IMG/VR virus record: IMGVR_UViG_3300033498_000048
Location: 224,001 to 288,000 of that record
DNA from: a virus
Lineage: Duplodnaviria; Caudoviricetes
Reading direction: 5' to 3' (one strand)
Length of the DNA stretch: 64,000 nucleotides
Part shown: positions 1 to 64,000 of the stretch, piece by piece
Position numbering within the stretch: the first letter of the stretch is position 1
How the letters are laid out: every line of letters starts with the position of its first letter
Notes under the pieces: generated by a model
The model's input: the letters and a program-made list of their open reading frames with translations, nothing else
Databases searched by the model: none
Told to the model about the DNA's origin: nothing
Position numbers and translations under genes: made by a program

Positions 1-504
1 GATAGTTTAATTAAAAAGGCAATTGATTTTGCAACATTAAAACATGAAGGGCAAACACGGAAGTTTTCAGGTTTACCGTATGTTACACATCCAATAAATG
101 TTAGTGCGATAATTAATAAGTATTGTAAAAAAGATGCTAATTATTCTAATTTGATGGTTGCGTCATTGCTCCACGATACGCTTGAAGACTGTGATGTTAG
201 TTACAAGGAATTAGTGATTGAGTTTGGTCCAACTATTGCAAATCTAGTACAAGAATTAACTAACGATGAAGCAGAAATGCAATTGGTTGGAAAGACTGAA
301 TATATGAAAACAAAGTTTGTAGGATTATCTGATAGTGCATTGACTTTGAAATTGGCTGATAGACTCGATAATGCACAAGATAATATGCCAGACAAAACTA
401 AAATTGCAACTCGTGATATTCTATATTATTTGTTGGACAATAGAACGTTAAATTTCACACAAAAACAATTATGTGATGCTATATTTGATGAAATTGGAAA
501 ATAA
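1..504 (+). CDS. HD-domain (p)ppGpp hydrolase-like protein (RelA/SpoT HD, small alarmone hydrolase/MESH1 type), 5'-partial
   Basis: Frame 1 is open from base 1: DSLIKKAIDFATLKHEGQTRKFSGLPYVTHP...LLHDTLED...LKLADRLDN, the SpoT/MESH1 HD motifs. It extends upstream of the listed ORF start at 151. Confidence 0.85.
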   Translation, partial: DSLIKKAIDFATLKHEGQTRKFSGLPYVTHPINVSAIINKYCKKDANYSNLMVASLLHDTLEDCDVSYKELVIEFGPTIANLVQELTNDEAEMQLVGKTEYMKTKFVGLSDSALTLKLADRLDNAQDNMPDKTKIATRDILYYLLDNRTLNFTQKQLCDAIFDEIGK

Positions 505-506
505 CA

Positions 507-1073
507 ATGCCAACACAACAAGAATTAAAACAAGCTTGGACAATAGATAAATCAAACTATGGCAGTCTAGCATATTTGTTTTATGTTAGAAACCAACCTC
601 CAATGCCATTAAAAAAGGTTACATCTAACTTAGAAGTCGAGTTGTGTTTTAATCGACAAATTCCACTGGTTAGATTTGATTCGGTTAAATTACCATTTAA
701 CATTACATTAGCAAAATTGGGAAACCCATTCCAGTATAAATCGGATTCTGGTACATTGATTGATTGTACATTAATTGATTATACACAATCTACATTTAGG
801 TTTTCAATTACAATTGATGGTTCAATTCAAATTGTTGAATTACCAGACTCGATTAATTCCACTGTTAAATTGGTTATGAAAACTCCTCCATTAATATCAC
901 AAAACATATTAGTATCTGAATTATCTAAAAACAATGTAATGGCTATATTAACTGACTTTATGTTGTTAAATGGAATCAATACATCACCAGACTTAATAGC
1001 TAATCCAACAGCATCATCACTAGACACTTTAAGATATGTTATGTCTCAACTGATTGACAGTGTTCACGATTGA
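507..1073 (+). CDS. hypothetical protein
   Basis: 188-aa ORF in a tightly packed + strand run; no motif recognised. Confidence 0.6.
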   Translation: MPTQQELKQAWTIDKSNYGSLAYLFYVRNQPPMPLKKVTSNLEVELCFNRQIPLVRFDSVKLPFNITLAKLGNPFQYKSDSGTLIDCTLIDYTQSTFRFSITIDGSIQIVELPDSINSTVKLVMKTPPLISQNILVSELSKNNVMAILTDFMLLNGINTSPDLIANPTASSLDTLRYVMSQLIDSVHD

Positions 1074-1101
1074 TAGTATAATTTACGTTTTATAAATCAC
1101 T

Positions 1102-1332
1102 TTGGAATATGTTATGAAATTAGTCGATATGATTGGTGAAATGAAAAACGGACTATCAATTAGGCGTGATAGTTGGTTATATGAAGACACAGCAAGTGTT
1201 GCATTAGTTTGGTGGGAAGCAGCTAACGACTATGTTTTTGTTATAAATCGGTCATACCCACACCCGAAAAAAGAACTATATACTGTTACATATTCGTGTT
1301 TAATGGCTACTGACTGGGAATTTGTAATATGA
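1102..1332 (+). CDS. hypothetical protein
   Basis: 76-aa ORF whose stop overlaps the next start. Confidence 0.55.
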   Translation: MEYVMKLVDMIGEMKNGLSIRRDSWLYEDTASVALVWWEAANDYVFVINRSYPHPKKELYTVTYSCLMATDWEFVI

Positions 1333-1649
1333 TTGATATAACTGTTGCACTTAAAAACATTTTGGTAGACATCCAAGACATCATTTACAATATCAACATT
1401 GGACGGTTAGATGTTTCACATAACAGAATGTTGATATTAAGAGGCAAGGTTGTTATGTTGTGTACACTATGTGGAACTGTAATAGTTTACAATAAAAAAA
1501 CCATATTGGAACTTTTTGCTAACACTATTAGTCCAAACATATCAATGAACGAAATTGAAGCTAATGGGAATAGAATAGTAACACTATTAACTGCTAAAAA
1601 ACTATGGATAGAATCCATATTAGAAAATAAACGTGTAATAAAAATATAA
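1329..1649 (+). CDS. hypothetical protein
   Basis: 106-aa ORF coupled to its neighbours. Confidence 0.55.
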   Translation: MIDITVALKNILVDIQDIIYNINIGRLDVSHNRMLILRGKVVMLCTLCGTVIVYNKKTILELFANTISPNISMNEIEANGNRIVTLLTAKKLWIESILENKRVIKI

Positions 1650-1659
1650 AGGAGTACAA

Positions 1660-1857
1660 ATGATTGATGTTATTGGTATTAATGCTGGTAAATTGTGGGA
1701 ATATTTAAAAGCTAATGGACCAGCTAGTCCATCTGTAGTTGAAAAGGCTTTAGGACTTCCAAAGAACGACTTACAACGAGCAATTGGTTGGTTGTCTAAA
1801 GAAGACAAGTTGTTTGTTGATGTAGTTGGTAAAGTAGAAACACTTTCGCTAAAATGA
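1660..1857 (+). CDS. small winged-helix DNA-binding protein (DUF2582-like)
   Basis: IGINAGKLWEYL...AIGWLSKEDKL matches the DUF2582 wHTH pattern; AAGGAG RBS upstream. Confidence 0.75.
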   Translation: MIDVIGINAGKLWEYLKANGPASPSVVEKALGLPKNDLQRAIGWLSKEDKLFVDVVGKVETLSLK

Positions 1858-1862
1858 TTGTC

Positions 1863-1892
1863 TATGGGAACAATAGTTAAATGTTGTTTCCA
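1863..1892. terminator. hairpin between convergent genes, possible bidirectional terminator
   Basis: ATGGGAACAA-N10-TTGTTTCCAT inverted repeat between the stops at 1857 and 1905. Confidence 0.4.
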
Positions 1893-1904
1893 TACACTTT
1901 AAAA

Positions 1905-2630
1905 TTACTCTATTATTGAATTTAAAATCGTATGAGTATCTGTAGCATTTGCTGTTTTAGGGCTTACTTCAGAAATCAATGTTGCGAACTTGGTATTGAC
2001 ATCCATTTCAGTCATATTAACAATAGTTTTTTTAATCACTTCTTGGTGTTTAACATCTCCATATAACCAACCTTTTACTGTGAAGTTAAGTGTCCATTCA
2101 ATTCTACGTTTTTCTTCAAAATCGCCTTCCCATTCAATTGAAAAGGATGCTGCATTTAATGTGATTGGAATATCTGTAATCAAATCAAAATCTGGTTTAT
2201 CGTGAATTGAGATATTCAATTCTGGAGTAAAGAATGGTAGTATTTGTTCAACTATTTTAAGACTTTCTTCAAACCGTTTAGTTGCAAGATATAAATTAAA
2301 TTGGAAATCGTATGGTATTCTAGTAAATAGATATTTCCTATCATGGGTAAACCCACTTTTAACTTTATTCATTGGATTTGAATATCGTTCCGATGCAAAC
2401 GCCATATCATTCATTTCAAAACCCATTCTGGGTAAATTCATTTCCGTTGCTATTTGGTTTGGGTCTAAGTTTTCGTAAATAGATGTGACAAACTTTTCTT
2501 TAGGAGCATAATGTAGTGGAACAGTAATTACTTCTCCATGGTCATTAATGAACCTAATATCAGAAAAAACTGTAGCAAATGCCACAATAATGTTTTTTAC
2601 TGTTCCGTAATAGAATATTTCTTTTTTCAT
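1905..2630 (-). CDS. gp15: T4-like tail sheath stabilizer/tail terminator
   Basis: FYY.T....IVAF...FSDI, VPL.YAPKEK, LPRMGFEM, PYDF.F.L, QILPFFTP motifs; follows gp13-gp14. Confidence 0.9.
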   Translation of the reverse strand: MKKEIFYYGTVKNIIVAFATVFSDIRFINDHGEVITVPLHYAPKEKFVTSIYENLDPNQIATEMNLPRMGFEMNDMAFASERYSNPMNKVKSGFTHDRKYLFTRIPYDFQFNLYLATKRFEESLKIVEQILPFFTPELNISIHDKPDFDLITDIPITLNAASFSIEWEGDFEEKRRIEWTLNFTVKGWLYGDVKHQEVIKKTIVNMTEMDVNTKFATLISEVSPKTANATDTHTILNSIIE

Positions 2631-3313
2631 ATATTGTCAAATGGGTTGTGTTCATCAAAATTAACTAATGATTGTTTTATTTCTAACATATCATTATTAA
2701 CACCTGCTATTACATCGCCATCATTAGAAGCACCATCTGGGACAGCATCCATTGCAATATTTCCAGTATTGATTTTTTCATATCCAAACGTAAACAACCT
2801 ACACGAAATGTCATAAAACATCCATTTACCTACTTGCCAAAATGGAACTTCATTCTCAACACTGGTTATTTCATAAATCCTATTCACGAAACTGCCATAT
2901 CCTTGTGGAACAGTATCATCACCGATAAAGAATAAATCTCCTTCAGTTGGACGCATTCTATCTGGAACTTTCAATTGATTGAATCTTGTCCTACTCATTA
3001 TTAAATTGACTGCATCGTTTTGTTGGAATCCATACTTAGACAACAAATTACCTTGACCAGATTCCCATTCAGAACCTTTAACGAACACTTCAACTTTATA
3101 ACTTGCATTGAAAGAAGTTTTAAACGATTCTCTAAATAACGAATCAATTGACTCATCCGTTCTTGGAATATAATGAACCTCAATTCCAGTAAACTTTATA
3201 TCTTCAACTGTCAATGCGTCATATAATTCCTGTTCATTGTTTGCTGTAATGAAGTTGAAATATGGATTTACAGTTGTTGATTTTGTTTTTTGGTTATATG
3301 TATTAATTGCCAT
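2627..3313 (-). CDS. gp14: T4-like neck protein
   Basis: NPYFN...EQEL, YIPR, LLSKYGFQ, RPTEGDL, YEIT.VE..PF.Q.GK motifs; synteny with gp13 and gp15. Confidence 0.9.
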   Translation of the reverse strand: MAINTYNQKTKSTTVNPYFNFITANNEQELYDALTVEDIKFTGIEVHYIPRTDESIDSLFRESFKTSFNASYKVEVFVKGSEWESGQGNLLSKYGFQQNDAVNLIMSRTRFNQLKVPDRMRPTEGDLFFIGDDTVPQGYGSFVNRIYEITSVENEVPFWQVGKWMFYDISCRLFTFGYEKINTGNIAMDAVPDGASNDGDVIAGVNNDMLEIKQSLVNFDEHNPFDNI

Positions 3314-3437
3314 GTAGTGTGTAAAATCCTTACGAGAATCGTTCCTAAGCGTGTTTCTGTGGAAAGTTATAGGTTGGTGTCACTTCAATTAAATCGTTAC
3401 ACTATGACTGTTTATTTAATTATATATGATGTCAAAT

Positions 3438-3932
3438 TTAAGAATCAACTTCAATGGTATGAGCGAACTGTTTTGTGTTTTTTATTATTGTATTTATTTT
3501 ATGGACAAATTCAGAATCATCATATAATCGCCTAAGCATATTTTCTAACCTTGATTTTATAATTTCAATTCTTATTATATATTTGCCAATATTATCAATT
3601 TTGCCATCCAGGTTCGGTTTAATTTGAATTTCTTTTTCATCTTTAAACTTTTCACCGTTGTATGACTTAAATGTGTATGTCGATAATTCATAGTCGTTGT
3701 TCAATCTAATACCATCCAATACTATTCGGAATAGTATTGGCGTTGCACCCACATAAAAGTTTATCTTAGGGTCTTTTGTTGTTGAAATCATATGATAGTT
3801 CTTCCCTTTAATAAATCCGTTATCAATTATATATTGCATACTATCATAATCAACTAAATGATATAACAGTTTTGGTGGACGTTTATATTTTTGTGTTTCT
3901 TCTATTAAAAAGTTTTCAAATGTGTTATACAT
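3438..3932 (-). CDS. putative ADP-ribosyltransferase-fold protein with capsid-targeting-like N-terminus
   Basis: N-terminus MYNTFENFLIEE; LYH...ISTT...DEKEI resembles the ART H-S-E strand motifs. Confidence 0.5.
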   Translation of the reverse strand: MYNTFENFLIEETQKYKRPPKLLYHLVDYDSMQYIIDNGFIKGKNYHMISTTKDPKINFYVGATPILFRIVLDGIRLNNDYELSTYTFKSYNGEKFKDEKEIQIKPNLDGKIDNIGKYIIRIEIIKSRLENMLRRLYDDSEFVHKINTIIKNTKQFAHTIEVDS

Positions 3933-3935
3933 TAT

Positions 3936-4682
3936 CTATCCCACAAACCAATCTATGGGATATTGATAAGTGTTAATCAATTCATCTTCTAATACTTCAA
4001 GGTCAGATAACGCATCATCATACATTTGTCGTCCATTTAATGTCATACCAGATGGTAATTGGAATCCATCAAACTTAATCATATTTTGACCCCATTGTCG
4101 TTTGAATAATGCTATTACATATTTTTTTAACCACATATCATTCCAAACATTATCATAGTCGTCTGGATCCACAATTACTGTACATTCAATTGCAATATAT
4201 TGACCCAATCCAATTAAACTCCAATCAGCTTCTATAAACAATCTATTCATGTGTCTATTGAATCTAACTGGTTTCTCATAATTAAATAGCCAGTTTATTG
4301 TAGATAGGTATTCCATATTAACCATAAAGCTACCAAGCCCACCTCCATTTGTTGGCGAAGCCATTTGACTAATAACATCACTCATATAAGCTGTATATTG
4401 TAAATTGTTATTACTAAAACCACTACCCCCGTATGGAAATACCCTTAATATAGATAATACGTTATCTGAAATTGGAATATATTTGTTTGCTAAATCATTA
4501 TTGGAAATTTGATGTACAATGTAACTTTTTGCTGAACCATCTGAATGAAATTCCCAATACTTTTGTAAAGCCTCATCAATTCTATCATCAATTTGTTCAT
4601 CAGCAATGTTTATTTGTATAACGGGTGCGCCCAATGAACGCAACGCATAATCTACTAAGTCTTGTTTTGTACTAATTGCCAT
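3936..4682 (-). CDS. gp13: T4-like neck protein
   Basis: L..YALRSLGAPVIQINI..EQI.DRIDEALQ...EFH; WLKKY..ALFKRQWGQN..KF.G.QLP.G.TLNG. Confidence 0.95.
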   Translation of the reverse strand: MAISTKQDLVDYALRSLGAPVIQINIADEQIDDRIDEALQKYWEFHSDGSAKSYIVHQISNNDLANKYIPISDNVLSILRVFPYGGSGFSNNNLQYTAYMSDVISQMASPTNGGGLGSFMVNMEYLSTINWLFNYEKPVRFNRHMNRLFIEADWSLIGLGQYIAIECTVIVDPDDYDNVWNDMWLKKYVIALFKRQWGQNMIKFDGFQLPSGMTLNGRQMYDDALSDLEVLEDELINTYQYPIDWFVG

Positions 4683-4684
4683 AA

Positions 4685-5092
4685 TTATCGTACTCCGAAG
4701 TCGTAAACTTGAATTTTACCTTTTTTGTTATAACCAACTTGATTACCATCAATAAATTTTACCCAACTTGGTAATTTATCTGAATCAACATTAATATCGA
4801 CCTTGACCATCAATAATACTGGAAAGTTTTTAATTAATACGATTTTAGCCGAAGCATAATCAGTCCAATCGGGTTTAAATCTAACCGAACTCTCGTATTG
4901 ATTATCATCAATACCATCATAATTGCGAGGAACTTTAAACACAAAGTTTTTAGACTTAAATGTACACCTATTCCTACCACAATCTGGTTCACCATACTTC
5001 TTAGATAACATTGATATTATTTCTTGAACCATAGGATAATCACTGTTGAAATATTCGTCTGTAATATACTCTGCAAAACTTTTTATGGTCAT
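4685..5092 (-). CDS. minimal protein-kinase-like protein with capsid-targeting-like N-terminus
   Basis: N-terminus MTIKSFAEYITDE; CGRNR (Gly-loop-like), VFKVP (VAIK-like), NQYE, DGNQVGY and YDFG. Confidence 0.55.
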   Translation of the reverse strand: MTIKSFAEYITDEYFNSDYPMVQEIISMLSKKYGEPDCGRNRCTFKSKNFVFKVPRNYDGIDDNQYESSVRFKPDWTDYASAKIVLIKNFPVLLMVKVDINVDSDKLPSWVKFIDGNQVGYNKKGKIQVYDFGVR

Positions 5093-5193
5093 AAATTATT
5101 TACCTTTACCGTAGTTATAAATGTATTCTTTGTACATTTCAAGTAAATCTGAAATGTAATGGTTCGTTGTATCTGATATATAGCATAATCTAT

Positions 5194-5523
5194 TTAATGG
5201 ATGTTAATATTTGAATTTAATGGATGTACATTATATAAAACTTTGGTTTCAATATTGTTTGGTCCAACCATAATAACGGTATATGTATCGTCATTGCAAT
5301 AATATATGAAATCGCCATTATTATTTGGAATTACAGTTGCTTCCATATTATAATTACTATTAACAAATAATACCCTATCACATATTCCAGATGGAGTCAT
5401 TGCATTTCCACTAATTGAATGTGTCGAATATCCAACAATGTTTGGATTTCTGTTGTTTGTAGTATTCGTAGATAGATATTGGTGTAATGCTAAAACTACT
5501 GGATTTATTGTTAATATGTCCAT
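5194..5523 (-). CDS. hypothetical virion-associated protein
   Basis: 109-aa beta-rich ORF within the structural operon. Confidence 0.5.
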   Translation of the reverse strand: MDILTINPVVLALHQYLSTNTTNNRNPNIVGYSTHSISGNAMTPSGICDRVLFVNSNYNMEATVIPNNNGDFIYYCNDDTYTVIMVGPNNIETKVLYNVHPLNSNINIH

Positions 5524-5524
5524 A

Positions 5525-6592
5525 TTAAGCTAACATCCTAGTATTCACTGGAAACCAAATATTGCGAAAATTACAATATGTCGGATTTACTCCAATCGAA
5601 TCTATAGTTGTATTAATAACATTAGGGTTTCCACAAAACTTAATATCAGAAACTTTACCAATTAAATATTTTAATGTTGTTGTTTCTGCTGTTAAGTATG
5701 TATTAAACAACCATTGATTTCCCTCTGAATCCCCACCAGCACTTAGATTATATCCAAAGTAATAACAACCTGAAATACCATCACCACTTGGAAATGCAGC
5801 ATTGGTATTTGCAGATGCTTTTACTATAGTCCAAATGATTGCTGTTGTATTTGTTCCATCTGGCATCCATGTGTTAAAAACTGGATTTACAGTTGAGCTT
5901 ACATTTGTAGAACCATTTAAATAAAAGTTCATATGGTTTGTTGAGTCTAACATTGATACTTGTGCTGCAATCGCGAATGGATAATCCTTTCCTTGATACT
6001 TTCCAACATCTGCTATTGGATATACCATTAATGCAGTGTGCATAATTAATAGTCCATTTAAAGTGATTAACGCATAAAAACTTCCATTATTGGTATTTGC
6101 AAATTGCCATTTGGTATTAGTTATAGCTGTTCGTACAAATATAGTATTGCTAATTAGGGTAATACCATTTGTACTTGTTGGAATCGTTGTAATTGAAGCA
6201 ACTCCAGTAGATGGTTTAACCCTATGGAAATACACGCTCCACTTGCTATAATCGGTTGTTGAACTTCCATGACAGTCTAGTATTAGCCAAACTCTGGACT
6301 GGTCTCCAAGGTAACTTCCGTTCAATCCTGCTACTATACCAACTGGACTTTTTAATAATAACCAAGACCTAGCTAACGAATTTGTATTCCAAGTAATATT
6401 GTTTAAATCTGTACCCCACAAGTCTAAATTTGCTGAATATGTAGTTCCATTTGAACAACCATCAATAGTCCAACCAGCTCCAATTAAAAATGTTTTCAAT
6501 TGGATGAACCACGATTGACATTGTTTTTGTAGAGTTGTTTGGTCTGTTGGTTCGGTATTTAATTGGAATGACCAAGTTTTATCATATGTCAT
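5525..6592 (-). CDS. putative virion structural/tail appendage protein
   Basis: 355 aa, T/N/G-rich, lies between the fibre-like gene and the neck genes. Confidence 0.55.
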   Translation of the reverse strand: MTYDKTWSFQLNTEPTDQTTLQKQCQSWFIQLKTFLIGAGWTIDGCSNGTTYSANLDLWGTDLNNITWNTNSLARSWLLLKSPVGIVAGLNGSYLGDQSRVWLILDCHGSSTTDYSKWSVYFHRVKPSTGVASITTIPTSTNGITLISNTIFVRTAITNTKWQFANTNNGSFYALITLNGLLIMHTALMVYPIADVGKYQGKDYPFAIAAQVSMLDSTNHMNFYLNGSTNVSSTVNPVFNTWMPDGTNTTAIIWTIVKASANTNAAFPSGDGISGCYYFGYNLSAGGDSEGNQWLFNTYLTAETTTLKYLIGKVSDIKFCGNPNVINTTIDSIGVNPTYCNFRNIWFPVNTRMLA

Positions 6593-6595
6593 ATA

Positions 6596-7156
6596 TTACC
6601 ACCCATGAGTAACTTGATTAGCTCGCAATTCATTAATAGCAGCAACTAAGCTAGTTTTGTCTGTAGTTGTTAATGTTGATAATACACCGTCCCTATTTGA
6701 TGATTCATTACTAACATTAGTTATATCTCCTGACAATGTTGCTTGAACTTCATTAATAGCCACAACTAAATTATTTTTATCTAATGTCGTTAGATTTGTT
6801 AATGTTCCAATCTTAGAGTTATAATTTACTATAACAGAATTAATAGCAGCAACTAAGTTATTTTTATCTGTGGATGTTAGGGTTGACAAATCTCCTGATA
6901 TTGTTTCAATATCACTTAGAACTTCATTAATGGCAGCAACTATATTCCCATTTGCTACTGTATTTAAGCTTGGTAACATCCCTATTTTTAACACCAATTC
7001 AATAATTGAATTAACAACACTTGTTTTATCGGATGTTGTTAGTGTTGATATTGTTCCAATATCATTTGTATTGTCATTTGTTTGGACTGAAATCGTATTT
7101 GACTTCACTCTCCACTGTTCAAATGTATCTGATGTGTTAATAATTATTAATGCCAT
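6596..7156 (-). CDS. fibritin/whisker-like fibre protein with internal repeats
   Basis: INTSDTFEQWRVKSN start; repeats of L.TLTT.DK..LV.AINE; occupies the wac-like position before the neck genes. Confidence 0.65.
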   Translation of the reverse strand: MALIIINTSDTFEQWRVKSNTISVQTNDNTNDIGTISTLTTSDKTSVVNSIIELVLKIGMLPSLNTVANGNIVAAINEVLSDIETISGDLSTLTSTDKNNLVAAINSVIVNYNSKIGTLTNLTTLDKNNLVVAINEVQATLSGDITNVSNESSNRDGVLSTLTTTDKTSLVAAINELRANQVTHGW

Positions 7157-7359
7157 TATTTAATCTCATTTAGTTTGGAAAACACTAAAGACATTTGTTT
7201 CTCTAGTGTATTTACTTTGTGTGACATTGTTAGTAGTTGGGATTCTAAATCACGCCGTTGTTTTGCTACATTATATTCATGGTCATTTATATTAATTATA
7301 CAACCAGATTGTTCATCCCTAACAAATCTCGAATCATCTTGAACTTTAACCCATGTCAT
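7156..7359 (-). CDS. small conserved T4-like structural-operon protein
   Basis: 67 aa, RDEQSGCIIN plus a coiled coil; translationally coupled on both sides. Confidence 0.6.
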   Translation of the reverse strand: MTWVKVQDDSRFVRDEQSGCIININDHEYNVAKQRRDLESQLLTMSHKVNTLEKQMSLVFSKLNEIK

Positions 7360-10300
7360 GTTAATGCAATTACCTTTAAGTTTTTGAATTTTGGAGGATT
7401 TGATGTGTTTTTTGTTTTTCCAACAAGTTTAACTTTAACAGCTTTAAATGTTGCTGTTTTATTGTTCCACATAGTTGGTAGCACCTCACCTACAATAAAT
7501 TCTATATGTTGAAAATCATTGCTTGTAATTGATGTAAAGTTTTTCTTAAATTCAATAGGCATTAATATCCAATCTACATCATCAATGATTCTTGAATCTC
7601 CAATATTAAGGGTTTTTATATAAATGTCAAAATTAGAATACAATGGTTTACAAACTTCAACAATAATCTTCAATTCTATTGCTGAATTTTTCAATGTCAT
7701 TACTTTTGAAATATATTTATATGACGATATACCATTTCTATTATTTGTTTCTGGAATAAATCTATTTAATCCATTCGGAATAACATCATAAATATTAGCA
7801 TCAATATCGTTGTCAATTTTATTAGCTATACCAATTACACTTAATGAATTGATGTTAATTACTGGAGAAACATATTGATTATCACTATTAAATGTACCAA
7901 CAACTCCAATACTTTTACCAGTATTACCAAATACCCTAATTTCATTATAATCATTAGCAAACTTAAATGGTGAATTTAAATTAACCAATTCCCCAATCTT
8001 AAATGGAATATCATATTGTTTAATGTAATTTAAATTACTAAACAAATCGAATGATTGATGTCCAATACCAGATAATACCCATGAGTTAGTACAACCGTTT
8101 ATAATTGGGTTAGAACAACTAACCACAAACTTATCGTATTTCAAATTCAAGTTTAAATACACATTCAATTCAACTATTCCAGAAGTTGTTGCAGGGGTAC
8201 TAAGTTGGATTATAAATGAATTTATAGAATCAATTGAAACAATGGCAATATCGTTATTAAAATCCGTTGATGGAATACCATTAATATCAATAATTGATGT
8301 TGAATTACAAGTTCCAGTGATAGTGCTTATCGCTGAATTAAATGTTGTTGTACCACCAACAAACGAATCTGTAACATATCTATCAGTCAATTGTTGTGTG
8401 AAATTATTTACTGTAAATTGTTGTCCTATTGAAAAGTGTCCAGTAATATCACTCAATTGACAATCAATAGTTGATATGATAATTCCAGGTTTAATGTCAC
8501 TGATAGTACCAACACCTGTTGTTGTTGATATTCTTTGTCCTATAGAAAACTTGTCACTAATATTATTTAATGTGAAATTTAACCATATACCACTGGACAA
8601 ATCAAACTTGTAAATATCACCAATAGCAACTCCATGATTGCTTCTGTGTATTCTAACTAAGTTACTTCCAGATTGAGTTTCTATTGCATTCGACATTGAA
8701 TTATAATCCCGAACAACACGATTATTAAATGTCAATTGCATATTTGATGCTGTAAATATAGCTCGATTAATAGCATATTTCAAATCATAGTTTATTATCT
8801 CAGTCCACATATTGTTTTGTGATTTATATAATCCAGTTGATTCAAATTGTTTGTTAATTAATTTGTTAAATTGAATAACATCATATTGACCCAATTCACC
8901 TACCCATATTTTAGTTGAAGGCTTAACACTACTAATAACCATAGCATAATTATATCCAGCCTTTACATATACAGGATATAGCAATTTGAGTTCAGATTTA
9001 ACACTTGCGTTTGAACTTGTAATAATGTCCCTACCTTTGACATTACAACCACCTAACACATCATCTCCAGGAATACCTGTTCCATCAATAACATTTCTTA
9101 ATTCTAAACATACCATATCGTCTGGATGTATTGATTGGAAATATAGGCTTATTCCTGTAATATAACAATCAACATCAATTGAAAATGTTTGAGCTATAGG
9201 GTCTGGTGTGTTAGTATCATCTAATTGAATCGCGTGTTGTGTCGCACTTGTAAATGTATTTTGGTAAGTATTGACACTAGCCCATGTTCCAGCAGTCCAC
9301 AATATTGTTTCCGCACTGGTTTCTAACACGGCATTGTTTGTAACTTTAAATACTTTTGGACCACTCCTAAAACGTTCTTTAGGTAATTTGAACTCAAGTT
9401 TTACGTTACCTAAGTTATCAACAACTATATCATCTCCATAGTTGGTTTTTGTGTTTAATGGTCGACATAAATCAGATACATTGATACCATCAAAAAAGCA
9501 ATATACTTTTGTGTTTGGTTTTAGTCCAGTCGCGAAAACCTGGAATCGTTGTTTTTCAATGAGTGGACATACTTTTAATTGTGATTTAACATTTTCTTGA
9601 TTTTTATATATGTTATTTCCAATAGTTTGTGTATTAAGGTTGTTATTAACATCAATTAACCTAACAGCATTATCTGATTGTAAATTATTAGTATTGGTAG
9701 CCTCATTTAACCATTCCCACACATTAGATTCAATTCCAGCCAATCCAAGCTTGTTTATCGGAATTGAATCTAACCCGACTTTAGCATCAATAACAACTTT
9801 TGGGTCATTTTCTAAATCTGCCCAATTAGTGATATTTGGAACTATAATAGCCTTTCCAGTAATACTTGGAGTTGATTGTGTATTAATTACAATAGCTTCA
9901 CTTGCAAATGGTTGTGTGATAAATGGTTCATCATAATGATTTAACATGATGATATTTCCATATTGTTTATAGTTTGTACTATCACTTGGAATAAAATCAA
10001 AGTTCGCATTAAACATAGTATATTGTGGGACAACCTCATAATGAGTTCTATCAATTACACATTTAAACTCTGTATCATCTATTGCTGAATATCGAAAGCT
10101 ATTGAAACAATCTACCATAAACCCATTTTTATACAATTCAATTCCATTGATGTTTTTTATTGGAGTATCAACCAACCTACGTTCCAATGTGGTAAAATTT
10201 GTAAAGTTTTCTAATTCAGTTATTCTATTATCGAGTTTTCCAATATCACGCATTGTATATCGTTTATTTTCAATGAATGATGTTACTATATCTGTTTCTA

Positions 10301-12800
10301 TGTTATTCAAATATGCTGCAATTCTATATGAATAGATTGCCATTTCTGATAATACATCTAATTGTGGAGCAATAGGATTCTCGGCACTTATTCCAGGTTT
10401 TGAATAAATTGTTCCATTTTTATTTACTACCATCAAATCAGTTCTTGGTAAATAAAACTCAATGTCTGATATGAAAATTGAATTTAATGCAGGTTGAACT
10501 AAGCTAACAATTGAATTATCTAATACCAATGGTCTAAAATCTAAACAATCCCTTAAGTTATATAATTGGTTGTCAGATGTTTTAAATGATGGAATATCAC
10601 CATAATGATAGTTGTTATCAATGGTATTAACAATAGCAGAATAACTATCAACACTGAAAAAATGTCCAGTATCACTATGTTGGTAATACTCATATTCAAT
10701 TGTAAATCTAGCATCACCTAGAAATGGATAATTAGATGTTAGTGTAATTGGAACATATGCCCAATCTGTTTGTCCATTAGTCCATTTAAAATGTTTCGTT
10801 ACATCTGTTGATAGTGAATCATTTAAAGTTATTTTAACAATTTTATGTAAATCACTTTTAGTTAAATTAAAAGTAGTTCCATTTAATTGTTTATCTGATT
10901 CGGTTATTGCAACAAGAGATTTAGTTTTTTCAAACACATTACTATTTAAAACTGTATGGACTAATTGTACAACCTTTCCAGAGTTAGCCGAATTGCCAGT
11001 ATTTACTGTAATAGAATCTGCTGTTAATGAAATTGTATTAAAACCTAATGGAATATAATCAGTTCCCGATATTATATGAGCATATGTAGACCCTAAATCT
11101 AATGGTTGGAATGTTTCATTGGTTTGATTTACCCATGTGAATGCTCCAGCTGAATTTAATACACCGTGAAACTTTTTACGTTGTGAATAACTCATACTAC
11201 TTTGAGTTGAATTGTTTATATCTCGTAAGGATTTAACGTTTTTCTTTCCTAGATAATATACCAATGAACTTTTATCGGCATCGTAAATATTAGGCTTTCC
11301 AGTATAACTATCAACCGTTGGAACTAATAAGTGTTCACCAGAAACAAATATTCCAGATAAACATTTAACATCTTGATATTGTTTCCCTGGAATTAATTTC
11401 ATATCAACAAAATGAACTCTCCATGTGTGTCCAAATTCGTGTTCAAAGTCAGCCAATATATCAAAACCCTTTAATGTTCCTATCATATTACCAGTGGGTA
11501 AGTTGTTTACTGGAACACCATCATACAATGAAATTTCGATATTAGAAAATATACTCGTAACTTGTTCAGTTGGGTCATTTGGAACAACCTTTGTAACAAT
11601 CGCAGCCCCAGAAACCAATATATAATTTAATCCTCCAGTTCTATTCAAATAACTTTTTAGCTTTTTAGTTTCACGGGGTTTATCTATAATGACTTCAGTT
11701 TCACTGGTGTTTCTAACTTCATATCCTCTAACATACCCAGTTCCACCTCTAACTATTGCAACAAATTTACTTTCATCTCCACCATTATTAATGGTATATA
11801 CACCATTTGGGTCATTATCTGATTTAGCTAAATGCTCTTTAAATGATATTCCAAATTGTTTAGTTGTGTAGTTACCACTTTCATCATATGTTCGTCTAGC
11901 TAATATGTCCATAATATCAGAATACGCTGGAATATCATTAACGTACTTTATTTTACCATTTTTAACAATAGCCAGTGGAATAAATTTATCACCATCAACA
12001 AATTGTAAGCTTCTGATAACTGGTATCAACCTAACTCGTTCTCTATCAGCTCCTGGGGCTTGATAATTCGGATAACCAAGTGCATTATCTAATAGTGATA
12101 TGTCAGTGTCCGATGTCACTATATCTGATATGACATCAAAACCTACTTTATAGCTAGATGTATTTCTGGAATATTTGTCTGCTACTATTATTGATGGTAA
12201 AACATCAATAAACATACCATCAATGAAATAAGTTGAAGTTTGAATGTACCACAAACTACCATATCCAGTTGGAACTATATTAATAAATGATTGTGATTGG
12301 TTAGGACAAGATGGACACCTGATTTTAATTTTATATGAAACTATACCCAAATCATCAATTACATCTATGATTTCTCCATTTAAAAATACTGAAGTGTTAT
12401 TATCAATAGCCGTTTTAGTATATTTCACATAAACAGTATGTGGAGATTCATTTGTAGCATCACATACATAAATTATAGTTGCTTCGATACCAGATGTTGT
12501 ACCACGCAATAATGTTCCGTGTATTTTATTAATACTAACTAACTCAGAATCAAATGGACTTATACTTTCTAATGTAATATAATTCGCAACAACATATTTT
12601 GGAGGTGAACCCTTAACAGGTGAACCGTGTTTAAATATGTGCGATGAAAACCTATTCATTTGATTGTACAAAATGCTTTGTACTTGGTTTAATTCCCTAG
12701 CTTGAACTGGAACTTTTGGCTTAAACAAAACACTCACAAAATTCTTATTTGGATTGAAATCATCAAAATATGGTTGTTTGTTGTGGTTGTAGGTTGTCAT
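7356..12800 (-). CDS. large baseplate/tail protein, DUF4815 (VrlC-like)
   Basis: PYFDDF....NF..VLFKP..PVQARELNQ.QS; APGADR; LARRTYDESGNY; RYTMRDIGKLDNRI..LE; DPIAQTF. Confidence 0.9.
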   Translation of the reverse strand: MTTYNHNKQPYFDDFNPNKNFVSVLFKPKVPVQARELNQVQSILYNQMNRFSSHIFKHGSPVKGSPPKYVVANYITLESISPFDSELVSINKIHGTLLRGTTSGIEATIIYVCDATNESPHTVYVKYTKTAIDNNTSVFLNGEIIDVIDDLGIVSYKIKIRCPSCPNQSQSFINIVPTGYGSLWYIQTSTYFIDGMFIDVLPSIIVADKYSRNTSSYKVGFDVISDIVTSDTDISLLDNALGYPNYQAPGADRERVRLIPVIRSLQFVDGDKFIPLAIVKNGKIKYVNDIPAYSDIMDILARRTYDESGNYTTKQFGISFKEHLAKSDNDPNGVYTINNGGDESKFVAIVRGGTGYVRGYEVRNTSETEVIIDKPRETKKLKSYLNRTGGLNYILVSGAAIVTKVVPNDPTEQVTSIFSNIEISLYDGVPVNNLPTGNMIGTLKGFDILADFEHEFGHTWRVHFVDMKLIPGKQYQDVKCLSGIFVSGEHLLVPTVDSYTGKPNIYDADKSSLVYYLGKKNVKSLRDINNSTQSSMSYSQRKKFHGVLNSAGAFTWVNQTNETFQPLDLGSTYAHIISGTDYIPLGFNTISLTADSITVNTGNSANSGKVVQLVHTVLNSNVFEKTKSLVAITESDKQLNGTTFNLTKSDLHKIVKITLNDSLSTDVTKHFKWTNGQTDWAYVPITLTSNYPFLGDARFTIEYEYYQHSDTGHFFSVDSYSAIVNTIDNNYHYGDIPSFKTSDNQLYNLRDCLDFRPLVLDNSIVSLVQPALNSIFISDIEFYLPRTDLMVVNKNGTIYSKPGISAENPIAPQLDVLSEMAIYSYRIAAYLNNIETDIVTSFIENKRYTMRDIGKLDNRITELENFTNFTTLERRLVDTPIKNINGIELYKNGFMVDCFNSFRYSAIDDTEFKCVIDRTHYEVVPQYTMFNANFDFIPSDSTNYKQYGNIIMLNHYDEPFITQPFASEAIVINTQSTPSITGKAIIVPNITNWADLENDPKVVIDAKVGLDSIPINKLGLAGIESNVWEWLNEATNTNNLQSDNAVRLIDVNNNLNTQTIGNNIYKNQENVKSQLKVCPLIEKQRFQVFATGLKPNTKVYCFFDGINVSDLCRPLNTKTNYGDDIVVDNLGNVKLEFKLPKERFRSGPKVFKVTNNAVLETSAETILWTAGTWASVNTYQNTFTSATQHAIQLDDTNTPDPIAQTFSIDVDCYITGISLYFQSIHPDDMVCLELRNVIDGTGIPGDDVLGGCNVKGRDIITSSNASVKSELKLLYPVYVKAGYNYAMVISSVKPSTKIWVGELGQYDVIQFNKLINKQFESTGLYKSQNNMWTEIINYDLKYAINRAIFTASNMQLTFNNRVVRDYNSMSNAIETQSGSNLVRIHRSNHGVAIGDIYKFDLSSGIWLNFTLNNISDKFSIGQRISTTTGVGTISDIKPGIIISTIDCQLSDITGHFSIGQQFTVNNFTQQLTDRYVTDSFVGGTTTFNSAISTITGTCNSTSIIDINGIPSTDFNNDIAIVSIDSINSFIIQLSTPATTSGIVELNVYLNLNLKYDKFVVSCSNPIINGCTNSWVLSGIGHQSFDLFSNLNYIKQYDIPFKIGELVNLNSPFKFANDYNEIRVFGNTGKSIGVVGTFNSDNQYVSPVININSLSVIGIANKIDNDIDANIYDVIPNGLNRFIPETNNRNGISSYKYISKVMTLKNSAIELKIIVEVCKPLYSNFDIYIKTLNIGDSRIIDDVDWILMPIEFKKNFTSITSNDFQHIEFIVGEVLPTMWNNKTATFKAVKVKLVGKTKNTSNPPKFKNLKVIALT

Positions 12801-12808
12801 AATAATCC

Positions 12809-14353
12809 TTAAAATAAAATAACTAATTTAATATTCTCTTCCTCATTTATACTACGAGTTATCGCTTGAATATTACTTAAATATAATACATATCCACTAC
12901 CACGTTTAATTTTGTGTAATGGACTAATAACATCACTATAATCTGGATGACTTGGTCCAATATAATAATTTAAATATGCTGGAATACCATTTGAATCTAA
13001 CACATCGGTAATAATAGCAATTTGTCTATAATCACTTCCAACATCTGTTATTAAATGTGTATTGTTTTCCAATTTAACACTAATTAAAATGGCAGTTGCA
13101 TTTAACTCAGTAACCATATTATACCCATGACCGTTATATGGAGACATAATTGCCTTTGCAATACACCCAGATGTTCCAGCAATAATAAACACTTTAGCCC
13201 AAGTGTAATTTGTTCCATTAGAATTAACTGTTATAGCTGTTACAGTATTTGATTCTGATATTACTGGACTTGCTGTTGCTCCAGTTCCATCGCCTACAAT
13301 TAAAACAATCGCATCTGTATAGTTTGACCCAACCATATTTACATCTATGCTAGTAACTGTTCCTGTTGTTATATTTGCAGTTGCAGTTGCTCCAGTTCCC
13401 AATGCAGTAGTGTTTTTTATTATCGCAAATGTATCTGTAGTATATCCATTACCACTTTCTATAGCCAATACTTGTCTAATTTCATTTGTGTTTGTTTTTA
13501 TTACATTAACAACTACATTTGACCCAACTCCATCTATTGCAACTTCGGTATCTGCGAATGTTCCAATTTGTGTCAATATGCTGAATGTACTTATTCCATT
13601 AGTTTGTGCTGACTGTTGTATTGTCCATTGCTCACTACTATCATCTTGAATGAGGTATTTTACTGGAACATACCCTGTAGTTAAAAATGTTGCAGCATCT
13701 TGTGAGCTAATATTACCAAGATACTTCCAGCAATACCCGTCTGCTAACACTACAGGATTTATTCCTGTAGTTGTTGGTTTTGAAATACTAGGCGAATCGG
13801 TGTTATTATCAAGACATTTGTATATCTTTAACTCATCAGTAACAATGTAATACGGAGTTAAATACGGTGATTCAAAAGTGTCAACGTCTGGATTAAACTG
13901 ACTATACACAATACCTGAAGTCCAATCGTGTCTAATTGCCATCATTCTAACATCGTTACTTGTTATCTTTTTTAATGTAATGATATTGTTCATGGTTTTC
14001 AAATCACCTGAATTTGACATATCGGGTAAGGTTGGGGATGATTCATTAAACCAAGGCACTGGATTACCAATTGATAGGAACATATTTCCTTTGAATGTGT
14101 TATCTTTGATAACTTGTTCAATAAACATCCAATTCAAACTACCATCAGACATTGTTCCGCTAATATGTGTTGGAGTTATATTACCACTAATTCCAGCTGA
14201 CAATGCACAATATTTATTTGTTCCACTGATACAAACATTGCCTATTATATAATTTGTGTTTGATGTCCAAACATCTGGAGTTTTAGATTGTATTGTATTA
14301 ATAAAACTATTACAAGAAAAACCTCTAATATTTTGACTGAACTTTGCTGACAT
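12809..14353 (-). CDS. gp8: T4-like baseplate wedge subunit
   Basis: YYIVTDELKIYKCLDNN, S..KPT, DGYCWKYL, GHG, DYRQIAI motifs. Confidence 0.85.
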   Translation of the reverse strand: MSAKFSQNIRGFSCNSFINTIQSKTPDVWTSNTNYIIGNVCISGTNKYCALSAGISGNITPTHISGTMSDGSLNWMFIEQVIKDNTFKGNMFLSIGNPVPWFNESSPTLPDMSNSGDLKTMNNIITLKKITSNDVRMMAIRHDWTSGIVYSQFNPDVDTFESPYLTPYYIVTDELKIYKCLDNNTDSPSISKPTTTGINPVVLADGYCWKYLGNISSQDAATFLTTGYVPVKYLIQDDSSEQWTIQQSAQTNGISTFSILTQIGTFADTEVAIDGVGSNVVVNVIKTNTNEIRQVLAIESGNGYTTDTFAIIKNTTALGTGATATANITTGTVTSIDVNMVGSNYTDAIVLIVGDGTGATASPVISESNTVTAITVNSNGTNYTWAKVFIIAGTSGCIAKAIMSPYNGHGYNMVTELNATAILISVKLENNTHLITDVGSDYRQIAIITDVLDSNGIPAYLNYYIGPSHPDYSDVISPLHKIKRGSGYVLYLSNIQAITRSINEEENIKLVILF

Positions 14354-14363
14354 TTAAACCTCT

Positions 14364-15986
14364 TTAAACTTGTATTTTTATTATTTCTGGGTCAATGGTT
14401 TTATAGTTTTTAATTCCAATAGAATATATTGAATCAAGGCTAATGTTTCCAAAATCTGATATTGTATATTTGAAAGTACCATCGAATTTGAAATATTCAA
14501 TGTTATTTATATCAAATAATAAACTATCGTTAATGTAATGTTGATTCTTAATTATTTCCATTGTTGAATTAACATCAATCATATCAATAGTTGGTAATAT
14601 CCTATTGATTTGTTTTGATATTAGTAACTCAATATCTATACCATTCAATTGGATTTCATCATTAATAATATGAACTTTAAACTTATTGAATCCTACTGGA
14701 TGTAATAATTCATCCACAATTTTATCAATCCGTGAATTGGAAATCGTACTGTGAACTTCATATGAATATTGTTGATATTTGTTTCCATCAAATATAATCG
14801 AACCATATCCAATAAACTTATTATCATTGATGTGTGTTAATTCAGTTTCATATACGCAATTGTGTAATTGAATATCGAGTATTGCAGAGTTACCATTATC
14901 AGTTAAAATACTAACACCAATAGAGTTTGTATTGGAACCCCAGTATTGTTCTTTGATGTCGAAACTCTTTATGCCACCAATTTCATTTGAATTACCAGTT
15001 AATATAGCACCATATCCACCAGATTTGCTATTAACAATTATGTCTGGAAAACTAATATAATCATAGCCAGAACTCCATAGTTTAATATTTGTTATTGTAC
15101 CAGCTTCATTAACACTAACAACTTCAGAATAGAAGCTATGTCCACTAATAGTTGGAATTGTAGTGATACTATCTCCAATAGAATAGCCATATCCACCATT
15201 TACAATATTAACACCTGTAATACCACCAGTAACAACGGACTTAACAACTATGTGTCCATTTATTGTAAACCCATCTAATAAAACAACATCACCGATTTTA
15301 TATCCAATTCCAGGATGTTTTATTTTTACGATTGGATGGTTTAATATTGTTTCAGTAACTGTTTCAGTGTTGTTCCAAATGTCAATTGATTCGCCTGGAA
15401 TATAACTCTTATTAATATTATTGATTAATATTTTGTAATAACATTCACCTTTAATATTAATTGGTGATATTTTATTAATAGTAGTTTCTATTCCACTAGA
15501 TTTACCTGTTACGATTGTGTTTAATAATACGGTATTGTATATGTGTTGGAATGAAATTGATTGAATTGAGTTTCCAGTAGTTAAAATCCATTGGTCTTTA
15601 TAATAGGTTGAATCACTTAAATTAAATACGTTATCACGTTGGTATTGTATATTAACATCAACGTCATATAAAATTCTATACAAATATTTAAAACTACTTT
15701 CACTTCCACGACTTAAATAAAAATCACGCAATGTGTGGACTAATAATTTTCTATCAATTAATGTTTTATGATTCCAACCTAATTCACTTATTATCAAATC
15801 AACATATGGCTCAATATCGTTATTAATTTCTAAGTTATCAGAATATTGTAATAATAATTGTATGTAATTACCATCCAATTCAAGCCATTTGTAAAAATCG
15901 ACTATTAATTGGAACGCACTAGGATAACCATATCGAATAAAGTTTGGTATCTTTGATTTTAATATTGGTACAATTGTTTTTCTCAT
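14364..15986 (-). CDS. baseplate wedge initiator-like protein (gp7-like)
   Basis: FY.W.E, RDFYLSRGSESSFKYLYRILY, repeated G.GY..GD, LLHPVGF; lies between gp6 and gp8. Confidence 0.75.
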   Translation of the reverse strand: MRKTIVPILKSKIPNFIRYGYPSAFQLIVDFYKWLELDGNYIQLLLQYSDNLEINNDIEPYVDLIISELGWNHKTLIDRKLLVHTLRDFYLSRGSESSFKYLYRILYDVDVNIQYQRDNVFNLSDSTYYKDQWILTTGNSIQSISFQHIYNTVLLNTIVTGKSSGIETTINKISPINIKGECYYKILINNINKSYIPGESIDIWNNTETVTETILNHPIVKIKHPGIGYKIGDVVLLDGFTINGHIVVKSVVTGGITGVNIVNGGYGYSIGDSITTIPTISGHSFYSEVVSVNEAGTITNIKLWSSGYDYISFPDIIVNSKSGGYGAILTGNSNEIGGIKSFDIKEQYWGSNTNSIGVSILTDNGNSAILDIQLHNCVYETELTHINDNKFIGYGSIIFDGNKYQQYSYEVHSTISNSRIDKIVDELLHPVGFNKFKVHIINDEIQLNGIDIELLISKQINRILPTIDMIDVNSTMEIIKNQHYINDSLLFDINNIEYFKFDGTFKYTISDFGNISLDSIYSIGIKNYKTIDPEIIKIQV

Positions 15987-17779
15987 TAATATCGAACCTC
16001 AACTTTTACACTTGAAATGTTTACAATATTGTATAAGTATGTTTCAATATCAGGTAATTTTGGTTTAGCGTAAATAATGATTGTTCCATGTGTACCATAA
16101 TCTATTGAACTTGTAATGTTTTGTTCAATAATCAGTTTAATTAAACCTTTAACATAATCAATTTCACCTATTGGACTATTTACTATAACTGACTTTGTTA
16201 CACTATTAGAAATAAAAACACTACCACCAATATCGCTAGACAACACACAATCAATCCCACCATATTTAAATGTGGAACTTGTAATACTTTCATTACCATT
16301 TAATTGGTTTCCAAATGCTATTAAATATTGTGAAGAGCTTAAATATACAATATTAAATGATTTTGATATTGTTGATTCACTATAAATTCGTGATATGTAC
16401 AATTCACCATTTTTAATATAATCTAACAAATCAATATTGCTTAATCCACGTTCAAATTTACTTAAATGTGCTTTATTGTACACATTAACTTTATTTGAAA
16501 TTAGTTTTTGTATTTCGCCGTTTGATTTGTTTGTCATGGTTGGGTCAACTTTGACGTGTATTGATAATTGGACATCAATATATTCAGGGTCTATTAATTT
16601 AACATTAGTTCCTATTACACCATTTTGTGATAATAATTTGTTAATTTCTTGTTTCGCTGCTATGCCGATATTGTTGTTTAGTTTCGGCTTAATGCTAATG
16701 TATATTGAGCCATAATCTGGAGGAATGTTTTTTTCACCACCCCATATATTAATACTATCAATATCCCTATAAGTGTCTAATATTATGCTCTTATAATCAG
16801 ATTCAGTAACAACTCGTTTTTGTCGTTTGAAGTTTGCTGGAATATTAGTCCGCAAACTTTGAATTGACTCTGCATTGATTCCGCCACTTGATTTTTCTAT
16901 TATTGTTACTAAGAAGTTCAAATATGCACCTGTTGTACCAGCATCTAAAATAGATGGACGTTGATATGCCATTTTAGTACAACCGTTTCCATCTGGACCA
17001 GACGTGCTTAAATAAACCATTTCAATCATAGAATTATTTAATGGTTGATTACCAATAATGTTGTTTCCAAACATTATTTCATATAATCCCTCTATATTAG
17101 AGCTTAAATAAAACACTTTATCGTTTTTGTTAATATCAAAAACATCATTGACTAATATATATTCGTCCCTATTAGTTGAAGATGAGTCTGGATAAACATA
17201 TACTCGCAATGTTTCATAATCAATGTTAATATCATTAATTACAAATCTTTGGTTCTGAACATCGGATTTTACTATCATTTTCCATGATTTTAAACTTCCC
17301 TCATAAACGGTAAAGTGTGGAGATGTATAATAAACTTGTGTTCCATTAACTATTCTATTGTGACAAATAACATCTTCTAAATTGTAAAAAGTTCTTGAAT
17401 CATTTGACACGTTTATTCCAGATAACAAACTATATTTTGGAATAATTATGGTTTTGTTATCTGGTTCAGGTAAACTATCTAAATTTATTTGTAAACTAAC
17501 AACTGCTCTCGATGCACGTTTCCCCTTTGGTAAATACCCATTTAGTTTGGCTTTACTCATTAAGCTTTCGCGTTTTGTAGCTCCATCAATAAAGCTTTCC
17601 GTGTATGCCATTTTTATGTAATATCCCATATAATGTGCAATATATGCAAACAAATTCATTAATGAACTAATGCCACTAGCTTCAAAATTATAATCTGTGT
17701 AATAGCTTTTGGTTTTTAAATATGAAATAAAATTGGACTTTATCTCATCAAAATCTAATCCGTTTATTGGTAATTGCAT
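15986..17779 (-). CDS. gp6: T4-like baseplate wedge subunit
   Basis: LDFDEIKSNF..YL, DYNFEASG, ESFID.A..R.S, YEI.FG, R.VT..DY, WGGE...PPDYG..YISIKP. Confidence 0.93.
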   Translation of the reverse strand: MQLPINGLDFDEIKSNFISYLKTKSYYTDYNFEASGISSLMNLFAYIAHYMGYYIKMAYTESFIDGATKRESLMSKAKLNGYLPKGKRASRAVVSLQINLDSLPEPDNKTIIIPKYSLLSGINVSNDSRTFYNLEDVICHNRIVNGTQVYYTSPHFTVYEGSLKSWKMIVKSDVQNQRFVINDINIDYETLRVYVYPDSSSTNRDEYILVNDVFDINKNDKVFYLSSNIEGLYEIMFGNNIIGNQPLNNSMIEMVYLSTSGPDGNGCTKMAYQRPSILDAGTTGAYLNFLVTIIEKSSGGINAESIQSLRTNIPANFKRQKRVVTESDYKSIILDTYRDIDSINIWGGEKNIPPDYGSIYISIKPKLNNNIGIAAKQEINKLLSQNGVIGTNVKLIDPEYIDVQLSIHVKVDPTMTNKSNGEIQKLISNKVNVYNKAHLSKFERGLSNIDLLDYIKNGELYISRIYSESTISKSFNIVYLSSSQYLIAFGNQLNGNESITSSTFKYGGIDCVLSSDIGGSVFISNSVTKSVIVNSPIGEIDYVKGLIKLIIEQNITSSIDYGTHGTIIIYAKPKLPDIETYLYNIVNISSVKVEVRY

Positions 17780-18174
17780 TATCTAATCCTCTGAATCACA
17801 TAATTAAAAGTTTCTTGCCTATTCAAATTTAATATCTCATAAAATATTGTTATGTCATATGCGTTTCCATCTGGTAATAAAACAACCGTAACATCCATTA
17901 CCTTAATTCTAGGTTCAACTGCACCAATTAACCATTCAATTCTTGATTTTAATGTCGATGCAATTAATACAGATGGATTCTCAAATAACAATTCTTTGAT
18001 GTAATTCTTATATTTGCTATTGAATGGAACATCCCATATTTCCCATAAAAATATCGTGCGTAAGCTCCGTCTAATTGCTTCTTCATTTATTTTCGTTGTT
18101 ATGTCTCCAGTTAATGGGTGTATCGTCAATGATAAATCTACATCACGATATATTATTAAATCTGTGTTTTTCAT
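17779..18174 (-). CDS. gp25: baseplate wedge/sheath initiator
   Basis: YRDVDLS...HPLTGD, AIRRSL, EPRI; directly before gp6. Confidence 0.88.
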   Translation of the reverse strand: MKNTDLIIYRDVDLSLTIHPLTGDITTKINEEAIRRSLRTIFLWEIWDVPFNSKYKNYIKELLFENPSVLIASTLKSRIEWLIGAVEPRIKVMDVTVVLLPDGNAYDITIFYEILNLNRQETFNYVIQRIR

Positions 18175-18225
18175 TTGGCATTATCTGGTTGTTATACTAA
18201 TTTCATATTTATGTGAATATAGTTG

Positions 18226-18255
18226 TTGACTAGGTATTTAATATTTTGTTATACT
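18226..18255 (+). promoter_or_regulatory. sigma70-type early promoter
   Basis: TTGACT-N18-TATACT with TGn extended -10, ahead of the ORF at 18285. Confidence 0.6.
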
Positions 18256-18284
18256 ATTGACATTCAAATAGACTAGCTTATCAG

Positions 18285-18584
18285 GTGGGTGTTATGACAA
18301 CTTCAAAAGAATTTTTAAAAGCTATAAAAACCGAAATGAAAAAAAATGGTGGAGATGATTGGTCGGCAATAAACAAAGTAAGTTCCACAGTAAAACGTGG
18401 AGAAGAAGATGATTGGGATATTGCTAGACTGGCAATTATAGGATTAACATCAACACAAGCAGCACAAAAAGCTAAAGCAGCAGCAAAAAGAATTGAGAAG
18501 GAATTTAATTCAAAAGAAGTTCAAGGCTATTTAAAAGTAATGCACGGCTCAAAAGATTTTTATTCTAATAACGCTGTAGCTTAA
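18285..18584 (+). CDS. hypothetical early protein
   Basis: 99-aa ORF downstream of the sigma70 promoter. Confidence 0.6.
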   Translation: MGVMTTSKEFLKAIKTEMKKNGGDDWSAINKVSSTVKRGEEDDWDIARLAIIGLTSTQAAQKAKAAAKRIEKEFNSKEVQGYLKVMHGSKDFYSNNAVA

Positions 18585-18655
18585 AAAACCCGTCCGTCAG
18601 TGGCATCATAACTGGTAAAAAACAAGTAAAATAATAATTTTTAGGAGTAAACATC

Positions 18656-18841
18656 ATGTCAATATTCATACCATCCATAAAACACACAAACGGTTACATT
18701 GAGGTTTTTACAACAAAATATGGTGGGATGTTCTTTGACGACATAGTACACGCATCACTATATGTAAGCGACCATACCAATGAATTTTGGCATTGCACAT
18801 CAAAAGGAGTGGCTAAAAATAGAGCAAACGAAACTATTTAA
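18656..18841 (+). CDS. hypothetical protein
   Basis: 61 aa with AGGAG RBS. Confidence 0.6.
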   Translation: MSIFIPSIKHTNGYIEVFTTKYGGMFFDDIVHASLYVSDHTNEFWHCTSKGVAKNRANETI

Positions 18842-18880
18842 AGCATTTTTTATTGAAGTTTAACATAAAGGAAATGTATC

Positions 18881-19045
18881 GTGGAAACATTTGAATATGT
18901 TGAAGGCTTTTTAGCAGCTAAAAATGATTTAATGTATGGTAGCAACCCATATCAAGACCCCGTAAAAAAATTGTCGTGGTCTAAAGGTCATAACGACTTT
19001 AGAGTAAAACAAAAAACAACAAAGTCGAAGAAAATAGCAAAATAA
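18881..19045 (+). CDS. ribosome modulation factor (RMF/CrpP-fold)-like microprotein, not in the ORF track
   Basis: GTG start after AAGGA; 54 aa: VETFEYVEGFLAAKNDLMYGSNPYQDPVKKLSWSKGHNDFRVKQKTTKSKKIAK. The G-x13-PY-x8-W-xx-G spacing equals that of E. coli RMF. Confidence 0.6.
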   Translation: METFEYVEGFLAAKNDLMYGSNPYQDPVKKLSWSKGHNDFRVKQKTTKSKKIAK

Positions 19046-19068
19046 GCAAACTAGTGATAGGTTTGCTT
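19044..19068. terminator. intrinsic terminator-like hairpin
   Basis: AAGCAAAC-N9-GTTTGCTT followed by ATTT, between convergent genes. Confidence 0.5.
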
Positions 19069-19123
19069 ATTTGAATGGAAATTGTATTCTGTCTAATACC
19101 AATCAAGCACACATAGCTCAAAA

Positions 19124-19558
19124 TTAAGGGCAAACAGCTCTCAGGATTCTCATTTGACCCGCAAGAATCTTGGGCGCACCATCTCCATTGGAAACTGTTT
19201 TTGAAGTTGTAAGAAATGAAATATAATACAGATTTCCTGCTGTTGCTGCATCGTGTAACCCAGCCCCGACAATAGTTCCCCAATTTGCGGAAGGAACACC
19301 GAAAACCAATTCTTGTAGGTTGCTATATTCAAGGTTAGCTCCAGATGGACCCTGCCAACCATTTGATGCTAATATTTGAACCCTAGCATAGTTAGTTCCA
19401 ACAGTTGATACTTCAACTCCTCCAGTACCATCAAGTGACGGAGTTGAGGTGAATAGTGAAACCCACAACGATGTTGGAGGAGTGAATACGGGGGTATTCT
19501 TTAATAAGTAGTCCATAGACTTCTGATAATAAAAATTTGATGTGGTACTAGATGGCAT
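19124..19558 (-). CDS. phage virion structural protein (tail-associated)
   Basis: LWVSLFTS.P...GTGGVEVS...NYARV, F..PSANWGTI...GLHDAAT.GN; TATAAATA late promoter upstream. Confidence 0.7.
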   Translation of the reverse strand: MPSSTTSNFYYQKSMDYLLKNTPVFTPPTSLWVSLFTSTPSLDGTGGVEVSTVGTNYARVQILASNGWQGPSGANLEYSNLQELVFGVPSANWGTIVGAGLHDAATAGNLYYISFLTTSKTVSNGDGAPKILAGQMRILRAVCP

Positions 19559-19591
19559 TTTTTTTCTCCGTCATTAATAATAGTATTACTA

Positions 19592-19599
19592 TATTTATA
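19592..19599 (-). promoter_or_regulatory. T4-type late promoter
   Basis: TATAAATA on the minus strand 34 nt upstream of the 19558 start. Confidence 0.7.
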
Positions 19600-19637
19600 C
19601 AAACATTGACACGTTATATTTAATATTTTGGAGGTCC

Positions 19638-20030
19638 GATACGAGTTATTTAACAGAGGAAAGTTTGGGTTTACATTTGCATGAAATGTTCGGTGTAGAC
19701 TTTATACACAACAGAATAGTACAAAAATCGACCTGATTATAGGAATGACGCATTAAACCTAATAATTGAATTTGATGGATATAGACATTTTAATTCTACT
19801 GAAGTGATAACTTTAAAGATTCTGTATATGTGTAAATTTAGGTTACACTATAGTAGTAAAGTCATACTGGTATTAAAACGTTCTTTGAAAATACTTCATA
19901 GCTCATGTTGTCTGGAACAACATCTTTTGTTAATTGTGAATAGTATTTCACCGAGTTGTACACTTTATATACACTATTCCATTTACAGTTACAACTTTCA
20001 TGTTTTTACCATCAGCACCTTTAAACATTT
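19638..20030 (+). pseudogene. degraded DUF559/Vsr-like PD-(D/E)XK endonuclease
   Basis: Fragments in different frames: YLTEESLG...FIHNRIV / RPDYRNDALNLIIEFDGYRHF (19729-19791) / LGYTIVVKSYW; several frameshifts; 3' boundary approximate. Confidence 0.6.
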
Positions 20031-20228
20031 TAGTCCGAACGCTATTATTTGTTGACATTTGTATTATCTCCACGTTTCGTTTTAAGATTGGAATTACATT
20101 GTAGTGCTTATTTTACACTAAACATTAAAACGATGTCAAATTTATTTTATCTAAATTAATGGACGTGTATCAAGTTCGGGTTTAATCACATGGAACAGTT
20201 ATCACCCCTTTGGAAATATGGTGAAATC

Positions 20229-20420
20229 TCATACTTGTTTACCATAATCAACATATCGTTGTTCTAAGTCAGATTCCCAATCTTTAATTGTTTCAACAAG
20301 TAAAGAATTATGACTTCTTTTGATGTCACGTTTTGCACCGTCAATTGCTTTAATAAGACCAGATTGTCTACGTTTTTCTTGGGCTATCAAATTAGCAATT
20401 TGTTGTTTGTTAGTTGTCAT
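20229..20420 (-). CDS. hypothetical protein
   Basis: 63-aa helical ORF. Confidence 0.5.
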   Translation of the reverse strand: MTTNKQQIANLIAQEKRRQSGLIKAIDGAKRDIKRSHNSLLVETIKDWESDLEQRYVDYGKQV

Positions 20421-20476
20421 GTTGTTTCCAGGTATTGTAATTGATTCAAGTTATTGGAACATATAATAAAGTACCA

Positions 20477-20665
20477 CTACTCCTCGAAATATTCGTTTTT
20501 AACCACATTGTGGACCAATTGTCTGTTGATTGCACGTTCACGCTGCCTTGATAATAACTTATTAATGGAGCAATAGGCTTGCTGTGATAACGGTCTACGA
20601 GACCATAAATCACGCCCTTGATGTTGCGTTTTTTGATTTCTATGGTGTAATGTCCTAGCCATCAA
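20477..20665 (-). CDS. hypothetical basic protein
   Basis: 62 aa, DLWSRRP motif, AGGAG RBS. Confidence 0.6.
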   Translation of the reverse strand: MMARTLHHRNQKTQHQGRDLWSRRPLSQQAYCSINKLLSRQRERAINRQLVHNVVKNEYFEE

Positions 20666-20728
20666 GTTTTCTCCTAAATTATTCGTTTTTTGTCAATTAT
20701 AATTTGGTATAATGAAGCGTGGTTTCCA

Positions 20729-22279
20729 TCATTTGATTCTTTCTATCAAATTGATATATTCGGTTGTTTTGTTACCAACTACTAATCCCTTTGTTCTATT
20801 GTATAACAACGGCATTACTGGTTCTAAACATTCAATAAGGAATAAAAATAATCTAAAACAATCCGAACATACTTCATGGCTATTATCACTCAAATTCCAA
20901 GGTTTGTTGTTATCTATGTAACAATTGATAATGGTAGCATTACCTAATATTATTTTTATTGCCTCAGAGTATTTTAATTCTGTGTATTTATCGAATATGA
21001 TTTGTCTATCATTAATTATATGTTCATAAAACACAGTATCAGATATTTCTGATAATTGACTACCGAACTTATTATTTAATAACGCAATTGTTCGACTACC
21101 AATATTAATTAACTTTCCAATTAATTCATTGTTTATTTTAACAACAAAATCATCATAAGTAAAGTCTATATCATTAATAGTATCATCCAATTTATAAGCA
21201 AAATAAAAACGTAATAATTCTGGGTCATACTTATCACCGAATTTCTTCCCTGTAATAAAAGAGCCTTTTGATTTACTCATTTTATTTTTATTAACGGTTA
21301 AAAATCCATGCGTTGCTAATTTTGTTGGTAATCTATAATTATTACCTTTTAGTATAGCTACCCAAAATAATGCGTGAAAGTAAATAATATCTTTACCTAT
21401 AAATTGGATCAACTCAGTCGACTCTTCTCTCCAATCATTTTTATAATCCAGTCCGATGCCATCAAGATATTCCTTATGGCTTGAAATATATGCTATAGGA
21501 GCGTCAAACCACACATAAAAACATTTATCCAAATCTGGAATATCAAATCCAAAATATGGTTTATCCCTAGTCAAGTCCCAATCAAGTAATGGCTCATCAA
21601 ACCATTCTAATAATTTATCTTTTAATTGATTACTAATCGCTTTACTATCAATAAACTCCAATAAGGTATCTCTGAACGATTCAATGTTTAAGAAACAATG
21701 ACTACTTGATTTGTTGATAATACTATGAGTGCTTTCTTTGACTACAATCGGATTAATCAAATCAATAGCAGAATAAACACTTTGGCAGTTGTCGCAACCA
21801 TCACCCCATTGTGAATGACTCCCACATTTTGGGCATATCCCCTTGACTTCTCTATCAGATAAAAACTTCTTATCATACTCATCAAATAATTGTTTTACTT
21901 CTTTTTCTATGATATATCCGTTTGCTTTTAACGTATTGAAAAAGTCAATAGTTAATTTTTCATTTTCTTTAGAATTTGTACTAGAGAAAATATCAAAATT
22001 TACACCAAATTTTTCTAAATCAAATAAATGTTCATTTCTAATCTTATCAATATAATCAACTTCTGATAAGTTTTCGTTTTGAGAGCTGATAGTAATTGCT
22101 GTTCCATGTGAATCGGACGCACATATAAAATCAACTTCATATCCATCTAATCGTTTAGCTCTAACAAAAATATCCGATTGGATATATTCCAGTAAATGAC
22201 CCAAATGAATATCACCATTTGCATAAGGCAATGCGCTGGTTACAACTATTTTATTTTTCATATCTCTTTGTCCAAACAT
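20729..22279 (-). CDS. metG: methionyl-tRNA synthetase (short monomeric form)
   Basis: ALPYANGDIHLGH (HIGH), DSHGT, CPKC...CDNC zinc knuckles, YVWFDAPIAY, FIGKDIIYFH, KMSKS, N.KPW anticodon Trp; start may be 22261. Confidence 0.97.
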   Translation of the reverse strand: MFGQRDMKNKIVVTSALPYANGDIHLGHLLEYIQSDIFVRAKRLDGYEVDFICASDSHGTAITISSQNENLSEVDYIDKIRNEHLFDLEKFGVNFDIFSSTNSKENEKLTIDFFNTLKANGYIIEKEVKQLFDEYDKKFLSDREVKGICPKCGSHSQWGDGCDNCQSVYSAIDLINPIVVKESTHSIINKSSSHCFLNIESFRDTLLEFIDSKAISNQLKDKLLEWFDEPLLDWDLTRDKPYFGFDIPDLDKCFYVWFDAPIAYISSHKEYLDGIGLDYKNDWREESTELIQFIGKDIIYFHALFWVAILKGNNYRLPTKLATHGFLTVNKNKMSKSKGSFITGKKFGDKYDPELLRFYFAYKLDDTINDIDFTYDDFVVKINNELIGKLINIGSRTIALLNNKFGSQLSEISDTVFYEHIINDRQIIFDKYTELKYSEAIKIILGNATIINCYIDNNKPWNLSDNSHEVCSDCFRLFLFLIECLEPVMPLLYNRTKGLVVGNKTTEYINLIERIK

Positions 22280-22329
22280 TAACTCGTTATTTATTGTTAA
22301 TAATAGCTTTAAAAATTTGCATTATTAAG

Positions 22330-22758
22330 CTAAGACTTAATTAATTTATCAATTATATTGGTAAATTCTGATATTTTATTGTCACAGTCAGTTACCACAG
22401 CTTTTTTATAATCTTCCAATCTAGCCATTACTCCATTCAATAATTCAACATACTTTAACACACATTCTTCACGATTATCAAACACATAAACTGGATTACC
22501 AGTACGACTCTTATATCCAGTGTTATCGAATGGAGCGTGTATGGTTTTTGTCAGTTTGTCATTTTTTAATACAACAAAGTGACAAGAAGAATAATAAATA
22601 GTTTTTTTAGATAACGAATTATCTTGTATCAAAACTTGAACTGGTAAAACATTTCTTGCTGCATTTATGATACTTAAATCGGTTTTTCTATAATCACATA
22701 TCCAAACCTTTTCACCAGTCATTTTTCCACTGGTAATGTCTTCAATTTTAATTTGCAT
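22330..22758 (-). CDS. hypothetical protein
   Basis: 142 aa, VWICDYR...ARNVLP; in the minus-strand early gene run. Confidence 0.65.
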   Translation of the reverse strand: MQIKIEDITSGKMTGEKVWICDYRKTDLSIINAARNVLPVQVLIQDNSLSKKTIYYSSCHFVVLKNDKLTKTIHAPFDNTGYKSRTGNPVYVFDNREECVLKYVELLNGVMARLEDYKKAVVTDCDNKISEFTNIIDKLIKS

Positions 22759-22899
22759 TATTTACCACCAACTTTGGAGTTTGGTTAGTTAGAGACTTAG
22801 CACATTTTGATATTAAATCAACAGGTGTATTTCCAACTAGCGAAATGTAATCACAAATCCAAATATATTTACCCTGCTTATGTGTTGTGGTATCGCACA

Positions 22900-23259
22900 T
22901 TATTTAGTCCTATTACGAAGTTGCTTTAACCTAATTACTTCTAATTCAGCTTGTTTGATTTTACTATCAAGATTTTTTACTTGTTTCCTTGCAAGTTTAT
23001 AATCGCGCATAATGTCAATATATTCACTATACAATTTTGACATAGTATCACTCATATTACTGTGGAACGGGTCGATAACCAATCTATGTTCAAGATGTAG
23101 GTCAATATCTTTGTTGGTGTTTTGGATGAGTTTTGATGCAACAGACCCATCTTTAATGGCAGCTTCATACAACCTATATGCAAATCTCAACAACATTGCT
23201 AGCTTTTTATCAACCGTTTCTACGGATGTAACTCCTCTAATGGTTTGGGCTTTACTCAT
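22900..23259 (-). CDS. hypothetical coiled-coil protein
   Basis: 119-aa ORF with RBS. Confidence 0.6.
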   Translation of the reverse strand: MSKAQTIRGVTSVETVDKKLAMLLRFAYRLYEAAIKDGSVASKLIQNTNKDIDLHLEHRLVIDPFHSNMSDTMSKLYSEYIDIMRDYKLARKQVKNLDSKIKQAELEVIRLKQLRNRTK

Positions 23260-23277
23260 ATCATTATCCTTTTTGTG

Positions 23278-23619
23278 TTAGTCTTCAATGTTCCAATTAT
23301 CAATAAAGTTTAATATTACCTTAACGAAGTCTTTAGTTTCATTGTATCTAAAACTCCGTGCTTTAATAGCGTACTTAATATCCCGTACTAAATTGCTTGC
23401 ATTGTGTTGGACTTCTTCAAGTAATTCAATTCGCTTTTCAAGTTTAGTAACCTCAGTTTGCACTTGCTCGAAATCTTCTAATTTACCCTCTAATTCTTCA
23501 ATCAAAGTACATTTCAATTGGTCTGGCAAATCTGCGTATTTGATGATTTCATCTATAGTGAAATTTACTGGCACATAAGTTGTCATGTCTATCCTAATTT
23601 TAAATATTGCACATTGCAC
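23278..23619 (-). CDS. hypothetical coiled-coil protein
   Basis: 113-aa ORF; likely start MTTYVP at 23586. Confidence 0.6.
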   Translation of the reverse strand: MQCAIFKIRIDMTTYVPVNFTIDEIIKYADLPDQLKCTLIEELEGKLEDFEQVQTEVTKLEKRIELLEEVQHNASNLVRDIKYAIKARSFRYNETKDFVKVILNFIDNWNIED

Positions 23620-23816
23620 AATAACAGTTTTCCAATAGCAGTCAGTTCAATACTTCCGAATGGACCCCTAATAATATAACCTTCTAATTCAAGTTGTTTT
23701 GCTTGTTTTATTGGCATTGTATAGCACGGAATATTACCTCTTTCCATCCCAGCTATTTGTTTTTTAAGATTTTTTATTGCTGATTCAGTTGCCATGTGAT
23801 TGACACTCGACTTCAC
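23589..23816 (-). CDS. hypothetical protein
   Basis: 75-aa ORF in a packed run. Confidence 0.5.
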   Translation of the reverse strand: MKSSVNHMATESAIKNLKKQIAGMERGNIPCYTMPIKQAKQLELEGYIIRGPFGSIELTAIGKLLLCNVQYLKLG

Positions 23817-24012
23817 ATTGTTGTGCTAAAAAATATCTCAATTCTGCTGCAATTTTATCAGCAGGATAACCAAGATTCCTTAGCCTGTTAAATTCGGTCA
23901 TTGCTGCGTGTGAGTCTATTGCTTCATCTAGCATTGTTTCAATTAAAATTTCTTTATTCGACATTACTATAACTCCATTTAAAAATATACTTGGATTAAA
24001 CCGTAGTACCAC
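23785..24012 (-). CDS. hypothetical protein
   Basis: 75-aa ORF; likely start MSNKEIL after a GGAG RBS. Confidence 0.5.
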   Translation of the reverse strand: MVLRFNPSIFLNGVIVMSNKEILIETMLDEAIDSHAAMTEFNRLRNLGYPADKIAAELRYFLAQQCEVECQSHGN

Positions 24013-24094
24013 CCACTTTCATCTTGACTTGCCACCTTAAACCCAGTTTAACAAGCTCTTTTTTAATTCTTCTAGTTCATATTTTGACATTATA

Positions 24095-24313
24095 TTATCC
24101 AGTAACTAACCTTGACATATCAGAAACTATTGCGTTATTGCGAATAAAATCAATAACATTGAATCTTTCGTTTGTGTCGTTAAATTCCAATGCGTCTTTA
24201 CGATTAAAAGTCCAGTAAACCTTTAAACATACAATACTTTTGACATATTTATAAACAGCACCACCAATTCCATGCTCGTCTTTCTCCAACACAGCATAAC
24301 CTATAATTGCCAT
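24095..24313 (-). CDS. hypothetical protein
   Basis: 72-aa ORF with AAAGGTG RBS. Confidence 0.55.
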   Translation of the reverse strand: MAIIGYAVLEKDEHGIGGAVYKYVKSIVCLKVYWTFNRKDALEFNDTNERFNVIDFIRNNAIVSDMSRLVTG

Positions 24314-24402
24314 CTTATCACCTTTATTATTGTTAGCGTTTCAATATTTGTGTACTATAACATGATATACAGTCTTAACGCAAGCTTTTATTTTCAAGTT
24401 AA

Positions 24403-24410
24403 TATAAATA
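24403..24410 (+). promoter_or_regulatory. T4-type late promoter
   Basis: TATAAATA ahead of the + strand cluster 24447-26247. Confidence 0.7.
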
Positions 24411-24446
24411 AATGTATCAATATGATTATTTTAAGGGGAACTACAA

Positions 24447-24620
24447 ATGGAAGGACAATGGCTTGGAGGTAAGGGTTCAACAACTAGACCTATGCAAGTA
24501 AACCGACAACAGTTTGAAGATAACTGGAACAAGATTTTCAACAAGAAACTGGATAATGCGAATAAATTAATTCCAGTAAATGAAACCATAGTGGAGATTG
24601 TAACAAATGACACAGTATAA
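24447..24620 (+). CDS. small conserved phage protein (W.GGKGS..RP...F..NW.KIF type), not in the ORF track
   Basis: 57 aa MEGQWLGGKGSTTRPMQVNRQQFEDNWNKIFNKK...; AAGGGG RBS; follows the late promoter. Confidence 0.7.
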   Translation: MEGQWLGGKGSTTRPMQVNRQQFEDNWNKIFNKKLDNANKLIPVNETIVEIVTNDTV

Positions 24621-24858
24621 AACATTTAAATCCTTTTGTGAGTCTGTAACAGCGTTGCCTATCTATTTTCTATGTGAAAAGTGTAAAGAATCAGGTATTC
24701 AGGAGTCTGATGAATTTGATATGGAGACTAAAACCTCTAGGCAAGAATATATTACAAAGGGACAAGATAAAATATTTTTAAAGAAAGTTTGTTATGAATG
24801 CAAATCTGAAAGTGGTGTAGACGAGAATTATTTAAAAGGGATACAATATAGTGGTTAA
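24607..24858 (+). CDS. zinc-ribbon protein with capsid-targeting-like N-terminus
   Basis: MTQYKTFKSFCES; CEKC...CYEC. Confidence 0.6.
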   Translation: MTQYKTFKSFCESVTALPIYFLCEKCKESGIQESDEFDMETKTSRQEYITKGQDKIFLKKVCYECKSESGVDENYLKGIQYSG

Positions 24859-25453
24859 TGTTAAAAACATTAGGGTAAAATCATTTAATGAATATTTAAT
24901 GGAAAACAGTCCAATAATTAGAACTGAGTTAGACAAAGAAATACATTCTAACACAGCAACAAGCCAATTAAATGATATTCCAATTCCATCAATGAAAGAT
25001 GCAAAAAGTGGAGATTATAAAAAAAGCAGAATTAAAATAAATGGACTAATCATTGATATTGAAAATCCGTATGGTTCAGTTAGAAAAGGCATTAGCTCAA
25101 ATGGCGAATCGTGGGAAATTACGTTATCAGATAATTATGGTGAAATTAAGGGGTATGATGCTGCTGATGGAGATTATTTAGATATTTTCATTCGTCCACA
25201 TATGACACAAAAACAAGCAGATAATTTAAATGTCATTTATGTGATAGACCAATTGGATCCAACTACACATGGATTTGATGAACATAAAGTCGTATTTGGG
25301 TATGAAACAATCGAGGAATCTAAACGTGCATATCTAGCCAATTATAAATCAAATTGGACTGGATTAGGATATATCACTCCATTAACTATGACGATGTTTA
25401 AATATTGGATTAAAAATGAAGACTTAACACAACCATTAGTTTGGGGTAAATAA
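24851..25453 (+). CDS. inorganic pyrophosphatase-like (polyvalent-protein InPase family) with capsid-targeting-like N-terminus
   Basis: KSFNEYLME; IDIENPYGSVRKG, YGEIKG..AADGDYLDIFI, VIDQ, FDEHKVVFGY, AYLANY, W.GLG.IT. Confidence 0.8.
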   Translation: MVNVKNIRVKSFNEYLMENSPIIRTELDKEIHSNTATSQLNDIPIPSMKDAKSGDYKKSRIKINGLIIDIENPYGSVRKGISSNGESWEITLSDNYGEIKGYDAADGDYLDIFIRPHMTQKQADNLNVIYVIDQLDPTTHGFDEHKVVFGYETIEESKRAYLANYKSNWTGLGYITPLTMTMFKYWIKNEDLTQPLVWGK

Positions 25454-25834
25454 ATGTTTAAATCATTCAATGACTTCATACGATTAGAAGATACGAGCTT
25501 TCATTCAATAATGGCAAGGAACATAAAACCCACCAAACAAAAAACAGTTGATTTTGATGATATTAGCACTGGTTCAACCGTTAGATTAGTTGATATTGGA
25601 AATTACTTTTTATTAACTGGATTAGAAACACCTCCAGAAAATAGGGGTAAAGGTGGTGCTAAAAAAGTTATGCAACAGGCAATTCAATATGCGATTGATA
25701 ACGAAAAGAACATAGAATTATCGGTTATTCCTGACGATGATACAGACACTGAAACCTTAATAAAATTGTATTCTAGTTTTGGATTTAGAAAAACAGGACA
25801 ACCACATAACCATATGCGTTATATTACAATATGA
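25454..25834 (+). CDS. GNAT acetyltransferase with capsid-targeting-like N-terminus
   Basis: MFKSFNDFIRLE; LETPPENRGKGGAKKVM (acetyl-CoA motif A), LIKLYSSFGF. Confidence 0.85.
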   Translation: MFKSFNDFIRLEDTSFHSIMARNIKPTKQKTVDFDDISTGSTVRLVDIGNYFLLTGLETPPENRGKGGAKKVMQQAIQYAIDNEKNIELSVIPDDDTDTETLIKLYSSFGFRKTGQPHNHMRYITI

Positions 25835-26247
25835 AATCATTTAAAGAATATACAAACAATCCGATATTATATCACGGAACAACATCAAACTTCGATTTTG
25901 ATAAAGGTTTAATGGCAGGTGGAAATAAACAAACAACGTCCAACTTTAATGCCAGTAATGGTGAAATTTGGCTAACTTCAAATAGGGAAGTTGCGTTTGA
26001 GTATGCTATGATTGCATGGAAAACACTACAAAACTTTTCATTAACGCCGATTTTGATACAAGTTGATATTGATGTTAGCTTATCAGCAGACCAACCTATA
26101 GAACATGACCAAGTAGCGTTTTGTTTTGAATTAGATGTTATTCCAAAAAGTAAACTAAAGATGGTAAAGTTGACTCAAGCAGAATTAGCTAATTTCAAAA
26201 AACGATATGACCGAGAACTTAAAAATGGAAAATCAAAATTCAATTGA
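25831..26247 (+). CDS. ADP-ribosyltransferase-like protein (ART-PolyVal type) with capsid-targeting-like N-terminus
   Basis: MKSFKEY; LYHGT...IWLTSNREVAFEYA. Confidence 0.7.
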   Translation: MKSFKEYTNNPILYHGTTSNFDFDKGLMAGGNKQTTSNFNASNGEIWLTSNREVAFEYAMIAWKTLQNFSLTPILIQVDIDVSLSADQPIEHDQVAFCFELDVIPKSKLKMVKLTQAELANFKKRYDRELKNGKSKFN

Positions 26248-26302
26248 TTTTCGTATGGTGTTTGTGTTATAGTACATAAAACATCATACTAATCACAACA
26301 TT

Positions 26303-26536
26303 ATGAAATCAAAACTAACCCAAGCTAAAGAATTATTTGACACAGGAAATTTGAATGGATGTTTAAAGATAGTTAAGACTTTTAGGTTAAGTTTAACTAA
26401 AGATGATTTGAAGGTGGTTTCCAGAACATATGAAATGCTGACAGGAAACCACAATTTTTACAATTCATTGGGCTTTGATGTGGACACTGAATTAGCTAAA
26501 GCTAACCAAATTTTGACCACAGTATTTAAATTGTGA
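26303..26536 (+). CDS. hypothetical protein
   Basis: 77 aa; TTGATT-N18-TATAGT promoter upstream at 26244-26273. Confidence 0.6.
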   Translation: MKSKLTQAKELFDTGNLNGCLKIVKTFRLSLTKDDLKVVSRTYEMLTGNHNFYNSLGFDVDTELAKANQILTTVFKL

Positions 26537-26773
26537 TTATTTGTCAACTTTATTTTCAATGAACTTTTGTACAGCTTTAGGTGCGAATGCTGCTAATAAG
26601 AACCCAAATGTCAAATATAATCCAACATCTGAATTGCTAGTGATGTGAACAATCGACATTTTCAAGGTTAAATATCCGAAAACGATTGATGCGATTAATG
26701 AAATAAACGACATCAGCCTCATTGAACTGTGGTTTCCGTTATCTTCTTGGAAGAATCCAATCTTTCTATACAT
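26537..26773 (-). CDS. small two-TM membrane protein (holin-like)
   Basis: FFQEDNG..SSMRL, two hydrophobic helices, KAVQKF. Confidence 0.55.
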   Translation of the reverse strand: MYRKIGFFQEDNGNHSSMRLMSFISLIASIVFGYLTLKMSIVHITSNSDVGLYLTFGFLLAAFAPKAVQKFIENKVDK

Positions 26774-26819
26774 AAATAGAGTTCCGTTAATATATTATAT
26801 AATTTTATTATTTATTATA

Positions 26820-28019
26820 TTAACTATTTAACTTTTGAAAAAATTGCAACAAATCTTCTTGTAATACTGAACATGGAATAGGATATTCAATATTATCAAG
26901 AAAATTGAGTTTAATATCTTGATTACAATCTGGTATAACTAAATCGAATAGTTTTCCAGCCAATACATAATCGAAATATTTAAATTCCAATGTATAATCA
27001 ATCCTACCTTTACGCAATAGGGCATCATCTAACTTAGTGTGGAAGTTGCTAGTCATTATAACTATAACATCTTCTTTACTATACAATCCGTCCAACACAT
27101 TCAATAGTGTAGATAAACTAACTGAATTGGTTAGACCAGCATTAGTTGAATTAATGTCCCGTTTTAATACACTATCACACACGGCATCAATGTCTTCTAA
27201 CAAAACAATTGAATCAGATGGAATATCAATAAACGCTGTAATAATTGACGAGTCAGTTAATGTTTTCAAATTGATTGAATAAATTGATTTTTTATATAAT
27301 GATGCTAATGCTAACACTAAACTCGTTTTACCAGTTCCAGGTGGACCAGTAAACAAATATCCCCTTTTATATAAAATTCCTCTATCTAAGTACCATTGTT
27401 TATTAATGTAGAAGTGTTCTATATCATCAAGCAACGATTGCTTATCATTATCTGGTAATACAATTGATTTAATATTGCGATAGTTCCTAGATGCAATTAT
27501 TCGCCATTCAGTAACATATGTGTGTATTGAAACTTGATTTCGACTTTTAGTTAAAACAGCAGCAACGAAATCATCAACTATATTTGGATCCCTACGAAAT
27601 AGAAAATACATTGTTATATCTTCAGGAGCTTTAAACATTCCAGTAGTTCGATTCGCCAATACTTTATAAAACAAAACTGGACGGTGTTTATACCAAAACC
27701 AATGTAACCCAGTTGAAAATGTAATATTACCAACATTTCCATGATAACCTGAAACATAATAATCATACAATTGAAGCCTTCTTGTATTAGATAGTAATCT
27801 ATTTTTTTCAATCCACAAACAAATATCATCAAACATATCGGTATTATTCCTAACCAACACTTCAACAGATAAAAAGTAAATTACCATTCGTTTTATTTGT
27901 GTTGGAATACCTTTTAACACATAAATCGCATATCCACATAGTGTAGCAACAACAGCACCAGAACTAAACATATTTGTTTGTACTTGATAGACTATCCATT
28001 CATAAACTTGTATCACCAT
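26820..28019 (-). CDS. BCS1-type AAA+ ATPase with N-terminal membrane anchor
   Basis: WY..RGI.YKRGYLF.GPPGTGKT (Walker A), LLEDID (Walker B), LSTLLNVLDG, MTSN, LLRKGRID. Confidence 0.9.
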   Translation of the reverse strand: MVIQVYEWIVYQVQTNMFSSGAVVATLCGYAIYVLKGIPTQIKRMVIYFLSVEVLVRNNTDMFDDICLWIEKNRLLSNTRRLQLYDYYVSGYHGNVGNITFSTGLHWFWYKHRPVLFYKVLANRTTGMFKAPEDITMYFLFRRDPNIVDDFVAAVLTKSRNQVSIHTYVTEWRIIASRNYRNIKSIVLPDNDKQSLLDDIEHFYINKQWYLDRGILYKRGYLFTGPPGTGKTSLVLALASLYKKSIYSINLKTLTDSSIITAFIDIPSDSIVLLEDIDAVCDSVLKRDINSTNAGLTNSVSLSTLLNVLDGLYSKEDVIVIMTSNFHTKLDDALLRKGRIDYTLEFKYFDYVLAGKLFDLVIPDCNQDIKLNFLDNIEYPIPCSVLQEDLLQFFQKLNS

Positions 28020-28573
28020 TAGTAATTCCGTTTCTTTATTTTAATAATATCAATATCATTACCACACGATACGATGTGATTTCCAGCTGCTAATATTGCC
28101 ATTTTTAATTTATCATTTGTATTCAATTGTGTTTCAATATTTGTTAATACAAATAAAGCTCCTTCGGCAGTGATACCTCCACTACCAATTGCAGTGTAGG
28201 GTGAATTTAGTTCACATACTGACCAATCATCTTGGATTTCAAATATCTTTGACCGATAACAAATTATATAGTTACCACAACGCCCTTTACTATCGTTTTC
28301 AGTATATTTGTGTAATTCCAAACACCTGCGAATTTCTGGAATTAAATCTTGTATCATATAATCAATTGGGTTGCCTCTTGTGTCTTTTGGTAGTTCTAAA
28401 TGGTGGCTAATAATTTGTGTTGCTCTTAATGAACCCATAGAGCCTATTAACATTTTTCCTATTTTAAATACCTTTGAATGAACTAAAGTTGACCCAACAT
28501 GACCATTTGATATTAGTCGGTCTCCACCTAAATATAAGTGTGTTTTGTCCATTAATGCTGCTATACACGTCAT
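28019..28573 (-). CDS. HslV/proteasome-beta-like Ntn-hydrolase
   Basis: MTCIAA (N-terminal Thr), GGDR, SKVFK, IGSGG. Confidence 0.8.
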   Translation of the reverse strand: MTCIAALMDKTHLYLGGDRLISNGHVGSTLVHSKVFKIGKMLIGSMGSLRATQIISHHLELPKDTRGNPIDYMIQDLIPEIRRCLELHKYTENDSKGRCGNYIICYRSKIFEIQDDWSVCELNSPYTAIGSGGITAEGALFVLTNIETQLNTNDKLKMAILAAGNHIVSCGNDIDIIKIKKRNY

Positions 28574-28602
28574 ATAATCTCCTTATAATTGTTTTAAAAT
28601 AA

Positions 28603-28660
28603 TAGCACTTGGAACAGTCTTATAATTAACTAACTGTTCCAAGTGCTAACCTGTTGATAT
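28603..28660. repeat. solitary copy of the 68-bp palindromic element
   Basis: TAGCACTT-GGAACAGTCTTATAATTAACTAACTGTTCC-AAGTGCTAACCTGTTGAT; 16-bp perfect stem; abuts the RNA ligase stop codon. Confidence 0.9.
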
Positions 28661-29794
28661 TTACTTAATTAGTCCACGAATTAAAGATTCAAACTTACGA
28701 ATTTCTAGCTTTCTCAAATAAGCTGGAATATCTGTAATAGCACCCTTTTGATATGCAAAAACTATTCCAGATAAGTTTTGATTATCTTTCATTTTTAAGC
28801 CAAGTTCTTTTCCAGTTAATGTTTTAGTGTATTCAATAAGCGTGTCTAGTTTCTGTTGTAATCGCTTGTACGCTGTTTTTATGGTTGAGTGTAGCACTGT
28901 ATGCTCTTTGTACTTATCGAGCGATAGGAACGATTTGTGTGAGTTTGTACGCACTATTTCACACATTCTACGGAAATTGTCTTTATCTATTTGTGATTTT
29001 CGTTTGATGTATTCCTCATTTGATATGAATTTAGAAGTCCGCAACAGATTAATATTGTCGTATTGTGGACTCTTTATTTTCAACCGATTAAAATTAGAAT
29101 CACACGCAACATAACCTTCCATCTTAATTGGGTCAACCTCATTTAATTCCAATAAAATATCATTCAAGGTTGATTTTTTACCAGTTGCACATTCCCATGA
29201 AATACACAATTCACGTTTAGCACGTTCAATTGACACCTCTTTAAAAGTTTTAAGATTGCGAACACCAATAAGGGTAATGTTAGGTTCTGATACTTTAACC
29301 AAAAAGTCTTCTGATGGACGTTCCATTTCAAACATATAACAATGGTCTGTAAACTTTGGTAATTCGTATTTTTTCAACTTCCAAACTTTCCAGAAATAAT
29401 CATTCATTGTAATATCTAAACCCTTAATTTGTCCAGACGCATCAGGCATACCTTTAGATGCTACATTCCATTTTCCATCATACCAATACAATGTCATCAA
29501 TGAACCATCTAACTTTTTCCAATATGTACAATCATCAAAATCGAAAGTTTGTTTTCCCATTGGATTATAATCACTAAACCTAGTAAACGGAAATGATACA
29601 ACCTTCATTGTATTAGTATCAATTATTAATCCCCTACAATTATTAGTTATGTCATTCTTTGGTGTTTCCAATTGGTCATACATCAATTGTACTAAATTTG
29701 GATATAATATATGTCTACGCATTTTTAATGAATATGTAGCAACTAATGTTTCCAATGAATTTTTAATAATGTAATCAATAACGTTTAACATCAT
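28661..29794 (-). CDS. rnlA: RNA ligase 1 (T4 Rnl1-like)
   Basis: CRGLII, FPFTRF, KLDGSL (motif I), YMFEM, EGYV, RLKIKS. Confidence 0.85.
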   Translation of the reverse strand: MMLNVIDYIIKNSLETLVATYSLKMRRHILYPNLVQLMYDQLETPKNDITNNCRGLIIDTNTMKVVSFPFTRFSDYNPMGKQTFDFDDCTYWKKLDGSLMTLYWYDGKWNVASKGMPDASGQIKGLDITMNDYFWKVWKLKKYELPKFTDHCYMFEMERPSEDFLVKVSEPNITLIGVRNLKTFKEVSIERAKRELCISWECATGKKSTLNDILLELNEVDPIKMEGYVACDSNFNRLKIKSPQYDNINLLRTSKFISNEEYIKRKSQIDKDNFRRMCEIVRTNSHKSFLSLDKYKEHTVLHSTIKTAYKRLQQKLDTLIEYTKTLTGKELGLKMKDNQNLSGIVFAYQKGAITDIPAYLRKLEIRKFESLIRGLIK

Positions 29795-29966
29795 AACCTC
29801 GTTTAGTTTGTTTAGGAAGGAACAGCACCTAAGCTATTACAGTCTTTGTAAAATATCTCAATGCGTTTTTTATTTGCATAATCATCTGCAACGTATAATA
29901 ACAATACTACACACAAATTAGTTCTACCAACTCTTGTTTTCTATATACCACATAACACCTCTTTAA

Positions 29967-30191
29967 TTAAAGTCTTCTAAAGTTGGAACATTTAACTGCG
30001 TGTGTTCCATCCAAGTAATGCTTTAGAACTGGCTTCATTTTTTTAAATTCTAAATGACTACAATTCACAATACTATCAATACAATTACAACACATTTCAC
30101 CATCTGGAAAATACTCAGGTAGTGTTCTATCAATGTAATTACCATCTCCAATTGTTTGATTACCCTCAAACACAAATTTAAGTTTTCTCAT
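29967..30191 (-). CDS. hypothetical Cys-rich protein
   Basis: 74 aa, first gene behind the promoter at 30221-30249. Confidence 0.55.
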   Translation of the reverse strand: MRKLKFVFEGNQTIGDGNYIDRTLPEYFPDGEMCCNCIDSIVNCSHLEFKKMKPVLKHYLDGTHAVKCSNFRRL

Positions 30192-30220
30192 AATGTAATT
30201 CCACGAATATCAATTTAGTA

Positions 30221-30249
30221 ATTATAAATGTACACACTAACAATGTCAA
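30221..30249 (-). promoter_or_regulatory. consensus sigma70 promoter overlapping the end of repeat array 1
   Basis: TTGACA-N17-TATAAT on the minus strand. Confidence 0.85.
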
Positions 30250-30828
30250 TCAATAAGTTAGCATTAAGTAATTAATAATAGCGTCCAAGTGCTATCTTAT
30301 TGATATTATTAGTGTATGACTACTCCAACTAAATCAACGACTTAGCACTTGCATAGAGTATTAGTTATATAACCGTTCTAAATGCTAACCTATTGATTTT
30401 GTTACATATCACCTAAAATATTAAGAATCAACAAGTTAGCACTTGTAGCCATTAGGTAATTAATAACACCATCCAAGTGCTAAGTCATTGATTTTGTATA
30501 ATTGACAAGAATGTATGGATTTAACCGTAAATCAACAAGATAGCACTTGCAGCTTGGTATTAATTATATAACTGTTGCAAGTGCTAACTTATTGATTTTG
30601 TTATTGGCTATTAAAACAATTAAGAATCAAGTGGTTAGCACCTATTGGTATCAAGTGGTTACTATTGTCAATAAATTGAGTAAAATGACCTAGTAATTAC
30701 AGTTACACTACAAACAATAGGTTAGCACTTGCAGTGTGTTATTAATTACTTAATGGCTACAAGTGCTAACTTATTGTTTTATATACAACACATAAACACA
30801 CCTAAATCAATGACTTAGCACTTGGACG
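30248..30828. repeat. palindromic-element array 1 (4 intact, 1 degenerate, 2 half units)
   Basis: Units AATCAAYRRSTTAGCACTT-N30-AAGTGCTAASYYRTTGATT at 30331, 30426, 30529 and 30712; spacing about 90-105 bp. Confidence 0.95.
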
Positions 30829-30889
30829 GATTAGCTGAAATTGGTAAACAACATAAATACCATTTTAGTTAAATTAGGGGATACAGATT

Positions 30890-31469
30890 ATGTTACTAAG
30901 TTTTAATGAATATTTGTTATCTGAGGCATACATTAACCTGATAGGTGATGACGCTAAAAAACAAAACTACGTTGATGCTGTTTGGAATATGTTACAAATA
31001 TCTTATGAGAGGATTGGTGGAATACATGATTATGGGTTTAAAGATAAACAGAATATGATTACCAATATAAATTTTTGGAAATAGCTACTAAAGATGGTAA
31101 ACCTGTAGCAGTTGCAATGTATAAAGATTCTGGAGGCAGAAAAAATTAGTTGCGTATGGAACTGATAAGTCCACAGTAGGAAAAGCAAAGATAGTTGATA
31201 TTATTAAGGCAGATATGACCAGAAGTTATATGGAACTATCTGGTGCAACTGTGACAATATTAATGAATAACATTGAGTGGAATCAATTGAAAGATTATAC
31301 ATTCACTCCAGAGCAAGCTGAAAAATTGCTAGGAAAGGATATTACACCAATAAGTCAACTACCATCAATTCCATAAGATGCGAAATTAACGTTGGCATTG
31401 TTTGAATATGGGTACATAAGAAAGATTGGTAGTGATTTACATTTTAAAGTTATGTTTGGTAAAATCTAG
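30890..31469 (+). pseudogene. frameshifted gene with capsid-targeting-like N-terminus
   Basis: MLLSFNEYLLSEAY...NFWK, shift at 31079-81, IATKDGKPVAVAMYKDSGGRK, shift at ~31140-45, LVAYGTD...TAA at 31374...YIRKIGSDLHFKVMFG stop at 31469. Confidence 0.75.
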
Positions 31470-31990
31470 CATCTGTCCGATGGTATATTCCAGTGTTTCA
31501 TAAAAGTCTTTAATGATATTTAATACGGGTGAAATGTTACTAAACCTATGGTTTCCACCATTAAATACAATTGTTCTAAATGAATTGCTATATCTGTTGT
31601 TTGTAGTAATTGAATTAATTAACTCATCACCTAGGTTTAGTAATAAAAGACCAATTCCAGTTGATTTAAATTGGTCTTTATAAAATTGTATCTGGTATGC
31701 ACAATTCAAACAAAGTAATATTAGGTTCAATTGCTGGATTTAACATAACAAATGGAATATCTAAAATATTACCTAATCTGTTTGCATAGAATCCCACCCA
31801 TTGAAGTTCCGACCAACAAGTCGGGCTTCATGTCTATTATTGCAGATTCAAGCATTGTTGTAATGTGTTCTATGGAATTAGAATAATCTATTGTAACTCC
31901 ACAAACATCTCCAATAGCCATTAAAGACTTCACTTTATCGCTACTTTGGTCATAAAACGAACCATAGCCATGAATGTACATTATTTTCAC
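31437..31990 (-). pseudogene. split YqiA/UPF0227-like alpha/beta esterase
   Basis: YIHGYGS, GTSMGG elbow, extra G near 31797 (restored reading FYANRLGNILDIPFVMLNPAI), second break, then LLLNLGDE...FNGGNHRF in ORF 31437-31730. Confidence 0.8.
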
Positions 31991-32042
31991 TTAAAACTCG
32001 ATGTTAGTTGACATTTTAACTACCTTTATAATTTAAGTCAAA

Positions 32043-32234
32043 CTAAAAGTTTTTGTCTTGAACTTTAATGTTACCACTTTTTAATATCTGTAAAGCCTTT
32101 GTAGCATCACTAGATGTTTTGAAATGGAACTTTAAATTATCACGTTCAAATTCAATATTATTTTTATATTTCAATTCCCGTTCGGCATCAATAATGTTCC
32201 CTGGATTAGACAAATACAACCAATATTCATACAT
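32043..32234 (-). CDS. hypothetical protein
   Basis: 63-aa ORF with GGAG RBS. Confidence 0.45.
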   Translation of the reverse strand: MYEYWLYLSNPGNIIDAERELKYKNNIEFERDNLKFHFKTSSDATKALQILKSGNIKVQDKNF

Positions 32235-32395
32235 TCATATTACTCCTTTAATTACTACGATTAATTTATCTGTGTATTTTGTTATTTCATTTTGTATTAA
32301 ATATTCCCGCTGTTCGATGTTGGTACATCTTTCACAAATACTTAACACTTTACGAGTTAATTCATTTTTTAATGATTGCAAATATTCAGTATCAT

Positions 32396-32770
32396 TCATA
32401 ACCTTTTACCTTTTAATGCTATATACCTTTCCATGGACTGTTCCATATTCCTAATATGATTGAAGTAATTTAATCTATCCAACCAAGATAGGCTATGTGA
32501 ACTACATAGGAATAGCTCATGGGTGTGTGGGTTATTTCCGCGATATAACACACCAGAAGCTTCTCTAATATAAACTAATTCCATATTAACCGAATTAATA
32601 TCAAACCGAATACAGGGTGAGAACTCACCATTACAAACTCGAATCAAATACAATATGCTTAATATTATATTAGTGTTTTCATCTGAACCAAATAATATTA
32701 TGTTTCTATCCATATATTCAGATATGACTATTTGCATTACAACACACCATCCAAGAAAACAAATTTCCAA
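32396..32770 (-). CDS. hypothetical protein
   Basis: 124-aa ORF. Confidence 0.5.
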   Translation of the reverse strand: MEICFLGWCVVMQIVISEYMDRNIILFGSDENTNIILSILYLIRVCNGEFSPCIRFDINSVNMELVYIREASGVLYRGNNPHTHELFLCSSHSLSWLDRLNYFNHIRNMEQSMERYIALKGKRL

Positions 32771-33195
32771 TTATATTTCTCTTTCTGATGCTTAATCATA
32801 CTATCAACAATTGTATGGCTAAACTTTACACTTCCAGTGTCAATGCCAGTTGTTAAAATTACTAGGATTACATTGTTTGGACGTGCTTGTTCTTGCATAG
32901 ATGCGAACTTTAATCCAAGCATACTAATTGTTTTACCTATAGCATCATATAAAGCTGAAACACCACTTGGGTTATACATCATATCATTCAATATCAGTAT
33001 TGGTGAATCCAATCTAAATACGACCTTTGAATTGAATGTCGCTAGAATATTTGGATGGTTGTTTTTAATGTATGCGTTATATGTGTCAATTACATTTTGT
33101 TTTATTCCAATCATATTATCAGACTCGTCTAATATGAATGTAGTGTATGTAGAATCTTTCATGTTTGTGTTCCTTAATAGTGAAGTCGAAGTCAA
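32737..33195 (-). CDS. degenerate vWA-domain protein
   Basis: TTFILDESDNM (MIDAS-like DxSxS altered), ILTTGIDTGS (TDG.EN.S altered), WKFVFL. Confidence 0.6.
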   Translation of the reverse strand: MTSTSLLRNTNMKDSTYTTFILDESDNMIGIKQNVIDTYNAYIKNNHPNILATFNSKVVFRLDSPILILNDMMYNPSGVSALYDAIGKTISMLGLKFASMQEQARPNNVILVILTTGIDTGSVKFSHTIVDSMIKHQKEKYNWKFVFLDGVL

Positions 33196-33203
33196 TATAA
33201 ATA
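33196..33203 (+). promoter_or_regulatory. T4-type late promoter
   Basis: TATAAATA 24 nt before the 33227 start. Confidence 0.7.
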
Positions 33204-33226
33204 ATTACATTTATAGGTATTAACTT

Positions 33227-33610
33227 ATGATGTTATTTGAACAATTTTTATATGAGAATGTTGGAAGTGTCAATCTGGCAACTGACCTTTTTTATATGGC
33301 TAGAAACTCTGCTACCATTGCACACAAGCAACACTTAAATTCCAAATCTAGGTCAGAACACGAAGCACTCCAAGAATATTATGATGGAATAATCACATTA
33401 ACTGATAGGCTTATGGAATGTTTCATTCAAAGATTTGGTAGAATGTGCGACTCTCCAGAAACGATTGACTTTTTGTCTGTTGAGGGGTTTGCTAAATGGT
33501 TGGAAACATATCGCTACGATATTACGGATGTTCCACATATCCAAACTATTATAGATGAAATGCTCATTTTATGTGATTCGGTATTATATAAGCTTAGATA
33601 CCTAAATTGA
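33227..33610 (+). CDS. ferritin/Dps-like four-helix protein (DUF5856-like) with capsid-targeting-like N-terminus
   Basis: MMLFEQFLYE; AHKQH...SEHEALQEYYD..TD.L.E, YKLRYL. Confidence 0.75.
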   Translation: MMLFEQFLYENVGSVNLATDLFYMARNSATIAHKQHLNSKSRSEHEALQEYYDGIITLTDRLMECFIQRFGRMCDSPETIDFLSVEGFAKWLETYRYDITDVPHIQTIIDEMLILCDSVLYKLRYLN

Positions 33611-33980
33611 GCCTATAAGCTAATTCATTATGCAATACCTTTTCAGTGTGCTGATTCAATGTTTGGGTTTCTAAAATCGCATTGATGTGTGATTCTTCTA
33701 AGTCCTTTAATATTACATATTTAAGGGGTGAGTTTCCAGTTTTACCATACGTTCCCCATACGAAATATTCACGGATTTTATCGTGTGAGTCTGAATTAAA
33801 TATATCAACGATTTTTGGCTTTTCATTGTTTACTGAACTTCTAATATAATCATTGCCACCGTCAATATAATACGACTCGCCATTTTTATCTACATGGGAT
33901 GCCACATCATGGCGATGGTGACTAATTAATCTAGTTCCATCTGGAGTAATCATTACAGTTAATAGTTTGTGTTTTTTCAT
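33594..33980 (-). CDS. conserved phage protein (TPDGT.L.S.HRHD family)
   Basis: ITPDGTRLISHHRHD, YIDGGNDY, WGTYGKTG. Confidence 0.7.
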   Translation of the reverse strand: MKKHKLLTVMITPDGTRLISHHRHDVASHVDKNGESYYIDGGNDYIRSSVNNEKPKIVDIFNSDSHDKIREYFVWGTYGKTGNSPLKYVILKDLEESHINAILETQTLNQHTEKVLHNELAYRLNLGI

Positions 33981-34033
33981 ATTCTTAATCCACTCGTATT
34001 TTTATAAATTATTGTATATGCTTAGATACCTAC

Positions 34034-34351
34034 TCAAGTTAGGTTTTTCTTTCTATATTGCAATTCATCAACGAATACCTTTTTAATATGTTGTGGTAAT
34101 GTTGTTTGTTTTTTTAAAACATCAATGATGTTTGATTCTTCCATATTCATTAATTGAGTGTATTTAGTTGGTACGATTCCATATCTTCCAATTTCACCAC
34201 AAGAACACCACTTAAACCACTCTCGAATTTTACCGTGCGAGTTGGTATCAAAAACATCAATTAATGTAGCTGGAAAATCATTATCGTCAATGTGCCTAAC
34301 CATTTCATGTCGATGTTGACTAATTAACCTAGTACCATCTGGAGTAATCAT
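34034..34351 (-). CDS. paralog of 33594-33980 with an internal deletion
   Basis: MITPDGTRLISQHRHE...SHGKIREWFKW; lacks the DGGNDY segment. Confidence 0.6.
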   Translation of the reverse strand: MITPDGTRLISQHRHEMVRHIDDNDFPATLIDVFDTNSHGKIREWFKWCSCGEIGRYGIVPTKYTQLMNMEESNIIDVLKKQTTLPQHIKKVFVDELQYRKKNLT

Positions 34352-34422
34352 TGTAAAAACCTTGTTCCCTTTAAGTAAGTGATTTGTATATATTACAACA
34401 TTTACAATGTTGTTGTCAATAG

Positions 34423-34839
34423 ATGTATAAATACTATTTTAAAACAAGGTATGGAACTGCGATGACAACAAAACAAAAACCTAAATTGACAATAGAAGAA
34501 GTTGCTAAATTAGCACGGAATATTAATCGTATGTATAGTGCTTCAATCAATGATGAAGTGCCAGAAATATGGGAACGTAGCACTGAGGCTGAAAAGGAAA
34601 GTATGATTCGGGGTGTAAAGTTTCATTTAGCCAATGATTTTACTCCAGAAGAATCACACATGATATGGGTTAAACAAAAAATTACAGATGGATGGTGTTA
34701 TGATATGAATTATGATGCTGTATTAAAATTGAGTCCACATTTAATTCCATACAACCAATTACCAATTGAGCAAAGAGTTAAAGACCACATATTCAGAGGA
34801 TTAGTAATTGGATTAAAACAATTTATTGACCTCGATTGA
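34423..34839 (+). CDS. RyR-domain protein
   Basis: SH..W...K..DGW.Y....D...K.SPHLIPYNQLP..Q..KD; TATAAATA at 34426-33 implies a start at 34462 (MTTKQK). Confidence 0.8.
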   Translation: MYKYYFKTRYGTAMTTKQKPKLTIEEVAKLARNINRMYSASINDEVPEIWERSTEAEKESMIRGVKFHLANDFTPEESHMIWVKQKITDGWCYDMNYDAVLKLSPHLIPYNQLPIEQRVKDHIFRGLVIGLKQFIDLD

Positions 34840-34852
34840 ATGGTAAAATATA

Positions 34853-35353
34853 ATGCTTGACACAATATCAGAAACTATAGGAACTGCGAGTGGAATAACA
34901 CAAGAAGATATTGAAAAACATAGTAAAGATATGTCTGTATTCCACAAGGAAGTAACATCACAATTAAGACAGGAACAATATGAAGAAGATTATGATTATG
35001 TTCGTGATAATTTAAAGACTGCAATTGGATATGGAATGGATATGATTCCAGCAATAATTAGTTTAGCTAAAGATTCGGAGAATGCTAGATGTTATGAAGT
35101 TGCTGCTGGATTGTTAAAATCTTTATCTGAAATCAATAAGGACTTATTAGCAGTATCTAAAGTTAATGCTCCAGCTAAACAAACAGCTATAGGGTCTGAA
35201 TTGGTAGGAATAGATAATTCCACAACACACAACCAAACTAACGTATTCGTGGGTACATCTGAGGACGTATTCGCAAAGATATTTCAACAAAGAAATTTTG
35301 AAAAGGTGATAGATAATAATGATAATGAGCAATGTCCAACATCAAGTATTTGA
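34853..35353 (+). CDS. gp16: terminase small subunit
   Basis: DYDYVRDNL, A.DSENARCYEVAAGLLKSL.E.NKDLL, TNVFVGTSED. Confidence 0.8.
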   Translation: MLDTISETIGTASGITQEDIEKHSKDMSVFHKEVTSQLRQEQYEEDYDYVRDNLKTAIGYGMDMIPAIISLAKDSENARCYEVAAGLLKSLSEINKDLLAVSKVNAPAKQTAIGSELVGIDNSTTHNQTNVFVGTSEDVFAKIFQQRNFEKVIDNNDNEQCPTSSI

Positions 35354-36209
35354 ACGAATTGAATTTAAGATTTGTATCTTAATTGTATTCGCAATATGTT
35401 CGATACTTGTTAGTTACAATGTGGTACTAGGTGAAATTGAAGTAATGAATACATTTGCTACTACACAATGGCAAAAAGATTTCTTTAAAGGTGTATTCAC
35501 TGCAATCGCTATAGTAACTCCAATAATAATTCCAGCAACAGTAATATTGAAAAAAGCTGGATTAAGTAGGTGGAAGTCAGTTGGAATTACATTATCAATA
35601 TTATTAACAATATATGAATTTGTAGCAATAGACCATATTGTACTTAGAGCTGGTATGGATAATAGTAACACAACTAAAGAAAAATCTTTGACCCAAGCCA
35701 CACTTAGCTCAAATTTAACACTATTGAAAACTACTGGACAATCAATACAAGTTAATGATAAACACACATCATTAGTATCATTACAGGATAATTTAACTAA
35801 AGAAAAAACGTCATTGAAATCTTGTGGAAGGTTTAACCAATCTTGTAAGAGAATCCACAAATCAAAAATAGTAGAACTAACGAGTCAAATAAGTGCTAGG
35901 CAAGATGAAAACAAGCATATTGATGAAACTTCAACATTACAATTACAGCTTTTAAATGCTAATAATCAACTATTGGAAATATCAAAGAAACAAGATGAAA
36001 AAGTCGTAGCTGCCTCTGGATTTAGAATGTTATATCCAAATGACCCAGATAAAGCATTATTTGTCCAACTTATTTTTTCACACTTCGTGGCACTATTGAT
36101 TACAATATTTAATACACTATCACTATTGGTTGTTGGAGGTGTCGCAGCATCATTAGGTGTTTTGAATCACAAAAAGACAGATAAAATCATAGTTACAGGT
36201 AGAACGTAA
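35319..36209 (+). CDS. multi-pass membrane coiled-coil protein
   Basis: Three N-terminal hydrophobic helices, a coiled coil and a C-terminal TM. Confidence 0.6.
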   Translation: MIMSNVQHQVFERIEFKICILIVFAICSILVSYNVVLGEIEVMNTFATTQWQKDFFKGVFTAIAIVTPIIIPATVILKKAGLSRWKSVGITLSILLTIYEFVAIDHIVLRAGMDNSNTTKEKSLTQATLSSNLTLLKTTGQSIQVNDKHTSLVSLQDNLTKEKTSLKSCGRFNQSCKRIHKSKIVELTSQISARQDENKHIDETSTLQLQLLNANNQLLEISKKQDEKVVAASGFRMLYPNDPDKALFVQLIFSHFVALLITIFNTLSLLVVGGVAASLGVLNHKKTDKIIVTGRT

Positions 36210-36239
36210 CCTAATAAAATGGTACTGGATGATATATCA

Positions 36240-36551
36240 TCAATACCATCCAGTAATTGTTTTAGAGGTGTATAATTTTACATCACAACCTTCTGGTAAT
36301 GACATACCTATAAATTGAGTCTTGTTGAATGTGAATAAGATGTTGTTGAGTGTGTTTCTAATAGTATTGTCCCTATAACACAAGTAACCTATAGGTTTAC
36401 CGTTAGATTCTTTGGAATATAAATATCCTTTCCTGATTGTGTATAAGACATTAATCAACTCTTTATCATTACTAGCATACACTCTACCATTATAAACATT
36501 ATAGAATTTATGATTTTTATCCAACATCTTATCAATTCGCATAGTCGCCAC
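36240..36551 (-). CDS. hypothetical protein
   Basis: 103-aa ORF. Confidence 0.5.
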   Translation of the reverse strand: MATMRIDKMLDKNHKFYNVYNGRVYASNDKELINVLYTIRKGYLYSKESNGKPIGYLCYRDNTIRNTLNNILFTFNKTQFIGMSLPEGCDVKLYTSKTITGWY

Positions 36552-36557
36552 CTAAAA

Positions 36558-36815
36558 TTATCTTCTTGATTTACTCAACCTAATCAATCGTTGTTGTAAT
36601 AATGTTCCGCGTTCAACTGGTTTTTTGGTTAGTAAACATACTGTTCCAACCTCATCAATTTTGTATATGGTATAGTCTGGAGTAAAATAATGTCTATTGT
36701 ACCCCTCCTTTGGAATTAAATCACCAACACAAACTGCTTTAAACTCAACGCCTTCACATTGTAAAATTCTCATTAGTGTTTCCAGTTGTTTTAAGATGTT
36801 GGGTATTATAAACAA
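36558..36815 (-). CDS. hypothetical protein
   Basis: 85-aa ORF. Confidence 0.45.
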   Translation of the reverse strand: MFIIPNILKQLETLMRILQCEGVEFKAVCVGDLIPKEGYNRHYFTPDYTIYKIDEVGTVCLLTKKPVERGTLLQQRLIRLSKSRR

Positions 36816-38062
36816 GTTTGTATAGTGTTGTCAATGGTTAATTCTGATAATAATTTTTCTTTCATAATGTGGAGTGTCAGTCTACGTCCACCGTCCCTAG
36901 TCTCAATGTAAAAACTAATCAGTGGCATATTATCAGAGGCATTTTTAAAAAATATTCTAGGGTTCTTTGACTTGATGTTATCATATTCAGCAATAATATT
37001 TAATTGATTCAATTTAATAAACAGATTCTTATATAGATATACACCAAAATTATTATCGTTAATGTGTACTTGGATTGTGTTTTTACAATTTCTAGTAGCA
37101 GCATTAATAATACCATTCGCTAATCCATAATGCCGTTCATAAGGGTTTAATGAATTAAATTTTGTCACTATTTCATTAAATAATTGAGCATACCATGTAA
37201 CTGTTTTTTCGTATTCGGTCATAATATCTTCTAAATAGATTCCAAATGAGTTCACTACTTTATGTGCAAAGATTTCGGACGTTCCAGCTTGTTCTAAGTT
37301 TTTGGTATTTCCGCATTTCAAACTAATATATAACTTTCTTGAATTGGACGACAATTCAATATCAGCTTTTATGTTTTTGTTTCCATTATAACCTATTGTT
37401 TTTATTTCAACATTGTTATCGTTATAAAATTGTGATATGTAACTTGTTTGTGCAAATTGGATTATAGCATTATATATTCCAGTAAGAATTACATGATTAC
37501 CAATATTCACTAAGTTACATATTGCGATTTTATTCAATTTAACTTCACTAGATAAATGGAACTCGTTATATTGTAGTGTACAATCATCAACTTGGTTATA
37601 TTCCAATATTAATTGTTTTATAGTTTCAATTGTCAAGTTATACTTTAATAACTTAGCTATCATTGCAATTGTTAATAGTCCCTCGGCAATTTCACCTTTA
37701 TTATATTGTCTTCCATTAATACTTGGTTTTCTAATACTTGATATTAAAACATATCCAATATCAACATCATAACAAATCGAAACATAACATCTCCCATTAA
37801 TTAATACAACATCACGACATATTATTTTAAATGTGTTTCCTTTTAATACATCTGTAATATGATTACCAAACTCATCAACCATTTTAGTGTCACATTCAAA
37901 CTCAAAAACCGTTTCGTTTATATTGCACAACTCAATGTAATAATCATATATGCTTACATTTGTGTCCCTATACTTTTTTGTGGCAGATAATCTAGCCATA
38001 TCAACTCCTTTTATTAATAACTTCACTGGACTTATAGTAGTATCTAATATAGATATTGTCAA
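36806..38062 (-). CDS. hypothetical protein, possible PD-(D/E)XK nuclease fold
   Basis: NKGEIAEG and KADIEL......YISLK motifs; likely start MARL at 37999 after AAGGAG. Confidence 0.5.
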   Translation of the reverse strand: MTISILDTTISPVKLLIKGVDMARLSATKKYRDTNVSIYDYYIELCNINETVFEFECDTKMVDEFGNHITDVLKGNTFKIICRDVVLINGRCYVSICYDVDIGYVLISSIRKPSINGRQYNKGEIAEGLLTIAMIAKLLKYNLTIETIKQLILEYNQVDDCTLQYNEFHLSSEVKLNKIAICNLVNIGNHVILTGIYNAIIQFAQTSYISQFYNDNNVEIKTIGYNGNKNIKADIELSSNSRKLYISLKCGNTKNLEQAGTSEIFAHKVVNSFGIYLEDIMTEYEKTVTWYAQLFNEIVTKFNSLNPYERHYGLANGIINAATRNCKNTIQVHINDNNFGVYLYKNLFIKLNQLNIIAEYDNIKSKNPRIFFKNASDNMPLISFYIETRDGGRRLTLHIMKEKLLSELTIDNTIQTCL

Positions 38063-38105
38063 TTAATAAATAGATATTAGCAATTAAATAATAAATTAGG
38101 AGATA

Positions 38106-38897
38106 ATGGTGAAACTACCAATAGTAGAACACAGATTACATAGTATAACAGTACCATCATCTAAACAGGAAGTTAAGTTTAGGGCGTTTAGAGTTAAAGA
38201 ACATAAGTTGTTACTAGAAGCATTAGAAATGCAAGATGGACAATCATTAATTAATACAATTGGAGTCATTGTAGAATCATGTACTGTTCCACAATTAAAT
38301 GTTAATACATTATCAATGTACGATATGGATTATATCTTTTTACACATTAGAGCTAAAAGTTTAGGTGAGATAGTTCCTGTAGAATATACTTGCATGGCTC
38401 AAACAAAGAAATTAGTGAAACAAGCTCCAGATTATACTGGAGAACCAATACATGAAACTGGAGCTTGCAATTCTAAAGTCATTGTAAATTTAGACTTAAA
38501 TGCTGTTGATGTTTATTATCCAATTGATTATGATAAAAAACGATTGATAATGATTAATGATACTATTGGAATTAAATTGAAATGTCCATCATTTTATCAA
38601 TTTAAAGAATTGGATAAGATTGACAATGTTAAATCATTATTTTCGGTAACTGAACGATTCATTTATGCTTGTGTTGATAGTATATTCGATGGAGATAACG
38701 TTTCTGTTCCAGATATTGATTTCAATTTCAATGATATGGTTGAGTTTTTAGAAAATCTACCAACCGATATTATAGATGAAATCAATTTGTTTTTTGATGA
38801 AATGCCATACACTGCATTAAAAATGAATATTGAATGTCCATATTGCAAAAACAAAGGAATGATAGAGGTTAAGGAACTTGAAGATTTTTTCGTTTAA
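38106..38897 (+). CDS. gp26: baseplate hub subunit
   Basis: VPSSKQEVKFRAFRVKEHKLLL, DMDYIFLHIRAKSLGE, CPYC. Confidence 0.9.
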   Translation: MVKLPIVEHRLHSITVPSSKQEVKFRAFRVKEHKLLLEALEMQDGQSLINTIGVIVESCTVPQLNVNTLSMYDMDYIFLHIRAKSLGEIVPVEYTCMAQTKKLVKQAPDYTGEPIHETGACNSKVIVNLDLNAVDVYYPIDYDKKRLIMINDTIGIKLKCPSFYQFKELDKIDNVKSLFSVTERFIYACVDSIFDGDNVSVPDIDFNFNDMVEFLENLPTDIIDEINLFFDEMPYTALKMNIECPYCKNKGMIEVKELEDFFV

Positions 38898-39082
38898 TGG
38901 TTTCGGATGGTGAATTAATTGATTTATACAAAACAAACTTTCTAATTACAAAAAATCATGGAATTTCATTAACAGAAATTGAAAATATGATTCCCTACGA
39001 AAGAGAGATTTATATTATGATAATTTTAGATTACTTAGAACGCGAAAAACGCGCCCGTCAAAAACACCACATCACTGACTGA
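38897..39082 (+). CDS. gp51: baseplate hub assembly catalyst
   Basis: YKTNF.....H.ISLTEIENMIPYEREIY. Confidence 0.9.
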   Translation: MVSDGELIDLYKTNFLITKNHGISLTEIENMIPYEREIYIMIILDYLEREKRARQKHHITD

Positions 39083-39092
39083 GTATAAATCA

Positions 39093-42000
39093 ATGTTAAA
39101 ATCAATAGTAAATGCTGCTAAAAAAAACTTACCTTCAACTTTAGCAGCTACTGAAAAAATACAAAACCTCAATCCGAAACCATTACTCAATAAACCCGAA
39201 TCTAATGTAGAACCAAAAACAACACTATTATCTAAAATAACTGGAGGTCTTAAAGGAGATACCCATAAACGCATAATAGATGCGTCTAAACCAATTCCAC
39301 AAACTGAATCCAGTGCTAGTAGTACAATCACACGAGTTCCAAATCCACAAAAAAGTGGTGTTCAGCAACCATTCGTAAAAGAGCAAGCTAGGGAAATGCT
39401 CCAAAATAAACGAAAACAACTTGCAAATGAAGTTAAAGAACGACATGATGCTGCCCATGAAAGGGCAATGAGACGGACAACAAAATCCGATTCCATATCT
39501 GTATCTGCTGAATCAAATTCGATAGGCTACTTGGAAGAAATTGCTAAAAATTTAAGGGACATTAAAAAGTTTTTATTCGATAAAGAAGATGATAGTTGCT
39601 CATGTAAAACAATCGGTGATAATATCATGGACAAATTCAAAAGAAATGAACCAGATAAATTGAGAAAGAAATCTCCATATCAAAAAACAATTAATAGGGT
39701 TAAAGATAAAGTTTTTAGTAAAAAAGACTCGTTTGGAAAAATGGCTAAAAAGTCCAGTTCTAAAATGGGGTCTTTATTTGAAAATGTCGGGAAAGCAAAA
39801 AAACTACCAAGTGCCAATTTAGCTAAAGGCGTAACATCAATTGCCACTAAGAGTCCAGTGTTGGGTACAGCAATGCAATCTGCAAAGGGGTTATTTTCTA
39901 GTGGAGGTGCTATTGCTAGAGCAGCTGGAACGATATTGAGATTATCAAGTCCTGCTATGGCTGTTGCAGCAGCTGGATATGCTGGATGGGAATTAGGCAA
40001 GTATATTAACAAATCAATCGAAGGAACTGATATTGGTAAAAAGAAAGATGATTTATTTGATAGTATTTTTGCTGGAATTGATAAAGTCACAGATGGTCTA
40101 ATTGGAGGTGGCTCTGAAATCGCTAAAGGTATGGAAGTCGTTCCATATAAACCAAAAAACAAACCCAGTGTTGTTCCAATAGCTAATCCACAACCAGTAG
40201 CTAGTACACCACCAATTGAACAAAACGAAGTACCTAACACAACACAAACTGAATCCATTAAAGTAACACCGATTGAGCAAAATGGAATACAATCTACTGA
40301 ACAAAATGAAACTCCAGTAGTAAAATCTACTAAAGAAGTGTATAGCTCGGCTAAAAGTTCTTTAGCAAATGTGATTAAGGGAGGTGAAAGTGGTAAAGAG
40401 GGTTATGATGCTTATAATCGTGGAACATCGGGGAATAAAGTTTTAGGTTCGGTTGGACATAGAGATTTACAAAGTATGTCCATTGGTGAAGTTATGGCTG
40501 ACCAAAAACGGAGCAAAGCTGACACTAAACGATTATTTGCTGTTGGTAAGTACCAATTAATTCCAGAAACATTACAATCTGGTGTAAAAGCCCTTGGAAT
40601 GAGTTCCGATACCAAGTTCGATGCTGCAACCCAAGAGAAATTGTTTAGTGATTATTTACTAGACAAAAAAAGACCACAAATATCATCATACATTAAAGAT
40701 AAGGGAGGTTCAGCACAATCAGCACAAATAGCAGCAGCACAAGAATGGGCATCAATAGCTGACCCAAGAACTGGTAAAAGTTTTTATGATAAATCTGGAG
40801 GCAATCATTCATCTATATCGTCCGATAAGATATTAAGCTCAATGAATGCAGCCAAAACTAAGTATAAAGAATTTATAGCTAAGGGAATGTCAGATAACGA
40901 AGCTTATAGTAAAGCTGTTAATAGTACAATGACACAAGATGCTACTGGAGGTGGTACTGTCGCAGGTGGTGGAAACGATGTTACAAAAAAGACAAGTCCA
41001 GATGTTACCACACTAACGAATAAAAGTAAACAAATAAATTCAGATATAAAAGCTCCAAAGCAAGGTGTAAGTCCAGTAACGACTCAACTAACGAATAAAA
41101 GCAATAAAATAAAATCAAATAAAGGTGGATTTGATGTTATGTCTGCTGCACTAGGTTATACTGGAAACACATTAACAGGATTAACTGAAGCTGAAACCAG
41201 AGCGTTAGCTGCTGAAACACAAAGAACTGAATCACAGGGAAAAATAAGTGCTGAAAATGCAAATGGTTATATCGGAAAATACCAATTTGGTTCTGAGGCA
41301 TTAGCTGAGTCTGGGTTAGTTGATAAAGAAAAGGCTATCCAAGCAAAGAAAGCAGCTGGAAATAAAAACTGGTACAATCAAGGTGGACAAAAAGCTTTTT
41401 TAGAAAACGATGCTAATTGGACAATAGCTGGTGGGAAAAAAGCTTTTATGAGTAATTCAGACATACAAGATAAAGCATATTCAGTTTATACAAATAAAAA
41501 CATAAAAGCTGGAATGAAATCTGGAGCAATATCAACTTCTGATTCTCCTGAAAAAATAGCAGCATACACAAAGGCAGCACACTTAAAAGGTGTTGGTGGA
41601 GCTAATAAACTATTCAAACAAGGTGTAGATAGTCAAGATGGTAATGGAACAGGTGCGAAAAAATACGCAACCGATGGAACAAATGCAATAAAAAACTTAG
41701 CTCCACTTGTCCAACAAACGCTTAATACTGGTGGGAAAGTTAGTCCAGTAAAACCTGTAGTATCAGATGGTGCTACACAAATGGGAGATGCTACAACCTT
41801 TACAAAAAATACTAAGGCTAAAGTAACATCTCCAGATAGTCCTAAAAATGGAGGTACAGGTGCGCAAAATGTTGGTAACGTTTCAACTGCAAATTCAATG
41901 GGTTTACGAGTTAAGGGGCAACAAGCAGTTGATGGCGGAAACACTAAAGCTGGTACATTAGCAATGGCTAAAGTTCTACAAGATAATGTTAGTGGAATTA

Positions 42001-43427
42001 AACAATTCACAGCATTTGATGATGGTTATCATCATAGTGCAAAGTATATGGGTGGTAATCCCAAAAAACATTCAGCTCATCACGATGGACGTGCAATGGA
42101 CTTTACACTACAAAATCCAACAAATGCTGCATACGCTAAAGCTGCTGGAGAAGTTAGGGGATTATTAGAAAAAAACAACATCAATGCTAAAGTTATAGAT
42201 GAGGCAAACCATCCATCATCTAAAGCTACAGGGGCGCACATTCATGTCCAACTTGCTACAGATGAAGATGTTGCTAAGGCACACGCTTTATATTCTGGAC
42301 AAGACCCTAGCACAGTTGGAAATAAGGGTGATAAGGGAGCAGTGGAAGCAGCGAAAAAAGGGGAGGACGTTGCTGGTGTCGCTAATAAGGCTATGAACGC
42401 TGATGCACTGGTAACAAATGCAAAAACGGTTACAAGTGATGATAAACTAGGTGAAACAAAAACTAAAAAGCCTAGTGGAACATTAACTAAGACAAAGAAT
42501 AAAAAGAGTGTAATTCCAGGAGGTATAACAAAGAACATAGACACCATAAGTCCAATAGGTGATATGTCAAATATGATTCCAGACGATTTAGGTGAAATAG
42601 ACACACAAATGGCAACAGTCGATTCTGAGCCAATTATTAACAATGTTACACAGGAAGGGTCTGTTACCGAAATTGCTGGTTCTACAAATGTATCAGACTT
42701 AATTGGTAATTCGTCAACATTAGGTATAGACCCAACATTAGGAACAATACAACATCCACTATTTGTTAAAACATTAGATGGTAAATCTGAACCATTAACA
42801 GAAAATGCAACATATAATGATTTAACACGGTCATTTAATCCAAGTCAAAATAACAATTCAGTGATTGGTAACATTACTAAAATGTTTAGTGGAGATAGTA
42901 ATTCAGTAATTGGTGATATTACTAAAATGATTGGGGGTATTGGAGATAGTAACACATTAATCAAATCTATTGGAAATGTAATAACTGATACATCGAATCC
43001 ATCATTAAATGGAATAACACGACCATTTTCACCTGAAAACAATAACATCTTTGAGAAGTCCAATTCAACAATAATAAACTCAGTTAATAAGCCTAGTAAT
43101 GGATTATTATCTAATATTGTTGATGGAGATAGAATGGGTAGAGCTAATAAAATGGAATCACTATCAATTAATAATAGTTTAGAAAGAATAGACAAACCTA
43201 AAACGAGTGATATTGTTGGAAATGTGACATTTGAATCAGAAATGGAAAAATCTAAATCTGGTAATAACAAACCTATTGTAGTCCCAATTCCAATACAGCA
43301 ACAGGTGTCTAGTGGACAACAAAATCCAACCACACAAGGACATTCAAAACCTCCGTTGATAGTTAGAACACAAGATAGTGCAATACGAAGGTTGACCGAT
43401 GGAATTTTAAGTTATGGATTAACCTGA
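39093..43427 (+). CDS. tape-measure/baseplate-hub protein with two lysozyme-like domains and an M15-type peptidase domain
   Basis: 1444 aa after gp26/gp51; GGESG...GKYQLIP; RTES...GKYQFG; HH...AHHDGRAMDF...AHIHVQ. Confidence 0.75.
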   Translation: MLKSIVNAAKKNLPSTLAATEKIQNLNPKPLLNKPESNVEPKTTLLSKITGGLKGDTHKRIIDASKPIPQTESSASSTITRVPNPQKSGVQQPFVKEQAREMLQNKRKQLANEVKERHDAAHERAMRRTTKSDSISVSAESNSIGYLEEIAKNLRDIKKFLFDKEDDSCSCKTIGDNIMDKFKRNEPDKLRKKSPYQKTINRVKDKVFSKKDSFGKMAKKSSSKMGSLFENVGKAKKLPSANLAKGVTSIATKSPVLGTAMQSAKGLFSSGGAIARAAGTILRLSSPAMAVAAAGYAGWELGKYINKSIEGTDIGKKKDDLFDSIFAGIDKVTDGLIGGGSEIAKGMEVVPYKPKNKPSVVPIANPQPVASTPPIEQNEVPNTTQTESIKVTPIEQNGIQSTEQNETPVVKSTKEVYSSAKSSLANVIKGGESGKEGYDAYNRGTSGNKVLGSVGHRDLQSMSIGEVMADQKRSKADTKRLFAVGKYQLIPETLQSGVKALGMSSDTKFDAATQEKLFSDYLLDKKRPQISSYIKDKGGSAQSAQIAAAQEWASIADPRTGKSFYDKSGGNHSSISSDKILSSMNAAKTKYKEFIAKGMSDNEAYSKAVNSTMTQDATGGGTVAGGGNDVTKKTSPDVTTLTNKSKQINSDIKAPKQGVSPVTTQLTNKSNKIKSNKGGFDVMSAALGYTGNTLTGLTEAETRALAAETQRTESQGKISAENANGYIGKYQFGSEALAESGLVDKEKAIQAKKAAGNKNWYNQGGQKAFLENDANWTIAGGKKAFMSNSDIQDKAYSVYTNKNIKAGMKSGAISTSDSPEKIAAYTKAAHLKGVGGANKLFKQGVDSQDGNGTGAKKYATDGTNAIKNLAPLVQQTLNTGGKVSPVKPVVSDGATQMGDATTFTKNTKAKVTSPDSPKNGGTGAQNVGNVSTANSMGLRVKGQQAVDGGNTKAGTLAMAKVLQDNVSGIKQFTAFDDGYHHSAKYMGGNPKKHSAHHDGRAMDFTLQNPTNAAYAKAAGEVRGLLEKNNINAKVIDEANHPSSKATGAHIHVQLATDEDVAKAHALYSGQDPSTVGNKGDKGAVEAAKKGEDVAGVANKAMNADALVTNAKTVTSDDKLGETKTKKPSGTLTKTKNKKSVIPGGITKNIDTISPIGDMSNMIPDDLGEIDTQMATVDSEPIINNVTQEGSVTEIAGSTNVSDLIGNSSTLGIDPTLGTIQHPLFVKTLDGKSEPLTENATYNDLTRSFNPSQNNNSVIGNITKMFSGDSNSVIGDITKMIGGIGDSNTLIKSIGNVITDTSNPSLNGITRPFSPENNNIFEKSNSTIINSVNKPSNGLLSNIVDGDRMGRANKMESLSINNSLERIDKPKTSDIVGNVTFESEMEKSKSGNNKPIVVPIPIQQQVSSGQQNPTTQGHSKPPLIVRTQDSAIRRLTDGILSYGLT

Positions 43428-43798
43428 TTAACCCAATCAGTATTTCGTATATTGTGAATTGAAGATTGTAGGAGTGAGTATAATTCAGTTGAAATATTAT
43501 CATCTTGGATTTCACACACTCCTATAAAACTTAATATTGTGTACAGTATTCTAAACTCTTCAACGTCCAATAATATATCAAACAATTTCAACACAGTATC
43601 TAATTCAAAGACATTAATTGAAATTATCACATTATTCAATAATAACCTTTCGTTTATTACATTTTTATCAATATATCTCCTAATCATTTTTCGTATTATG
43701 AATAAGTGGTATATGTCTCGTTTACACGTTGCTTCAAACACCACACAATTCTTGGACATAATTGCAATCTGAAATAAGTTTTCCCGTACACTAGACAT
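43412..43798 (-). CDS. conserved T4-like hypothetical protein
   Basis: RKMIRRY.....INERLLLNNVII..NVF motif typical of T4-like phage conserved ORFs. Confidence 0.7.
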   Translation of the reverse strand: MSSVRENLFQIAIMSKNCVVFEATCKRDIYHLFIIRKMIRRYIDKNVINERLLLNNVIISINVFELDTVLKLFDILLDVEEFRILYTILSFIGVCEIQDDNISTELYSLLQSSIHNIRNTDWVNQVNP

Positions 43799-44164
43799 TT
43801 AATTTTTTGCTTTTGATTTAGGTTTTGTTATTGATTTCACTGCATCTATTGCAATATCTGACGTTGGCATTGTAATAATGTTATTGTCTGCTAAAAAGTT
43901 CAATTTAGCATCATCATCCTCAACTATAGGTCGTGTTGTTACCTCAATTATTTCAACAGCATTGGACGTTGGTTGTTCATTAATCTCAACAGCTTCAACA
44001 GTAACAGAATTGGACGTTGTTTGTATTAAATATGGACGATTTGGAACATATCCAACAACAGGGTTTGCAAGCCCCCTAATACTAACTAGCAATTCACCAG
44101 TTTTTGGCAAAAACCATCCAAACTCACTTGGTAACGCATCTTTATGTGGTTTTCTTTGTAACAT
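43799..44164 (-). CDS. conserved T4-like hypothetical protein
   Basis: A.PS..GW..PKTGELLVS.RGL; late promoter at 44202-44209. Confidence 0.65.
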   Translation of the reverse strand: MLQRKPHKDALPSEFGWFLPKTGELLVSIRGLANPVVGYVPNRPYLIQTTSNSVTVEAVEINEQPTSNAVEIIEVTTRPIVEDDDAKLNFLADNNIITMPTSDIAIDAVKSITKPKSKAKN

Positions 44165-44229
44165 ATTTGTTTCCTATAGTAATTGATTCATTATTAATGT
44201 ATATTTATACAGTCACTTAATAGTATAAA

Positions 44230-44258
44230 TTGACAACTCTACTAATAAATAATATAAT
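44230..44258 (+). promoter_or_regulatory. consensus sigma70 promoter for primase
   Basis: TTGACA-N17-TATAAT. Confidence 0.8.
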
Positions 44259-44267
44259 ATTTTATTT

Positions 44268-45344
44268 ATGGTTGGAAATGATATGGACCATGTTGATGTT
44301 AAATATGTTTTGCTATTAAGCTCAAGGTTAGATAGATTCAAAGAAAGTGGAAACAATGTTTATAATTTTAGGTGTCCATTTTGTGGTGATAGTAAAACCA
44401 ACAAAGTTAAAGCAAGGGGGTACATATATCCCAATAATGGAAACTTGTCATATCGGTGTCACAATTGTGGATATTCAATAAAACTACAAACATTCATCAA
44501 AGAGTTGGACATTGGATTATATACAGAATACAAACTTGAAAAGTTCGGCAATTTCAAAAGAATTATTACTAAGCCAGAGCCTACAAGAATTGAGTTCAAA
44601 CGTAGTGATAATCAATTAAGGTTGGAACGAAATATGATATTAACCGATTGTGTTGCAATATCAAATATTGGAGATACACATCCATTAAAACCAATTAAAG
44701 ATTATGTTATTAACAGAAAAATACCTGAGAAGTATTACAGTCAAATATTCGCAACATCAAGCATTTCAAACATTTCTAAAAAAATTGAAAAGTATCAAAA
44801 TATAATGTTCCCAGAATTTCCATCATTGGTTATTCCGTTTTATAGTGAAACTGGAATGATAGACTATATCCAATGTAGGAGGCTTGATGTTGTTGATGAT
44901 GGATTAAGATATACTACATTTGAACTAGATAGTATCGCTATGAAAATATGGGGATTGAATAGTGTTAATTGGAACAATAGAATTTATTTATTTGAGGGTC
45001 CAATTGATGCTATGTGTGTTGATAATGCGTTAGCAATGGCAGGTGTATCACAATCTATCGTATTAAGTTATTTATTATCTAAACAACCAAACAAACATAA
45101 CATTTGCATTTGCTACGATAGTGATTATAAAACAAATTCTGATATATTGCGGGAATTACATCGTAGAATTGACTCTGGATATTCAGTAATCATTTATGAT
45201 AAACAATTTATATGGAAAGATATTAATGCTGCTATTGAAAAGGGCAACTGGACACATAATGAAATCAAAGAATATTTAGAAAATAGAACATTTAAAGGTA
45301 TGAAAGCTAAACTTGAATTATCTAAACAATTAAATAGGAAATAA
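44268..45344 (+). CDS. gp61: DNA primase
   Basis: FRCPFCGDS....KARGY, CHNCG, LVIPF, LFEGPIDAM, YDSD, WKDIN. Confidence 0.97.
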   Translation: MVGNDMDHVDVKYVLLLSSRLDRFKESGNNVYNFRCPFCGDSKTNKVKARGYIYPNNGNLSYRCHNCGYSIKLQTFIKELDIGLYTEYKLEKFGNFKRIITKPEPTRIEFKRSDNQLRLERNMILTDCVAISNIGDTHPLKPIKDYVINRKIPEKYYSQIFATSSISNISKKIEKYQNIMFPEFPSLVIPFYSETGMIDYIQCRRLDVVDDGLRYTTFELDSIAMKIWGLNSVNWNNRIYLFEGPIDAMCVDNALAMAGVSQSIVLSYLLSKQPNKHNICICYDSDYKTNSDILRELHRRIDSGYSVIIYDKQFIWKDINAAIEKGNWTHNEIKEYLENRTFKGMKAKLELSKQLNRK

Positions 45345-45401
45345 CAAGGGTGTTCACACATCAATAAAAATATTCCAAATGATATGTGAACACCAGAATA
45401 A

Positions 45402-46430
45402 CTAATTAAATATCCGACTTGGACGATATTTGATACCATCAATACATATTGATATATTGACATTGCGAATCGAATCACAATTCAAGGTTGGAGTAATTGA
45501 AGTTGCCACAAGTATTTTATTACAACCTATTACTTTATAGTGATATTTTGAATTGTTAGTATATCTAATAGACCCATCTTTTAATTCTTTGTAATAGCCA
45601 ATAGTATTTTCATCGCCAATTATTGAATATTTTACATCGTGTTTATTTGATGTACAAAATCCAATAATATCATATGTCGATACATTACCATAATAACAAA
45701 TGTCTTTTGCTAAATTAACAAATTTTAGTGGGTCTTTAATATCAGGTACAACAACGTTTGAATCCGTATATTCAATAACATTCGGCTTTGTGAGTATTAA
45801 TATATCGCCATTTGATGATGCCTTATGTAGTTTGCCATCTTCAACAATTACAAATATGTAATACTTTTTAGGTGTAATTGTTAATTCCATAGTACGGTTG
45901 TGATAATTATCAGATTTACATTCTTCTCTAATAATATGAAATGCACCAAGATATTGTAATATCTTTTCACTAGAATCTACATATAACTTATTTACTGTTA
46001 AAACCGTATTTTTAGATGTGACTGAAATAGTTGTGGATTTAACTGCATTTAAATATGGCTCTGACCCCTCTGGTAACAGCACTGGTTTACCTGAATCAAA
46101 AGACAATATACACCTACCCTGGATTGTGCCATTCTTGATGGAAGCGTTTTTAATCACTTCCATCATATTACCTGAATATATCTCAAATTCAAAGCCTCTT
46201 GGGTCCAAGACTCTCCAAACAACATTTGATGTTGTCCATCGGGATATATTGTCTCGTATGATATACCCATCTAACAATTCATTTAAATAAGTGACACCTT
46301 CAGAAATTTCAGCCCAATTTAATCCAGTTGATTTTCGTTTTTGGAAAGCAGAATTATCTTCTTGATATGTCACATAAGCCAAACCCGATGTTTCACGCAT
46401 GGCTACGAATATTTCTTTTGGTATTTTCAT
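45402..46430 (-). CDS. conserved hypothetical protein
   Basis: GLAYVTY...KRK.TG..WA, WRVLDPRGFEFEI. Confidence 0.65.
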   Translation of the reverse strand: MKIPKEIFVAMRETSGLAYVTYQEDNSAFQKRKSTGLNWAEISEGVTYLNELLDGYIIRDNISRWTTSNVVWRVLDPRGFEFEIYSGNMMEVIKNASIKNGTIQGRCILSFDSGKPVLLPEGSEPYLNAVKSTTISVTSKNTVLTVNKLYVDSSEKILQYLGAFHIIREECKSDNYHNRTMELTITPKKYYIFVIVEDGKLHKASSNGDILILTKPNVIEYTDSNVVVPDIKDPLKFVNLAKDICYYGNVSTYDIIGFCTSNKHDVKYSIIGDENTIGYYKELKDGSIRYTNNSKYHYKVIGCNKILVATSITPTLNCDSIRNVNISICIDGIKYRPSRIFN

Positions 46431-46516
46431 AATATTAAATCCAGGATTGAGTTAAATTCATGCCAACACCAGCAATTTGAGGTTGGTGTGTCTGCATAAT
46501 TGCTTTGTTTGATTAA

Positions 46517-47374
46517 TTACCATAAGCTATCTTTTAATATTTTAACTAATTGGTGTTTAACTAAATATTTGTAAGTTTTAGACCTATTTGATTGTGTAAT
46601 TAAATAGGTTTCCAGTATATCGGTTACAATAGCCTCTGGAATCCTTTGTAAGTCAATTAGTGTTTGATTCCGTTGTAACTTTACAATTTCATCAATTGAA
46701 CAACAAAATTCTTCAGGTTTATTTAAACCATACTCACGCCACACCTTAAGTTTTAATGCTGATATTGGTTTACACCTTTTACCTTCAACCAAAAATACGT
46801 CATCATCAGATAAGAAGTTTGGTATTCCATCACTCGCATCGCCTTTTACAATATGCTCAAATAAATCATATTTACTATCCACAACGTTAATAAAATCTTT
46901 TCGTTTTAATGAAAATTGTTTGATATTTGGATTGATGTTTTGTAATTGTAAGAAGTCGTTGTCCGATGATATGATTACAATATCTTTAGTATTACCGTAA
47001 GCAATAGATAAGGTGGCAATTATATCGTCAGCCTCAGCTTTATTTATTTCAATTACTTTAAATGGAGACGACTCTTTAAATTCTTCTTTTAATTGGTTAA
47101 AATGTATAAAAAATGAATCCCAATCAAATGATGATTCTTGCCTAGCCTGTTTTCGATTTCGCTTATAATTTGGAAACACATTATGTCGCCAGTATGAACG
47201 ACTGTCCAAGCACAGTACAATTTCATCTGCTTGTTTTGATAATTTAGATTTCACACTAAGGATATAACTTAAGACTATGTGCCTTAATAAGTTCATATCA
47301 ATTTCTTGTTTTGTTTTTGTCGAATAATCAATTGCAGAACTCATTGCAATTTGACTAAAATCAAATAATAGCAT
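46517..47374 (-). CDS. rnh: RNase H / 5'-3' exonuclease
   Basis: DFSQIA, CLDS..YWR..VFP.YK.NR, EADDII, ISSD.DF.QL, KGDASDGIPN. Confidence 0.97.
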   Translation of the reverse strand: MLLFDFSQIAMSSAIDYSTKTKQEIDMNLLRHIVLSYILSVKSKLSKQADEIVLCLDSRSYWRHNVFPNYKRNRKQARQESSFDWDSFFIHFNQLKEEFKESSPFKVIEINKAEADDIIATLSIAYGNTKDIVIISSDNDFLQLQNINPNIKQFSLKRKDFINVVDSKYDLFEHIVKGDASDGIPNFLSDDDVFLVEGKRCKPISALKLKVWREYGLNKPEEFCCSIDEIVKLQRNQTLIDLQRIPEAIVTDILETYLITQSNRSKTYKYLVKHQLVKILKDSLW

Positions 47375-47559
47375 TTGTAAATAACCTTATAATAGTTTAT
47401 GTTGTATGTTCCATTGTAACAGCTACATTGTGTTTAGTCAAAATGATATTCTTAGCTTTAAACCAATAGAACTCTGGAACTTCTTTAAATCCATCACTTT
47501 TAGCTAAATTATATGCTGTTAATTTAATTTGCTCAACAAATGAGATTAATCCACATCGT

Positions 47560-47799
47560 TTACTCATCCATTACTTCCTGTAACATTTTAATACCAGTTA
47601 CCAATTTAAACTTCATAATTTCGTATTCACCTGGACTTAATTGTTTAGCATTTAATTCCAAATCAGTCAAGTTCAAATATAATAAATCTAAATTGTATCT
47701 ACTGTGATTTAATATCAATTCTGGATAACCATTCGTGTTACTTACAATCCACTTACTATGTAAAATGTTTAATAAATGTATAGTCCATAAATTTATCAT
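47560..47799 (-). CDS. hypothetical protein
   Basis: 79-aa ORF. Confidence 0.45.
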   Translation of the reverse strand: MINLWTIHLLNILHSKWIVSNTNGYPELILNHSRYNLDLLYLNLTDLELNAKQLSPGEYEIMKFKLVTGIKMLQEVMDE

Positions 47800-47993
47800 T
47801 CACAATTCTATCTCGTCTTTATGTGCATATACCCGTTTTTTACCATCAATGGAAACTATTATATAATTTCCAGAACCATTAAATGTTAATAACACCGTTA
47901 CTGATTCACCTTGTTTAAATGTACCTTTAGTCCCATTTATTTCAACTAATACCTTTGCCACTATTGCAGTCTCCTTAATTTTGTTATTTTATC

Positions 47994-48317
47994 CTAATTT
48001 AAAATCATTGATGGGTCTAAAAATGTACCATCATCATCTTCAACATCACAATACTCTGCTGGCATTATTATCACAAGGATTGTAGTATCGTGAATTATCT
48101 TTTCAAGTGGAATTTTAATAAATTGTTTATTTAGTATTGCTTGTTCCAATAGTTGTATCACTTTATGCCTATGTGATGTTGGAACATCATCTAAACTGGT
48201 TAAAATCTCATGAATCAATATCGGTTTCGATGTGTTCCAATATTTTAACCAAATCAAGATTACTAACATACAACAACAAATTATTAAAGGTGGATTAGCT
48301 ATTATCATATTCAACAT
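47994..48317 (-). CDS. hypothetical protein with N-terminal TM
   Basis: 107-aa ORF overlapping the macrodomain stop. Confidence 0.5.
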   Translation of the reverse strand: MLNMIIANPPLIICCCMLVILIWLKYWNTSKPILIHEILTSLDDVPTSHRHKVIQLLEQAILNKQFIKIPLEKIIHDTTILVIIMPAEYCDVEDDDGTFLDPSMILN

Positions 48318-48741
48318 AAGTAACGTCCTTTAAATGCTTATCTATTAATGTTGATATGTATCTCCAATCACCACCACCTAAGCCAGCTCCAATTTTCGGA
48401 ATACCAATTCGCATATTTCCAAATTCTTTAGCAACAGCGATTAAACAATTCTCAATTGCAGTATAATTCGTTTTGGAGTGTTTTCCATTCCAATGATATT
48501 GTGTATAACAATTTACAATTGTTAATTCATGTTTATCTATATTTGCTAATGAATATGACCCCAACTTGGACTTATCACCTTTAATGGTTTTACAATCAGC
48601 TCGGTATGCTTTTGGAAACTCATTTTTTATTGTCAATGCAATTCCAGCCCCAAAATTACAAAAACAATTACATCCATGTAATATGACATCAAATTGTTTT
48701 TGTTTCGCTAATGTAATTAAATTCCCTTTGATAGTTTTCAT
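48295..48741 (-). CDS. macrodomain (ADP-ribose binding/hydrolase) protein
   Basis: KGNL, HGCNCF..FGAGIA..IK, NCYTQ, PKIGAGLGGGDW. Confidence 0.93.
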   Translation of the reverse strand: MKTIKGNLITLAKQKQFDVILHGCNCFCNFGAGIALTIKNEFPKAYRADCKTIKGDKSKLGSYSLANIDKHELTIVNCYTQYHWNGKHSKTNYTAIENCLIAVAKEFGNMRIGIPKIGAGLGGGDWRYISTLIDKHLKDVTYVEYDNS

Positions 48742-48822
48742 TTTTAATGTTCACTCCCATTGATAATTCGTATTAAACGTAGACAAGTAATAATCTATTT
48801 GCATTATATTCTCCATAGGTTA

Positions 48823-50217
48823 TTAACTTAAAATTGTACCTTGTTTGATTCCTAGTTCAATGGCTAACACTTCATCAAGAGTATTGGCTTTGTTTTTATC
48901 GGGTCTTGATTCATCCCATCTAGGATGTAATAGTCCATATCCATCCTTTGACACTGATATACCAGAACATTCAACTTGTAATATGGTATCAATTAAGGAA
49001 TCCATTTCATTAGTTATTTGTGTCATTAATTTTTCATTAATACCTGCTGCTGCTGCAACTAATTTACCATCTTCAGTTTCAACTATAACAGAACTAATAA
49101 CGTGTTCATTTTTAGTTCCCTTTGTTCCATATTTAAAACCTTTGATTTTCATATCAACAACAAAATCAAGTTTGAATTTAATTTGATACGATGGTTTTCC
49201 ATCTTTCCAAGCACCTGACAACCCTTTTAATATTGTACCTTCTTTCCCACTAGAAATCTTGTCTTGGAAATCAGCATTAGCTTCTTCCAACGATTTAACA
49301 ACTTTTGAGTCAACTAATTTCAACTTAGGTGAATTTACTCTTGTTACAATGTCAGACAAAAGTTCAAATCGTTCTGAATAAGGTGTGGAACTATATGTCT
49401 TGTCATATTCGTCTAAAGTTATAATATCCCAACAAACATATACGATTTTAGATTGGGCATCTGAAATAGACATTCCATATTCTAATTCAAATTCAGAAAT
49501 CTCTTTTACAACTGAAATTCCAGATGTAATCTTTTTATTAATTGAAATCACACTTGCAATTATTCCATTTGAAGTGTAACGTGAAATCCCTTCGATTATC
49601 AATTCACCATTAAGCACGATGTTATCAACAAACTTTGTTAAAAAATCGAATTGATTGCCTATTAGGGTTTCTTCGCCTCCACGACTTTCAATCAATACAT
49701 CGTTAGGTGTTACAATACAATTTCCATATCGTCCATCTATTTTCTCTTGACTGACAGCTCCTTGTTTGTCGTTTTTAATAAGGTTTAGAATCTTTTTAAC
49801 ATTGTATGGAATTGCACCCATATATGGAGTTTCTTCTATTAAATCTTTCCAAACCTTATTTACTATTGATACACCAACACCACATTTCAAATCACCTTTA
49901 ATAATCAATTCCAGCACCTGAGCATCGTCTGAACTAACAGATGCTAATAGTGTGTGAAGATGTGCTAGTGCTTCATTTCCAGTCTTTTGTCTTGAACTTA
50001 AAACATTTAATTCAGACATAGCATATTTTAATGAAATTGGATTAGTTAAGGTTCCAGCAACATATTCTGGAACCTTTCTAATATAAAACTTAATCCGTGG
50101 ACTTAAGGCTAAATAAACAACTTCTTTAAGTAGCTCATTATTAACTTCAAGCTGAACCCTAGCAAGTTTTTTCTTAATTGAACTTATCGACTTTAACTCT
50201 TTAAATATTTGTAACAT
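48823..50217 (-). CDS. gp30: ATP-dependent DNA ligase
   Basis: QEKIDGRY (motif I), LNGELI, EGTILK, W..GK...QIK.K, LLHPRW...R.DK..AN. Confidence 0.97.
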   Translation of the reverse strand: MLQIFKELKSISSIKKKLARVQLEVNNELLKEVVYLALSPRIKFYIRKVPEYVAGTLTNPISLKYAMSELNVLSSRQKTGNEALAHLHTLLASVSSDDAQVLELIIKGDLKCGVGVSIVNKVWKDLIEETPYMGAIPYNVKKILNLIKNDKQGAVSQEKIDGRYGNCIVTPNDVLIESRGGEETLIGNQFDFLTKFVDNIVLNGELIIEGISRYTSNGIIASVISINKKITSGISVVKEISEFELEYGMSISDAQSKIVYVCWDIITLDEYDKTYSSTPYSERFELLSDIVTRVNSPKLKLVDSKVVKSLEEANADFQDKISSGKEGTILKGLSGAWKDGKPSYQIKFKLDFVVDMKIKGFKYGTKGTKNEHVISSVIVETEDGKLVAAAAGINEKLMTQITNEMDSLIDTILQVECSGISVSKDGYGLLHPRWDESRPDKNKANTLDEVLAIELGIKQGTILS

Positions 50218-50373
50218 ATTATTATCCTTTATTGTAAAATCTAACTCTTTTGTGTGAGTCTAACCATCTACATACAAACTTCCAGAAATACCAGATGTAT
50301 GCTTCTTTAATTTCCTGCATATTTACTTCGACAAAGAAGATGAATGTTTGTTACTGTTTTCCATTATGATTAC

Positions 50374-50745
50374 CTAATTTAAATGTTGTTGTTGTGTTAA
50401 TAAGATTATTTCACATTTGATGACTTTATATCTTAGGCTCGTAAACATATCAACGGATTGCCTAGCCAACTTAGCAGTTTGACTAATCGACTCTAATATT
50501 ACATTACCACTAAGCTTGTGGACTACACAATATAAATTTCTAGCTAATATGGTTGGAGTTTTGTGTTGGTTGTTCCATGATTTATATTCAATTGGTATGA
50601 ATAATTGTAATCCAACCTTAACAACATTGCTCGTATGTGCAAAACACGTTTTTTTATGTTTTGATATTGAATTTAATATTGGGTATGAAACTTCATTCAA
50701 TGCACAATAACACTGTATAGGGTCTATATATTGTTTTAATTCCAT
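50374..50745 (-). CDS. hypothetical early protein
   Basis: Start revised to MELKQ at 50745 because the listed start (50808) lies in the -35 box. Confidence 0.5.
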   Translation of the reverse strand: MELKQYIDPIQCYCALNEVSYPILNSISKHKKTCFAHTSNVVKVGLQLFIPIEYKSWNNQHKTPTILARNLYCVVHKLSGNVILESISQTAKLARQSVDMFTSLRYKVIKCEIILLTQQQHLN

Positions 50746-50779
50746 TTCAAATCCTAAAATACTATTATGTAAATGGTGT

Positions 50780-50808
50780 ATTATAATAGCACAATGTACA
50801 AATGTCAA
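50780..50808 (-). promoter_or_regulatory. consensus sigma70 promoter just downstream of repeat array 2
   Basis: TTGACA-N17-TATAAT on the minus strand. Confidence 0.85.
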
Positions 50809-50838
50809 AATATATTTTTAACACATCAAGTCGTGGAA

Positions 50839-51127
50839 GAATCAATAAGTTAGCCCTTACAGGTGTTGGTTAATTAGTAAACGGTTCCAAGTGCTAGCTT
50901 GTTGATATTGTTAATGTTTATTATACTCAATTATATCAATAAGTTAGCACTTGGAACGTGGTATTAGATATATAACCGATGCAAGTGCTAAGTCATTGAT
51001 TCTTAATAATTGACAGTAAAAATTTAGCACTTATGGAGTGGCATTAGTTACATAACTGTTCCAAGTGCTAACCTGTTGACATTATTAGGACACAATCATT
51101 ACCAGTTAAATCAATAAGTTATAGCAT
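50839..51127. repeat. palindromic-element array 2 (3 units plus a half)
   Basis: 30-nt cores at 50859-50888, 50953-50982 and 51033-51062. Confidence 0.95.
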
Positions 51128-51144
51128 TGTAGCAAGTATTTGGT

Positions 51145-51744
51145 TCACATATTCCAAGCATCTTTATTAGTACCACCTTTCCATCGTTGGGTTGGAAGAA
51201 ATGCAACTATTTCAAATGATTCATCTGGAATATTAACAAACTTTGATTTTATGTGGTCGAGTCTATATGAATGTAGTGCGTGTTCAAAGAATTTAACTTC
51301 TGACATTTTTCTTAAAATTGACCACGATAATGATTTTTTTGCTTTTAGGTTTATGATAGCCATTAATGCCTTGGCTCTAATGACTGGAGCTAAATAATGG
51401 AAATTTAGTCCAACCATAATAGGTACACCTTGTTTAGATGTGTATGCTCCACATGGAATAACTAAAGGTAATGTGTCGTATATGTTTAGTTTGTCTTTCC
51501 ATTTTGGGTCATATTGAAACAAAACCATATCCCCTGGATTAAACTTATTAGTAACTAAATTACTATCTTGTAATAGCCTAGGTAAACGAACACTCTTATA
51601 GTTTTTTGATATGAAATTCCTAAACCAGTCCATCGACTCATCCGTATTTCTTTTCTGTTTAGTTGGATTCAAATCAAAAAACTTTTGTTCTAACCGTTTA
51701 ACTAAATCAATTTCTGTTCCTGTTGTGTTTTTTATATTTGCCAT
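51145..51744 (-). CDS. gp2: DNA end protector protein
   Basis: SMDWF, PG.M..F.YDPK.KDKL..YD.LPLVI, GLNFHYL.P, HSY...H.KS, FLPT.R. Confidence 0.93.
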   Translation of the reverse strand: MANIKNTTGTEIDLVKRLEQKFFDLNPTKQKRNTDESMDWFRNFISKNYKSVRLPRLLQDSNLVTNKFNPGDMVLFQYDPKWKDKLNIYDTLPLVIPCGAYTSKQGVPIMVGLNFHYLAPVIRAKALMAIINLKAKKSLSWSILRKMSEVKFFEHALHSYRLDHIKSKFVNIPDESFEIVAFLPTQRWKGGTNKDAWNM

Positions 51745-51758
51745 GATGTTAAAAAATG

Positions 51759-51786
51759 TTGACGTTTAAAAAAATGTGTGTATACT
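51759..51786 (+). promoter_or_regulatory. sigma70-type promoter
   Basis: TTGACG-N16-TATACT with TGTG extension, ahead of 51828. Confidence 0.6.
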
Positions 51787-51827
51787 GAAGTCCACAATTA
51801 AGTAAACCACATAACAGAAGATAAATC

Positions 51828-52124
51828 ATGTACTATAAATTTACAAATCCTACTAAAAAACACACATTGATAATTGAAGCTAAATCTAAACTACAAGCCA
51901 TGGCAAAAGCTGAATCACATGGCGAGGTATTTGAATCAACAAGTGAAGTGTGTGATTATGATTGTAGTTCTACTGACACAATAGGTTTTGAATATGTGGA
52001 TGGATTTATTGAAGAAGTCCATTCTAACAAACCAAAATTGCGTGATTTTATAATAAAAGGTTATTGTGAAACTGTATCACTAATTCCATTAAACGGTACA
52101 CGCATATACACTGAAAAACTTTAA
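51828..52124 (+). CDS. hypothetical early protein
   Basis: 98-aa ORF behind the promoter. Confidence 0.6.
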   Translation: MYYKFTNPTKKHTLIIEAKSKLQAMAKAESHGEVFESTSEVCDYDCSSTDTIGFEYVDGFIEEVHSNKPKLRDFIIKGYCETVSLIPLNGTRIYTEKL

Positions 52125-52175
52125 TTGGTCCAATAAAATAGGGAGCTACTATATTGACTTAGTAGCTCCCATTTA

Positions 52176-53132
52176 TTATATTTCAATTGGACCAACAACT
52201 TCTGGTTTATACATACTACCTTCTGGTCCATAAGCAACAATATCATAAACCTTGTCTTTTGTTCCATAAAATTCCCAATATGCCGAGCTATCGGGAACAA
52301 TTTTATGTGTTTTTCCATCTGGTAATTCTCGAATCAATACTACACTTGCTGGACTGTATGGGTGTGTACTATCTTTTGCAATTCCAGATAACATCTCATT
52401 ATATGCTGATAGCGTGTATATGGTATTAACACAACTTAATCCCACGTCAAAATCGAACATAACCACGTCTTTAAACAACGAAGTTGAATTAGCTATAGTA
52501 GCATCAAGACTCTTACCAATATGGCAATAGGGGCGATTTAACGCAGCTATTTGTGCAATATTGATGGTATTGTCTTCAATCAATATTCCATTTAGGTAAA
52601 CTGAAAACTTATTAGTTGTTGGATTTAACGTAAGAGCAATGTGATACCATGTGTTGTCTAATAAATTCACAATTGAGGTAATTGATAAATCACCATAAAT
52701 TAAATTTGTTAGTCTACAAAATATTGTATTATAATTGGTGTCTTTAATTATATCAATTGAGTTTTGTATTCCATTGGAATCTGATGTCAATGAAAATAAA
52801 CAATATTGATAATCCCTAGATGATATGTCTTTACTATTAAACCAAAACATGATAGTAATTCCAGTTGAATTGATGTTATTTAACAAATTATTAGTTGGAA
52901 TTGTTAAATAACTATTAATAGATTTTTCTAAAAATAATCCACCGAATTGTGTATTCGCATTGCTTTTAGGAATTGTAGTTAATGTTGCGTCATGTCCGTT
53001 AAAACCTTCATCCATGATATTAGTTGATAAGTCCCCTTGCAATCGGTAAAAAACAACAGGCTTATTAACCAAAACCTGTTGTTTTACTGGACTACAATTC
53101 CTAGCAAAAGGACTTTGTGTTAGTTGTATCAT
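52176..53132 (-). CDS. LamG/ConA-like lectin domain protein (probable virion appendage)
   Basis: VFYRL, ITIMFWF, NTWYHIALT...SVYLNG, HIGKS, FKDV..FD. Confidence 0.8.
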   Translation of the reverse strand: MIQLTQSPFARNCSPVKQQVLVNKPVVFYRLQGDLSTNIMDEGFNGHDATLTTIPKSNANTQFGGLFLEKSINSYLTIPTNNLLNNINSTGITIMFWFNSKDISSRDYQYCLFSLTSDSNGIQNSIDIIKDTNYNTIFCRLTNLIYGDLSITSIVNLLDNTWYHIALTLNPTTNKFSVYLNGILIEDNTINIAQIAALNRPYCHIGKSLDATIANSTSLFKDVVMFDFDVGLSCVNTIYTLSAYNEMLSGIAKDSTHPYSPASVVLIRELPDGKTHKIVPDSSAYWEFYGTKDKVYDIVAYGPEGSMYKPEVVGPIEI

Positions 53133-53609
53133 TTAAACATCTTTCACGAAATCTTCTATCCAATCTAGTCCTAAGCTTGGATAATTCACTTCTATATTCT
53201 TTTTAATTAAACTTAAAGTTTCTCCTGATTTAGTTAATTTTTTAACATCCTTTTTTGCAGCATTTAATAACTTATAGTTTACTCCACCATTGTAGCTGTT
53301 TACAATTTCTTTTAATGATTGTTCCATTCTATTTTTTATAGATTTAGTACAGTTTTTTTGGTGTTTAATAATTGTTTGTTGTAGTGATTTTAGTTGTGTT
53401 ATACACATATCATCAACGCGATTTGGATATGTTAAAAAATATCCAAATCGCCCTTGCTCACTATCAAATAAAAATAACACCAATTCAACCGATGTTAGTG
53501 TTTCAGTGTTTAGGATTGATATTATGGAACGGCATGACATTCCTGTTTTTATATAAGTTTTCATGTAACCCAAGGATTCGATTAATTGTGGAACTAGACT
53601 TACATCCAA
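53133..53609 (-). CDS. hypothetical protein, paralog of 54293-54604
   Basis: IL.TETL...EL..FLFD...G.F.YFL..P...DD..I.QLK.LQQT.IK.Q.NCT shared with 54293-54604. Confidence 0.65.
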   Translation of the reverse strand: MDVSLVPQLIESLGYMKTYIKTGMSCRSIISILNTETLTSVELVLFLFDSEQGRFGYFLTYPNRVDDMCITQLKSLQQTIIKHQKNCTKSIKNRMEQSLKEIVNSYNGGVNYKLLNAAKKDVKKLTKSGETLSLIKKNIEVNYPSLGLDWIEDFVKDV

Positions 53610-53644
53610 TATAAACCATGTAAGTCTTTAGTTGAGTTATTGTG

Positions 53645-53941
53645 TTATTTAATTACCGTTGATATAGCTCGCTCAAAAGCTGATTTGAAATTATCAAAAT
53701 TGTCTAAAAACTCTTTAGTTTTACCTTTATCTGGCTTTCCATTTGAATAGAAATGTAATGAATCAGATGATGGAATACTATCGAATATGTCAACTTGGTT
53801 AATTGATGTTAATGATATTAAGTAATCAAAAAACGGTTGTACCATATCGTCCGTAAGTTGTGAATCTATTTTATCCCAACTGTTACGAATCCAATTAGAA
53901 ATGTGGTCAAAGTCTGATAGTTGTGGATTATCTGTTGTCAT
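53645..53941 (-). CDS. hypothetical protein
   Basis: 98-aa ORF with AGGA RBS. Confidence 0.55.
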   Translation of the reverse strand: MTTDNPQLSDFDHISNWIRNSWDKIDSQLTDDMVQPFFDYLISLTSINQVDIFDSIPSSDSLHFYSNGKPDKGKTKEFLDNFDNFKSAFERAISTVIK

Positions 53942-54234
53942 GTTTAAGTCCTCATTGTTTATTATTAAAGCGTGTGTTGTATCGCAGTTAATTTTGAAAT
54001 ATCATAGTCGATATAATCTTTGTTACTTCCAAGGTAAAGTTTACTCACTCCAGCACCTATCAACCTCGCATACACTTTTAATACAGATTTTTCGTCTCCG
54101 TTTGTTGGGATATACACGTTTAACCATGAGTTTTTCAATCACAAGATTTCCAATAGAAGGTTGGTGATTGATAACAACTGTGTCATTGCGTTTCATAATA
54201 AATTCTCACTTTGTGTCGATTTTCGATGGAACAA

Positions 54235-54263
54235 ATTATAATGATATTCAAAACTAAAGTCAA
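54235..54263 (-). promoter_or_regulatory. sigma70 promoter
   Basis: TTGACT-N17-TATAAT on the minus strand. Confidence 0.75.
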
Positions 54264-54292
54264 ACTATTTATTATAAACAAGTCTAACAAAA

Positions 54293-54604
54293 TTAGGTGT
54301 TATAGTTAGATTCAATTTCAGCTAAGGCTTTTTTCATTTGCCGTTTAATTGCAGGAGTGCAATTTGGTTGATATTTGATAACAGTTTGTTGTAATACTTT
54401 TAATTGTTCTATTACTTTGTCATCGGTAATATCAGGATTCACTAAAAAGTATTCAAATTGTCCTGAAGCATCATCAAATAAGAATGAATCCAACTCACCT
54501 GTTGATAAAGTTTCAGATTTTAGTATTGAATTTATCTTTTCAACTGACATTCCAGGTTTTATAATGGTTTCAGATTCACTTAAGAATTGTCCAAATGTTT
54601 TCAT
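54293..54604 (-). CDS. putative internal head protein
   Basis: MKTFGQFLSE closely resembles the T4 IP capsid-targeting sequence MKTYQEFIAE. Confidence 0.65.
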   Translation of the reverse strand: MKTFGQFLSESETIIKPGMSVEKINSILKSETLSTGELDSFLFDDASGQFEYFLVNPDITDDKVIEQLKVLQQTVIKYQPNCTPAIKRQMKKALAEIESNYNT

Positions 54605-54613
54605 GTTTATTCC

Positions 54614-55315
54614 TTATTTGTTATAAAATGGGTTATCGTCAATTTCACTTAAAGGGTTTTCTTTAAGCATACTTTTAACCATGTCTAATATCTTTGTATC
54701 CAAATGGTTTTTTAACCAAGGGTTAGATGTCATATTTATAGACGAGTCAACATTCATATCCATCAACTTTTGTATTTTTTTATTGGCTTCTTGTCCCAAT
54801 TCGTTAATGATAACATCGTCTAACTTTTTAACACCTTGATAAATTGCATTAGAAATATCATTAAACGAATCAGCTCGTGATAACCAAGACATTCTTCTTG
54901 AAAATTCACGTTCAGCTTTCCCAGTTTCAGTGTTAATAGACCATTGTGGAACTGAACCATTATTTATTCTACGCAATATTTCAACTCGGTCTTTTTGAAC
55001 TTTAACAGCGTTTTCCCATATTGTTGGATAATCACGTCTTAATTCAGATATATCATCTTGTTGGACTAATGCAATAATAGCTTGCATTTTATCGAAAATT
55101 ATTTTATCAATTTCAACCTTTTCAGGTGATTCTTGATATATGTCTTGTTTTATTTTATTGATTTTTTTATGTAAACTGGGATTACCTCCAGCTAAGATGT
55201 TTCCATCATGGTCAACATATATTGACCCACCTCTGCCCATTCGTTTCCAAGTTCCACCAGATAATGCCTTTTGGTCAGCCTCTGACAAAACCATAAAATC
55301 TTTAATGCTTATCAT
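54614..55315 (-). CDS. putative internal head protein
   Basis: MISIKDFMVLSEAD; W..MGRGGSIYVD.DGNILAG motif. Confidence 0.55.
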   Translation of the reverse strand: MISIKDFMVLSEADQKALSGGTWKRMGRGGSIYVDHDGNILAGGNPSLHKKINKIKQDIYQESPEKVEIDKIIFDKMQAIIALVQQDDISELRRDYPTIWENAVKVQKDRVEILRRINNGSVPQWSINTETGKAEREFSRRMSWLSRADSFNDISNAIYQGVKKLDDVIINELGQEANKKIQKLMDMNVDSSINMTSNPWLKNHLDTKILDMVKSMLKENPLSEIDDNPFYNK

Positions 55316-55450
55316 ATTAATTTATCCTATATTATGGTTGGTTTTGTTGTATTTATTATATTTGAATACTAGGCTATAGAGTCATTTATTACTAATGGTC
55401 CAGTTTCTTTTCGTATCATCATGGACATTAGATTCAACTTAGATACGACT

Positions 55451-55524
55451 CATCTTATGTCCAGTGTGTTATATTAAGTTTAGTATAAATACAAGAAATC
55501 AAATAACACACTGGACATAAGATG
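55451..55524 (+). promoter_or_regulatory. translational-sequestration hairpin with an internal late promoter
   Basis: Perfect 22-bp inverted repeat 55451-55472 / 55503-55524 covering the ATG at 55522; TATAAATA at 55484-55491 in the loop. Confidence 0.85.
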
Positions 55525-56325
55525 GCAAAATTAATAAACGACAAGTATTACACTCCATTAGAATTGGCTCAATATTGTATAGATAAAACGCATCAAATTA
55601 TAGGGAATAAAAATATCACTGAATATATTGAACCATCAGCTGGAAATGGGTCATTTAGTTTATTATTACCTGATTGTATTGCATTTGATATTGAACCTGA
55701 GCATCCATCAATTATCAAACAAGACTTTTTAATGATTGATATACCACATAAATCTGGACGATGTGTTATTGGGAATCCTCCATTTGGAAAAAACAATTTA
55801 TTATATAGGAGGTTTTGTGATAAAAGCTTTAATATTGCTGATTATGTTGCTTACATTTTACCTATCAGTCAATATAATAACAGAAATCTAATTTACAAAT
55901 TTGATTTAATTTATAGTGAAAAGCTTAATCAGGTGTTGTTTAGTTCGGCTAAACAAGTTCCAGTTTGTTTTAACATTTATAAAAGACCATTAAGTGGAAT
56001 TTACAATAAACGTCCTAAATTATACCACAAATATATTAAGTTTATATATAAAACTAGGCACTCGAACGAAATCATCAATGATTTTGATGTGATAATATGT
56101 GCATGGGGGAGTAATGTTGGTAAACCAATAACAGATTTAAATGCTCCTAGATGGACATCAAGTATGTACATTAAATTTATTGATGGACTAGATACTTCAA
56201 TTAAAAGCAAACTAATAGAATCAATATCAAATGTTGATTGGAAACTCAAATATAGTATGCCTAGAAATGGGTCAATATCATATTGGCATATTTATAATTA
56301 TCTAAATGAAATTGTTAAGGAGTAA
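55522..56325 (+). CDS. N6-adenine DNA methyltransferase-like protein
   Basis: DKYYTP, IEPSAGNGSF (SAM motif I), FDIEP, DFL, IGNPPFG (motif IV). Confidence 0.85.
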   Translation: MAKLINDKYYTPLELAQYCIDKTHQIIGNKNITEYIEPSAGNGSFSLLLPDCIAFDIEPEHPSIIKQDFLMIDIPHKSGRCVIGNPPFGKNNLLYRRFCDKSFNIADYVAYILPISQYNNRNLIYKFDLIYSEKLNQVLFSSAKQVPVCFNIYKRPLSGIYNKRPKLYHKYIKFIYKTRHSNEIINDFDVIICAWGSNVGKPITDLNAPRWTSSMYIKFIDGLDTSIKSKLIESISNVDWKLKYSMPRNGSISYWHIYNYLNEIVKE

Positions 56326-56331
56326 CATTAT

Positions 56332-56820
56332 ATGGCTAAAAGAAAAACAGCACAAGATAAAGAAGCTGAATACCAAAACAACCCTTGGATGTTTAATAAT
56401 GAACCGTTCAATGATTGCAAACAATATGCTGGATTTGTTTATGAAATAATAGACTTAGAAACCAGTAAACGCTATATTGGAAAAAAGTTTTTTTGGAGTA
56501 TGAAACGGGTTCCAGGTAGAAAAAACCGAATCACTGTAGAATCTACATGGAGAGAATATTATAGTTCCAGTGTTGAGATTAAGGCACTGGTTAAAGAATT
56601 TGGAAAAGCTAGATTTAAGCGAACCATATTATCAATACACGAATTAGAAAGGGATGTTAATTATGAAGAAACAAGGCAATTATATACTAAAAAGGTATTA
56701 TCAGAAGTGAATGGTGATGGTGAATTGGTTTATTATAATGGAAACATTGAAGGTAAACGATTTTCTAATCTTTGTATTGGAATAGAAAATCGTAGTTTAT
56801 TTGCAATGGAAGCAATTTAA
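56332..56820 (+). CDS. GIY-YIG family endonuclease
   Basis: GFVYEI......RYIGKK, ES.W..YYSS, YYNGNI. Confidence 0.85.
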   Translation: MAKRKTAQDKEAEYQNNPWMFNNEPFNDCKQYAGFVYEIIDLETSKRYIGKKFFWSMKRVPGRKNRITVESTWREYYSSSVEIKALVKEFGKARFKRTILSIHELERDVNYEETRQLYTKKVLSEVNGDGELVYYNGNIEGKRFSNLCIGIENRSLFAMEAI

Positions 56821-56834
56821 TAAAGTTTTTATTA

Positions 56835-57071
56835 TTAGTCCACAATAAAAGATATGTTATCATAGCCACTAAAATGGTGTAACTTTGGAAACACCGAAAT
56901 GGTAAACCAACAACCAAACTCAAAGTAGTCGTTCATCATTTTGTCTTTAGAACACCCAAATTTATTCTTTACATTAACACCAGTTGATAAATCCAAACTC
57001 GTAGAGGTAAATTCGCACCCATTACTAGAAGTGTGTTGGATAACAATTATTGATTTTATAGATGTGGACAT
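56835..57071 (-). CDS. hypothetical early protein
   Basis: 78 aa with AAGGA RBS, behind the promoter at 57104-57132. Confidence 0.55.
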   Translation of the reverse strand: MSTSIKSIIVIQHTSSNGCEFTSTSLDLSTGVNVKNKFGCSKDKMMNDYFEFGCWFTISVFPKLHHFSGYDNISFIVD

Positions 57072-57103
57072 AATGATTCCTTTAAGTTCTCAATGATGGT
57101 TAT

Positions 57104-57132
57104 ACTATAATGTGTTGGAGTTATAATGTCAA
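57104..57132 (-). promoter_or_regulatory. sigma70 promoter overlapping the end of repeat array 3
   Basis: TTGACA-N17-TATAGT on the minus strand. Confidence 0.75.
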
Positions 57133-57373
57133 TCAATATGTTAGCATTTGCAACGGTTAAGTAACTAACACATTCATTGATTGTGTTGTCATAAATACTT
57201 GCTGTAATAGAATCAATGAGTTAGCACTTGGAGCTATTACATAATTAATAACAATGTCCAAGTGCTAACTCATTGATAGTTATACTATTCACATCAATTA
57301 TGAAAAATCAATGGGTTAGCACTTGGAACTATCATATAATTACTAACACGCTGCAAGTGCTAACTTATTGATA
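57131..57373. repeat. palindromic-element array 3 (2 intact plus 1 degenerate unit)
   Basis: 30-nt cores at 57230-57259 and 57325-57354. Confidence 0.95.
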
Positions 57374-57375
57374 GG

Positions 57376-58059
57376 TCAACCAACACCAATAAGGTTTTGA
57401 ACTGGGTCAATGATTACTAATTCCTTTGTGCTTGGACGTATCATAAAATTATCACTATGTAAATCACTCATAAAGTTTTTAAACAAAGGCTCGATTAATC
57501 GCAAAGCTTTTATTAAATTATCATCTGTAATTCTGGATTTAAGTTTCAAACGTCTAGTTGGGTTTGCAAATTGTTGTCTAATATCAAGATACAAGTCATT
57601 TAAGTTTCTGTAGCTATTAAATGGGTCAAAAAAACCCAATGATTTAAACATATTCCATACAAATTTAGCATCTTCATGGAATAACGGCATTAAACGTTCT
57701 ACTACCATGACCAGCATATATTTTTCTTGTGTTGGTTGTATCAATGTTCTATATTTTAAAAAGTCAATATCATCTTCTGTTAATTCTGAATTGTCATACA
57801 TCTTATAGGTATAAACTTTTGGAAAATATGGATTATTTTCGTGATTAACACACAATCTTAAAAATTGAACAGAAGCATCATTCTCACCTGTTACATTAAC
57901 AACCTTTATAATCTTGTTAGCATCTTTAGTGTGAGCATATACCAAGGCTTGAACTCCAGACCCTAATAGCTTTTTATCTTTCATTATACCATTGAATTTT
58001 GTATCAGATTTAGGGAGTTGTAATTTAACTTCCCTAATATAGTTTTGATAGGACAACAT
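57376..58059 (-). CDS. Ser/Thr protein kinase-like protein with capsid-targeting-like N-terminus
   Basis: MLSYQNYIRE; LGSGVQALVY (Gly loop), IIKV, FPKVY, VERL, DLHSDNFM (catalytic loop), VIIDP. Confidence 0.85.
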   Translation of the reverse strand: MLSYQNYIREVKLQLPKSDTKFNGIMKDKKLLGSGVQALVYAHTKDANKIIKVVNVTGENDASVQFLRLCVNHENNPYFPKVYTYKMYDNSELTEDDIDFLKYRTLIQPTQEKYMLVMVVERLMPLFHEDAKFVWNMFKSLGFFDPFNSYRNLNDLYLDIRQQFANPTRRLKLKSRITDDNLIKALRLIEPLFKNFMSDLHSDNFMIRPSTKELVIIDPVQNLIGVG

Positions 58060-58078
58060 TTATTATCTCCATGTAGTA

Positions 58079-58436
58079 GTGAGTTAGCACTTGCGATAGG
58101 TATATAATTAACAACACTGTTTCCAAGTGCTAACTCGTTGATTTAATTATAGTAAATATTTATGGTAATGGAATAAATAGGTTAGCACTTGGAACGGTTA
58201 TACAATTAACTAACACCTGCAAGTGCTAACCTATTGATTCTTAGTAATTGACAATGATTGTAACTTAACCAACTATCAATGACTTAGCACTTAGACACAT
58301 TAGGTAATTACTAACAATGCCCAAGTGCTAACGCATTGATTTAATTGAGTTTAGTGAATGTTATTATAATCAACAAGTTAGCACTTGGAACGGTTATATA
58401 ATTAAGACCACACTGCAAGTGCTAACTTATTGATTC
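58079..58436. repeat. palindromic-element array 4 (4 units)
   Basis: Cores at 58093-58124 (32 nt), 58191-58220, 58293-58322 and 58387-58416. Confidence 0.95.
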
Positions 58437-58467
58437 TTATACACAACTTTACATAATAAGGAACAAA

Positions 58468-58617
58468 ATGAACATAATATATTTAATGTGGGTTATTCAC
58501 AATGTAATTATTCATCCATTAATGATGCTTATGTCTGTTAGTAAGGCTAACGCATTACACGATGCGAATGCAATTTGGGCTTTTAAATTGAACACGAAGG
58601 TAATCAACGATGCTTAA
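58468..58617 (+). CDS. small hypothetical protein, not in the ORF track
   Basis: 49 aa MNIIYLMWVIHNVIIHPL...LHD; AAGGA RBS. Confidence 0.45.
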   Translation: MNIIYLMWVIHNVIIHPLMMLMSVSKANALHDANAIWAFKLNTKVINDA

Positions 58618-58639
58618 CTTTAAACAGTTTTGTTTATTA

Positions 58640-59235
58640 GAATCTACATTAAGTGATAATGAAATTATTGAATTGGGAAACCGAATAAGAAATACTTTTA
58701 AAACAAATGATGTTGAAATGAACTATAATTTATTATCAACATTCATATCTTAATATTGGAAATAGATGTCCAAGTTTTTTCATTAAACACTAAGAAAAAA
58801 GTTGTGAAAACTAATGTCACATTTGGAAATGTTCAAATTGAAAATCAATCATCGCTGAGTGAAAAACGATTTATTGAATTGGCTGGAATGGTAACTGATT
58901 TATTGAGTAAGTTTCAATGTGAATATAAAAAGGCATTATCTGGAAAATTAAAATTCGTATTCAAACCATCATCCGAACAAAAGGCAAAAGCAACTTACAA
59001 ATCAGAGCTTGATGAAATATGGATAAGCAATTCAACAGAAACTTTAAAATTATTTACAAAAGAGTTATATGGATTGCCAAATTGGTTTAATTCAAGTTAC
59101 ATAACATCTAAGTATTCGGTTAGTGCTGGATTCGCAGATGAAGAAAATTGGGCTGAATGTTTCGCAATTGCTTTCTTTGGTCAATCAATTCATCCCAGAT
59201 TATACAAATTGGCAAAATGTAATAAACAAATTTAA
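58640..59235 (+). pseudogene. probable remnant of a zincin-like metallopeptidase gene
   Basis: ORF 58756 has a weak TTG start; A.Y....DEIWI and SKY......EENWAECFA motifs are present, but no HExxH lies between them. Confidence 0.35.
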
Positions 59236-59257
59236 AATAGGCTTAGGTTGTTTCTAC

Positions 59258-59495
59258 GTCCAAGTGCTAATTCATTGTCAATTACTATAATCAACAAGTT
59301 AGCACTTACAGCTTGGTCTTAATTATATAACTGTTCCAAGTGCTAAGTCATTGATAGTTAGTAATTGACATAAATAGTAACTTAACCAACTATCAATGAC
59401 TTAGCACTTGGTCATTGTTAGTAATTACCTAATGTGTCTAAGTGCTAACACATTGATTTAATTGAGTATAATATTAACAAGTTAGCACTTAGACG
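59258..59495. repeat. palindromic-element array 5 (2 units plus 2 half units)
   Basis: 30-nt cores at 59308-59337 and 59410-59439. Confidence 0.95.
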
Positions 59496-59544
59496 ATGTT
59501 AATGATTATGGTGTATTGAACAAATCTCGACATACGCAATAGAA

Positions 59545-60003
59545 TCATTGTTTGCGTTTTTTAATACCTAAATCATATTCATTCATAATTTGGAAAGTAA
59601 AGTTGTGTAATCTAGCCCATTCGATAGCTGCTTTCCACTTATCCTGATTTACTTGCCATGTAATACATTCATTAATAAAAGTTGTTTGTCGTTTACGTCC
59701 TTTAACTGGAGGTATAGTTTGGTCATGTGGTTTAATTTCAATAATAATGTCTTTTAATGAACCATCTTTCATTTTCACTTTAATAAAGAAGTCTGGAAAA
59801 TACCTTCTTAATTTCTTATCAGCTTGACTATAATATTGTATTGCTTGAATTTCACTACCCCATAATTCAACAGATGGATTCATATCACACCAACGCATAA
59901 ACTTAGTTTCCCATGAACTCCTAGATATAACATTGGTACTGTCTCCAACATATTTCTCTTTGTTTTTAACCACATATTTAATTGGTGTCGGAAATCTTTT
60001 CAT
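59545..60003 (-). CDS. gp4: head completion protein
   Basis: NKEKYVGD...VISRSSWE.KFM.WCD.NP.V..WGSE, RRYFPDF, IEIKP..QT, NQDKWKAA. Confidence 0.95.
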   Translation of the reverse strand: MKRFPTPIKYVVKNKEKYVGDSTNVISRSSWETKFMRWCDMNPSVELWGSEIQAIQYYSQADKKLRRYFPDFFIKVKMKDGSLKDIIIEIKPHDQTIPPVKGRKRQTTFINECITWQVNQDKWKAAIEWARLHNFTFQIMNEYDLGIKKRKQ

Positions 60004-60015
60004 TTGTATTACATT

Positions 60016-60023
60016 TATAAATA
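60016..60023 (+). promoter_or_regulatory. T4-type late promoter
   Basis: TATAAATA 25 nt before gp48. Confidence 0.7.
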
Positions 60024-60047
60024 TAATATTTATGTGAGATTAATACT

Positions 60048-60860
60048 ATGTCAATATTAGATGTATTTGATTCTGCTGTTAGTTCTGTAGCTAATACGGT
60101 TTTAAAATCAGTAACATCATTTGAAATTGGAAAATCATTTGGAATTCTTAAATATCCAGCCACAGTTGGGGAAGGTGTTTTTCCATCATGTATTCAATTT
60201 CAAGAATATAAACGGAGCAGTCCAATGGAAAGCTTACCTTGGACTACAATTTATATGTATATGCCTGAAAAGGTATCTAATCCATCACAAATTTCATGGG
60301 AAGGAAATGACACATTAGCAGCAAGTCAAATGAAAAAAATGAATGATGGGCAGTTTACCAGTGCTGCTGGGGCGTGGGCTTCAAGTTCTATTGCACAAAT
60401 ATTAAATGAAAAGGCTAGTATGTTGGGTACAGATTTGGACACTGTATTAGGTGCTGGTGGAAATATGATACAGAATCCATATTTAACTATGATGTTTAAG
60501 GGTGTAGACCAACGTGATTTTTCATTTGAATTTAAGTTGTTTCCACATTCTAGGTCTGAGTGTGATAATATTCACAATATCGTAACTGCATTTAGGGCTG
60601 CTGCATATCCAACTGGAAATTCAAATGATGCGTTATTAGGTTATCCTAGCGAATTTGAAATCCAATATCTATTTAACGGACAACAAAATAAATGGTTAAA
60701 TAAGTTCAAACGAAGTGTAATAACTAATGTGGATGTAGATTATACAGGTTCAGGTGGATGGACAGTTACACGAGATGGTTTTCCATCAGAAATATCACTG
60801 ACAATAGAATTTAAAGAAATGCAAGTATTAACATCATCTGATATACAAGCAGGATATTAA
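60048..60860 (+). CDS. gp48: baseplate tail-tube cap
   Basis: IYMYMP, NPY..MMFKG...RDFSFEFK..P.S..E, YPSEF.I.Y, VDYT, L.IEFKE. Confidence 0.85.
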   Translation: MSILDVFDSAVSSVANTVLKSVTSFEIGKSFGILKYPATVGEGVFPSCIQFQEYKRSSPMESLPWTTIYMYMPEKVSNPSQISWEGNDTLAASQMKKMNDGQFTSAAGAWASSSIAQILNEKASMLGTDLDTVLGAGGNMIQNPYLTMMFKGVDQRDFSFEFKLFPHSRSECDNIHNIVTAFRAAAYPTGNSNDALLGYPSEFEIQYLFNGQQNKWLNKFKRSVITNVDVDYTGSGGWTVTRDGFPSEISLTIEFKEMQVLTSSDIQAGY

Positions 60861-61424
60861 ATGGGAATGTTTAATAAGTTTGAAAGATACAAATACACAT
60901 TAGATGGAATAATAACAAATGTTACTAATATTGGAATGTCAATATTAATTGATACAGTTAGAAATGTAGACAATCGTTTTGCATTTCAAAAGTATGTAAT
61001 GTCTGAAAATGAGATTCCAGAAAGTATTAGTGAAAAAATGTATGGTGATGCTAAGTATTATTGGACTATATTGGTTGTAAATGATATTATCAATCCATTT
61101 CACGATTTACCATTAGACTCAGAAACATTGATTGATTACATTAAAGACAAATATGTTGATATATATGAAATCCACCATTATATTAATATGTCAGACAATT
61201 CATTGGTTGATGATTATAATACTGATATTATTAGAAATAGTAATGACCCGATACCAGATACCATTCGAGCAATTACTAATTATGAATATGAATATGAATT
61301 AAATGAAAGTAAAAGGAACATTAAAATTGTTAATCCAGTATTTATAAAGGACTTTACCTATTCATATATGAAAGCATTGGACACAAAAATAGAATCTACA
61401 ATTCAAGAGGAAGACATATTATGA
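60861..61424 (+). CDS. gp53: baseplate wedge subunit
   Basis: PE.IS..MYGD..YYW.ILVVNDIINPF.D.P, NY.YEYE.NE.KRNIK. Confidence 0.93.
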   Translation: MGMFNKFERYKYTLDGIITNVTNIGMSILIDTVRNVDNRFAFQKYVMSENEIPESISEKMYGDAKYYWTILVVNDIINPFHDLPLDSETLIDYIKDKYVDIYEIHHYINMSDNSLVDDYNTDIIRNSNDPIPDTIRAITNYEYEYELNESKRNIKIVNPVFIKDFTYSYMKALDTKIESTIQEEDIL

Positions 61425-62665
61425 TTAGTGACAAGGGTATATTACCAACAGACTTATCACAATTTCAAGTGACGATTAATGGAAAAGATGTATCACAAGC
61501 TATTAGTGGAGTTATAATCTATCAAGATGTTTTATCTCCTATATGGACTTGTGAATTGCAAGTTGCTGATACCAACAATTTAATTATGAATGTTCCAATA
61601 GCTCCAGGTTCAACTATTGAAATTGAAATAGAATCTAATCAGGGATTCTCATTAAATGGTAGTAAATCTTATGAGTTTGTGGTATTTGGAATTAATGATA
61701 AAAAGTTTATTAATTCAAAGTTCCAAACCTATATGGTTAGTGGTGTTAGTCCAGAAATAATAAAGAATCAATCTATTAGGGTAAAAAAATCATATCAAGC
61801 ACAAAGTCCAACCGACATTGCAACAAACATCATTAAGAACTCATTAGGAGCATCATTAGAAGTTGATTCAAGTGAAAATACAATAACCACAATTGTATCT
61901 AATTTAAGTCCATTTACTGCTGTTAATAAAATGTGTAAAGTTGCCTTGTGTAATGGAGCAGCCGATATGATATTATTCCAAATTGATACTGGAAAATTCG
62001 CCATGAAAAGTATCGAAAAAATGTATTCAGATACAGATTCTGGGGTTACTTTTATATTAAAACCTGCTGGAATAAAAGACAATTCTGGTAATTCCACCAC
62101 TGATTTGACATTAAGTATCGTTGATTATAATATGGAACATTTCAATGCTATGAGTAGTTTGGGTAGTGGAATGTTTGGTAATAAAACCGTTTCATTTGAT
62201 TTTATGTCTAAAGCATTTACTTCAAAAACGTTTAAATATGGTGATGATAATAAGCAGGACAATTCAAAAAAGTCTTGGGATAGTGAAACCTTTGAATCTC
62301 CAAATTCTAACATCACGTTTGTTCCTAAACACACCAATCTCCATACCGATGATACAGCTTTTACATCAATGGACAAATGGGTTGGGTCAAGGAAAAGTTC
62401 AATAATGAAGCTTGAGCAAGATAGGTTAATATTGCAAGTTCCAGGTGCTGTTAAGGCGTGGGAATTGATAGGTAAATCGTTTAATGTAGATATGCCATCA
62501 CAACAATCTATGTCCGATGGAGAAGACTTAGACCTATATTATAAGGGTGCTTACCTATGTATAGCAATAGCTCATTTTTATGGTAAACATGGAGCATGGG
62601 TAAATATTGCTGGTGTTAAAAAGAGATTAGAAAAGTCAATGAATAGTAGCTTTTCTATTAGTTAG
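61421..62665 (+). CDS. baseplate hub protein (gp27-like)
   Basis: IYQD..SP.W, S.RV.KSY, F...S.E.M, VPG......G, Y.G.YL...I.H; baseplate operon context. Confidence 0.55.
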   Translation: MISDKGILPTDLSQFQVTINGKDVSQAISGVIIYQDVLSPIWTCELQVADTNNLIMNVPIAPGSTIEIEIESNQGFSLNGSKSYEFVVFGINDKKFINSKFQTYMVSGVSPEIIKNQSIRVKKSYQAQSPTDIATNIIKNSLGASLEVDSSENTITTIVSNLSPFTAVNKMCKVALCNGAADMILFQIDTGKFAMKSIEKMYSDTDSGVTFILKPAGIKDNSGNSTTDLTLSIVDYNMEHFNAMSSLGSGMFGNKTVSFDFMSKAFTSKTFKYGDDNKQDNSKKSWDSETFESPNSNITFVPKHTNLHTDDTAFTSMDKWVGSRKSSIMKLEQDRLILQVPGAVKAWELIGKSFNVDMPSQQSMSDGEDLDLYYKGAYLCIAIAHFYGKHGAWVNIAGVKKRLEKSMNSSFSIS

Positions 62666-62687
62666 TAAATTTATTTCCAAGACAATT

Positions 62688-63395
62688 ATGCCAACCTTAG
62701 ATACATCTTTAAAATATGAACGTGATGCTGCTTTACAAATTCATGGAAAAACAGCTTCTATTACACAAAATGGTTTACCAGTTACCAATGTTACCAATTT
62801 TGTTAATCTATTATCAATGGGGTTAGCCAAATCTAATAAATATTTTGTTGAATTTAGATTACCGAAGGGTTTTAGTGAATCAGCATTTAGTCCAGGTGTC
62901 AATGCCGAAAGTGCTTCAACACACATTAGAGCAGTTGAAAACATATTAAATAACAATAACACTATTGGATTAATGTGTCACACTCTAAGTATGCCAGCTA
63001 GAGCCTTAGAATCATATTCACACAAACAATTAGTTTCACCATATAAAGTTCCAAAGGGAATTGAAGAATATGAACCAGTTACGTTTAGCCTATATTCAAG
63101 TAGTGACTTAAACACCAGACATTATTTTGACGTGTGGCAGTCAACAGTTGTTAATGTTGGAAGTAATACCTTAAATTATTATGATGAGTATGTTTCAGAT
63201 GTGAACATTTATCTAATTGATGATGAAGGTAAATACTCTCCATATTTTATCACACTGTTCGAGGCATGGCCCATGAATATCGGTGAACTCCCATTATCTT
63301 ATTCATCTAACAATACATTCCAAACAGTTACCGTTACATTAGCTTACAAACACTGGAAATCATCATTCGACACCACTAAAATGGGTACTTTCTAA
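62688..63395 (+). CDS. gp54: baseplate tail-tube initiator (gp54-like)
   Basis: GLAKSNKYFVEF..P, C..LSMPAR, YEPVTF, R.YFDVWQ, Y.DEYV.DV.IY, L.EAWP..IG.L.LS. Confidence 0.7.
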   Translation: MPTLDTSLKYERDAALQIHGKTASITQNGLPVTNVTNFVNLLSMGLAKSNKYFVEFRLPKGFSESAFSPGVNAESASTHIRAVENILNNNNTIGLMCHTLSMPARALESYSHKQLVSPYKVPKGIEEYEPVTFSLYSSSDLNTRHYFDVWQSTVVNVGSNTLNYYDEYVSDVNIYLIDDEGKYSPYFITLFEAWPMNIGELPLSYSSNNTFQTVTVTLAYKHWKSSFDTTKMGTF

Positions 63396-63401
63396 AATAT
63401 G

Positions 63402-63597
63402 TGTCCAAATGCTAACTCATTGATTCTAGTGAATATGTGTTTAAACAACCAAATGGTATGGGAATCAATAGGTTAGCATTTACAACCATTAGGTAATTAC
63501 TAACCCGTACCAAGTGCTAACGCTTTGATTTAATTGATAATAATATACACTAATAATATCAATTGGTTAGCACTTGGTACGGTTAGTTAATTAGTAC
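63402..63597. repeat. palindromic-element array 6 (1 unit plus 2 half units)
   Basis: Core at 63482-63511; the half unit from 63557 retains its TAATTA centre. Confidence 0.93.
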
Positions 63598-63605
63598 ACA
63601 CGTTA

Positions 63606-63854
63606 TTAATCGGTAATATCAGAACATTGTGATGCGAAACAAGGTTGAATATCTCCAACAGAATAATACTTTACTGTATTGTGTGTAATAATCTGAGTTT
63701 TAGTTTCTTCTGGACTTTTACCATACAACCTAACAAACATATCAAATGGATAAAACATTACCATATCAACTACATGAAAATTACCTGTAAATTGAGCCTT
63801 ACCAATAGCCGAATCATCTAATACCAAATACCTTTTGTTTTTTCTGAAATACAT
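63606..63854 (-). CDS. hypothetical protein
   Basis: 82-aa ORF with AGGA RBS. Confidence 0.55.
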   Translation of the reverse strand: MYFRKNKRYLVLDDSAIGKAQFTGNFHVVDMVMFYPFDMFVRLYGKSPEETKTQIITHNTVKYYSVGDIQPCFASQCSDITD

Positions 63855-63866
63855 GATTATTCCTGA

Positions 63867-64000
63867 TTAATTGAAAATGTTACCAATCACTTTAACTTTC
63901 TTTTTTGCTAAACTATATAGATTTTTTGGGTCATATGCAACAAAATCACTTTGTAAAAAGTAACCACATCTATCATTGTCCCAAACAATAGTTTTATTTA
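63867..64000 (-). CDS. YopX-like protein, 5'-partial
   Basis: Minus frame NKTIVWDNDRCGYF...VKVIGNIFN*; VIGNI is the YopX C-terminal signature. Confidence 0.55.
   Translation of the reverse strand, partial: NKTIVWDNDRCGYFLQSDFVAYDPKNLYSLAKKKVKVIGNIFN

Follow-up and report, generated by a model that had tools for sequence, protein, structure and literature searches.

Genetic environment of the repeat units

The locus described here lies in a 64,000-nt stretch of phage DNA (the window, to which all coordinates refer unless the genome is named) and consists of a small cassette of genes set between repeat units. The three genes of the cassette are ORFans that are oriented against the neighbouring genes and match no known family, and they are enclosed by two pairs of units, A/A' and B/B', the members of which carry their cores in opposite directions (Table 1). 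The units share one layout, in which ATCAAT-NNN-TTAGCACTT forms the left arm, a polar segment of 30 nt forms the core and AAGTGCTAA-NNN-ATTGAT forms the right arm. The left flank of unit B', TATAATCAACAAG, is co-directional with that of unit B despite the inverted core, and an inverted core with co-linear flanks is also seen in the pair A/A'.

Table 1. Positions of repeat units, linkers and genes in the window. F and R denote the orientation of the core.
Feature	Position	Strand	Remarks
Two further units	57221..57363	+	Start at 57221 and 57316; both F; downstream of kinase-like gene
Two further units	58084..58229	+	Start at 58084 (32-nt core) and 58182; both F
Linker S1	58230..58283	+	Carries TAGTAATTGACA motif; co-directional copy at 59347-59400
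Recently shared patch of 91 bp, copy 1	58260..58350	+	Mid-linker, unit A, mid-linker
Left arm, unit A	58275..58292	.	ATCAATGAC + TTAGCACTT; outer half fits IHF-type consensus WATCAANNNNTTR
Core, unit A	58293..58322	+	30 nt, polar, orientation F (AGACAC ATTA GG TAATTA C TAAC AATGCCC)
Right arm, unit A	58323..58340	.	AAGTGCTAA + CGCATTGAT
Linker S2	58332..58377	+	Between A and B
Unit B	58378..58425	+	Core 58387-58416, F; last unit ahead of the + strand cassette
Three small ORFan genes	58468..59235	+	49, 47 and 159 aa; inside the inverted pairs A/A' and B/B'
Half unit	59262..59270	.	Unpartnered right arm AAGTGCTAA at 3' edge of cassette
Unit B'	59299..59346	-	Core 59308-59337, R; core inverted relative to B at 26/30
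Recently shared patch of 91 bp, copy 2	59377..59467	+	Flanks co-directional with copy 1, core inverted
Left arm, unit A'	59392..59409	.	ATCAATGAC + TTAGCACTT; same as left arm of A
Core, unit A'	59410..59439	-	Orientation R; reverse complement of core A at 29/30
Right arm, unit A'	59440..59457	.	AAGTGCTAA + CACATTGAT
Half unit	59482..59490	.	Unpartnered left arm TTAGCACTT
Unit with F core	30436..30483	+	Core 30445-30474
Unit with R core	30722..30769	-	Core 30731-30760

A family of intergenic units in a T4-like jumbo phage

The cassettes reside in the complete 305,782-bp genome of an uncultured T4-like jumbo phage from a microbial mat. T4-type matches were obtained for baseplate, tail-tube, gp4 and ligase proteins, and the phage encodes the recombination mediator UvsY (E=4e-29); UvsX was not detected on the phage genome with the Pfam models for RecA and Rad51, and the genome contains no HU/IHF gene. 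Searches of the complete 305.8-kb genome with the models for Resolvase (PF00239) and Phage_integrase (PF00589) yielded zero matches, with positive controls. The Y1 (RAYT/IS200-type) transposase model (PF01797) had no match either.

Genome-wide, the family comprises 59 units with exact arms and 92 units when up to one mismatch per arm is allowed, all of them intergenic. Units are often arranged in tandem and are then separated by linkers of about 45-48 nt, resulting in a period of about 95 bp. The core is 30 bp long in 81 of the 92 units, its consensus, GGAACAGTTATATAATTAATAACACGCTGC, is truly polar, and the layout 6+4+2+3 / 3+1+4+7 is kept in every copy. Core sequences are mosaic and are shared between distant loci, and the triplets that the arms carry beyond the 9-mers vary on the left without regard to those on the right. 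The IHF-type consensus WATCAANNNNTTR fits 70 of the 92 left arms and 68 of the 92 right arms; taken together, the arms hold 138 of the 221 matches to this consensus in the genome, where about 55 would be expected. We regard the arms as putative protein-docking palindromes with IHF-type boxes in both of them, and their function would be exerted at the level of DNA.

About ten gene-proximal units are followed by a TTGACA-N17-TATAAT promoter and a Shine-Dalgarno sequence ahead of the next gene, and linkers inside arrays retain only a -35-like TTGACA. Behind other gene-proximal units the gene starts 23-40 nt on, with no promoter in between. Because several genes begin in this way, the units in front of them would be transcribed through, and a role of the units at the RNA level may exist. 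Folding of the 66-nt units gave a mean of -23 kcal/mol. A scan for the intrinsic-terminator consensus returned no match, its loop limit of 3-8 nt excluding these units, and Rfam reported no family at threshold and only generic miRNA-hairpin look-alikes with E values of 0.002 or worse. The core as such was rejected as a structured RNA, since its folding does not surpass that of shuffled sequences (-2.5 kcal/mol for the core alone vs -2.1 kcal/mol). Two further candidates were rejected at the level of the arms. The consensus of the CIRCE element, the operator of HrcA, is TTAGCACTC-N9-GAGTGCTAA, and the half-sites of the phage units match it at 8/9 positions, yet their spacing is 30 bp in 81 of the 92 units and never 9. 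Nor is AAGTGCTAA a MotA box of the T4 type, as the flank consensus is devoid of a conserved -10 at the required distance.

No other viral contig was found to carry the family. A scan of IMG/VR for the exact arm pattern retrieved 18 contigs, all of them with unrelated single hairpins, and a relaxed arm pattern gave zero matches. In the metagenome scan, the unit was absent from all loci among the matches listed; the best gp4-like relatives, at no more than 53% identity, are without the arms, and a close homologue of the kinase-like neighbour gene was not found. At low depth, the freshwater runs X2/X3 contain a relative that is 97-99% identical.

A flipped core between co-linear flanks

According to the preliminary description of this DNA, the core of one unit is flipped with respect to that of another while the flanks of both run in the same direction, and our comparison of units A and A' bears this out to the nucleotide. 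Core A and the reverse complement of core A' agree at 29/30 positions, the sole mismatch being located at position 58320. When the two cores are compared co-directionally, the value drops to 16/30, and core A compared with its own reverse complement likewise yields 16/30; a quasi-palindromic core can therefore not account for the inverted match. The left flanks (58260-58292 vs 59377-59409) are co-directional at 33/33 and the right flanks (58323-58350 vs 59440-59467) at 27/28 positions, whereas in the inverted sense they agree at only 16/28 each, entirely within the palindromic arm. The asymmetric triplets of the arms have not changed sides, with GAC on the left in both units and CGC (A) or CAC (A') on the right. 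The inverted piece is thus bounded by the 9-bp repeat TTAGCACTT/AAGTGCTAA, just as had been proposed when only the segment within these arms was said to have inverted. This repeat is perfect in A and A', and with the imperfect positions beyond it the arms reach 18-21 bp.

The patch shared by the two units spans about 91 bp and is identical at 89/91 positions if the core is counted in inverted form. Over all unit pairs, flank identity has a mean of 14.2/30 (sd 3.1), as compared to 26 and 21 for A/A', and the pattern TTAGCACTT-N20-45-AAGTGCTAA occurs 12 times in the window and not once in 100 shuffles. A chance origin of the A/A' pattern is excluded. On paper, a single large inversion or the inversion of a whole unit cannot give the observed layout either: a large inversion, or the integration of an inverted mini-circle, predicts the flank arrangements L-unit-L' and R'-unit-R, whereas L-unit-R is observed twice. 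A second pair of cores, 30445-30474 and 30731-30760, had been put forward as a parallel case. The inverted match at 26/30 is real (14/30 co-directionally), but no relationship is apparent between the flanks, whichever sense is compared (19-20/39 and 14-15/39), and the pair is therefore uninformative on inversion of the core alone.

Direction of cores, linkers and genes

Cores of both directions are present throughout the genome in nearly equal number (40 F vs 41 R). In co-directional gene contexts, 32 cores run along the genes and 26 against them, and a tally of the gene-proximal units, with the core related to the gene, gave 16 F and 14 R. Core direction is unrelated to gene direction. It is not tied to the flanks either: in 7 of the 11 unit pairs that are similar in both flanks the sense of the core is opposite to that of the flanks, one-sided flank matches are concordant with the core in 28 cases and discordant in 20, and the flank consensus contains no asymmetry that is linked to core direction.

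The linkers behave in the same manner. Linker S2 is the reverse complement of genome positions 117913-117959 (alignment score 36 vs 11), and the cores adjoining the two copies are co-directional at 28/30. Linkers of the TTGACA type and of the TTAATTGAG type are found in both senses. Arm direction alternates along an array, and cores and linkers alike therefore lie between inverted arms.

Adjacent units are co-oriented in 23 of 31 cases (permutation p=0.004), and the cores of adjacent units are no more similar to each other than those of random pairs. Since this co-orientation exceeds chance, core direction is not fully free; either direction is of local importance or the arrays grow faster than flips occur. 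The polar layout that is kept in all copies is odd for a direction-neutral core and counts against the explanation that we favour below.

Probable origin of the flipped core

We consider it probable, with moderate confidence, that the flipped core results from a recurrent mutational inversion on an evolutionary time scale, taking place between inverted arms of 9-21 bp in PeSL-like boundary cassettes, and that no regulated switch is involved. Units A and A' would both derive, by recent copying (89/91), from a single period of a dispersed array element, composed of a palindromic arm pair of 18-21 bp around the 30-nt polar core, and the piece between the arms would have been inverted in one of the copies, either during or after copying, with exchange points inside the perfect 9-bp repeats TTAGCACTT/AAGTGCTAA. 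The most likely mechanism would be a template switch of the polymerase between the arms in the course of replication. An equivalent route could be a short conversion patch from a sister genome or from another unit aligned in inverted direction, and the recombination-dependent replication of T4-type phages should favour template switching and conversion alike. It counts against this scheme that nine perfectly matching base pairs offer very little length for homologous exchange by a recombinase, and the mechanism is therefore proposed by analogy with template switching. The process would act on all segments between inverted arms, that is, on cores as well as on linkers of 29-47 nt, and core direction would be close to neutral.

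Processes of this kind have been described elsewhere. For inverted repeats in yeast coding sequences, template switching between arms of more than 9 bp inverts the spacer in a reversible and recurrent fashion (PMC8604942), and chloroplast intergenic hairpin loops of 5-50 bp that are bordered by inverted repeats of 11-24 bp flip repeatedly (Kim & Lee 2005, as cited in PMC12928735). The phage units resemble these spacer inversions, also termed 'minute inversions', in that the spacer alone is reversed and the flanks are left untouched, that the arms are no shorter than 9-11 bp and the reversed stretch falls within 2-50 bp, and that the inversion appears recurrent and reversible, with direction scattered over related copies and no need for a dedicated enzyme. 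Perfect arms, co-linear flanks and scattered direction were all found in the phage. Unlike the yeast and chloroplast cases, the process in the phage acts on a multicopy family of about 92 units in one genome, and two alternating kinds of segments, cores and linkers, invert. The flipped core has the appearance of a mutation already described, in which the piece enclosed by short inverted repeats is turned round, and which would have recurred among about 90 repeats.

The preliminary description had suggested either a catalysed inversion or a hairpin-mediated flip-flop, possibly serving as a phase switch. A flip between inverted repeats is indeed the likely origin, for linkers and cores alike, but as a mutation over evolutionary time and not as a switch. 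Active programmed flipping of the 30-bp core during infection, be it protein-catalysed or hairpin-driven, could switch phase, e.g., by re-aiming a -10 between two symmetric -35-like arms, and it would agree with the TATAAT-like hexamers in the core, with the sequence ATGACT-N18-TATAAT (10/12) that the arm triplet GAC forms together with the core and whose strand is set by core direction, with a flip that is young when set against point divergence (2 differences in 91 bp), with the equal frequency of F and R in the genome and with the co-oriented neighbouring units, which hint that direction means something. We nevertheless regard it as very unlikely. Genes for serine or tyrosine recombinases and Y1 transposases were not detected in the complete genome, core direction is independent of the downstream gene by both counts given above, and promoter-like matches in the region amount to 20 as compared to 17.5 (sd 4.7) after shuffling, so that the core as a promoter was rejected on direction statistics and match numbers together. 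Furthermore, assembly at k=141 passed through all units and yielded a complete 305-kb contig, and the core is not special, since linkers flip too. Site-specific invertible switches, such as Hin/Gin/Cin, fimS with FimB/FimE, the Bacteroides invertons and the R64 shufflon, share with the phage units a segment that lies between short inverted repeats and occurs in both directions, and in fimS IHF-type sites adjoin the repeats as they do here. The phage differs from these systems by the lack of a recombinase gene, by a segment of 30 bp, where that of these switches has at least about 100-300 bp, and by a direction that is unrelated to neighbouring genes; neither a dedicated recombinase nor a direction-dependent promoter or coding end was found. 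To our knowledge, invertible segments measure at least about 100-200 bp and no invertible switch is as short as 30 bp; a segment of 30 bp would not allow the two sites at its ends to be brought together by looping within one molecule. Our results do not support an active phase switch. Quite unlikely, too, is a broader version, in which the arms would be the working sites of an unrecognised protein-assisted system for flipping or shuffling modules that binds the IHF-type and TTAGCACTT boxes in each infection; populations would then be mixed in the orientation of cores, linkers and perhaps the 1.07-kb cassette, and the co-orientation of neighbours would reflect a function of core polarity.

Two further explanations are conceivable. 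The 48-bp segment TTAGCACTT-core-AAGTGCTAA could be a miniature mobile element with terminal inverted repeats of 9 bp that inserted independently, and in either orientation, where the target ATCAATGAC|CNCATTGAT was present in two copies. Dispersed, strictly intergenic units of both directions, mosaic cores common to distant loci and triplets beyond the 9-mers that vary independently on each side, as target sequence would, all fit such an element. It is unlikely all the same, given that the tested transposase families are absent, that the flank consensus reveals no evident target-site duplication, that of 12 loose matches only one could represent an empty site in having the N6 spacing that is expected and that the family occurs in no other viral contig scanned with the arm patterns in IMG/VR; moreover, linkers flipped in place and the strict array period of about 95 bp are left unexplained by insertion. 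Alternatively, the 1.07-kb cassette, which sits inside the 48-bp inverted repeat formed by A and A' (47/48), might truly or partly be reversed, through a mis-join or in a mixed population, and the flanks would then form two long palindromes, L-unit-L' and R'-unit-R. The cassette genes oppose all four neighbours and would be co-directional with them in a reversed cassette, flanks of the L type occur on either side of other units (genome 37684-37707), and Logan contigs built at k=31, from four runs containing the stretch, end within A, B' and A', where joins over a shared stretch of 36-38 nt are unresolvable at that word size. These contig ends are expected, as 30-mers are common to the units, and apparent 'joints' and 'other letters' at the units stem from contigs of other arrays that were placed at 85% likeness. 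Among the Logan contig matches listed, which drop minor variants, no flip-diagnostic change was present at 59412 or 58320. Against a mis-join stands an independent ENA contig of 305,617 bp, assembled by MEGAHIT (k141) from run SRR10915314 as part of assembly ERZ27248453, that is 100% identical to window positions 54756-63235. For the other arrays, look-ups for a second assembly yielded only Logan contigs of the same run. Words of 141 nt comprise a whole unit plus more than 45 nt on either side, and because they cover the complete unit and its flanks an assembly artefact at A/A' is unlikely; as this assembler did not break there, the form described here is dominant at the very least. Other unit pairs, in addition, are discordant in flank and core without being part of such a bracket. 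A reversed cassette is therefore highly improbable.

Relation to known repeat families and implications

Close counterparts of the phage cassettes are the PeSL and PmSL cassettes of T4-type phages (Arbiol 2010, PMC2839356; Comeau 2014, PMC4122927, for PeSL anatomy). In both cases conserved intergenic repeats are placed amid small ORFans in variable regions of a T4-like phage, half elements are located at the edges of cassettes, and repeats would coincide with recombination breakpoints. The stem-loop of PeSL cassettes precedes a sigma70-type promoter, a Shine-Dalgarno sequence and a start codon, an order that many but not all of the gene-proximal units of the phage display. Unlike the short GC-rich stem-loop of PeSL, however, the phage unit has a stem of 18-21 bp and a conserved polar centre of 30 nt, many units lack an adjoining promoter, and the units follow one another in phase at about 95 bp, with IHF-type boxes in the arms. 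In our preferred reading, the cassettes are PeSL-like boundary elements that separate small early genes, often upstream of sigma70-type early promoters, and would serve as recombination breakpoints. The two PeSL papers report deletions, insertions and mini-circles, and the word 'inversion' is absent from them (PMC2839356, PMC4122927); the idea of regulatory cassettes as recombination joints would be extended from deletions and insertions to inversions of 30-50 bp.

For the phage family, the rule would be that any segment enclosed by short inverted arms can be reversed with no change to its surroundings, and the arms would mark the breakpoints at which the variable regions of the phage are rearranged. 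Core direction should be used neither as a marker of common descent nor as evidence for a switch unless population data accompany it. If both forms were shown to coexist in reads, a new type of system for rearranging DNA in phages might be represented by this family.

A resemblance also exists to the REP/BIME elements of enterobacteria, among which BIME-1 (RIP) has an IHF site. Both are clustered extragenic imperfect palindromes with copies in either direction, IHF boxes and mosaic combinations. The units described here differ in being phage-borne and not chromosomal, in the lack of a RAYT/Y1 transposase, in their fixed 18-30-18 architecture with a period of about 95 bp, and in the placement of an IHF-type box in each arm instead of between two REPs.

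Cores of units A and A' are reversed between co-directional flanks

Each unit of the repeat family consists of a left arm, a core of about 30 nt and a right arm, and neighbouring units of an array are separated by linkers. Units A and A' (positions in the table) have the layout ATCAATGAC-TTAGCACTT / 30 nt / AAGTGCTAA-CNCATTGAT. The preliminary description had stated that only the segment between the arms is inverted in A relative to A', and this is correct: the core of A matches the reverse complement of the core of A' at 29/30 positions, while the flanks are co-directional, with 33/33 matches on the left and 27/28 on the right. Compared in the same direction, the cores agree at 16/30 positions, a level that core self-complementarity alone provides (16/30), and flanks compared in inverted sense match at 16/28 positions each, entirely within the palindromic arm. 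The asymmetric arm triplets are likewise conserved in orientation as described, GAC standing on the left in both units and CGC and CAC on the right, and the reversed piece therefore ends within the perfect 9-bp TTAGCACTT/AAGTGCTAA repeats. High identity between A and A' has its edges at about 58260 and 58350; thus, the recent copy comprises a single period of the array, about 91 bp long (89/91) and reaching from the middle of one linker to the middle of the next. For a further pair of cores, 30445-30474 and 30731-30760, which had been reported as likewise reverse complements, the inverted match stands (26/30), but the flanks are unrelated in either sense and the pair is consequently silent on core-only inversion.

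A MEGAHIT k141 contig from ENA (305,617 bp), probably built on the same reads as the record, is 100% identical over window positions 54756-63235. A mis-join at A/A' appears unlikely, since the k141 words cover the entire unit plus both flanks. Contigs assembled at k=31 from runs that contain this stretch end inside units.

Features in the window
Feature	Position	Strand
Unit array	30342-30769	
Unit array	50850-51071	
Gene, SegE-type GIY-YIG homing-endonuclease-like	56332-56820	+
Unit array	57221-57363	
Gene, 227-aa kinase-like protein	57376-58059	-
Unit array	58084-58425	
Patch containing unit A	58260-58350	
Inverted repeat A/A', outer limits	58284-59448	
Core of unit A	58293-58322	
Linker S2 between A and B	58332-58377	
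Unit B (core)	58378-58425 (58387-58416)	
Half unit	59262-59270	
Unit array	59299-59448	
Unit B' (core)	59299-59346 (59308-59337)	
Patch containing unit A'	59377-59467	
Core of unit A'	59410-59439	
Half unit	59482-59490	
Gene, gp4-like head completion protein; matches TnsA-like endonuclease N-terminal domain (E=5e-19)	59545-60003	-

Number, location and anatomy of the units

The complete 305,782-bp record, to which all genome coordinates refer and of which the window covers bases 224001-288000, contains 59 units with perfect 9-mers and 92 when up to one mismatch per 9-mer is allowed; 17 of the units lie in the window (four spurious matches removed), where the exact motif is found 12 times as compared to 0 in shuffled sequences, far above chance. 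Every unit is intergenic, and many form tandem series in which linkers of about 45-48 nt produce a period near 95 bp. The core, exactly 30 nt long in 81 units, is conserved and truly polar (consensus GGAACA-GTTA-TA-TAATTA-A-TAAC-ACGCTGC, layout 6+4+2+3 / 3+1+4+7), and this layout is retained in every copy. Matches to the IHF-type consensus WATCAANNNNTTR are present in 70/92 arms on the left and 68/92 on the right. For the single-stranded 66-nt unit, the predicted fold is a long hairpin (mean -23 kcal/mol); the predicted structure of the core alone is no stronger than that of shuffled versions, and an Rfam search of the units returned no fitting family. Linkers (e.g., window 59329-59412) score as generic hairpins, i.e., sub-threshold miRNA-precursor look-alikes with Rfam E of about 0.002, because they are enclosed by inverted arms. 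Many units are separated from the next gene by clear TTGACA-N17-TATAAT promoters with Shine-Dalgarno sites; elsewhere, the gene start follows the unit by 23-40 nt and no promoter intervenes. Genes located among the units are ORFans. In their anatomy, the units most resemble the PeSL terminator/promoter cassettes of T4-type phages (PMC4122927; PMC2839356), but their stem is much longer and their centre is conserved.

Two half units, single arms without a partner, border the right-hand array; the first abuts the stop of a 159-aa ORF. Both resemble scars left by exchanges with an endpoint inside a unit.

Cores and linkers change direction independently

Genome-wide, 40 cores point in one direction (F) and 41 in the other (R). 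Core direction is independent of gene direction: in co-directional gene contexts, 32 cores run with the genes and 26 against them, and relative to the adjacent gene, gene-proximal units are F in 16 cases and R in 14. No flank asymmetry linked to core direction was found. Among the 11 unit pairs in which both flanks are clearly similar, the cores have the opposite relative sense in seven, A/A' being the best of these; one-sided flank matches comprise 28 with concordant and 20 with discordant core directions. Unit B' is inverted with respect to B and to the units at genome positions 117960 and 291650, with which it shares co-directional flanks. Linkers, too, lie between inverted arms since arms alternate along an array, and linkers of the TTGACA type and the TTAATTGAG type occur in both senses. 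Linker S2 is the reverse complement of the linker at genome 117913-117959 (alignment score 36 versus 11 when compared co-directionally), while the adjoining cores are co-directional (28/30). The A/A' flip is thus not special but a general property of the unit family, in which cores and linkers accordingly constitute independent modules and the arms their joints.

Throughout the genome, adjacent units share core direction in 23/31 cases (p=0.004, permutation). Because neighbours are co-oriented in this way and the polar layout is kept, core polarity may be of local importance, or arrays may grow faster than flips occur. In sequence, the cores of adjacent units resemble each other no more than those of randomly paired units do. 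Alternation of two core classes, GTTATATAA... and ATTAGGTAA..., is frequent within arrays.

Origin of the flip

Single-event origins were worked through on the layout of arms, core and flanks. A large inversion between two units would give L-unit-L' and R'-unit-R (L and R, left and right flanks; L' and R', their inverted forms), and so would the inverted integration of an excised circle; observed is L-unit-R twice. Judged by this layout, reversal of the piece between the arms of one unit would be the only single event that reproduces A/A'. Equivalently, the inter-arm piece could have been overwritten with a patch copied from a unit that was aligned in inverted sense. Catalysed inversion, possibly as a phase switch, had also been proposed. 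It is unlikely, because domain searches of the complete genome detected no Resolvase, Phage_integrase or Y1-transposase domains, a 30-bp segment is much too short to let two bound sites of the same molecule come together, and core direction has no visible consequence for neighbouring genes. The interpretation as a switch is not supported. Reversal between the arms of one unit would most likely proceed by template switching between them, a process known as inverted-repeat spacer inversion. Where the arms exceed 9 bp, a template switch between them turns the spacer around in a reversible and recurrent manner (PMC8604942), and a passage on chloroplast hairpins with 11-24-bp stems describes repeated flipping of 5-50-bp loops (Kim & Lee 2005, as cited in PMC12928735). 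Inverted-repeat-mediated small inversions are an already known kind of event; new here is their occurrence in a PeSL-like multicopy cassette family of an uncultured jumbo phage. The main use of the flipped core is as evidence that the arms are rearrangement joints of the phage genome.

Genetic neighbourhood and source of the phage

A/A' form a 48-bp inverted repeat (47/48) in which B/B' are nested as a second one (cores 26/30). Together, they enclose a 1.07-kb cassette of three ORFan genes oriented opposite to all neighbouring genes; recombination between the A/A' or the B/B' repeats would flip the whole cassette. The 227-aa protein has weak similarity to a T7 gp0.7-type protein kinase (PHROG 15752, E=3e-12) and no close homologue in a large protein collection (best 36% identity); its gene has unit arrays on both sides.

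The virus record has direct terminal repeats and a G+C content of 31%, and the DNA stems from a microbial-mat metagenome. PHROG and tblastn matches (baseplate tail-tube cap, gp53-like wedge, tail tube, gp4-like head completion protein, DNA ligase) identify the phage as a distant T4-like jumbo phage. It also encodes a homologue of the recombination mediator UvsY, whose gene (genome 180310-180699, outside the window) immediately follows the unit array at genome 179609-180134. Pattern scans of IMG/VR and metagenomes, among the matches listed, and protein searches retrieved no close relative for a comparison of units. In the freshwater runs X2 and X3, which look like a single data set filed twice, 151-nt contigs provide scattered cover of the kinase-like gene, the cassette and the gp4-like gene (window 57872-59600). 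As each of these contigs differs from the window by 1-4 letters, a very close relative of the mat phage seems to be present in fresh water at low depth.
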